From a virus (Duplodnaviria > Caudoviricetes), in the IMG/VR virus record IMGVR_UViG_3300020469_000142, positions 1 to 33,429 of that record: 33,429 nucleotides of DNA; one strand, written 5' to 3'. Of this stretch, positions 1 through 33,429 are shown one piece after another; position 1 is the first letter of the stretch; every line of letters begins with the position of its first letter. A program made the position numbers and the translations under genes. The notes under the pieces are model-generated. The model made no database searches and was not told where the DNA came from. It saw only the letters and a program-made list of their open reading frames with translations.

Positions 1-6
1 CAAAAT

Positions 7-60
7 GATCTAAAAAAAGTGAAAAAAACGTTTACAAATGCGTCAGATAGTAGTATAATA
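7..60 (+). promoter_or_regulatory. T4-type early promoter P1 (sigma70-like) with A-tract UP element
   Basis: GTTTACA (TTTACA 31-36), 17-bp spacer, TATAAT 54-59; upstream AAAAAAAGTGAAAAAAA; AAGGA SD before ATG 90. Confidence 0.88.
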
Positions 61-89
61 TACACATAATTTGAAAAAGGAACTAAATC

Positions 90-350
90 ATGGAAAAATC
101 AATAAGCCAAATCCTAAACGAAATGATCGAATGGTCATGGGATATTTGGGACGAAAAGCGCGACATGGGTCGTATTGCTATTGATGAAAATGATGATCAT
201 GGCTTTACTAAAAAAGATGTACGCAAAGTTGTAAAAGCTTTTGATGGTCGCTTTTTCGAAGATGATGAATCATTCCATTTGGTATTACCAATGGATATCT
301 TGAAAGCACATCAAGGTGATGTGTTCTTTCGCCCCGGTCGACCATTATAA
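90..350 (+). CDS. hypothetical early protein, 86 aa
   Basis: ORF track; AAAGGAAC SD; first gene after P1. Confidence 0.8.
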   Translation: MEKSISQILNEMIEWSWDIWDEKRDMGRIAIDENDDHGFTKKDVRKVVKAFDGRFFEDDESFHLVLPMDILKAHQGDVFFRPGRPL

Positions 351-359
351 GGATATATT

Positions 360-506
360 ATGAATGACCTAAACCAAATACGCTTTCACGGCGTAATGAA
401 TCTCAAAGACTGGTACTACATGTTTGGTGATCTTGACTATTACTTTGGTCATGATCACGATCAATCCTGGTGGGATGCAAAAACAACAAAGTCATGGATA
501 TTATAA
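360..506 (+). CDS. hypothetical early protein, 48 aa, aromatic/acidic (MNDLNQIRFHGVMNLKDWYYMFGDLDYYFGHDHDQSWWDAKTTKSWIL)
   Basis: Translated by hand (not in ORF track); TAAGGA SD; fills the gap between neighbouring genes. Confidence 0.7.
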   Translation: MNDLNQIRFHGVMNLKDWYYMFGDLDYYFGHDHDQSWWDAKTTKSWIL

Positions 507-515
507 GGAGCAAAA

Positions 516-731
516 ATGACTGACCTAGAACTTTACTTGGATCACAATATGATCTATCGCAATGATGGATCATTCGTTCTAAACAGCAAATATGATGTAT
601 TTGTTAGAGGACTCGAAGCTATTATACAGCGCGAAAGAGAACAAGTAATTGACAATGCTGCTGACCAAATCAGTAGAATTAAAGCTGACTTGTATGGACA
701 AGATTCGCTTCCTCTAATTACTGGAGCATAA
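516..731 (+). CDS. hypothetical early protein, 71 aa
   Basis: ORF track; TAAGGAG SD. Confidence 0.8.
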   Translation: MTDLELYLDHNMIYRNDGSFVLNSKYDVFVRGLEAIIQREREQVIDNAADQISRIKADLYGQDSLPLITGA

Positions 732-732
732 C

Positions 733-1188
733 TTGGCTAGCCAATACATCACTGGCGTTAAACTTAGATCTCTAGATCTAAAAATTATTGATGAGTTTGT
801 TGCTAATTTGCAAGAAGAACTTAACATACATCGTTTAAGATCTAAGTGGATCAACATAAAATTTGTTAAGAGTGTTGATGGTAATATGGGTGATTGTATT
901 GGCGATACGTCAGATGTTGACATACGCATTAATAAGACCATGGATTGGAAAGATCAGATGATTACTCTAGCTCATGAAATGGTACATGCTGAACAGTTTC
1001 TTCGTGGGAAGTTAACTGATGGTGCATACTGGCGTAATAGAAACTATGAAAAATGCGAATATGAACGTCTGCCATGGGAAATGTCAGCTCATCAACTAGA
1101 AGAAAAGCTTTACGAAAAGTGCTATCCTGAGTGGGCTCCTATGTATCCTGTTGGATTACCAGCAGACTTTAGAAAAAGCGGTTATTAG
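733..1188 (+). CDS. HExxH zincin-like putative metallopeptidase
   Basis: ITLAHEMVHAEQ motif plus downstream YERLPWEMSA (candidate third ligand E); TTG start with GGAG SD. Confidence 0.7.
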   Translation: MASQYITGVKLRSLDLKIIDEFVANLQEELNIHRLRSKWINIKFVKSVDGNMGDCIGDTSDVDIRINKTMDWKDQMITLAHEMVHAEQFLRGKLTDGAYWRNRNYEKCEYERLPWEMSAHQLEEKLYEKCYPEWAPMYPVGLPADFRKSGY

Positions 1189-1201
1189 TATATAACTAAT
1201 T

Positions 1202-1298
1202 GATCTAAAAAAAGTGAAAAAAAGTGAAAATAATCGTTTACATTTGCTTGAAAGTATGTTATAATATCTATATTACATAATTAAATAAGGAGTTAAAT
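1202..1298 (+). promoter_or_regulatory. early promoter P2 plus leader/RBS cassette
   Basis: (AAAAAAAGTG)x2, TTTACA 1237-1242, 17 bp, extended -10 TGtTATAAT (TATAAT 1260-1265), RBS TAAGGAGTTAAATATG. Confidence 0.92.
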
Positions 1299-1784
1299 AT
1301 GCAAAAACTAGCAATTCACACACAATATCGTGAAAACTATGCCGCACATAATGAAAATTATGATCATGGCGTTGATCAACCACATTGGAAATTTAAAGGC
1401 GGCACTACTTATGTGTTTCCTAATTTTAAGGACTTTAACAAAGTTAATGATATTGTGGCTCAAATCACTGATATGATTGAGTTTTCTAATGAAGCCGCTG
1501 AAGAGTATATCCTTAGTTGGAGTATAGTTCCTCATTCAGAAAAAGTCTGTGAAGATTGGGATAATCCAATTGAGCTTTCTTTCAAGGGCGATGATATTAT
1601 CGCTATCAAAATCACTGACAATCGTGAAGGCGGTTGGATGCGTGATGAAATACTTGAGCATACTGAAACTTGGACTATGGGTTCGTATAATCAAAGACTT
1701 AATTACAAAGGCGAATACCTTATGAATGATGGAGAGTTTGTTTCTCATGAAGGTTTACGTCAATGGCTAAAGGATGCAGCATAA
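1299..1784 (+). CDS. hypothetical early protein, 161 aa
   Basis: ORF track; strong TAAGGAG SD; first gene after P2. Confidence 0.85.
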   Translation: MQKLAIHTQYRENYAAHNENYDHGVDQPHWKFKGGTTYVFPNFKDFNKVNDIVAQITDMIEFSNEAAEEYILSWSIVPHSEKVCEDWDNPIELSFKGDDIIAIKITDNREGGWMRDEILEHTETWTMGSYNQRLNYKGEYLMNDGEFVSHEGLRQWLKDAA

Positions 1785-1793
1785 AAATAATTG

Positions 1794-1874
1794 AAAAAAA
1801 GTGAAAATAATCCTTTACATTTCTAAAAAACTATGTTATAATATACATATTAGATAAATTAATTGGAGTTAATT
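1794..1874 (+). promoter_or_regulatory. early promoter P3 plus leader/RBS
   Basis: AAAAAAAGTGAAAATAATCC, TTTACA 1814-1819, 17 bp, TGtTATAAT (TATAAT 1837-1842), RBS GGAGTTAATTATG. Confidence 0.9.
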
Positions 1875-2144
1875 ATGAAAAAAGTGATAAGCGAAATCCT
1901 AAAAATCGACAATTCTGCCGATTTAAATGAAGCAATCAGAGCTATCAAAGCTCAACAAAAAGCAATCAAGGCTATGGAAGTAGCTAAGAAAAAAGCTGTT
2001 TTCTCAGCGGGCCAAAAGGTCAAAATCAAGTCAAGGAATCAAATTCTTAAAGGCGTTATTGAAAAAATCAATAGAACTAAAGCTATTGTTTTAATCGATG
2101 ACAGACGTTATGACGTACCTTTAACTATCATGGAGGCAGCATAA
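1875..2144 (+). CDS. small basic protein, C-terminal half resembles an SH3/KOW-like beta-barrel
   Basis: Start moved to ATG 1875 behind the GGAG SD; GQKVKIK...KGVIEKINRTKAIV...YDVP pattern; fold is an inference. Confidence 0.75.
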   Translation: MKKVISEILKIDNSADLNEAIRAIKAQQKAIKAMEVAKKKAVFSAGQKVKIKSRNQILKGVIEKINRTKAIVLIDDRRYDVPLTIMEAA

Positions 2145-2320
2145 TGTTTGTTGCTAATTTTCTTAACATGGCTCAAGAGCCAGTGAATGTCAAAATTACT
2201 TTTGGCGAGTTCATACAATCAAAAATCAGTCGCAAAACATTTTTGGACAGCTTATCTGATAAGTTCCAAAGACCTTTTGCTACTGAGTTTTATTACAAAG
2301 GAACTATGTATGTCAGTTGA
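2144..2320 (+). CDS. hypothetical early protein, 58 aa (MFVANFLNMAQEPVNVKITFGEF...EFYYKGTMYVS)
   Basis: Translated by hand; TAATG overlap with upstream stop; GGAGG SD. Confidence 0.72.
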   Translation: MFVANFLNMAQEPVNVKITFGEFIQSKISRKTFLDSLSDKFQRPFATEFYYKGTMYVS

Positions 2321-2639
2321 AGAAATGAAAGTTGAGTTAGAAAGACTTGATACTCTAAAGTGGGATCTTAAGTCTGTTGTTGATAACGTCAATGACAAAA
2401 CTCGTGAAATTAAGTATGACAATACTCCTATGGAAATCTATATGCATGTTGAGCACCTAGCTGAAAAACATGGTGTTGATATTAAATACGAAGTAGATGC
2501 TATACGCGAAAAAGTTAATCTATTGGAATCAGCAATTTATGAGCTGGTATCTCCATTCGAATCTGAGCTAAGAGATGCTGAATACAAGCATGATGATCTT
2601 GAGTATGAGATTGAGGAGGCTGAAAATGGGAGCGACTAG
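2310..2639 (+). CDS. acidic coiled-coil-like hypothetical protein, 109 aa
   Basis: Start revised to ATG 2310 (MSVEEMK) with AAGGA SD; the 2187 start of the track overlaps the 2144 ORF. Confidence 0.78.
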   Translation: MSVEEMKVELERLDTLKWDLKSVVDNVNDKTREIKYDNTPMEIYMHVEHLAEKHGVDIKYEVDAIREKVNLLESAIYELVSPFESELRDAEYKHDDLEYEIEEAENGSD

Positions 2640-2988
2640 TTTCTATATGGGTTCATTAAGGTATTCACCTTGTGGCCGTAAACGTAAAAATCATGCAGCT
2701 AATCGTGTAAAGAAAAAGCCTATGAAGTTTACGCAAAATCTTACGCCGTCTGAAAGTCAGCTGGCAGTCTTACGCGAAAGGCAAGCAAAACAATATAAAT
2801 CTCTCATGGAAGAAGCTATGAAAAATGGCACCTATACTACTATGGGCGGCCATGGCTGTGAGAAGAAAGAAAGAATGCAGTATACTGGTACCTTAGTCAA
2901 AGGTATCGCTACTATGCATAAATCAAATGCCGTACCGGTAATCAATCAACAAGAAGCAATTGATATTGCTAACATGAGGAGAAGCTAA
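2626..2988 (+). CDS. basic hypothetical phage protein, 120 aa (YTGTLVKGIATMHKSNAVPV motif)
   Basis: Start revised to ATG 2626 behind GAGGAGG SD. Confidence 0.8.
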   Translation: MGATSFYMGSLRYSPCGRKRKNHAANRVKKKPMKFTQNLTPSESQLAVLRERQAKQYKSLMEEAMKNGTYTTMGGHGCEKKERMQYTGTLVKGIATMHKSNAVPVINQQEAIDIANMRRS

Positions 2989-3119
2989 TGTCTCAACCAC
3001 AACAAATCGAAAACCAAAAAGATCGTCTTGTCTTTGAAAAGAAGAAAGTAGAAGATCAGGCTAAAACCATTCAAGAACAAGCTGAGCGCATTGCTAAGCT
3101 AATGGAAGGTGGTCAGTAA
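2988..3119 (+). CDS. small coiled-coil-like protein, 43 aa
   Basis: Translated by hand (MSQPQQIENQKDRLVFEKKKVEDQ...); TAATG overlap; GAGGAG SD. Confidence 0.68.
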   Translation: MSQPQQIENQKDRLVFEKKKVEDQAKTIQEQAERIAKLMEGGQ

Positions 3120-3281
3120 ATGGAAGATTGGGATGTAGGTCATTACTTGATTCTATTTTTTATGGGTAGTCTAGCTCTAGCAGCTATTCTACTCACCAGT
3201 ATCAGGATACACTCTGATAAAAATAGAGCAGTATATGACAAACATCTCCATTCTAAACCACGAGATGGCGATAATACTTAA
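3120..3281 (+). CDS. small single-TM membrane protein, 53 aa
   Basis: Translated by hand; hydrophobic YLILFFMGSLALAAILLTSI; starts directly after the upstream stop. Confidence 0.65.
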   Translation: MEDWDVGHYLILFFMGSLALAAILLTSIRIHSDKNRAVYDKHLHSKPRDGDNT

Positions 3282-3371
3282 AAAAAGTGAAAAAAAGTGA
3301 AAATAATCCTTTACATTTGCTGAGTTTTGTGGTATAATATACATATATTCAAATTAAATAAGGAGTTAAAT
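3280..3371 (+). promoter_or_regulatory. early promoter P4 plus leader/RBS cassette
   Basis: (AAAAAAAGTG)x2, TTTACA 3310-3315, 17 bp, TGTGGTATAAT (TATAAT 3333-3338), RBS TAAGGAGTTAAATATG identical to P2. Confidence 0.92.
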
Positions 3372-3677
3372 ATGAATAGAATTGAAATGATAAAAGCTGC
3401 AGCTGAAAAAGCTAAAGCTAAAAGACAAGAAGAAGCTGATTTTCAAGCTTCAATTGTCAAACTTGATGCTCGTAAAGCTGAAAAGAAAGCTGAAATGAAG
3501 CTTCACAAGAAGCTAACAGCTTCAGTCAAAAAGGCTGGCAAACAAATGCCAGGATCTCTTGATTTTAATCGTGCTGAAAATATGTATTATTCAGAAAAAG
3601 ATACTGCTAGGTATCTTGAAGGTACATCTTATATGGACGCATACAACGCTAACAAATCTGCTGATGGAGAATGGTAA
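3372..3677 (+). CDS. Lys/Ala-rich basic helical early protein, 101 aa
   Basis: Start revised to ATG 3372 behind the TAAGGAG SD; the 3327 start of the track lies inside the promoter. Confidence 0.85.
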   Translation: MNRIEMIKAAAEKAKAKRQEEADFQASIVKLDARKAEKKAEMKLHKKLTASVKKAGKQMPGSLDFNRAENMYYSEKDTARYLEGTSYMDAYNANKSADGEW

Positions 3678-3967
3678 TGGCTAGAGGATCTCAAAACTTC
3701 GTAACCACTGTACATACTGCTTCTGCAGGCGATATGCTTGAACTGGAAACAATTCGTAAAGTTGTTAAGGTTATCAATAAAGAAAATAAATTTTCAGAAA
3801 AATATGCTAATGCTTCAGGTTATCTTCCTAGATACAGAGTAAAGTGTCAGGGCAGAGGTCCTAGGACTAAACATGCTCGAGCTGCTGGTTTACATCCAAG
3901 AGCTTATGACAGATCTATTCCACTTTCAGTAGCTGAAAGAATGGATGTTTATATATATCAGATATGA
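3677..3967 (+). CDS. hypothetical basic protein, 96 aa
   Basis: TAATG overlap; GGAG SD; ORF track. Confidence 0.78.
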   Translation: MARGSQNFVTTVHTASAGDMLELETIRKVVKVINKENKFSEKYANASGYLPRYRVKCQGRGPRTKHARAAGLHPRAYDRSIPLSVAERMDVYIYQI

Positions 3968-4134
3968 GAGTCCTAGTAGAAAACTACGGTGATGCTCGTA
4001 TCTTTCAGGATAGGCCTTTTGGATATCGTCGATATCATGTCGAATGGAAAGATGGAAGACGCACTATGTATTCCGGTCTTTGGTATAGTAAAAATAAAGT
4101 AAAAAAATTAGTGGAGGCTCAGCTTAATGACTGA
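3964..4134 (+). CDS. hypothetical protein, 56 aa (MRVLVENYGDARIFQDRPFGYRRYHVEW...)
   Basis: Translated by hand; ATGA overlap with upstream stop; fills the gap exactly. Confidence 0.7.
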   Translation: MRVLVENYGDARIFQDRPFGYRRYHVEWKDGRRTMYSGLWYSKNKVKKLVEAQLND

Positions 4135-4399
4135 ATTTGACAATAGAGTTGAAAGGCAAAGGCAAAAGCTAGCAGCTGAAGAGTGGGCTAATGTCCCTAA
4201 ATCAATTCATACCCATATGACATCATCTATGTGGTATGATACTAGGCCTCAAGATACTGAGGACAGTCACGTAACTGACGTTGAATATAATAGTGGATTA
4301 GTTGTAAGATCTAAAAAAGGTAAGACTATTCATACCTTTGGCAAAAGACTTACAGGCGATGCATTAATTGATTCATATAAGAAATACAATGAACGATAG
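4127..4399 (+). CDS. hypothetical protein, 90 aa
   Basis: ORF track; GGAGG SD. Confidence 0.8.
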   Translation: MTEFDNRVERQRQKLAAEEWANVPKSIHTHMTSSMWYDTRPQDTEDSHVTDVEYNSGLVVRSKKGKTIHTFGKRLTGDALIDSYKKYNER

Positions 4400-4616
4400 A
4401 AAAATGATTGAAGCTAAAACAATCTTATCTACGTTTTTAGATGGAGATTTAAAAGCTGAAACGTTCATTGATTACAACAATAATTATGGAGCTAGATTTT
4501 ATAGAAATCTAATTTGGATAACTGATGAAGTATATAAAGGTCATAGTCAACAGTATGCAGAAGATGCAGCTGAAAACTATGTTTTAGGAGTGAAACATCT
4601 TTATATACGTTCATAG
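4389..4616 (+). CDS. hypothetical protein, about 75 aa
   Basis: ORF track frame; start uncertain (4389 or 4404), probably translationally coupled. Confidence 0.7.
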   Translation: MNDRKMIEAKTILSTFLDGDLKAETFIDYNNNYGARFYRNLIWITDEVYKGHSQQYAEDAAENYVLGVKHLYIRS

Positions 4617-4621
4617 CTTTT

Positions 4622-4675
4622 GGCTCCCACCGGCGGTACTTTTAACTCCTTATCTAAAAACCCCGGTGGTGAGCC
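4622..4675 (+). ncRNA. long GC-rich hairpin with anti-Shine-Dalgarno apical loop (candidate antisense sRNA)
   Basis: GGCTC/GAGCC, CCACCGG/CCGGTGG, GGT/ACC, TTTTA/TAAAA stems; loop ACTCCTTATC; 4641-4653 is the reverse complement of 1285-1297 and 3358-3370. Confidence 0.6.
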
Positions 4676-4691
4676 TCTTTAAGGAAATATA

Positions 4692-5852
4692 ATGGGAAAA
4701 AGAGGACCTTCAATCGATGAAAAAATGATGGGACCAGAACCTAACTTTCATGGTGTCACATTTAAAAATGCAAGCGAAATTAAACTGGCTTTTTCTAAGT
4801 CATGTCATTGGTTTAACTATTTCTTTGATGCAAAGAAAAATGTTTCAGTAATACTTAAATTTGCTGAAAATGAAATGGGATTTAAGAAAAAAGATATTAC
4901 TGCTCTTAAGAAGTTATCTGATTCTAGATTAAATCAGGGTATTGGATCAATAGTAAGACTACATAATGTAGGCTTTGATTTGACAATTATAGGAGAAGAT
5001 ACTCCTATCGGTATTAATTACCTAGTAAGACTTAAAAATAAATTTAATGAACTTCTAAAAGAAGGTAAGTCTATTGCACAAGAAAAGAAAACACAGGCAA
5101 AAAATGTTGTAGTAATACCAGTTCAAGAAAGAACTCGTAGAAAAGTTATGGAAACCATGCATGCTGATTTTGATAAAATGGTTGTTGACAAATGGATGGA
5201 TGGAATATTTGAACCAAAAGAAATAATCTTCCCAACATATAGTCTTTTACAGTTGCATAAAATTAAAGGTGCTGGTATCAAGATTTTTGAAGAAAAGGTT
5301 AGGGAAGAATATAATCCAGTATCGGATGCTTATAACAAAACTTGTGATCAAGCTGTTGAAGCATATTCTCATATCAAAAAAGGCGATCTTCGTAAAATGA
5401 TGAAGGTCATGGAAAAAATATTTGACGATATCGATAGGACGCGAGCTAATGCTAAAGTAACCCGTTTACCTAGGGCTAAAACTAAAAAGACGTCAGACGA
5501 TCAAGTCAAAAATCTCAACTATATGAAAGAAGATGTTGATGCTAAATTAATGTCAATTAATCCTGTAATGATTCCAAGTAAAAACTGCTTATTTGTATAT
5601 AACACAAAAAATCGTATGTTATATCGCTATAAGAATGAATCAGTTTCAGGCTTTGAAGTAAGAGGTTCAACAATTTATAATTGGAATGAAGATTCTATTT
5701 GTATGAGACTTAGGAAGCCAGATGATATACTTCCTGATATATTAACCAAAACCGGAAACCAAATCGATAAGTTATTATCCAGTTTAACTACAAAAGTAAG
5801 TAAACCTACTGGAAGAATAAACAAAGATTGTATATTGTTGAGGGTTTTATAA
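4692..5852 (+). CDS. hypothetical basic protein, 386 aa, upstream of gene 33
   Basis: Long ORF; TAAGGA SD; no motif recognised. Confidence 0.85.
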   Translation: MGKRGPSIDEKMMGPEPNFHGVTFKNASEIKLAFSKSCHWFNYFFDAKKNVSVILKFAENEMGFKKKDITALKKLSDSRLNQGIGSIVRLHNVGFDLTIIGEDTPIGINYLVRLKNKFNELLKEGKSIAQEKKTQAKNVVVIPVQERTRRKVMETMHADFDKMVVDKWMDGIFEPKEIIFPTYSLLQLHKIKGAGIKIFEEKVREEYNPVSDAYNKTCDQAVEAYSHIKKGDLRKMMKVMEKIFDDIDRTRANAKVTRLPRAKTKKTSDDQVKNLNYMKEDVDAKLMSINPVMIPSKNCLFVYNTKNRMLYRYKNESVSGFEVRGSTIYNWNEDSICMRLRKPDDILPDILTKTGNQIDKLLSSLTTKVSKPTGRINKDCILLRVL

Positions 5853-5855
5853 TAG

Positions 5856-5956
5856 GGGCTACGAGCTCGGGCAGGGACAGGAATCGATCGATGATAAAAA
5901 GAACAATATTGATAAGCTTTAATATCACAACAGCATTCCATCCCGCCAACTTTTTT
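5856..5956 (+). other. structured intergenic element / possible attenuator upstream of gene 33
   Basis: GGC-A-GGGA-CA-GGAAT pairs with ATTCC-A-TCCC-GCC, followed by AACTTTTTT; inner ATATTGA/TTAATAT hairpin. Confidence 0.5.
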
Positions 5957-5966
5957 ACTAATAAAA

Positions 5967-6206
5967 ATGGAAGAACTTGAACATAAAATAATGACAAAGA
6001 AAAGATTTACACAGGCAGTAGAAGCTTGCGTATCTCGTAATAATATGAGTTATATAGATGCTATGACTTATGTTATAGAAGAAAGAGGTATGGACTATAG
6101 GAACGTAAAAAAGCTTTTGTCTGATTCTCTTAAAGTAAAATTAGAGCTTGAAGCTACTGATTTACATCTAATTCGTGGTACAAAGAAGAATACATTACCA
6201 ATATGA
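5967..6206 (+). CDS. 33: late promoter transcription co-activator gp33
   Basis: MSYIDA...KLLSDSLKVKLELEA...LI...LPI pattern and 33-59-32 synteny. Confidence 0.88.
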   Translation: MEELEHKIMTKKRFTQAVEACVSRNNMSYIDAMTYVIEERGMDYRNVKKLLSDSLKVKLELEATDLHLIRGTKKNTLPI

Positions 6207-6355
6207 TTAATTGGCTAGAATTACTGATGTTCACATTTGGTAGTATATTTACTATTGTTATGATACTATACTTGCCTGCCGCATATATTGAAAAAAAGTT
6301 TCCATTTGGAAAAAAGAAAGATAAAGAAACAAATTCAGGAGCTAAATTTGGTTGA
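6203..6355 (+). CDS. small single-TM membrane protein, 50 aa, between genes 33 and 59
   Basis: Translated by hand: MINWLELLMFTFGSIFTIVMILYLPAAYIEKKFPFGKKKDK...; ATGA overlap with gene 33 stop. Confidence 0.68.
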   Translation: MINWLELLMFTFGSIFTIVMILYLPAAYIEKKFPFGKKKDKETNSGAKFG

Positions 6356-6920
6356 TCCTTTTGAGTCATATAAATTATATAATGCATTGAAACTACATTT
6401 TGAATCTGATTATGATGCAATCAAATACAACTTTAAATCAAATGTTACTCCTAATTCATTCTTTAAAAGAAGAGATAAATACTTTTTTGCTAAGATAGCA
6501 AGAAATCAAAAAGATTTATTAAACTATTATGTATTTAATTTTGTAGAAGATGTAAAGTATATTGGAGATATGGAAGATCGACATTATACTAAGCATAAGA
6601 AGATACATGATTCGTTAACAAGAACATTTCAGTCGGATATAGATAAATTATCTGATGAAAAATTAGATGATCTATTGGTGGTTAAAAATATAAATCAACC
6701 GCCAAAGATTATTGAAAAGTGGATGCACGAAGAAATAACATTGGAAACATTAGTTATACTAAATGCAATCACGGACTTCATAACTATTGAAGGAAAGAAG
6801 ATTACTGAAACTTTGTTTTGGCCTGACATCTCTAAAAAAATTATGAAGTATAGTCCATTTGTAAAATTTCAAATGGATAAATATAAAATTATAATGCAAA
6901 AAACGTTTACAAATGCGTGA
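6348..6920 (+). CDS. 59: loader of gp41 DNA helicase gp59
   Basis: Y..Y.ALKLHF..DYDAIKY, FFKRRDKYFFAK, ITLETLVIL, KYSPF motifs; start revised to TTG 6348 behind AGGAG. Confidence 0.9.
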   Translation: MVDPFESYKLYNALKLHFESDYDAIKYNFKSNVTPNSFFKRRDKYFFAKIARNQKDLLNYYVFNFVEDVKYIGDMEDRHYTKHKKIHDSLTRTFQSDIDKLSDEKLDDLLVVKNINQPPKIIEKWMHEEITLETLVILNAITDFITIEGKKITETLFWPDISKKIMKYSPFVKFQMDKYKIIMQKTFTNA

Positions 6921-6934
6921 TTATGTGTTATAAT
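6898..6934 (+). promoter_or_regulatory. early-type promoter for gene 32, overlapping the 3' end of gene 59
   Basis: TTTACA 6906-6911, 17 bp, TGtTATAAT (TATAAT 6929-6934). Confidence 0.85.
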
Positions 6935-6997
6935 ATAATACTATATTATGGGTAAAGTGGATAATTCAGTAAATACAACGCAATACGGAGAAATACA

Positions 6998-7882
6998 ATG
7001 TCATTTGCAAATCTGAAGAGCGCGCGAGGCTCGTCCATCGACAAACTCGTAAATGCAGCGCAAGCTGTCAACGAAAAAACAGAAACAAAGTCATATGCTG
7101 ACGATCGTTTCTGGAAACCTACTCAAGATAAAGCTGGTAATGGTTATGCTGTTATTAGATTCTTGCCTGCGAAAGAAGGAGAGGATTTACCTTGGGTAAG
7201 ATACTGGGATCACGGGTTTAAAGGCCCAAGTGGTTTATGGTATATTGAAAATAGTTTGACTTCAATCAATCAAGCTGATCCTGTTAGTGAATCAAATGGT
7301 TTACTTTGGAACTCTGGTCGTGAAGAAGACAAGCAAACAGCTAGGGACAGAAAGAGACGTCTACATTATGTATCTAATGTGATGGTGGTATCTGACTCAG
7401 CAAATCCAGATGCGGAAGGGAAAGTTTTCCTTTACAAATTTGGTAAAAAGATCTTTGATAAAATTATGGATGTTATGCAGCCACAATTTGCTGATGAAGA
7501 TCCAGTGAATCCTTTCGATTTTTGGGAAGGCGCTGACTTCAAACTGAAGATCAGGAAGGTAGAAGGTTGGACTAATTACGATAAGTCCGAATTTTCTGCT
7601 CCATCTGCTTTAGCTGGTGGTAATGATGAAGAGCTAGAAAATATATATTCAAAAATATATTCACTTAGCGATTTCATGGATCCCAAGAACTATAAGTCAT
7701 ATAATGAGCTTAAAGCTAAATTGAATAGAGTTCTTGGTGTGGATGCTGGAGAAACTATGGAAGCTCCTGAAGTCCATTATGCAGCTGCTCCAAGTGAGAT
7801 AGTTGCAGAAGCTTCGCCAATGGCGGAAAGTAATGATGATGATACATTGTCTTACTTTGCAAAATTAGCTAAGGATAATTAA
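6998..7882 (+). CDS. 32: single-stranded DNA-binding protein gp32
   Basis: DDRFWKP..DKAGNGYAVIRFLPA, HGFKG, WYIENSLT, GKVFLYKFGKKIFDKI, NPFDFWEGADFKLKIRKV, acidic tail DDTLSYFAKLA. Confidence 0.97.
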   Translation: MSFANLKSARGSSIDKLVNAAQAVNEKTETKSYADDRFWKPTQDKAGNGYAVIRFLPAKEGEDLPWVRYWDHGFKGPSGLWYIENSLTSINQADPVSESNGLLWNSGREEDKQTARDRKRRLHYVSNVMVVSDSANPDAEGKVFLYKFGKKIFDKIMDVMQPQFADEDPVNPFDFWEGADFKLKIRKVEGWTNYDKSEFSAPSALAGGNDEELENIYSKIYSLSDFMDPKNYKSYNELKAKLNRVLGVDAGETMEAPEVHYAAAPSEIVAEASPMAESNDDDTLSYFAKLAKDN

Positions 7883-7995
7883 CCATAGGAGAACCCGGTA
7901 AAGTCGTAGGGAAATAAACAGAGTCGATTGGCGTCCTTCCGCTCGGATCAAGTAACGAAAACCTTTACATATAAGTTACAGAGTAAATTGCCACT
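7883..7995 (+). ncRNA. candidate structured RNA in the gene 32 3' trailer
   Basis: No usable ORF seen; GC-richer than flanks; several short helices with two possible pseudoknot pairings (by eye). Confidence 0.4.
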
Positions 7996-8024
7996 AAGCC
8001 TCAGTCTGCAGCTGGGGCTTTTTT
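7996..8024 (+). terminator. Rho-independent terminator between convergent operons
   Basis: AAGCCTCAG / CTGGGGCTT stem followed by a T run. Confidence 0.88.
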
Positions 8025-8214
8025 ATACCCGTGACATAACTGCTTCGATATACTCTTTTACACGATGCACAGGAACATGACTGATTGTCGAGTATTCCTC
8101 GAGTATATCAATCTCTTCTGGGGTGGTTATAACCTTGGGAAGTTTTTTTGGTTCTCTGTGAGGGAACGTGAGGGATTTACAAGAGCATCGAGCGTATCTT
8201 TTTGAACGAGCCAA
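8023..8214 (-). CDS. hypothetical small protein, 63 aa
   Basis: TTG start with AAGGA SD just after the tape-measure stop; ends at the terminator. Confidence 0.55.
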   Translation of the reverse strand: MARSKRYARCSCKSLTFPHREPKKLPKVITTPEEIDILEEYSTISHVPVHRVKEYIEAVMSRV

Positions 8215-8225
8215 ATATTTTTCCT

Positions 8226-10073
8226 TTATCCAAATGAATCCGATAATGCTGCAGTGGTAGCTGATCCACTACTATCATTTACTATTGATATATTTTGAAC
8301 TGATCTTCTTGATGCATCAGTTACTATTTGATTTTGGGTATTACCTTGAGCCATACGTTTAGCTTCTAATTGTAAATTTCTGTCTTGATTAATCATATTG
8401 TTTTGATCTACAGCACTAGTAAGAGCTCCAGTTTCTGGATCCATGCCGGCAAATTCATAAATACCGTCAGGTATAGCTCTAGAAGCTAGACCAGCAATTG
8501 ATAACAGTCCTTTACTTGGATCAGGTAATACAGATCTTAAAAGAGCTTTAAATAGCTCAGGTATTTTTGATATTAGTTCTCCCATAGTTGGAAGACTTGC
8601 CATAAAATTTCCTATTTTTTCTGGTAAAGAAATTATACCATTAATAAGTCCATTTATTGCTCCAAATACAAATTGGAATACTGATTCTACTCCATCAACA
8701 AGACTTCCAAATAGATTTTCAAAAGAAAAGTTATCTAAAATTCTTGATATAAAATTGCCTTCTCCAAGAATTTTTTCTGACAGCCATGATATAGCTGATT
8801 TTAACATATCTAATGGAAGACCAACAAAGCCTACTAAGAATCCTTTTATACCACCAAATAATCCTGATATAAGTTTACTTTCTCCTTTAGCTGTATCTTC
8901 TAAGCCGCCAAATATTCCTTTAACCGTATCAATAATACCAAAAATAATTGTTAATGGTAAAAAGAAACGGCCTAAAACTTTACCAAATCTAAAGAAGGCG
9001 TCTTTAGTTGTTTTAAATAATGTAAAGAATGGGTTCAATACAGTAGCAAGAGTTTTACCAACACCTTTTACAAGGCCTGGAACTTTACCTAATGATTTTA
9101 ATTGTGTACCAAATAATCCTTGTTGTGGTTTTGGTATTTTACCAGCAAAAGCTTCTGCAATTTTTCTAACTGGATCTGCTAGATCTCCTACTAGGGCAAA
9201 TATTGCTCTGGGTATTTCCATTGCAAAATTAAATATGCCCGTACCAAAAGTTTTAAATCCGCCTAGTATAAAAGCAGTAAGACTTCCAGCCTTTATAAAA
9301 CCTTTAGAACTCGTAACAAATTTAATTGCGGCTCTTATACCATCAACTACAGCATCAAATAATTGTGTTATTCTTGCACCTACAGCTGATACTTTAGTAG
9401 CTGCTGTACCTCTTAAGTTTTTTAATGGTTTTGTAATGCTATCAAGAAACATATCTAATTGCATAGAAAGACCAAGAGCAAATCCAAGAGCTCTTGGCTT
9501 TATAAATTTCTTAAGTGATTGAAATAAATCTACTACTAAATCTATTATTTTTTGAAAAGGTAATCTTAAGTTCTTTTTACCATCTTTATCAAATGTAAAG
9601 AAAAGTCTTTCAAAAAATCCAGTTATTATACCAGCACTTAATCCAGCTATGGTACCAATAACGGCGCCAACAGCACCTACTAAAATACTAAAGAATCCTT
9701 TCGAAAGTTTGGCTACTTTATTTTCTTTCAGATTGCCAACTATTTCTCCCAATAAATCGTTAGTTTCTTCAGCTCTTGAAGCTGCTTCTCTTTTATCCTC
9801 TAAGTCTTTAAGAGAACTTTTTTCTACCATTTCAGAAGTTAATTTACTTAAAGATTCACTTAATGCTAAGAATCCAGAAGTATTTGTACGTAGTATTTGA
9901 GCCTGTATTGATACGTTATTACGATCAATATTCATTGATATACCAAGTTTATTATTAATATCTTCTAATACATTAGTATCAGGAGTTTCTTTTCTTTCTC
10001 TTGGTTGAGGCGCCGTTTTTTGGCGCTGCATATCAGCTTGTTCTTTTATAGATTTGTTATCTTCTTCAGCCAT
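8226..10073 (-). CDS. probable tape measure / baseplate hub protein (T4 gp29-like)
   Basis: 615 aa, helical, amphipathic G/F/L/K-rich repeats, hydrophobic segment ILVGAVGAVIGTIAGLSAGII; follows gp26/gp51-like genes. Confidence 0.65.
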   Translation of the reverse strand: MAEEDNKSIKEQADMQRQKTAPQPRERKETPDTNVLEDINNKLGISMNIDRNNVSIQAQILRTNTSGFLALSESLSKLTSEMVEKSSLKDLEDKREAASRAEETNDLLGEIVGNLKENKVAKLSKGFFSILVGAVGAVIGTIAGLSAGIITGFFERLFFTFDKDGKKNLRLPFQKIIDLVVDLFQSLKKFIKPRALGFALGLSMQLDMFLDSITKPLKNLRGTAATKVSAVGARITQLFDAVVDGIRAAIKFVTSSKGFIKAGSLTAFILGGFKTFGTGIFNFAMEIPRAIFALVGDLADPVRKIAEAFAGKIPKPQQGLFGTQLKSLGKVPGLVKGVGKTLATVLNPFFTLFKTTKDAFFRFGKVLGRFFLPLTIIFGIIDTVKGIFGGLEDTAKGESKLISGLFGGIKGFLVGFVGLPLDMLKSAISWLSEKILGEGNFISRILDNFSFENLFGSLVDGVESVFQFVFGAINGLINGIISLPEKIGNFMASLPTMGELISKIPELFKALLRSVLPDPSKGLLSIAGLASRAIPDGIYEFAGMDPETGALTSAVDQNNMINQDRNLQLEAKRMAQGNTQNQIVTDASRRSVQNISIVNDSSGSATTAALSDSFG

Positions 10074-10387
10074 TATTTGTCGCCATTAAACGATTTACTT
10101 GATTTGCTAGTGCCGGCATATAAACCAAACCATGCAGCACCTGCGCCTACTATAATACTTATAAGACCTGATTGCTCAAGTGTAGGGTTTTCTAGACCCA
10201 TAAACCACATAGTGGAATAATAAAGCAAGAATATGTAGATACTTAAAAATGCTCGTGGAAATATTCTCCAAGCATCAACAGCGTGCGCTAAGTGAATCCA
10301 TTTTTGATATGGATTTTTGCTTGAATCAACTGTTTTAGTATCTACTTCAAGTTCTATCTGTACTGTCTTTTTTTCTATTTCGCTCAT
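10073..10387 (-). CDS. small 2-TM membrane protein (holin-like topology)
   Basis: WRIFPRAFLSIYIFLLYYSTMWF and GLISIIVGAGAAWFGLYA hydrophobic segments; overlapping start/stop on both sides. Confidence 0.75.
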   Translation of the reverse strand: MSEIEKKTVQIELEVDTKTVDSSKNPYQKWIHLAHAVDAWRIFPRAFLSIYIFLLYYSTMWFMGLENPTLEQSGLISIIVGAGAAWFGLYAGTSKSSKSFNGDK

Positions 10388-10524
10388 CGCATTTTCCTTT
10401 CTTGTTCAGCTTGACGCTTATTTTCTTCTTTAATATATTCACTTAATAATGTAACATATATTTCTCTTTCCCATGGCATCATTTCGTTTAATTCACTTAA
10501 ACTATAATTATGATGCTGCATCAT
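10384..10524 (-). CDS. 51: gp51-like baseplate hub assembly catalyst domain (46 aa from first ATG; probably the C-terminus of a frameshift fusion with gp26)
   Basis: Translated by hand: MMQHHNYSLSELNEMMPWEREIYVTLLSEYIKEENKR; frame stays open upstream to the T7 run at 10578-10584. Confidence 0.82.
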   Translation of the reverse strand: MMQHHNYSLSELNEMMPWEREIYVTLLSEYIKEENKRQAEQERKMR

Positions 10525-10571
10525 CGCGAAATTAATCTTATAATGATTTACAAGACTATCGTGAGAGAGGC

Positions 10572-11279
10572 CTAAGTAAAAAAACTTTGAAGCCCTCTTA
10601 CTTCAGTATTATTTTCATGCCCACAATTTACACATGTAAAAATCAAATCCGTTTTAATTGATGGCATATTATCAAAGAAAGATCCTAATTTTTGGAACTG
10701 TTCGCTATTCATTCCATCAATAAAATTATCTAATTCTTTTTGACTAATATCAGATTTTTCATGAATCTCATCAGTATCAAAAATATTAACTATACACATT
10801 TTTAAAAGAGACATAATACCTTCTACTTTTTCCAATTCTTCTGGTTTAAAGGCGCTTATATCTTTAAATGATGGATAACGCATAGTTAAACCAACATCAT
10901 CAGTTAACATAATTGTCTTATCTTCTTCATCAATTTCCGGAACATCAAGCTTATCTAAGTCGACTTCAATATCATTATTTGTGTCGCATTCTGCGCACTT
11001 CATAGTAATATTAATTCCTTCACCTACAGACTTTTGTCGTAGATTAATGAAGAGTAATTCAACATCAAATACTGCCAAATTATCAACATTAATATCATCA
11101 AGTACACATGCTTTAATGATATCTGAAACAGCTGCAAGAATCTGTTTTTGATCATTAGATTCCATAGCTATCATAAGTATTTTCTCTTCCTTAACTAAAT
11201 AAGGTCGAAAGGATACTTCCTTTCCAAGACCTGGTACATATACTTGGTACCTAGCCGAGTTTAATTGTGGTAAAGCCAT
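10572..11279 (-). CDS. 26: baseplate hub assembly chaperone gp26
   Basis: MALPQLN...FRPYLVKEEKILMIAMES, FDVELLFINLRQKSVGE, CxxC...CxxC, GLQSFF end; GGAG SD. Confidence 0.9.
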   Translation of the reverse strand: MALPQLNSARYQVYVPGLGKEVSFRPYLVKEEKILMIAMESNDQKQILAAVSDIIKACVLDDINVDNLAVFDVELLFINLRQKSVGEGINITMKCAECDTNNDIEVDLDKLDVPEIDEEDKTIMLTDDVGLTMRYPSFKDISAFKPEELEKVEGIMSLLKMCIVNIFDTDEIHEKSDISQKELDNFIDGMNSEQFQKLGSFFDNMPSIKTDLIFTCVNCGHENNTEVRGLQSFFT

Positions 11280-11305
11280 TATATTCTCCTATAGCAATTC
11301 AATTA

Positions 11306-11956
11306 TTATATAATATTTATAATCCTATCTGCAACACTTTTAGCTGCTGATCCAAGACTGCCCAATGCATCTTGTACTTCAAATTTATCATATGAAAATG
11401 TTACACTTAATCTTTGTAGTGTATCAGCACTTTCATTACTTAAAGCTAAACCAGAAATACTAGTTGGAAAAGCATTAATTAATTTGACACCATACAATGG
11501 TAGATTTTTTTCTTTGTCTACTTGTTGTATCATGATATCTGCAACAAATTCTTTTTTAAAGTTTACTGCATATTTATCTACATCAAACACTAACTTTTGC
11601 CAATTGTCAAATACTGTTTTCATGTAAAAATCTTGTGTTATGATAAATTCCATAGTTACATCTTCATCAATAAAATTTGTAACATATTTTTTTGTTTCTT
11701 TAAATGTCTGGTATTCTGCAGTTTGTATCTGTCTTCCTGGTATTGAAGTTGATATAGCAAGTAAGGATAAATCTCTAGGATCATTAATAAACGATTTTAA
11801 TCCACCACCAGCTAGAAAAGAATTAACTAACGATCTAGGGTTAGTGTTTAATAATGACTGTGTGGGTGGATTAAATATAACATTAAACCTATTTTGCATG
11901 ACCACACCGCCATGATTTTTTATTGAACTTTTTAAATCATCTATTGACTTTAACAT
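11306..11956 (-). CDS. tail-tube-fold baseplate protein (gp54-like tail tube initiator)
   Basis: NRFNV..., SIPGRQI, FDNWQ, VKLINAFPTSISGLALS, LSVTFSYD tube-fold motifs; position after gene 2. Confidence 0.7.
   Translation of the reverse strand: MLKSIDDLKSSIKNHGGVVMQNRFNVIFNPPTQSLLNTNPRSLVNSFLAGGGLKSFINDPRDLSLLAISTSIPGRQIQTAEYQTFKETKKYVTNFIDEDVTMEFIITQDFYMKTVFDNWQKLVFDVDKYAVNFKKEFVADIMIQQVDKEKNLPLYGVKLINAFPTSISGLALSNESADTLQRLSVTFSYDKFEVQDALGSLGSAAKSVADRIINII
11314..11321 (-). promoter_or_regulatory. T4 late promoter TATAAATA upstream of gene 26
   Basis: Exact consensus on the minus strand, inside the end of the upstream gene. Confidence 0.75.
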
Positions 11957-12549
11957 TATGTTACCTTATATGCATCTCTGCTGTATCTCCAGACAGATTG
12001 ATCTTTAACTTTCTTAAACTGTTGTGTTGGTAAGAATACTGCTATTTCCCAATCAGTCATAGGTACTCTTACTATTCTAGATTTTACATGATCCATTAGA
12101 TACATTTTAAAGCATGGTCTAAACTCTTTATATTTGTTTACACCTTTTAATGTATTATATCTAAGTCTTGCCAACCTAGTTGTATCTGTAACTTTCTTTG
12201 GAGCTAAATTCATAAGCTCATCCAAAAACCTAGCTCTTACTCCTGGAGCTAAGTAATGTAAATTAAGTCCTTGAAATCCACCCTTGACTGGTTTAACTAA
12301 TATTGTCAAAGGAAATTTGTCGTAGTATGGTAATTCATTTTTTAATTTTGGATCATAGAAATACATTACCATATCGCCTATCTTTGGATTAGCAGTAGCA
12401 GATAAAGCATCGTCTTTTAGTAACGCGTTACGATTAATAGTTTTTAAGTCATTAACCTTTCCACGGAACCAGTTCTGCGATGCTCGTGTGCGCGGAGTTA
12501 CTCCTGCACGAAATGCGCCAGCCTGTAATGTATCAAATAAACTTGCCAT
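11956..12549 (-). CDS. 2: DNA end protector protein gp2
   Basis: YFYDPKLKNELPYYDKFPL, GLNLHYL.P..R, PCFKMYL..HV.S, W.IA.FLP..QF. Confidence 0.93.
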   Translation of the reverse strand: MASLFDTLQAGAFRAGVTPRTRASQNWFRGKVNDLKTINRNALLKDDALSATANPKIGDMVMYFYDPKLKNELPYYDKFPLTILVKPVKGGFQGLNLHYLAPGVRARFLDELMNLAPKKVTDTTRLARLRYNTLKGVNKYKEFRPCFKMYLMDHVKSRIVRVPMTDWEIAVFLPTQQFKKVKDQSVWRYSRDAYKVT

Positions 12550-12554
12550 AAATC

Positions 12555-12562
12555 TATTTATA
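12555..12562 (-). promoter_or_regulatory. T4 late promoter TATAAATA 5 nt before the gene 2 ATG
   Basis: Minus strand reads TATAAATA GATTT ATG. Confidence 0.8.
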
Positions 12563-13009
12563 TCAAGACTTCAATAGTTTTATACCTAAATTTGACAATG
12601 TATCTTCGGTCCATATCTGAAACTTCCAGCCTTTATGATCTGCAAACTGATTAGCCGCCTCCCATTTACTTTGATTCTTTACGAATGTAACAACCTCATT
12701 GATATACCTTTTGGTTTTTCTAGCAGGTTTTTTAGGCGGACTAGTTTCTTTCTTAGGCTTAATTTCGACCAATATACAATCACCGTTATCCATCTCTACG
12801 AATAGATCTATAAAATAACGATGTATCTTATTGTCAGTTTTACATTTGTATGGTATAACTACCTCTTCAGAATTCCAAGATTTAACTCGTGTATTTGATT
12901 CACACCATTTAAATGCTTGCCTCTCCCATAGAGATCGATATACTACATTTTTGTAGTCGCCTATATATTTTTCAGGCTTCTTTATTTTGTATTTCCCTTT
13001 GTAACTCAT
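12563..13009 (-). CDS. 4: head completion nuclease gp4 (TnsA-like PD-(D/E)xK)
   Basis: YKGKY...PEKY.GD...VYRSLWER, WNSEEVVIPY, HRYFID, LVEIKP, NQSKWEAA, WKFQIWTE. Confidence 0.95.
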   Translation of the reverse strand: MSYKGKYKIKKPEKYIGDYKNVVYRSLWERQAFKWCESNTRVKSWNSEEVVIPYKCKTDNKIHRYFIDLFVEMDNGDCILVEIKPKKETSPPKKPARKTKRYINEVVTFVKNQSKWEAANQFADHKGWKFQIWTEDTLSNLGIKLLKS

Positions 13010-13050
13010 ATAAATACTCTTATAGTTTATAAATAGTATAGTTATTTATA
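13009..13050. promoter_or_regulatory. divergent late promoter cluster
   Basis: TATAAATA at 13009-13016 (+), 13028-13035 (+) and 13043-13050 (-). Confidence 0.85.
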
Positions 13051-13062
13051 TAGGAAAAATAC

Positions 13063-13947
13063 ATGAGTACACTTGGCACAAAAATAGCAGAAGAATTTAA
13101 TAAGTTAGATATAGCAAAAACTGCGAGTCCAAAAGGGAAGGGGAGTACCATTTTAAGGTATCCGCTAGATCTAGATCAGGCATCACAAAATTTTATTAGA
13201 TTTGAAATCGTAGACAGAGCAACTCAATTAGAGCAAAAGTCTATATATTTATATACACCTATAGGATTTTCTGTACCCGATGGAGCAACATATAATCAAG
13301 CAGATTTAGGTATAGTGGGCGGAGCTACTGATGCAGCTGTAGATACAGCCACGGGTCAAAGAGAAATTGGAAGCGCTCAAAATGCAAAGGACTTAGCTGG
13401 AGCTGTTATAACAAAAGCTGTTAGTTCTGGTGGAACAATAGGAGCAGCTTCATTAATTCAAAGTGGTACAGCATCTAACCCGTATACTAATGTGGCATTT
13501 CAAGGGACTGTTTTAAGATCATTTAATTTTCCGTTTAAATTAATTGCTGAATCTTCAGATGAAGCAGAGCAAATAAGGTTGATTGAAAATACATTTAGGA
13601 AATTTTTATATCCTGATACACAAGATTCAGAATTTCTTTTAAAATATCCACCTTTATTTAAAATAGAATTTGTCACAAAGGTTGGAGATAATATGTTAAG
13701 AAATAGATTTATGCCATTTATTAATTATTGTTACCTATTAAACATGACAACAACATTTAATGAAACTACAAATTTATTTCATACTAGCGGTCAACCAACA
13801 GAAGTATCTTTATCACTTACATTCCAAGAATCAAAAGCTATGATTAGAAAAGATTTATATACTGATCCAGATAATTTTGATAGCGCAGATTATCATGGAC
13901 AATATGATTCTCCTGTTAATATACCGCCAGTAACTGAGGGAGAATAA
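13063..13947 (+). CDS. 48: baseplate tail tube cap gp48
   Basis: LRYPLD, IYLYTP, NPYTNVAFQG...RSFNF.FKL.AES..EA, L.YP..F.I, C.L..M..., P.EV.LSLTFQE. Confidence 0.85.
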   Translation: MSTLGTKIAEEFNKLDIAKTASPKGKGSTILRYPLDLDQASQNFIRFEIVDRATQLEQKSIYLYTPIGFSVPDGATYNQADLGIVGGATDAAVDTATGQREIGSAQNAKDLAGAVITKAVSSGGTIGAASLIQSGTASNPYTNVAFQGTVLRSFNFPFKLIAESSDEAEQIRLIENTFRKFLYPDTQDSEFLLKYPPLFKIEFVTKVGDNMLRNRFMPFINYCYLLNMTTTFNETTNLFHTSGQPTEVSLSLTFQESKAMIRKDLYTDPDNFDSADYHGQYDSPVNIPPVTEGE

Positions 13948-15110
13948 TGGCATATTTCGAACAATTTCCAAGAATAAATTATGACTATAAGCGTGATGGT
14001 ATTATACAAAAGTCTGTAGATTTATTTAGACAAGTAAGACCATTACAAAATTTTGTAGATAATGTATCATCATATAAGTTATATGATATACCTAACGGCC
14101 AAAGACCTGATATATGTTCTATGAATTTATATGGTACACCAGACTTTTATTGGACCTTCTTTGTAATTAATGAATTTTTACACGATGGAATGACTGTATG
14201 GCCTATGTCTCCAGAAAATTTATATGACTATATTAATACAGAGTACCGTGGTATTGTAGTAGAAACAAGACCAGATATACAAAGAAATACTGATGGTGGT
14301 ATTACAGATTTTAGAGACTCATTAGCGGGTAGATATAATGTCGGTGAAAGAGTATATGGTGGAACATCAGGAGCTGCTGGAACATTAGTTAAGAAAGACT
14401 TATATTTAAATCAGTTAGTAATACAAGATGTAGTAAACGGCGTAACAGGTCAGAATCCACAAGAAGTTGCAATTATAAAGACTGCTGCTATATCTACATA
14501 TAATTCCGGAACTAATAAGACTACAATACCATTAAGATCTACCGATCCAGACATAGTAGCTAATCAAGTTTTAGTAAGAGCAACTAATGCCGCTGGTAAC
14601 TCTGTAATTACAAATTCTTTTTCAACCGGTGGTGTTACATACACAGGCTCACAAATTGTTAATCAAATAACAGGTAAGAATTTAATTATTAATGGTAATC
14701 ATCCAATACCTAATGGACAAGAACTATACTTCTATCAAATAAATAATGGTATTACTGGTGGTCCTTTTATTGGAGATGGTGTGGGTAATAATAGAGAAAC
14801 TATTAAAGGAAATACATCAACCGATTCAGTAACAACATGGAAGGTATATAACTATAGCGAAGCTCCGCATCACTGGTTTGTAGATGGCGATGAACAAGAA
14901 ATACAAGTATCTAATGCAAACTTCTTTTCAGTAACTGATAATGCAGCCACTAATGAAATTATTCAGGTTGGTTCAGTTGCTGCTCCAACTTTTACAAGTA
15001 ATAGAAATTACTTATTTGATCTTAATGAATCAAGATCAAGAATTCGAATTGTCGATCCTGCATATATCCATAGATTTGCTCGCGAATTTGAGACAGTATT
15101 AAATGGCTAG
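13947..15110 (+). CDS. 53: baseplate wedge subunit gp53 (LysM-like) with internal extension
   Basis: MAYFEQFP.I.YD, Y.I..GQRPD..S..LYGTP.FYW...IN, WP.S, SN..Y...LNE..S.IRI. Confidence 0.88.
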   Translation: MAYFEQFPRINYDYKRDGIIQKSVDLFRQVRPLQNFVDNVSSYKLYDIPNGQRPDICSMNLYGTPDFYWTFFVINEFLHDGMTVWPMSPENLYDYINTEYRGIVVETRPDIQRNTDGGITDFRDSLAGRYNVGERVYGGTSGAAGTLVKKDLYLNQLVIQDVVNGVTGQNPQEVAIIKTAAISTYNSGTNKTTIPLRSTDPDIVANQVLVRATNAAGNSVITNSFSTGGVTYTGSQIVNQITGKNLIINGNHPIPNGQELYFYQINNGITGGPFIGDGVGNNRETIKGNTSTDSVTTWKVYNYSEAPHHWFVDGDEQEIQVSNANFFSVTDNAATNEIIQVGSVAAPTFTSNRNYLFDLNESRSRIRIVDPAYIHRFAREFETVLNG

Positions 15111-16479
15111 AGGACAAACTCACGGTAAAACATCAGGTTTTAAAGTTGCTACTACTCAATCGTATGTTAGAGACTTTGTCAAACTATTTCCAAATAGTGC
15201 GGGTGATGAATTTACTGATATAAAACAACTTATTAATAGAATTATATTTAAAGAAAATATAAGACAAGGCTCTATTATATGTGAAATTGATGTATTAGAT
15301 GGTTTAAACATGTTAGAAACATTTAAACTGTCTGGTGGAGAAAAAGTAGAAATACAATTAAGTCAAAATACTCCACTAGGTAATAATAAACTTAGAAAAA
15401 CGTTTTTTGTATCTGATATAATTAATCATACTAAGCCTCGGCCGGGATATCAAACATATCAATTGATATGTATATCAGAATATGCATACTTAAATAATCT
15501 TATTCGATTGGATAGAGATTTTTCTGGATCTCCTGGAAGTCTTATTAAAAATATTTTAAAGAAAGATTTAAGAGTAAAAGATGAAGATATTTTTAAGTGT
15601 AACACTGAAAGCGGTAGTATAATTCAAGGTATATATCCAAAGTTAAAACCATTAGATGCTATTAACTGGCTAAAAAGGAATGCGTTTGATGAAAATACTC
15701 CGTTTTATTTTTATGATACGTTACATAAAGGATTGATACTTAACTCGTTAAAAGAATTAATTAATGAAGACAGCGATATTGAATATATTCATAAGCCTTA
15801 TTTTGGATTATTTAAAAATGAAGAAGAAGAGTTTGTAGACTCTAGAAAAAGAGTTAGAAAATTATCTTCTAATTTAGGTATGTCTAAATTTAATCAGGCT
15901 GGTAAAGGTAGTTATAGTTCATCATTAACGTCAATAGATATTGCAACTAAAACTGTAGTAGAAAATTTTGATTATCGATATAATGATGATTTTGCTATAA
16001 AAGAACATAAGCTTGAAGGTAAAACGCGGGCAGGTAACAAGCCATTTTCAAGTGAAACTAAATTTTTAGATAGAGAATTAAATAATTTTCCTCAATCTAG
16101 AAGATTTAACTTATCACTTAATTCATTAGCATTTGATAAGAAAAATTATCATGATCATGTTCCATTATTCATTCAAAAGTCTGAAGCAATAAAAAATGGA
16201 TTTGATTACATGTCTTTAGAGTTAATATTAAATGGCGACTTTAGATTACATTGTGGTAAAATGGTTAGTATAATTATACCAAAGGCTACTTCAAAAGGAT
16301 TAACTAAATCAAATAAAGAGATTGATGAAGTGTTAAGTGGTAGTTATATAGTAACAAATATAATTCATGAGTTTAATATGGATGAATATGTAATGAATGC
16401 AGAACTTAAAAAAGATTCTACTTTAATATCATTAGAAGGCAGCATTAATTTTAAACTAGGTGTAACGGACGAAATATAA
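15103..16479 (+). CDS. baseplate hub protein (gp27-like by position)
   Basis: 458 aa between genes 53 and 5; L.G.EKV, P.LKPLDAINWL, FYFY, NGDF.L..G..V, LSGSYIVT.I.HEF motifs. Confidence 0.62.
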   Translation: MARGQTHGKTSGFKVATTQSYVRDFVKLFPNSAGDEFTDIKQLINRIIFKENIRQGSIICEIDVLDGLNMLETFKLSGGEKVEIQLSQNTPLGNNKLRKTFFVSDIINHTKPRPGYQTYQLICISEYAYLNNLIRLDRDFSGSPGSLIKNILKKDLRVKDEDIFKCNTESGSIIQGIYPKLKPLDAINWLKRNAFDENTPFYFYDTLHKGLILNSLKELINEDSDIEYIHKPYFGLFKNEEEEFVDSRKRVRKLSSNLGMSKFNQAGKGSYSSSLTSIDIATKTVVENFDYRYNDDFAIKEHKLEGKTRAGNKPFSSETKFLDRELNNFPQSRRFNLSLNSLAFDKKNYHDHVPLFIQKSEAIKNGFDYMSLELILNGDFRLHCGKMVSIIIPKATSKGLTKSNKEIDEVLSGSYIVTNIIHEFNMDEYVMNAELKKDSTLISLEGSINFKLGVTDEI

Positions 16480-17030
16480 TGAGAGAAGATGATTTTATAG
16501 CACAAAAGTTTCACTGGTTTACTGGTACTGTAAAGGATATAAAAGATCCAAAGAAACTAAATAGAGTTAAAGTAAGATGTATAGGCTATCATAAAGACGA
16601 TATAGCTACAGATAAACTACCATGGGCGACTGTCATGATGCCAACAACTTCTGCTTCATATAAAGGAGTAGGTGGTAATCATCATTTAGAGGTTGGTTCA
16701 TGGGTGGTAGGATTCTTTAGAGACGGTATGTCTGCTCAAGATCCTATGGTTATGGGATCTATTGCAACTCAAGAAGATGGTGTATTAGATATACCAACTG
16801 AAGCTCAGTTAGCTGATCCTACTAATAAAGTATACAAGTCTAATGCTGGTCATTTAATAGAAATTGATAATACATCAGGCGCTGAAACATTACGTGTTAC
16901 ACATGCCAAAGGTGCTGTAATTACTATTGATAAGGATAATAACTTATCCATTACTAACTCTGGTACAACAAGTATATCATCAGCTGGTGCTATTACAATT
17001 ACATCAGCAGTTAAAACAACTATAGTATAA
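16479..17030 (+). CDS. 5: short baseplate central spike (gp5 N-terminal OB-fold plus short beta-helix, no lysozyme)
   Basis: WFTG.V.D..DP....RVKVRCIG.H, LPWA.VM.PTTSA, GSWVVGFFRDG..AQ.P.VMGSI, GHLIEIDNT.GAE. Confidence 0.88.
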   Translation: MREDDFIAQKFHWFTGTVKDIKDPKKLNRVKVRCIGYHKDDIATDKLPWATVMMPTTSASYKGVGGNHHLEVGSWVVGFFRDGMSAQDPMVMGSIATQEDGVLDIPTEAQLADPTNKVYKSNAGHLIEIDNTSGAETLRVTHAKGAVITIDKDNNLSITNSGTTSISSAGAITITSAVKTTIV

Positions 17031-18130
17031 TGTCTTTACCCGCATTACAAATAGATACACCTGAATGTCCAGCTGTATTGTTACCTACACCAGCAAATTT
17101 ATCAAATGTATTTGGTAAACTAGCTACCTTTCCTGGTAAGTTAACTGCTCTTGCTGCTACAACAGCAAAGGAAGAAGCTGAAGAATATTTAGAACAAGCT
17201 AAACAGTTACAAAATACTATTGATGGTTTACGCACTGCATTTGCTGCATATGATCCTAAGTTTGAGAAGCTTAGTATACCTGAAAAAGAATGGCAAATAA
17301 TGATACAAAGGTTAATTGAAGAATATCCTATGTATATACAAGCTCAGATAATGTCATTAATTAGTAGTTTTGTAAGCTTTAATTTACCTATCATGGGTTT
17401 GTCTATTGATGTAGTAAAACTAGCGACTGATAGATCATATTTAACTACACTAATAGCTAATATAAGTGGTGATGAATTAGATAGATTATATGCGTTACTA
17501 CCATCTGAATATAAACTATTTGATGGTGAATATGGATTAGAAAATTTAGATCTAAAGAAAAAACAAGTAGTAGATTATATAAAGAATGAATCAGCTAAAT
17601 TCATGAATGGCCAACTCTTTACTGGGTTTGGCGGACTTATAAGTGCATTTGATGAGATATGGGACGCATTAGGATTACCTGCGTTACCAGTTCCTTTAAG
17701 TTTAGATGTTAAGAGTTTAGTAGATGCTGCAATTGCAAATGCTAAAGATGATGCTGCTAAGTTGGCTGCTCTTAAAGATATTAGTATAGCTGGATTTAAA
17801 GTTGACTCATTATTAGGTGGAGACATAGTAGATGACTTTGAATCATTAGAGTTTCAAGTTGCTAGAATAAATTCTAAGTTAAAAGAATTTGCTGAAGGTT
17901 ATCAACTTTTTTTATTAAGAGAGTGGATGGGAAAGGTTACATCTTTCTTTAGTGCGATTGGTTTAAGCGCATTAACACAATATGCAACGCTTAATTTTTG
18001 CACGTTTTGTGGGTTAGTGGGTATATCAACAACCATTGATTTAAGTTCGTTTAATAACATATCACAAATAGCTGCAACTGAAACTAAAACTTTAGACCAG
18101 GTATTAGAAGAAGCTGAAGAAGATGTATAA
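17030..18130 (+). CDS. uncharacterised helical protein, 366 aa, between genes 5 and 25
   Basis: Long ORF coupled by TAATG to gene 5. Confidence 0.85.
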   Translation: MSLPALQIDTPECPAVLLPTPANLSNVFGKLATFPGKLTALAATTAKEEAEEYLEQAKQLQNTIDGLRTAFAAYDPKFEKLSIPEKEWQIMIQRLIEEYPMYIQAQIMSLISSFVSFNLPIMGLSIDVVKLATDRSYLTTLIANISGDELDRLYALLPSEYKLFDGEYGLENLDLKKKQVVDYIKNESAKFMNGQLFTGFGGLISAFDEIWDALGLPALPVPLSLDVKSLVDAAIANAKDDAAKLAALKDISIAGFKVDSLLGGDIVDDFESLEFQVARINSKLKEFAEGYQLFLLREWMGKVTSFFSAIGLSALTQYATLNFCTFCGLVGISTTIDLSSFNNISQIAATETKTLDQVLEEAEEDV

Positions 18131-18133
18131 ATA
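18126..18133 (+). promoter_or_regulatory. T4 late promoter TATAAATA 5 nt before the gene 25 ATG
   Basis: TATAAATA GTTAT ATG. Confidence 0.82.
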
Positions 18134-18138
18134 GTTAT

Positions 18139-18597
18139 ATGGCATATTATTCAGGCGACATATCAAACTCAACAGTAGCCGCGGCCGACAAGTCGAAGGT
18201 TAGTATTGTATCAAGGAAGAAAGCTCATAGTGATTTAAACTTAAAGCTTACACGTCATCCTATACGTAAGGATATTATACCATTAAAAGATGACGCTGCT
18301 ATTAAAAATGCAATTAAAAATTTATTAATAACAAATTTCTACGAAAGACCATTCCAACCGGCCAAAGGAGCGAACTTAAGAGGTTTACTCTTTGAACCAG
18401 CAGATGCTATTACAAAATATGAATTATCATCTGCCATTAGAAAATGTATAGAATTATTTGAACCAAGAGTAAAAGTATTAAGTATTAATATAGCGGATGA
18501 AACAGAAAGAAATGCATATCGAATTAATGTTCAATTTCAGATAATAGAATTTGACAGCAATCAAGAAGTAGAGATTGTTCTACAAAGGTTAAGGTAA
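18139..18597 (+). CDS. 25: baseplate wedge subunit gp25
   Basis: SDLNL....HP...DI......AIKNAIKNL..TN.YERPFQP..G..L...LFE, FEPRV, L.RLR. Confidence 0.95.
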   Translation: MAYYSGDISNSTVAAADKSKVSIVSRKKAHSDLNLKLTRHPIRKDIIPLKDDAAIKNAIKNLLITNFYERPFQPAKGANLRGLLFEPADAITKYELSSAIRKCIELFEPRVKVLSINIADETERNAYRINVQFQIIEFDSNQEVEIVLQRLR

Positions 18598-18601
18598 AAC
18601 T

Positions 18602-20449
18602 ATGGCTACAAATTTAAATGTAACAGAATTAGATTTTGATGATATCAAAAGTAATTTAAAGAATTTTTTAAAGAAACAAACTGTCTTTAATGACTATGAT
18701 TTTGATGGATCAGGTCTTAATGTATTGCTAGATATACTAGCTTATAATACACATTATAATGCAATGGCGGCTCATTTATCTTTAAACGAAGCGTTCTTGG
18801 ACTCAGCTCAAATAAGAGGTAATGCAGTTTCAAGAGCTCGTATGCTAGGTTATGTACCTTCGTCTCAGCTAGCACCAAAGGCTACTGTAAATATAGTAAT
18901 AGATGTATCAGGTGAAACTGGTACTAAGCCAACTAATTTGGCATTGAATCGTGGTACTAAGTTAAGTACTACACTTGATGGAGAAACTTTTCAGTTTGTT
19001 ACACTATCAACTCAAACTGCTACTATAACAAATAACACATACACTTATAATAATGTAGAAATAGCTGAAGGATCATTTAATTCTATTAAATATAGAATTG
19101 ATAATGATATATCCAATCAGAAATTTCAAATACCTCATTTAAATGTAGATACATCAACGTTACGTACTCGTGTACAAGCTAACGAAGAGTCTACATCTTT
19201 TGATATATACACATTATTTACAACGTTACTTAATGTAGATTCATCTACTAAAACCTATCACTTACAAGAAAACTCAAATGGATTCTATGAGATATACTTT
19301 GGTGATGGTGTAACAGGCACAAGGCCATCTAATAATAACATAGTTACATTAGACTATGTTTTTTCAAGTGGTGTGGAAGCTAATGGTGCTTCAACCTTTA
19401 CAATGACTGATTCAATTGGTGGGTTCTCTAATATAACACTTACAACAGTAAGTAACGCTTCTGGTGGTGCTGATCAAGAAACACTAGAATCAATTAGGTT
19501 TAACGCACCACTTACGTTTACATCTCAGAATAGAGCTGTAACATCAGACGATTATCGTGCAATTATTCAAAGAGAGTTTTCTAATATATCTGCCATATCT
19601 ACTTGGGGTGGTGAGGATCAGGCCACACCAGACTATGGTAAAATATTTATTGCAATTAAACCAAAGACCGCTGATACACTGACAATCTCTGAGAAGGCAC
19701 GAATTACAGGGACTATATTAAAAGGTAAGAACGTTGTATCAATTACACCAGAGGTAGTTGACCCTAACTATTCATTCCTTGAGTTAGATGTAGCATTTAA
19801 ATACAATCCAAACTTAACAGATAGAACTGCAGTTGATCTTAAATCGGTTGTATCAGATACTATTGATGATTACTCATTGAATGAATTAAATAAGTTTGAT
19901 GGTGTATTTAGGCATTCAGCTTTATTAAGAGCTATCGATTCAGCTGATCCAGCGATTCTTAACTCAACAGTTAGACCATTCTTATTTAAAACATTAACAC
20001 CTATTAATACCGCATCAAATAACTTTAGTGTTACATATCCAGGTTCTTTCTATGTGCCTAATGGTGTAGATGAATCTTGTATCACATCGACTTCGGTTAC
20101 AATTGGTGGTATAACAACTTTCTTTGCAGATAAAGCTATAACTGGTTCTACTAATAGACAGATATTTGCATACAGGTTACAAGATACAACCAAGGTTACA
20201 ACGATCGATAACTGTGGAACAGTTAATCCTACAGAGGGAAGTATAACGCTTAATAACTTTATACCAGATAATACAAATACATTTAGAATAACAGTGATAC
20301 CATTATCAAATGATATCGCACCAAAGAGAGACGAGATACTTTCAATTGATGCAACACGAACAACTATGACTGCTGAAGAAGATTCAATAGCGGTATCGGG
20401 TTCATCTGGTAGTGTTACATATGGTACTACCTCTAGATTTAGGTCATAA
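18602..20449 (+). CDS. 6: baseplate wedge subunit gp6
   Basis: LDFDDIK.NLK, DYDFDGSGL.VLLDILAYNTHY, EAFLDSAQIR, YEIYFGDG, SQNRAVT..DY, WGGED. Confidence 0.96.
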   Translation: MATNLNVTELDFDDIKSNLKNFLKKQTVFNDYDFDGSGLNVLLDILAYNTHYNAMAAHLSLNEAFLDSAQIRGNAVSRARMLGYVPSSQLAPKATVNIVIDVSGETGTKPTNLALNRGTKLSTTLDGETFQFVTLSTQTATITNNTYTYNNVEIAEGSFNSIKYRIDNDISNQKFQIPHLNVDTSTLRTRVQANEESTSFDIYTLFTTLLNVDSSTKTYHLQENSNGFYEIYFGDGVTGTRPSNNNIVTLDYVFSSGVEANGASTFTMTDSIGGFSNITLTTVSNASGGADQETLESIRFNAPLTFTSQNRAVTSDDYRAIIQREFSNISAISTWGGEDQATPDYGKIFIAIKPKTADTLTISEKARITGTILKGKNVVSITPEVVDPNYSFLELDVAFKYNPNLTDRTAVDLKSVVSDTIDDYSLNELNKFDGVFRHSALLRAIDSADPAILNSTVRPFLFKTLTPINTASNNFSVTYPGSFYVPNGVDESCITSTSVTIGGITTFFADKAITGSTNRQIFAYRLQDTTKVTTIDNCGTVNPTEGSITLNNFIPDNTNTFRITVIPLSNDIAPKRDEILSIDATRTTMTAEEDSIAVSGSSGSVTYGTTSRFRS

Positions 20450-20451
20450 AC

Positions 20452-22971
20452 ATGAGTGGATATGGTTCTGATGCGACTAACCCTAATTATATAGAATCTG
20501 TTGCGTCTTTAAATAAAAAGACAAAAGAAAAGCTAAGAATAGATCAAGTTATTCCATCTGCAATATTGGAAGATTCTGGTGAGACTGGCATTAAGCAAAT
20601 GCTAGAAAAATATTATGACTTTATGAATATGAATGAGTTCATATATAATGATGATGAATCATATGATGATTTAATAGCTTCCAATAGAGCAGTCTTTCGA
20701 GTAGTCGATCCAAGAAACGAAAACAATCAATTTTATACAGATAGCGGTGGTGCAAACTCGGTCCTTACTATTATAAGTTCGGATGGTACTAATATAGATT
20801 ATGATTTAACAGCCACTAATATTACTATATCTAATGGTAATGAATTACCTGGAACACTCAGTGGTAGGACTACACCAGTTGGTAAAACAATGAGTGTATC
20901 GATACCTGATGTTAAAAAGAGATCAGCCGCTTTAACTGCAGTTGTAAATTCTAGTGGCGTTGTTACTGGATTTACTGGAGACTTAGGTTATCAGTATCCA
21001 AGCGTACCTACTATTACTATTGCAGCTCCTGCAGGAGGAGGTACTCAAGCAACTGCTACTGCAACACTTGTAACAACTGTAAATGATAATCCTTATTTAG
21101 ACACATTGGGTTCATTAAATATTACAATCAATAATGGTGGTGGAGGTTATAACGCAGATACTGATGTACCAATAGTAACTGTTACCGCGAATTCAAATGC
21201 TGATACAATTGTCTTTACACCTAATGCATTAGATTGTACATTATTGACTCCTGTTACACATTGGGTAGGGCCTGGTCCGAGTTATGTTTTGAACGCAATT
21301 GAAGAGGCAATGAATATTGATGCCAATACAGATAATTACTTAGAATTGATGCAGAAAGAAATAGCCGCGGCCATTCCAAGGAATCTTACAGTTGATAAAA
21401 GAAATCTATATAAGAATATCACAGATTTCTATAAACTAAAAGGTTCATCTGATTCAATTGAAATATTCTTTAGGCTATTGTTTAATGAAAACGTTGAGGT
21501 TACATTCCCATTTGATAAAACACTTATACCATCATCAGGTAATTACGATACTGGTTTAGGACAATACCTAGATAAAAAAGGATTTTTGTCTGATACTATT
21601 AAGTTACAAGACTCTAAGTTTTACCAAAGGTTTTCTTATGTAGTACGTACTGGTAAAAACTTATCAGACTGGGAAGCGGCATTTGATAAGTTAGTACATC
21701 CAGCCGGCTTTATATTCTTTGGTGAAATATTACTTCTTACTCAATTAACAAGAGCAGCCCTTGGTGATAATATAAGATCGAGCGCACAAGAAGTAGATAC
21801 AGGATTCCCTGAAGGTAATGCAGGAAAAATTCCAGTACCAGGATCAACTGGATTTGTATACACTTATAAAGACTTATATACAAGAGAAAATAGAAAGACA
21901 TTATCATCTATGCCTGGATTACAATTAGGTGTTATAGGTATTGAGGATCTTAAGTTACTAGTAGATATGTTTGCTGCAACGTTTATGCCAACTATATCAG
22001 CTAAGATACATAAGACTGCATCTCTATCAGCTAACCTAGTGGGTGGAGTAGTAGATAGTATCTCAATAGTTAATGCTGGGTTTGGTTATACATCAGCACC
22101 TACATTGACTATTACCGGTACAGGTGGCGCAGGAGCTACAGCAACATGTACTATCGACGCTTTAGGTCAAATAGATGCTGTAACAGTAACAGCCGGTGGT
22201 AATAGTTATACATCAGCTGCAGTATCTGCAACAGCAAATACCGATGCTACTAAAGTTAAAAGTGTATCACTTACTAACTTAACATCTAATAAAGAATATT
22301 TTACACCACCTCTGTTACAATTAGATGCGCCTACCTCAAAAGACCAAGATGGTAACCTATTAGCTAGTAATGTACAAGCAACTGCTAAAACTGTTTTAAA
22401 CGGAACATCAATTAAAGAATTGCGTATTATAAATCAAGGATCTGGTTATACATCTGATCCAACAATTAATATACCAGGAAACGCATCTGGTATTGAAGTA
22501 GATGTAGGATCTAATGGAAAAATAGCTGGCATAAAATTAAATAATGGAGGAAGTAACTATACTGAGCTTCCAAATATAACCGTATCAGGTGGTGGAGGAT
22601 CTGGTTTAGTAGTACAAGCTATATTAGAGCCAAGTACTATTAATTCAATAGTTATAACCAATCCAGGATTTGGTTATGTAGTAGATCCAGTAGTAAAAAT
22701 TAAATCAACAACCGGTAATGAAGAAAGAGTACAGAACGTTAAGAAAATTCTTATACTTGCTCTTAACCATGCAGCAACTGAAGTAAATGACGCATCTTTC
22801 AGAACCCTTATAAATAATAATTACTTCAATAGAAAAGGTGAGTCGTATTATGCAAGCAAGAAGTTTAGAGATAATTATCCAATAAGCTTTTTTAGTAACA
22901 ATATCATACAAAACTCAAGCTCAAGTGTTATAAATAAATATAATACGAAAGCACATATAACACAGGAATAA
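20452..22971 (+). CDS. 7: baseplate wedge initiator gp7-like with G.GYT..P.VTI repeats
   Basis: KNI.DFYK.KGS..SI..FFRLLF.E, LQDS.FYQ.FSYV, LVHPAGF..FG; position between genes 6 and 8. Confidence 0.8.
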   Translation: MSGYGSDATNPNYIESVASLNKKTKEKLRIDQVIPSAILEDSGETGIKQMLEKYYDFMNMNEFIYNDDESYDDLIASNRAVFRVVDPRNENNQFYTDSGGANSVLTIISSDGTNIDYDLTATNITISNGNELPGTLSGRTTPVGKTMSVSIPDVKKRSAALTAVVNSSGVVTGFTGDLGYQYPSVPTITIAAPAGGGTQATATATLVTTVNDNPYLDTLGSLNITINNGGGGYNADTDVPIVTVTANSNADTIVFTPNALDCTLLTPVTHWVGPGPSYVLNAIEEAMNIDANTDNYLELMQKEIAAAIPRNLTVDKRNLYKNITDFYKLKGSSDSIEIFFRLLFNENVEVTFPFDKTLIPSSGNYDTGLGQYLDKKGFLSDTIKLQDSKFYQRFSYVVRTGKNLSDWEAAFDKLVHPAGFIFFGEILLLTQLTRAALGDNIRSSAQEVDTGFPEGNAGKIPVPGSTGFVYTYKDLYTRENRKTLSSMPGLQLGVIGIEDLKLLVDMFAATFMPTISAKIHKTASLSANLVGGVVDSISIVNAGFGYTSAPTLTITGTGGAGATATCTIDALGQIDAVTVTAGGNSYTSAAVSATANTDATKVKSVSLTNLTSNKEYFTPPLLQLDAPTSKDQDGNLLASNVQATAKTVLNGTSIKELRIINQGSGYTSDPTINIPGNASGIEVDVGSNGKIAGIKLNNGGSNYTELPNITVSGGGGSGLVVQAILEPSTINSIVITNPGFGYVVDPVVKIKSTTGNEERVQNVKKILILALNHAATEVNDASFRTLINNNYFNRKGESYYASKKFRDNYPISFFSNNIIQNSSSSVINKYNTKAHITQE
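22929..22936 (+). promoter_or_regulatory. T4 late promoter TATAAATA upstream of gene 8
   Basis: Exact consensus about 40 nt before ATG 22975. Confidence 0.72.
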
Positions 22972-22974
22972 AAA

Positions 22975-24564
22975 ATGACAGCAATTGTAACAACCCCATT
23001 TAGAGTAGTAAATGCGGAAAACTTTAAGGAAGATGTATCATCTACCGATAATAGTGTATATGTAGCGATTGGTAAATCAGATGTCTGGAGTACAGCCACT
23101 AGTGATTTAACTGATACTACGCCGTTTACTCCTCAAGATCGTCTAGACGATATCAACACGGCGTACCAAAACATGATTGGTATGAAAAAAGTAACAGCAT
23201 CTGATGTATCACATATTGTACCAAGATATACTTGGACATCAGGAAGAACCTACGTAGCGTGGGATTCTGAAGATCCAACAATATATGACAAAGAGTTTTA
23301 TATTATAACATCAGAATTTAAAGTATATAAATGTATTAAGGCTCCAGCTACGGCATCTACTATTGAGCCAGTACATATTAATACTGATCCAACATCTGAA
23401 TCAGATGGTTATACATGGAAATACATGTATACAGTTACTGTAACTGCAGCAGAAAAGTTTCTTACTATTTCTTATATGCCAGTATCTACATTGGTATTTC
23501 CAACAACAGGAACAGTTAACGGAGCAGTATCTAGTTCAACCGCTGTAACATTAGCAGCTGCTAACGAAAAAATTAAAGTAGGACAATTGGTAACAGGGTC
23601 AGGTATCTCTGGTTCAGTAACGGTTGCTGCAGTAAGTGGTACATCAGTTACTTTATCAAGTGCTCAATCTATATCAGATACAACAGTTCTTACCTTTGGC
23701 CGGTTTGCAAATACAGATGTTAACTATGCTAACCAAACAGCTCAAATTAATTCATTAGCTGCGACAAAAGCTGCAGGTATTGAAAGAGCTGAAGTAACTG
23801 CTGGTGGATCTGGTTATACATCAGCTCCTACAGTTTCTATTACTGGTGATGGTAGTGGAGCAACAGCTACAGCTACTGTAGCAGGCGGAGCGGTTACTGC
23901 AATTAATATCACCGATAAAGGAACAGATTATACAGTTGCTCAAATTACTTTAACTGGCGGTGGTGGTACATTAGGTACAGCCCGCGCAGTTATTGCACCA
24001 CAAAGTGGTCATGGTTCTGATCCTATATCAGAACTTGGCGCATTCTTTGTTGGACTTAACGTACAGTTATCTGGTTCAGAAGGTGGTGACCTAACAGTAG
24101 GTAATGATTTTAGACAAGTATCACTTATTAAAAATCCAGAACAGTTTGGAAGTACTGATATAGCAACAGCATCAACACTTAGGTCTAGGAGATCTTTAGT
24201 ACTTGCATCAAGCGCTGCAACGACTAACTTTGCAGTAGATCAAGTTATAGTAGGTAGTTCATCTGGAGCTAAAGCATATCTAGTAGAAATTGATACAACA
24301 AACAAAGTATTATATTACTATCAGAATGAAAAGACTGGATTTATAGCCTTTACACAAAATGATACTATCACGGGTACATTACCCAATGGTGGATCAGCTA
24401 CATTAGATCAAACCAGTGGAACTTCTTGGTATGGTCAAGCTACAAACGGTTACGGGCCTGAAGTTAAGAATGCAAGTGGACAATTAATATTCTTAGAAAA
24501 TAGAGCACCAATTAATAGATCATCATCCCAGATTGAAGATATTAAATTAATTGTTGAATTCTAA
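22975..24564 (+). CDS. 8: baseplate wedge subunit gp8
   Basis: MTAIVT..FR..NA..F, R..W.SG..Y, VYKCI, DGYTWKYMY, GHG.D...EL, NDFRQV.LIKNP, ENR.PI.R...Q.EDIKLIVEF. Confidence 0.92.
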   Translation: MTAIVTTPFRVVNAENFKEDVSSTDNSVYVAIGKSDVWSTATSDLTDTTPFTPQDRLDDINTAYQNMIGMKKVTASDVSHIVPRYTWTSGRTYVAWDSEDPTIYDKEFYIITSEFKVYKCIKAPATASTIEPVHINTDPTSESDGYTWKYMYTVTVTAAEKFLTISYMPVSTLVFPTTGTVNGAVSSSTAVTLAAANEKIKVGQLVTGSGISGSVTVAAVSGTSVTLSSAQSISDTTVLTFGRFANTDVNYANQTAQINSLAATKAAGIERAEVTAGGSGYTSAPTVSITGDGSGATATATVAGGAVTAINITDKGTDYTVAQITLTGGGGTLGTARAVIAPQSGHGSDPISELGAFFVGLNVQLSGSEGGDLTVGNDFRQVSLIKNPEQFGSTDIATASTLRSRRSLVLASSAATTNFAVDQVIVGSSSGAKAYLVEIDTTNKVLYYYQNEKTGFIAFTQNDTITGTLPNGGSATLDQTSGTSWYGQATNGYGPEVKNASGQLIFLENRAPINRSSSQIEDIKLIVEF

Positions 24565-24587
24565 ATTAGAATTTAAGAGAGAAAAAT

Positions 24588-27500
24588 ATGGGAATTACGA
24601 AAGTTAGAAATTATAACATAGCGCCGTACTACGATGACTATGATGAAACTAAAAATTATCACCGAATACAATTTAGACCTGGCCATGCTGTTCAAGCAAG
24701 AGAGTTAACTCAATTACAAACTGCGTTACAGTCTCAACTAGATAAGCTAGGACAATATAATTTTAAAGATGGTTCAAGAGTTGTTGGTGGTAAAGTAACT
24801 CTTAATACTGAATATGATTTTATTAAACTTACTAACGCATCCTTTAATCATAGTTCAGTTACATATGACACTACATATCAAGCTGCTAATCTAAATGCAT
24901 TGGTTGGTACAACTATTACCGGTACAGGAAATAGTGGAAATCAAATAACAGCATTAGTATTACAAGCCGTTGCTGCTAGTGGATCTGATCCAAATACTCT
25001 TTATATTAAATATGAAGGTTCTGGTGGCGCCAATAAAACTATAGAAAAATTTGTAGCTGATGAAGTATTTACAAACAGCGCAGGAACTCCTATTGTTGGT
25101 AAGGTTGGAGCTGCTGGTGTTACACCTACAGGACAAGGCTCAGTTGTTAACATAGAAGAAGGCGCATATTTTATTGCGGGAACTTTTGTTTATGTTGCAT
25201 CCGGATCTTTACTACTAGACAAATATACAAATACACCAAGTAATATTATTGGTTTAAAAGTTACAGAAACGTTTGATGTTGATAACGCGACTGATGTATC
25301 ACTTAATGATAACGCACAAGGTACTCCAAACTTTGCAGCTCCTGGTGCTCATCGATATAAGATTGCTACTGAACTTATTAAAGAAGATCCAGCAAATCCT
25401 AATTCAACACATCCAAGTTATATCACACTACTTAAAGTAACTAATGGTGTTATACAAGTCGATTCTACAGATAAAACTGGTGGGACTGAGTTAAGTTCTA
25501 GATTAGCTAGAAGAACTCATGAAGAATCAGGTAACTATGCGGTAAGACCATTTACTCTTGACATAAGAGAACATTTAGACGATGGTGCTGGTAACGGTGG
25601 TTATTTAACATCTGGAAACGGCGGTGTTGGTACTAAATTGGCAGTAGGTGTTGAACCTTCAGTTGCTTATGTACAAGGCTTTAGAGTAGAAAACTTAGCA
25701 ACTAAATATGTTGCAGTTGATAAGCCAAGAGATCATGTTAACGAGAATCAACAGTCTATTTCTATGCAGCTTGGTAACTTTGTTAAAGCTACTACAAATA
25801 CAATAACAGGTATACCAGATCTTGGTGGTACAAATGGCGCATATAAAACTGTTTCTCTCAGTGGTGGTGGCGCAGCAGGTACATGTAGAATAAGAGGTAT
25901 TGAAGAATTTACCGGTGGTATTACACATATATTCTTATTTGATATTGTAATGTCATCAGGAAGTTTTAGTACTGTTACTACTCTTGCTCAAACAAATCCA
26001 TCAGGCCAAGATTTTAGTGCAACACTGGTTGGTGCAAATGTTGGTACAAGATTTGATACTGGTAATAATGGACTAGTATTTAAATTACCATTTACTGCAG
26101 TTAAATCACTATTAGATTCATCGCCTCAAGATCCACCTACTTTTGTTACAAGACAAAGAATGCAAGCATCAGTTACAGGTACGGGAGCGACAGCTGCGGT
26201 TTCATTTAATAACTTTGGTGGTACATTAGAATCCAATTCAGATATAATGATTGCTGTAGGCGGCAATGCTCCTCAAATGGTACCGGCCGGTAACGTAGCA
26301 ACAGCCGTAGGTTCTACTACACTTACAATTAATAATACTGGTAGCGCAATTACCGGTATGGCAAGTGGTACTCCGCATGTACAAGTAGCTTTTTCAGTAC
26401 GTAAGACTACAACTGGTCTTAAGACTAAAACAAAACAAACTATTGGGCCTACAAACTTTACGTATAGCTCATCGGCAGGTAATATACCATTAGATAAATC
26501 TGACATTAAAAGAGTTACTGCTATTACAATAGGTGGAGTTGATAAACTATCATCCTTTACACTAGACAATGGACAAAGAGATAATTACTATGATGAAGGT
26601 AAACTTATTCCAGTTGATGCACTTGCCAATGGTACAGTTGTAAGTGTAACCTTTGAACATTATCAACATGGTAATGGTGATTACTTTACTGTAGATTCAT
26701 ATGATACAAGTGAATACGAAACTATTCCAGCCTTTGATGGTATAAAAGGAAGAGTTGAATTAAGAGACTGTATAGACTTTAGACCAACTAAAGCTTCAGC
26801 AGGTTCGTTTAATGCAGACACAGTATTTACAGCAGGCACGGGATCATCTAATTCTGATACACCTAAGCCAGGCTCAATACTATTAGCTGACGTATCTCAC
26901 TATCTACCAAGAATAGATAAGCTGTATATTACAAGGGAAGGCGAATTTAAAGTAGCCACTGGTGTAGCTGATAGAAATCCTCAGTCACCAGACGATCCAA
27001 ACGATGCAATGGTTATTTACAACCTTAAGTTTTTACCGTATGTATTTAAACCATCAGAACTATTACCAGAAAAGATTGATAACAAACGTTATACGATGCG
27101 TGATATTGGTGCATTGGATAAAAGAATTAAGAACCTTGAGTATTATACATCGCTATCATTACTCGAAAAAGAAGCGGCTGATACTCAGATATTCTCTGGT
27201 TCAGATGAAAGACTTAAGAATGGTTTCTTAGTTGATGGATTCTATGGGCATAACGTAGGTAATGTAACACATCCAGATTATTCAGTAGCTATTGATAAAG
27301 GTAACGGTATATTACGTCCTAAGTATTATGAAGATAACGTTAATCTTATAAGGCATGCTGCATCTCCTGGTACGGCTGTTAAAAATGGATCTATTGTAAC
27401 ACTTCCGTTTGGTCATACAGAATTTGCCAAACAGCCTTATGCAACCATGTCCGAATTTGTTAATCCATATAACGTATTCTCATGGGGCGGTCAAATTAAA

Positions 27501-29924
27501 ATATCGCCTGAGTCTGATGAATGGAAAGATACAGAAGTAAGACCAGATGTAGTAATCGATGATGAAGGTGTATATGACCAATTGGTTGCACAAGCTGAAG
27601 AGTCGGGTATACTTGGTACTGTATGGAATGAATGGGAAACTAATTGGACCGGTACAGAAATTACAACCACCACCGAAGCTGGTGGAGGCGGTGGCGGCGG
27701 AGGCGGCCGCGGAGGCGGCGGCGGAGCCGGAGGTGGTCGTTGGTTTAGACGTGGTCGAAGAACTGGCGGTGAAACAACTACTATTGCTACAACCACTACT
27801 TCAAATCAGGCAAGGACTGGTTTAAGAACAACAGTCGTACCAGATACTCAATTAAAAGAATTAGGTTCAAGAGTTGTAGAGACTAACTTTATACCATTCA
27901 TACGTTCAAGAAAGATTATGTTTAAAGCTGAACTTATGAAACCAAATACAAAAGTATTCGCATTCTTTAATGGTTCAAACGTAACTGATTATTGTGCAGA
28001 AGAATCATATAGTGAATTTTCTGATCAAACATCAGTACAGGGTTATAGTGGAGTAACATCACACCCATCAAATAGTGACCTAATTACAGATGCATCTGGT
28101 AGAGTAGAAGGTTCATTTATTATACCACGTAATAACTTACTTAAGTTTAAAACTGGTACAAGAGAGTTTAGATTAACGGACTCTAGCACAAACGATAGAA
28201 CAGCTGAAATAACATTTGCTGAAGCATTATACCATGCACAGGGTTTGCTTGAAGTAAAAGAAAACGTTATTATATCTACAAAGGTTCCTAAGTTTGTAAC
28301 TAGTGAATTAACTGCTGATAGAGTTGTACAAGAAACAGCTATTACAAGATTTACAACTCCAGTAAGATGGGTAGATCCATTAGCACAAACATTTATTATT
28401 GATCAGGTTGGTGGTATATTTGCCACGAAGCTAGATCTTTTTGTACAGGCAAAAGATACTAGTATTCCATTAAATGTTTCTATACGTTCTGTAGAAAATG
28501 GTATACCTACACAACAAATTGTTCCTGGTACAGATGTTAACATATATCCTGGTTCTATTACAACTTCAACTGATGGTTCAGTCGGTACAACAGTAACGTT
28601 TGACTATCCAGTTTATTTAGGACAAGATCAAGAATACGCAATCGTTCTTATATCACAGTCTGATGAGTACAAAGTATTTATCGCAGAAACTGGTGGATTT
28701 GATTTACAGAATACAGCCAATAGGGTTACTAAGCAGCCTTATAACGGAGTATTCTTTACATCGCAAAACGCATCAACATGGACTCCTGAACAAACTAAGG
28801 ATTTGAAGTTTACTTTATTTAGAGCTAACTTTACATCGACAACTGCTACACTTACCATGACTAATGATAATGTGCCGGTAAGAGCGTTAAAGAATAATCC
28901 ATTTAGATATGTTTCAAATAGTACTAATAGCGTTATTAGAGTTACTCATCCAAATCACGGAATGTACGGAGCAAATAATAAAGTAACTATTGATGATCAA
29001 AGTGGTACAGTAAATGGTATTACTGCAGCACAAATGAATACTACACATGATGTTATAAGTGCTTCAATTGAAACAGATTCTTATGCAATACAAATTAATG
29101 GAGTAGCGGCTACTGCAATAGGTATTGATGGTGGTGGATCAGGTATTACTGCTACAGAAAATAGACAGTATAATATTTTAGTTCCACAAGTACAGACATT
29201 AGAAGTTCCTGGAACATCTGTTGGATTTAGTCTTGAAGCACAATCAGGTAAATCAATTGATGGCGCAGAAAGTGCATATGTTAAAACACCAATTGGTGGA
29301 ATATTAGCTAACTCTAATAATGAGTTTACATCACCATTAACTATTGCATCAACAATTAATGAAACTAATTATACAACAGACTCAAGTGCTGGTAATAAAT
29401 CAGCTGTGGTTACTGCAACATTAAGTGGTAGTTCAACCTTATCGCCTGTTATCGATATGAACAGATGTTCGCTTACAGTAGTTGGTAATAGATTAAACGA
29501 TGCAACTACAAATTCAGCGCAATATAATGATGCTGCAAATGGACAAACATACGTAGCAGATACAGCTGCTCAAGGTATATCAAACTTAAATAGATATATT
29601 ACCAAGAGAGTTGATTTGAATAATGAGGCTGATGTTTTAGATGTATTCTTAAATGCTAATAAACCAGCAGGTGCTAATATAGACTTATACTTTAAAGTAT
29701 TAGCTGCTGGTGATGATAGTGACTTTGATAGTTTAATATGGACTGCAGCACCACCCGATACAGCAATAGTAACAAATGACTCTGGAGCATATAACGAAGT
29801 ACATTATACAATAGATCCTGCAATTGGTAAGTTTGGATCCTTTGCATTTAAGATCGTATTAAGGTCTACTAATACTTCTAATGTTCCAACAATAAAAGAC
29901 TTTAGAGCAGTGGCGGCAACATAA
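24588..29924 (+). CDS. large VrlC-like virion structural protein, 1778 aa
   Basis: PYYDDYD..KNY.R..FRPG.AVQARELTQ.Q, APGAHRYKI, LARRT.EESG.Y, YTMRDIG.L.KRI.NLEYYTSLSLLE, KNGF.VD.F, DPLAQTF, SQNASTWT. Confidence 0.85.
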   Translation: MGITKVRNYNIAPYYDDYDETKNYHRIQFRPGHAVQARELTQLQTALQSQLDKLGQYNFKDGSRVVGGKVTLNTEYDFIKLTNASFNHSSVTYDTTYQAANLNALVGTTITGTGNSGNQITALVLQAVAASGSDPNTLYIKYEGSGGANKTIEKFVADEVFTNSAGTPIVGKVGAAGVTPTGQGSVVNIEEGAYFIAGTFVYVASGSLLLDKYTNTPSNIIGLKVTETFDVDNATDVSLNDNAQGTPNFAAPGAHRYKIATELIKEDPANPNSTHPSYITLLKVTNGVIQVDSTDKTGGTELSSRLARRTHEESGNYAVRPFTLDIREHLDDGAGNGGYLTSGNGGVGTKLAVGVEPSVAYVQGFRVENLATKYVAVDKPRDHVNENQQSISMQLGNFVKATTNTITGIPDLGGTNGAYKTVSLSGGGAAGTCRIRGIEEFTGGITHIFLFDIVMSSGSFSTVTTLAQTNPSGQDFSATLVGANVGTRFDTGNNGLVFKLPFTAVKSLLDSSPQDPPTFVTRQRMQASVTGTGATAAVSFNNFGGTLESNSDIMIAVGGNAPQMVPAGNVATAVGSTTLTINNTGSAITGMASGTPHVQVAFSVRKTTTGLKTKTKQTIGPTNFTYSSSAGNIPLDKSDIKRVTAITIGGVDKLSSFTLDNGQRDNYYDEGKLIPVDALANGTVVSVTFEHYQHGNGDYFTVDSYDTSEYETIPAFDGIKGRVELRDCIDFRPTKASAGSFNADTVFTAGTGSSNSDTPKPGSILLADVSHYLPRIDKLYITREGEFKVATGVADRNPQSPDDPNDAMVIYNLKFLPYVFKPSELLPEKIDNKRYTMRDIGALDKRIKNLEYYTSLSLLEKEAADTQIFSGSDERLKNGFLVDGFYGHNVGNVTHPDYSVAIDKGNGILRPKYYEDNVNLIRHAASPGTAVKNGSIVTLPFGHTEFAKQPYATMSEFVNPYNVFSWGGQIKISPESDEWKDTEVRPDVVIDDEGVYDQLVAQAEESGILGTVWNEWETNWTGTEITTTTEAGGGGGGGGGRGGGGGAGGGRWFRRGRRTGGETTTIATTTTSNQARTGLRTTVVPDTQLKELGSRVVETNFIPFIRSRKIMFKAELMKPNTKVFAFFNGSNVTDYCAEESYSEFSDQTSVQGYSGVTSHPSNSDLITDASGRVEGSFIIPRNNLLKFKTGTREFRLTDSSTNDRTAEITFAEALYHAQGLLEVKENVIISTKVPKFVTSELTADRVVQETAITRFTTPVRWVDPLAQTFIIDQVGGIFATKLDLFVQAKDTSIPLNVSIRSVENGIPTQQIVPGTDVNIYPGSITTSTDGSVGTTVTFDYPVYLGQDQEYAIVLISQSDEYKVFIAETGGFDLQNTANRVTKQPYNGVFFTSQNASTWTPEQTKDLKFTLFRANFTSTTATLTMTNDNVPVRALKNNPFRYVSNSTNSVIRVTHPNHGMYGANNKVTIDDQSGTVNGITAAQMNTTHDVISASIETDSYAIQINGVAATAIGIDGGGSGITATENRQYNILVPQVQTLEVPGTSVGFSLEAQSGKSIDGAESAYVKTPIGGILANSNNEFTSPLTIASTINETNYTTDSSAGNKSAVVTATLSGSSTLSPVIDMNRCSLTVVGNRLNDATTNSAQYNDAANGQTYVADTAAQGISNLNRYITKRVDLNNEADVLDVFLNANKPAGANIDLYFKVLAAGDDSDFDSLIWTAAPPDTAIVTNDSGAYNEVHYTIDPAIGKFGSFAFKIVLRSTNTSNVPTIKDFRAVAAT
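27681..27737 (+). repeat. GGN-codon poly-glycine tract inside the VrlC-like gene
   Basis: ggtggaggcggtggcggcggaggcggccgcggaggcggcggcggagccggaggtggt, encoding G9-R-G5-A-G3. Confidence 0.9.
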
Positions 29925-29925
29925 T

Positions 29926-30144
29926 ATGGCAAGAAAGAAAACATTAAAAGTTGAAGATAATCCGGATTTATTAAAAGATTTAAGTAGTGGAGCTGTTATA
30001 AATACTAATAACGGTGCTTACGAAGCAAGATTAGCTCAAATAAACAAAAGAAAATTAGATGAACAGCAGTCGGCTGATATCGAAGATATGAAAATGCAGA
30101 TTGCTGATCTTACTAAATTAGTTAAAAAATTGGTAGATAAATAA
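29926..30144 (+). CDS. small protein following VrlC-like gene, C-terminal coiled coil
   Basis: KVE.NPDL.KD..SGAVINT...Y pattern; tight spacing with neighbours. Confidence 0.82.
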   Translation: MARKKTLKVEDNPDLLKDLSSGAVINTNNGAYEARLAQINKRKLDEQQSADIEDMKMQIADLTKLVKKLVDK

Positions 30145-33100
30145 TGGCTGCAAATAACGAAACAAAAGTACAAAAAAGTAATACTCTTGAACAATGGAGA
30201 GTAGCAACTAATACTGTATCACACCATGTTGGTGATATAAATTTACTTGATTCCAGATTAACCGATAAAATATTTACTTTTACCGGAGATGGAGCTACTA
30301 CAAGATTTGGATTTGGTACTGATACAGGTTCTAAAACATTAAGAATCGAGTTACAACCTGAGAATCCCATTGATGCAATCGCACAAATTATTCTTACTGG
30401 ATCTCCTAGTTTAACTGGCTTCGCAGCAGATGTAGTTGTATTCCAAGGATCTGTTGGATCAGAAACTTTTACGGGTACTATTAATTATATTAGTGCAAAT
30501 AGAATAGTACTTAGAAATATTACCGGTACTTTTAACGCAAGTGCTGATCTTAAATATGCGTCAAATACAATTGGTAATGCTAATCTTGTAAGACTTATTT
30601 CTGAAAGTTATAATACAGGTTATGCTAAAGTTCAAGTTGACGGTAATACACAAGTACAATCTGTAGCAGACGGTTCTCAAGCTGGTTATCATATACTTAA
30701 CTATTCATTGGAAGTTGCATTAACTGGATCTCCAAGTATACCAGCCTCATTTACTGAAGGCGCAGTTGTAACACAATCCGGTGGATTTTCTGGTACTTTG
30801 TTAGAAGCTAGCACCACTCACTTAAGATTTAAATCACACACCGGTACTTTTAGTACATCACAAAATGCTGGTATACCACATGGCGATGCATCTAATAGAC
30901 TATTAGCAGCTAATTTATCAAGTACAACAGCTAAAGATACAGCCATTGGTACTGTTGTTGAATTCCATACGGCACCAGGATCAGGCGATGCAATTACAAT
31001 TGATGCACAAAATCTAGTCGACTCTATTACAGAAGTACAAGATGATGTAGGTACTATTACTAATCTTGGTACTACTAATAAATCTGATATAGTAAATGCT
31101 ATTAATGAAATAGAAGATGCCTCAAGAGGAGCAAATGCAAATTATAACTTAGGTACAGCTGCTCAAAACTTTAGAGATGGTATTAATGAACTAGAAGGTG
31201 CAGTAAGAGGTACACTTGCAAACTATACCTTAGGAACTACAAATACTGCTCATGGATTAGTAGGAGCTGTTAATGAATTAGAAACTGCAGTAAGAGGAAC
31301 TACTGGTAATTATACTATAGGTACTGACTCTAATGATCTTGTTGGAGCTGTTAATGAAATAGAAACAGCATTACGTGGTGGTGGCAGTAATTATACATTA
31401 GGTACTACAGCTACAAATATAGTTGCTGGTATTAATGAAATAGAAACAGCTCTTAGAGGAAGTGGCTCAAACTATACTTTAAATACTGCAGCTAACGATG
31501 TAGTAGCAGCAATTAATGAGCATGAAACTGATATAGGTACTGTTGGTAACCTAACAACTTCAGCTACAAACCTTACTTTAGCAATTAACGAATTGGATCT
31601 AAAACAAGGTGCCGCTGCTTTAGGAACATCAGCGACCACATTGTCTGGTGCTATTAACGAACTACATGGTGAAATTAATACACTAGATACTAATCACTTA
31701 AATAAAAATTTAGCGGCTAATGTTAATCAAAATGTTACTGGTTCTATAACCTTTACTGGTGATTCAGTAGACTTTTCAAATACCACAGCATTGTTTTCAG
31801 CAGCTGGTGGTGTAGCCAACTTTGGATCAGCCTTTGTTAACTTAAATGCTACATCCGCTTCTGGATCTAATGTTGCTTTACAAGGATTGCAGGTTGATAG
31901 AACTGCAATTAGTGGCGGAGCTGCTACTCATGATGTAAGACTAATATGGAATGAAGGCTTAGTAGCTAGTAAGCCAGATAGAGCATGGCAATTAAGAGGA
32001 ATGACTACAAGTGGAGCAGATAATACTGCCGATATAGTTACATTCTATAATGCACAAGATTTAATAGCAAATAATACAGAATCTGGTATTGCGGTTACAT
32101 GGGATTCAACAAATCAAAACTTTGACTTTAACGTAGCTGATCCCACACTTACATTTACTGGAGATGTTACGGGTTCCGGAACAATAACTAATTTAGGCAA
32201 TTTAAGTGTTGCTTTAACTGTACAGCCTAACTCAGTAGCTTTAGGAACAGATACAACTGGCAATTATATTTCAACAATAGCCGGAACATCAAATCAAATA
32301 ACTGTTTCTGGATCTGGTTCAGAAACATCTGCAGTCACATTAAGCTTACCTTCTAGCGTAGCCATTTCTGGTGAAATGGAAGCTGGGTCTTTAGATATTA
32401 ATGGTAATGCAGATATATCTGGTAATCTAGTTACTCATGGAAATTTAAATGTTAATGGTAATACTACACTAGGTAACGCATCTAGTGATACAGTTTCTAT
32501 TCCAGGTAATATGACAATTACTGGTGACTTAACTGTTAATGGTACGAATACAATATTAAATACATCAACACTAGAAGTTGAAGATACATTAATACTTACC
32601 GGTACTTCAAGTACTGAGCCAACTACTGGTGGATTCGGTATTGAAACAAGATCATTTACTGGCGTAGGTACTCATGCAAATAACGCATCCAATGTAACTG
32701 GTTCACATTCATTTGTATATAACTTTGCAGCTAACGGTGGTGCAGGAGAATGGCAAGCAGACGGTGTTCGTATATTAGATGATGTTAATAGTATTATTGT
32801 ACCAGAAGTTAAAATTAATAGTGGAACACCTATTGCTTTAAATGGTTCAAGAGATTTAAATCTTATTGGTGGTACTGGAATTACAGCAAGTGGCGGTTTA
32901 AGCGGTAGTAATATTAACTTTACATTTACTCATGATAGGTTAGCACCTAATGAAATGATATTCAAAAATATTGCTGCTGACTCAGGTGGCACTGCAACAG
33001 CAAATAGTAATAATGATACGCTTACTATATCGGGTGGATCTGGATTGGCATCTGCAAGATCAGGCGATACAATTACAATTAATCATGATGATACTTCTAG

Positions 33101-33429
33101 CCAAGCTTCAATTAATAATTCCAATGGAACTGTAATACAAGATATTACTCTTGATACATTTGGTCATATTACTGCAATTGGTTCAGTTAATCTTGATACC
33201 AGGTATTCAACTAATCCTGTTAATTTAACTGGTAACCAAACAATTGCAGGAACTAAAACATTTAGTTCAACTATTAGCGGTTCAATTAATGGTAATGCTG
33301 CGACTTTTACTAGCCAAGCAAACTCAGCCACAATTACTGCAGCTACAGCTGGTACCGCTAACCAAATTGCATTAAGAGATGCCAGTGGTCAATTAACAGC
33401 AGCAAGATTCTTAGGACCTATAACACCAT
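30144..33429 (+). CDS. tail fibre / structural fibre protein (partial, at least 1095 aa, runs off the window end)
   Basis: Not in ORF track; ATG 30144 (TAATG overlap) MAANNETKVQKSNTLEQWRVATN; same frame read at start, middle and end (...ARFLGPITP); G/T/S/N-rich with AINE repeats. Confidence 0.88.
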   Translation, partial: MAANNETKVQKSNTLEQWRVATNTVSHHVGDINLLDSRLTDKIFTFTGDGATTRFGFGTDTGSKTLRIELQPENPIDAIAQIILTGSPSLTGFAADVVVFQGSVGSETFTGTINYISANRIVLRNITGTFNASADLKYASNTIGNANLVRLISESYNTGYAKVQVDGNTQVQSVADGSQAGYHILNYSLEVALTGSPSIPASFTEGAVVTQSGGFSGTLLEASTTHLRFKSHTGTFSTSQNAGIPHGDASNRLLAANLSSTTAKDTAIGTVVEFHTAPGSGDAITIDAQNLVDSITEVQDDVGTITNLGTTNKSDIVNAINEIEDASRGANANYNLGTAAQNFRDGINELEGAVRGTLANYTLGTTNTAHGLVGAVNELETAVRGTTGNYTIGTDSNDLVGAVNEIETALRGGGSNYTLGTTATNIVAGINEIETALRGSGSNYTLNTAANDVVAAINEHETDIGTVGNLTTSATNLTLAINELDLKQGAAALGTSATTLSGAINELHGEINTLDTNHLNKNLAANVNQNVTGSITFTGDSVDFSNTTALFSAAGGVANFGSAFVNLNATSASGSNVALQGLQVDRTAISGGAATHDVRLIWNEGLVASKPDRAWQLRGMTTSGADNTADIVTFYNAQDLIANNTESGIAVTWDSTNQNFDFNVADPTLTFTGDVTGSGTITNLGNLSVALTVQPNSVALGTDTTGNYISTIAGTSNQITVSGSGSETSAVTLSLPSSVAISGEMEAGSLDINGNADISGNLVTHGNLNVNGNTTLGNASSDTVSIPGNMTITGDLTVNGTNTILNTSTLEVEDTLILTGTSSTEPTTGGFGIETRSFTGVGTHANNASNVTGSHSFVYNFAANGGAGEWQADGVRILDDVNSIIVPEVKINSGTPIALNGSRDLNLIGGTGITASGGLSGSNINFTFTHDRLAPNEMIFKNIAADSGGTATANSNNDTLTISGGSGLASARSGDTITINHDDTSSQASINNSNGTVIQDITLDTFGHITAIGSVNLDTRYSTNPVNLTGNQTIAGTKTFSSTISGSINGNAATFTSQANSATITAATAGTANQIALRDASGQLTAARFLGPITP
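31011..31670 (+). repeat. eight tandem 23-29-aa repeats ending in (A/G)(I/V)NE in the fibre stalk
   Basis: e.g. LETAVRGTTGNYTIGTDSNDLVGAVNE, IETALRGGGSNYTLGTTATNIVAGINE, IETALRGSGSNYTLNTAANDVVAAINE. Confidence 0.88.

Follow-up and report, generated by a model that had tools for sequence, protein, structure and literature searches.

The intergenic hairpin behind the last early gene of a T4-like phage is a real and strongly conserved RNA element, and its loop is complementary to the Shine-Dalgarno (SD) stretch in several of the phage's own early leaders. We consider it probable (roughly 0.6) that this hairpin is an RNA which would pair with early leaders and mask their ribosome binding sites (RBSs), thereby doing by base-pairing a job like that of the T4 protein RegB. 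The comparative evidence that the loop may read the phage's own early leaders is good but incomplete. The DNA analysed here, called the window throughout, is a virus record of 33,429 bases with a G+C content of 34%, and homologues of gp33, gp59 and gp32 place it among the T4-like phages. Its source is probably marine, because seawater and marine runs hold short pieces that are 95-100% alike to the window and because the nearest gp32 proteins in GenBank (54-57%) belong to Methylophilales, cyanobacterial and Pelagibacter phages. No tRNA or tmRNA was found in the window. The positions of all features are collected in Table 1.

Table 1. Coordinates of the hairpin, its predicted targets and neighbouring features; positions refer to the window unless a related locus is named.
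Feature	Position	Strand	Remarks
Early-type promoter P1 (TTTACA-17-TATAAT)	31..59	+	Leader poor match to the hairpin loop, -6.0 kcal/mol
Weaker predicted target, RBS of the gene at 516	503..510	+	8 nt; -10.2 kcal/mol
Early-type promoter P2	1237..1265	+	11/12 consensus letters
Predicted target, RBS of the 161-aa gene behind P2	1285..1297	+	13-nt complement; duplex -16.2 kcal/mol
Early-type promoter P3	1814..1842	+	Sigma70-type pattern TTTACA-17-TATAAT
Weaker predicted target, RBS behind P3	1865..1872	+	8 nt; -12.2 kcal/mol
Early-type promoter P4	3310..3338	+	Nearest promoter upstream of the hairpin; likely RNA source
Predicted target, RBS of the 101-aa gene behind P4	3358..3370	+	13-nt complement; duplex -16.2 kcal/mol
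75-aa gene, no assigned function	4389..4616	+	Ends 5 nt short of the stem; no obligatory partner
Conserved RNA hairpin, closing stem and loop	4622..4675	+	Fold z -5.93; family; covariation; G-U excess
13-nt stretch complementary to the P2 and P4 leaders	4641..4653	+	4641-4644 is a lineage-specific flank; duplex -16.2 kcal/mol
Loop core ACTCCTTATC, complement of GATAAGGAGT	4645..4654	+	94/102 distinct members; mean unpaired probability 0.94-0.99 (64 members)
Short U-rich tail behind the stem	4676..4680	+	Putative weak terminator or trimming end
386-aa gene (phrog_11903), no assigned function	4692..5852	+	Syntenic anchor
gp33, gp59 and gp32 homologues	5967..7882	+	Place the window among T4-like phages
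uvsX hairpin with ACTCCTTATC loop, G002	L293:7330-7389		Predicted fold
uvsX hairpin with ACTCCTTATC loop, G001	L284:16034-16093	-	Predicted fold

An initial annotation made from the letters of the window alone had described a long bulged stem whose loop is antisense to an RBS shared by early cassettes, and both parts of that description hold. The 20-pair bulged stem folds at -26.5 kcal/mol, and none of 200 shuffled sequences was as stable. When the whole window was searched for the 13-nt RBS sequence, exact copies were found in the P2 and P4 leaders on the + strand and at 4641-4653 on the minus strand, that is, in the hairpin; the match extends to 16 of 17 nt, and the 8-nt partial matches to the P3 leader and to the gene at 516 are likewise present. 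Read on the minus strand, the site has no start codon at RBS distance, as had been noted. A match of at least 13 nt to any of the five early leaders arose in 6 of 20,000 letter shuffles of the 22-nt loop region, but P2 and P4 share one cassette in two copies, and their leaders are thus not independent matches. With two mismatches allowed, five occurrences of the 13-mer were found against 3.06 expected, which is not unusual.

Four of the 13 complementary letters lie within the weak A-U upper part of the stem, and opening them is predicted to cost about 1.4 kcal/mol, with 0.9-2.4 kcal/mol for the targets. The predicted duplexes are strongest for P2 and P4, followed by P3 and the gene at 516 (Table 1), and fall to -6.7 kcal/mol for the adjacent gene, -6.2 for gp32 and the still weaker value for P1. 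At the next gene, the RBS (4680-4685) is matched by the loop over 6 nt only, in a predicted duplex far weaker than those of the P2 and P4 leaders.

Five promoters of the sigma70 type (TTTACA-17-TATAAT) begin at 31, 1237, 1814, 3310 and 6906. The early promoters stand within near-identical A-rich cassettes (1-90, 1201-1300, 1790-1875 and 3281-3372 of the window) that resemble PeSL repeats, and such cassettes are a likely substrate for gene shuffling. On the + strand between 3338 and 4622 there is no further strong promoter-like site besides P4, and no strong terminator-like site separates P1-P4 from the hairpin. With no evident promoter of its own, the hairpin RNA would therefore come from P4 or from read-through. 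Contigs from four RNA-labelled runs gave scattered pieces of 150-190 nt at a depth of 2-5, none of them at 4574-4755, a coverage too shallow to weigh either way.

Related loci were fetched through the neighbouring genes; a single-protein locus search with the 386-aa gene returned no loci, and alignments were needed. Of the 297 loci obtained, 244 carry the 386-aa gene on the + strand, and a motif-bearing hairpin stands upstream of it in 220 of these 244, a redundant set that includes near-copies of the window and reduces to 102 distinct sequences. The core ACTCCTTATC is present in 94 of the 102, a conservation that is partly built in, as 6 of the 10 core letters were set by the motif search, in which only the first A and the final ATC could vary. 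Among the 24 loci without a match, 15 have too little upstream DNA, two show a weaker copy by eye, and seven make up the L148 clade (with G002, 70% complete), which has no intergenic copy and yet keeps the TGATAAGGA leaders. In L539 the core is altered while the leader is the same as in its sister L537. A covariance model (R1, 10 pairs) gave a single match in each of 10 contigs out of 13, the three without one being G001, G002 and G012; because the G001 variant and the G012 copy were among those missed, the model is no test of absence. A direct stem-loop pattern scan of viral contigs gave 123 stretches, and the 40 matches of lowest GC that were inspected were all unrelated.

Six GenBank phage regions around distant homologues of the 386-aa protein hold no such hairpin on the + strand, and five whole GenBank records (C48C1, Melnitz-3, HTVC008M, phiM12 and Cr30) contain 13 matches to the core pattern, none of them in a comparable hairpin. 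No cultured carrier was thus found among these five genomes and six regions, and the known carriers are uncultured. C48C1 (L667, GenBank OQ984149), a complete relative, has GA-repeat early leaders instead of the GGAG tag at 3400-6200, and no core hairpin there.

The place of the element at the end of the P4-driven gene run, which the initial annotation had pointed out, recurs in the relatives. The core lies 20-45 nt behind the stop codon in 79 of the 85 loci with a hit to the motif of the 75-aa gene, the other six having a different upstream gene. Where the 75-aa gene is missing, the element follows whichever gene closes the block, with at least three gene families in this position, and the distance from the core to the 386-aa gene ranges from 43 to 2291 nt. 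Since the upstream genes vary and the downstream distance varies, the element is tied to neither neighbour and marks the 3' end of a variable early block. The 75-aa gene, which is also found in other phages that lack the element, was considered as a protein partner and set aside, as gene and element each occur without the other; its product (four strands plus a helix) had no fold match at E <= 0.001. Nor is there any sign that the 386-aa protein is an RNA-guided enzyme: it matched its own viral homologues only, with no significant sequence or fold match in the PDB and only weak scattered hits in Pfam. In L153, the DNA separating the element from the 386-aa gene holds a sequence (about 7890-7970) that looks tRNA-like by eye.

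The stem sequence is almost unshared between clades, and its pairing is maintained within them. In two clades both sides had changed in 10 of 13 pairs (7 sequences) and in 5 of 11 pairs (11 sequences), with 97-98% of cells paired; none of 500 shuffles reached these values and slid controls gave 24-54%, the structures having been derived from the same sequences. A third clade showed changes on both sides in 5 of 17 pairs. The covariation predicted at the outset is thus present in the homologues. The strand can also be told: in 60 stems that are otherwise of Watson-Crick pairs only, interior oppositions comprise 49 G-U against 2 A-C, which indicates that the + strand is the structured one and that the loop shows the anti-SD sense. 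This asymmetry rules out the minus-strand reading, in which the loop would display an RBS or a GGA decoy. The folding energies of both strands (35/60) were uninformative in this respect.

The core is predicted to be almost always unpaired, and most members have a loop of about 20 nt. Within the loop, L170, L172, L177, L179, L198, L260 and L263 carry one or two further hairpins, several of them capped by GCAA-type loops; the core itself stays unpaired. Many members begin with GG behind a U-rich run and close with the stem and then ACC or ATC before a U-run, loosely like the acceptor end of a tRNA, and these ends may point to a processing route. A scan of positions 1-9000 of the window with Rfam 15 at E <= 5 gave one chance hit elsewhere and none at the hairpin; twelve related loci, eleven of them with the element, gave no Rfam match at the gathering score.

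The genes that the loop matches were examined in 11 contigs (the window and ten others; G009 was dropped, its element not being in the set), in which genes were called and promoter classes and gene starts were assigned from patterns of our own; for the late class the T4 motif was used. At least 8 nt of complement to the contig's own loop were found in 27 of the 62 leaders of first genes behind early promoters, in 0 of 75 behind late promoters and in 12 of 508 other genes. Many of these leaders are orthologous, and the counts are therefore not independent draws and the Fisher p values exaggerate their independence. The enrichment at promoter-proximal early genes that had been anticipated is thus found, with over half of the early-first leaders (35/62) lacking a match. 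Behind several early promoters of L460, L459, L541 and L509 stands a common leader with GGGATC and no match to the loop, a second class of early leader.

The complementarity also runs past the generic SD sequence, as the initial annotation had proposed. Over 42 elements the mean match to the leaders was 10.0 nt for the own loop versus 5.7-7.4 nt for three 16S-type tails. Pooled leaders (n = 117) lean to TGATAAGGAGT around AGGA, and GGAG is followed by T in 72% and by G in none; this agrees with the loop's A rather than with the C found in the 16S tail.

Leaders that match are found 14-39 kb upstream of the element in G003, G004, G005, G008 and G012 and up to about 60 kb in G013, and distances of tens of kilobases favour action in trans. 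They weigh against the best-surviving alternative, in which the loop acts in cis alone, pairing either with the leader of the transcript that carries it or, on read-through RNA, with the next gene's RBS, but not with any other molecule. Several features are in line with pairing in cis. With P1-P4 facing the element and no strong terminator-like site between, the hairpin may close every early transcript; 62 of 102 members have an early promoter no more than 130 nt behind the core (the window and 40 of the 102 have none there), and 47 of 102 carry a complement of at least 8 nt in the next 60-130 nt. A precedent exists in icaR of Staphylococcus aureus, for which it is described that a pyrimidine motif at the 3' end pairs with the SD region and blocks initiation (PMC3868564). 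But icaR, in that account, is one mRNA acting on itself, whereas the hairpin studied here matches several leaders, at distances of up to tens of kilobases. The variable spacing to the 386-aa gene and the 6-nt match to the next RBS in the window speak further against a purely cis-acting element, which we regard as unlikely.

If the loop reads the leaders of its own phage, the two should change together. In 27 of 38 elements (32 when G-U is counted), base -3 of the loop pairs with the letter that follows GGAGT in early leaders not adjacent to the element, against a mean of 13.4 and a maximum of 24 in 20,000 permutations, figures that are uncorrected for kinship. Matches extend on the spacer side to 12-15 nt in the clades of the window and of L132 and to 10-12 nt in the L145/L153 clade, and L509 and the L179 clade likewise show spacer-side extension; in the L577 clade (12-13 nt) and in L459/L460 (15 nt) it is the upstream side that is extended. 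For a comparison between lineages, 19 clades were drawn by eye on a FastTree tree (quick and FastTree trees were used). The own loop matched better than the mean foreign loop in 11 of the 19 (sign test p 0.48, Wilcoxon p 0.025), and in 6 of 19 it beat the loops of all 18 other clades, thanks to extensions that differ between clades and lie to either side of the core. In the clades GCA, 183, 521, 232 and 192, the own loop is equalled or outdone by foreign loops, and the match consists of the shared core alone. Because there are only 2-4 independent loop/leader pairs, the tracking is not significant once kinship is respected. The test that had been named beforehand as capable of refuting the proposal therefore gave a divided answer: tracking is clear in 6-8 of 19 clades and absent in about 8, with too few independent contrasts.

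The constancy of the core in clades whose flanks do not track is what would be expected of an RNA directed at the host, either an anti-SD RNA or a mimic of the 3' tail of 16S rRNA, that dampens host translation or titrates a factor binding the tail; the phage leaders would then match simply as strong SD sites. The core does overlap the 16S tail, and 16S genes that continue CCTCCTTATC occur in many bacteria, marine Gammaproteobacteria included (at least 120 stretches). However, the loop has A where 16S rRNA has C, matching GGAGT in the leaders; in several clades phage leaders are matched by flank extensions of 12-15 nt; and the motif is avoided by the late-first class (TAAGGA in 1/75 leaders). 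A host-directed role thus appears improbable.

The preferred reading remains pairing with early leaders in trans. The RNA would be made from the early promoters, from P4 and by read-through from P1-P3, and would persist either as a trimmed piece of 45-65 nt or as the 3' end of early transcripts, protected by the stem. Release of the stem by RNase III, as suggested in the initial annotation, is not required for this reading. Its accumulation would be delayed, since the hairpin is made last from the same promoters. Its open loop would mask 9-15 nt over the SD sequence, on its own transcript and on others, and keep the 30S subunit from binding, with a timed shut-off of a class of early proteins as the outcome. 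Of the early-gene shut-off RNA originally proposed, the conserved element, the covarying stem, the anti-SD strand and a complement confined, among the first genes behind promoters, to the early ones have stood, while the tracking of loop and RBS is mixed. The comparative evidence shows the potential for pairing and not its sign, and the same pairing might have another outcome, in which the RNA protects, stores or times early mRNAs or recruits a nuclease or a phage protein. To this we give a slim chance: the paired stretch covers the SD sequence itself, where the 30S subunit is excluded by an established mechanism, and no partner protein is tied to the element.

A terminator or 3' stabiliser of the early block, with the loop kept for another reason such as protein binding, is the least likely reading: the element does lie directly behind a stop codon, the 10 nt that follow the stem include at least five T in 46/64 members (on automatic stem ends, in places imprecise), and a promoter stands right behind it in the majority given above, as described for PeSLs (PMC4122927); a terminator scan of the window did not call the hairpin. 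But a fixed 10-nt loop is not needed for termination, the wide loops hold inner hairpins in some members, there is one copy per contig (10/13 contigs), the stem in the L183 clade runs into the -35 box of the promoter with no U-tract, and the early-specific complement is left unexplained. Termination as a second role can coexist with leader pairing.

Understanding of early-gene shut-off in T4-like phages is incomplete; in T4 itself, a protein nuclease takes care of the post-transcriptional side. C-rich loops that silence translation in trans by anti-SD pairing are familiar from RNAIII and RsaE of S. aureus, bacterial RNAs that are long or carry several loops and act on host targets. The hairpin is like them in its predicted loop-presented anti-SD pairing, and the Rfam scans gave no match. 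It has two features of an anti-SD regulatory RNA, namely a conserved structure with an unpaired anti-SD seed and a complement to a defined set of translation starts. We found no description of it in the open-access literature or in Rfam, the alignments of a viral-RNA catalogue (PMC10690425) lying outside this comparison, which agrees with the earlier impression that the element had not been described.

RegB is described as an endoribonuclease, activated by S1, that inactivates early mRNAs at GGAG-type SD sequences and spares middle and late ones (PMC3014915; PMC1702504). The predicted outcome is the same for the hairpin, with recognition by base-pairing of RNA rather than by a protein nuclease (PMC3014915). 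According to that 2010 review, no small trans-acting regulatory RNA from T4 had been functionally characterised (PMC3014915). PF10715 (regB) was matched in 0 of 5 records, in which the controls were also unmatched, four of the records being incomplete and the complete one not confirmed as a carrier of the element.

Among bacterial RNAs, the Cuckoo, RSs0680 (CcsR) and ar14 sRNAs of Alphaproteobacteria are presented as 2-4 adjacent hairpins with CCUCCUCCC (PMC4615179). Variable stems that display a fixed anti-SD-like loop are common to these and to our element, and Cuckoo is co-transcribed behind a small upstream gene, as the hairpin would be; in contrast to the bacterial Cuckoo as described there, the phage element has one closing stem and one motif, with the loop ACUCCUUAUC, and matches the phage's own leaders (PMC4615179). 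It does not belong to the Cuckoo or ar14 group, having ACTCCTTATC as its core instead of CCUCCUCCC and no run of 2-4 adjacent hairpins. PeSLs of T4-like phages are described as repeated cassettes of a sigma70-type early promoter and SD sequence, with a stem-loop just before the promoter, and the main text of that paper uses neither 'antisense' nor 'complementary' (PMC4122927). Those stem-loops are repeated, while the phage element is single-copy with a fixed loop (PMC4122927). The hairpin is accordingly not a PeSL cassette stem-loop, given its single copy per contig and the members, the window among them, with no promoter behind it.

In Cluster K mycobacteriophages, the SAS is reported as an extended RBS motif on non-structural genes only, with letters that 16S rRNA cannot pair (PMC3203893). 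Four of those genomes are noted to have a single copy in opposite orientation away from a gene start, and the authors leave open whether RNA or protein reads the motif (PMC3203893). This single reversed copy would be the nearest printed hint of an anti-tag RNA in the literature as far as it is laid out there; phage group and motif are different, and the passages on the reversed copy describe no hairpin or antisense role for it (PMC3203893). If our reading is true, it would offer a reason for extended RBS motifs on non-structural phage genes such as the SAS. Silencing of a whole class of a phage's own genes through a shared RBS tag would then be a design that we did not find in the open-access literature. 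It would also be a compact and programmable repressor, in which the stem is free and only the 10-15 nt of the loop matter.

A hairpin with the same core was found inside a gene. In G001, which has a variant intergenic loop, and G002, which has no intergenic copy, a hairpin of -25 kcal/mol with the canonical core lies within the frame of recA-like uvsX, the core falling on codons for T-P-Y-L. The exact core occurs in 26 of 75 distinct related uvsX stretches (L585-L664), against 5.9% expected from codon usage. Compared with synonymous recodings, these 26 have a median fold z of -2.96, and 20 of 26 lie below -2 versus 3 of 43 without the core (six near-core rows were left out). Synonymous diversity falls in the arms of the hairpin. 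However, much of the stem is fixed by the protein sequence, both-side changes are seen in only 1 of 10 consensus pairs, and 25 of the 26 core-bearing genes fall in one clade of 47, with a patchy distribution (10 changes). G013 has both copies, and G003 and G005 have the intergenic copy only. The uvsX hairpin as a second anti-leader element is a lead and not a finding. On a tentative wider view, which we hold to be doubtful, a lineage of lytic T4-like phages would make the early-to-later switch by RNA alone: a class of early leaders would carry an extended tag of the TGATAAGGAG(T) type, an anti-tag hairpin closing the early block would act on them in trans, and in some of these phages a second copy, set in synonymous codons of uvsX, would let the intergenic one decay or go, as in G001 and G002.

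Two further stretches of the window may be of interest as RNA. The gp32 leader (6934-6997) is conserved across the relatives and has no match to the hairpin loop; the viral structured-RNA catalogue reports candidate structures upstream of gp32 genes (PMC10690425). Between the 386-aa gene and gp33, an intergenic stretch of about 110 nt (5855-5955) with GC-rich ends and no Rfam match folds at -22.6 kcal/mol and is possibly another RNA.
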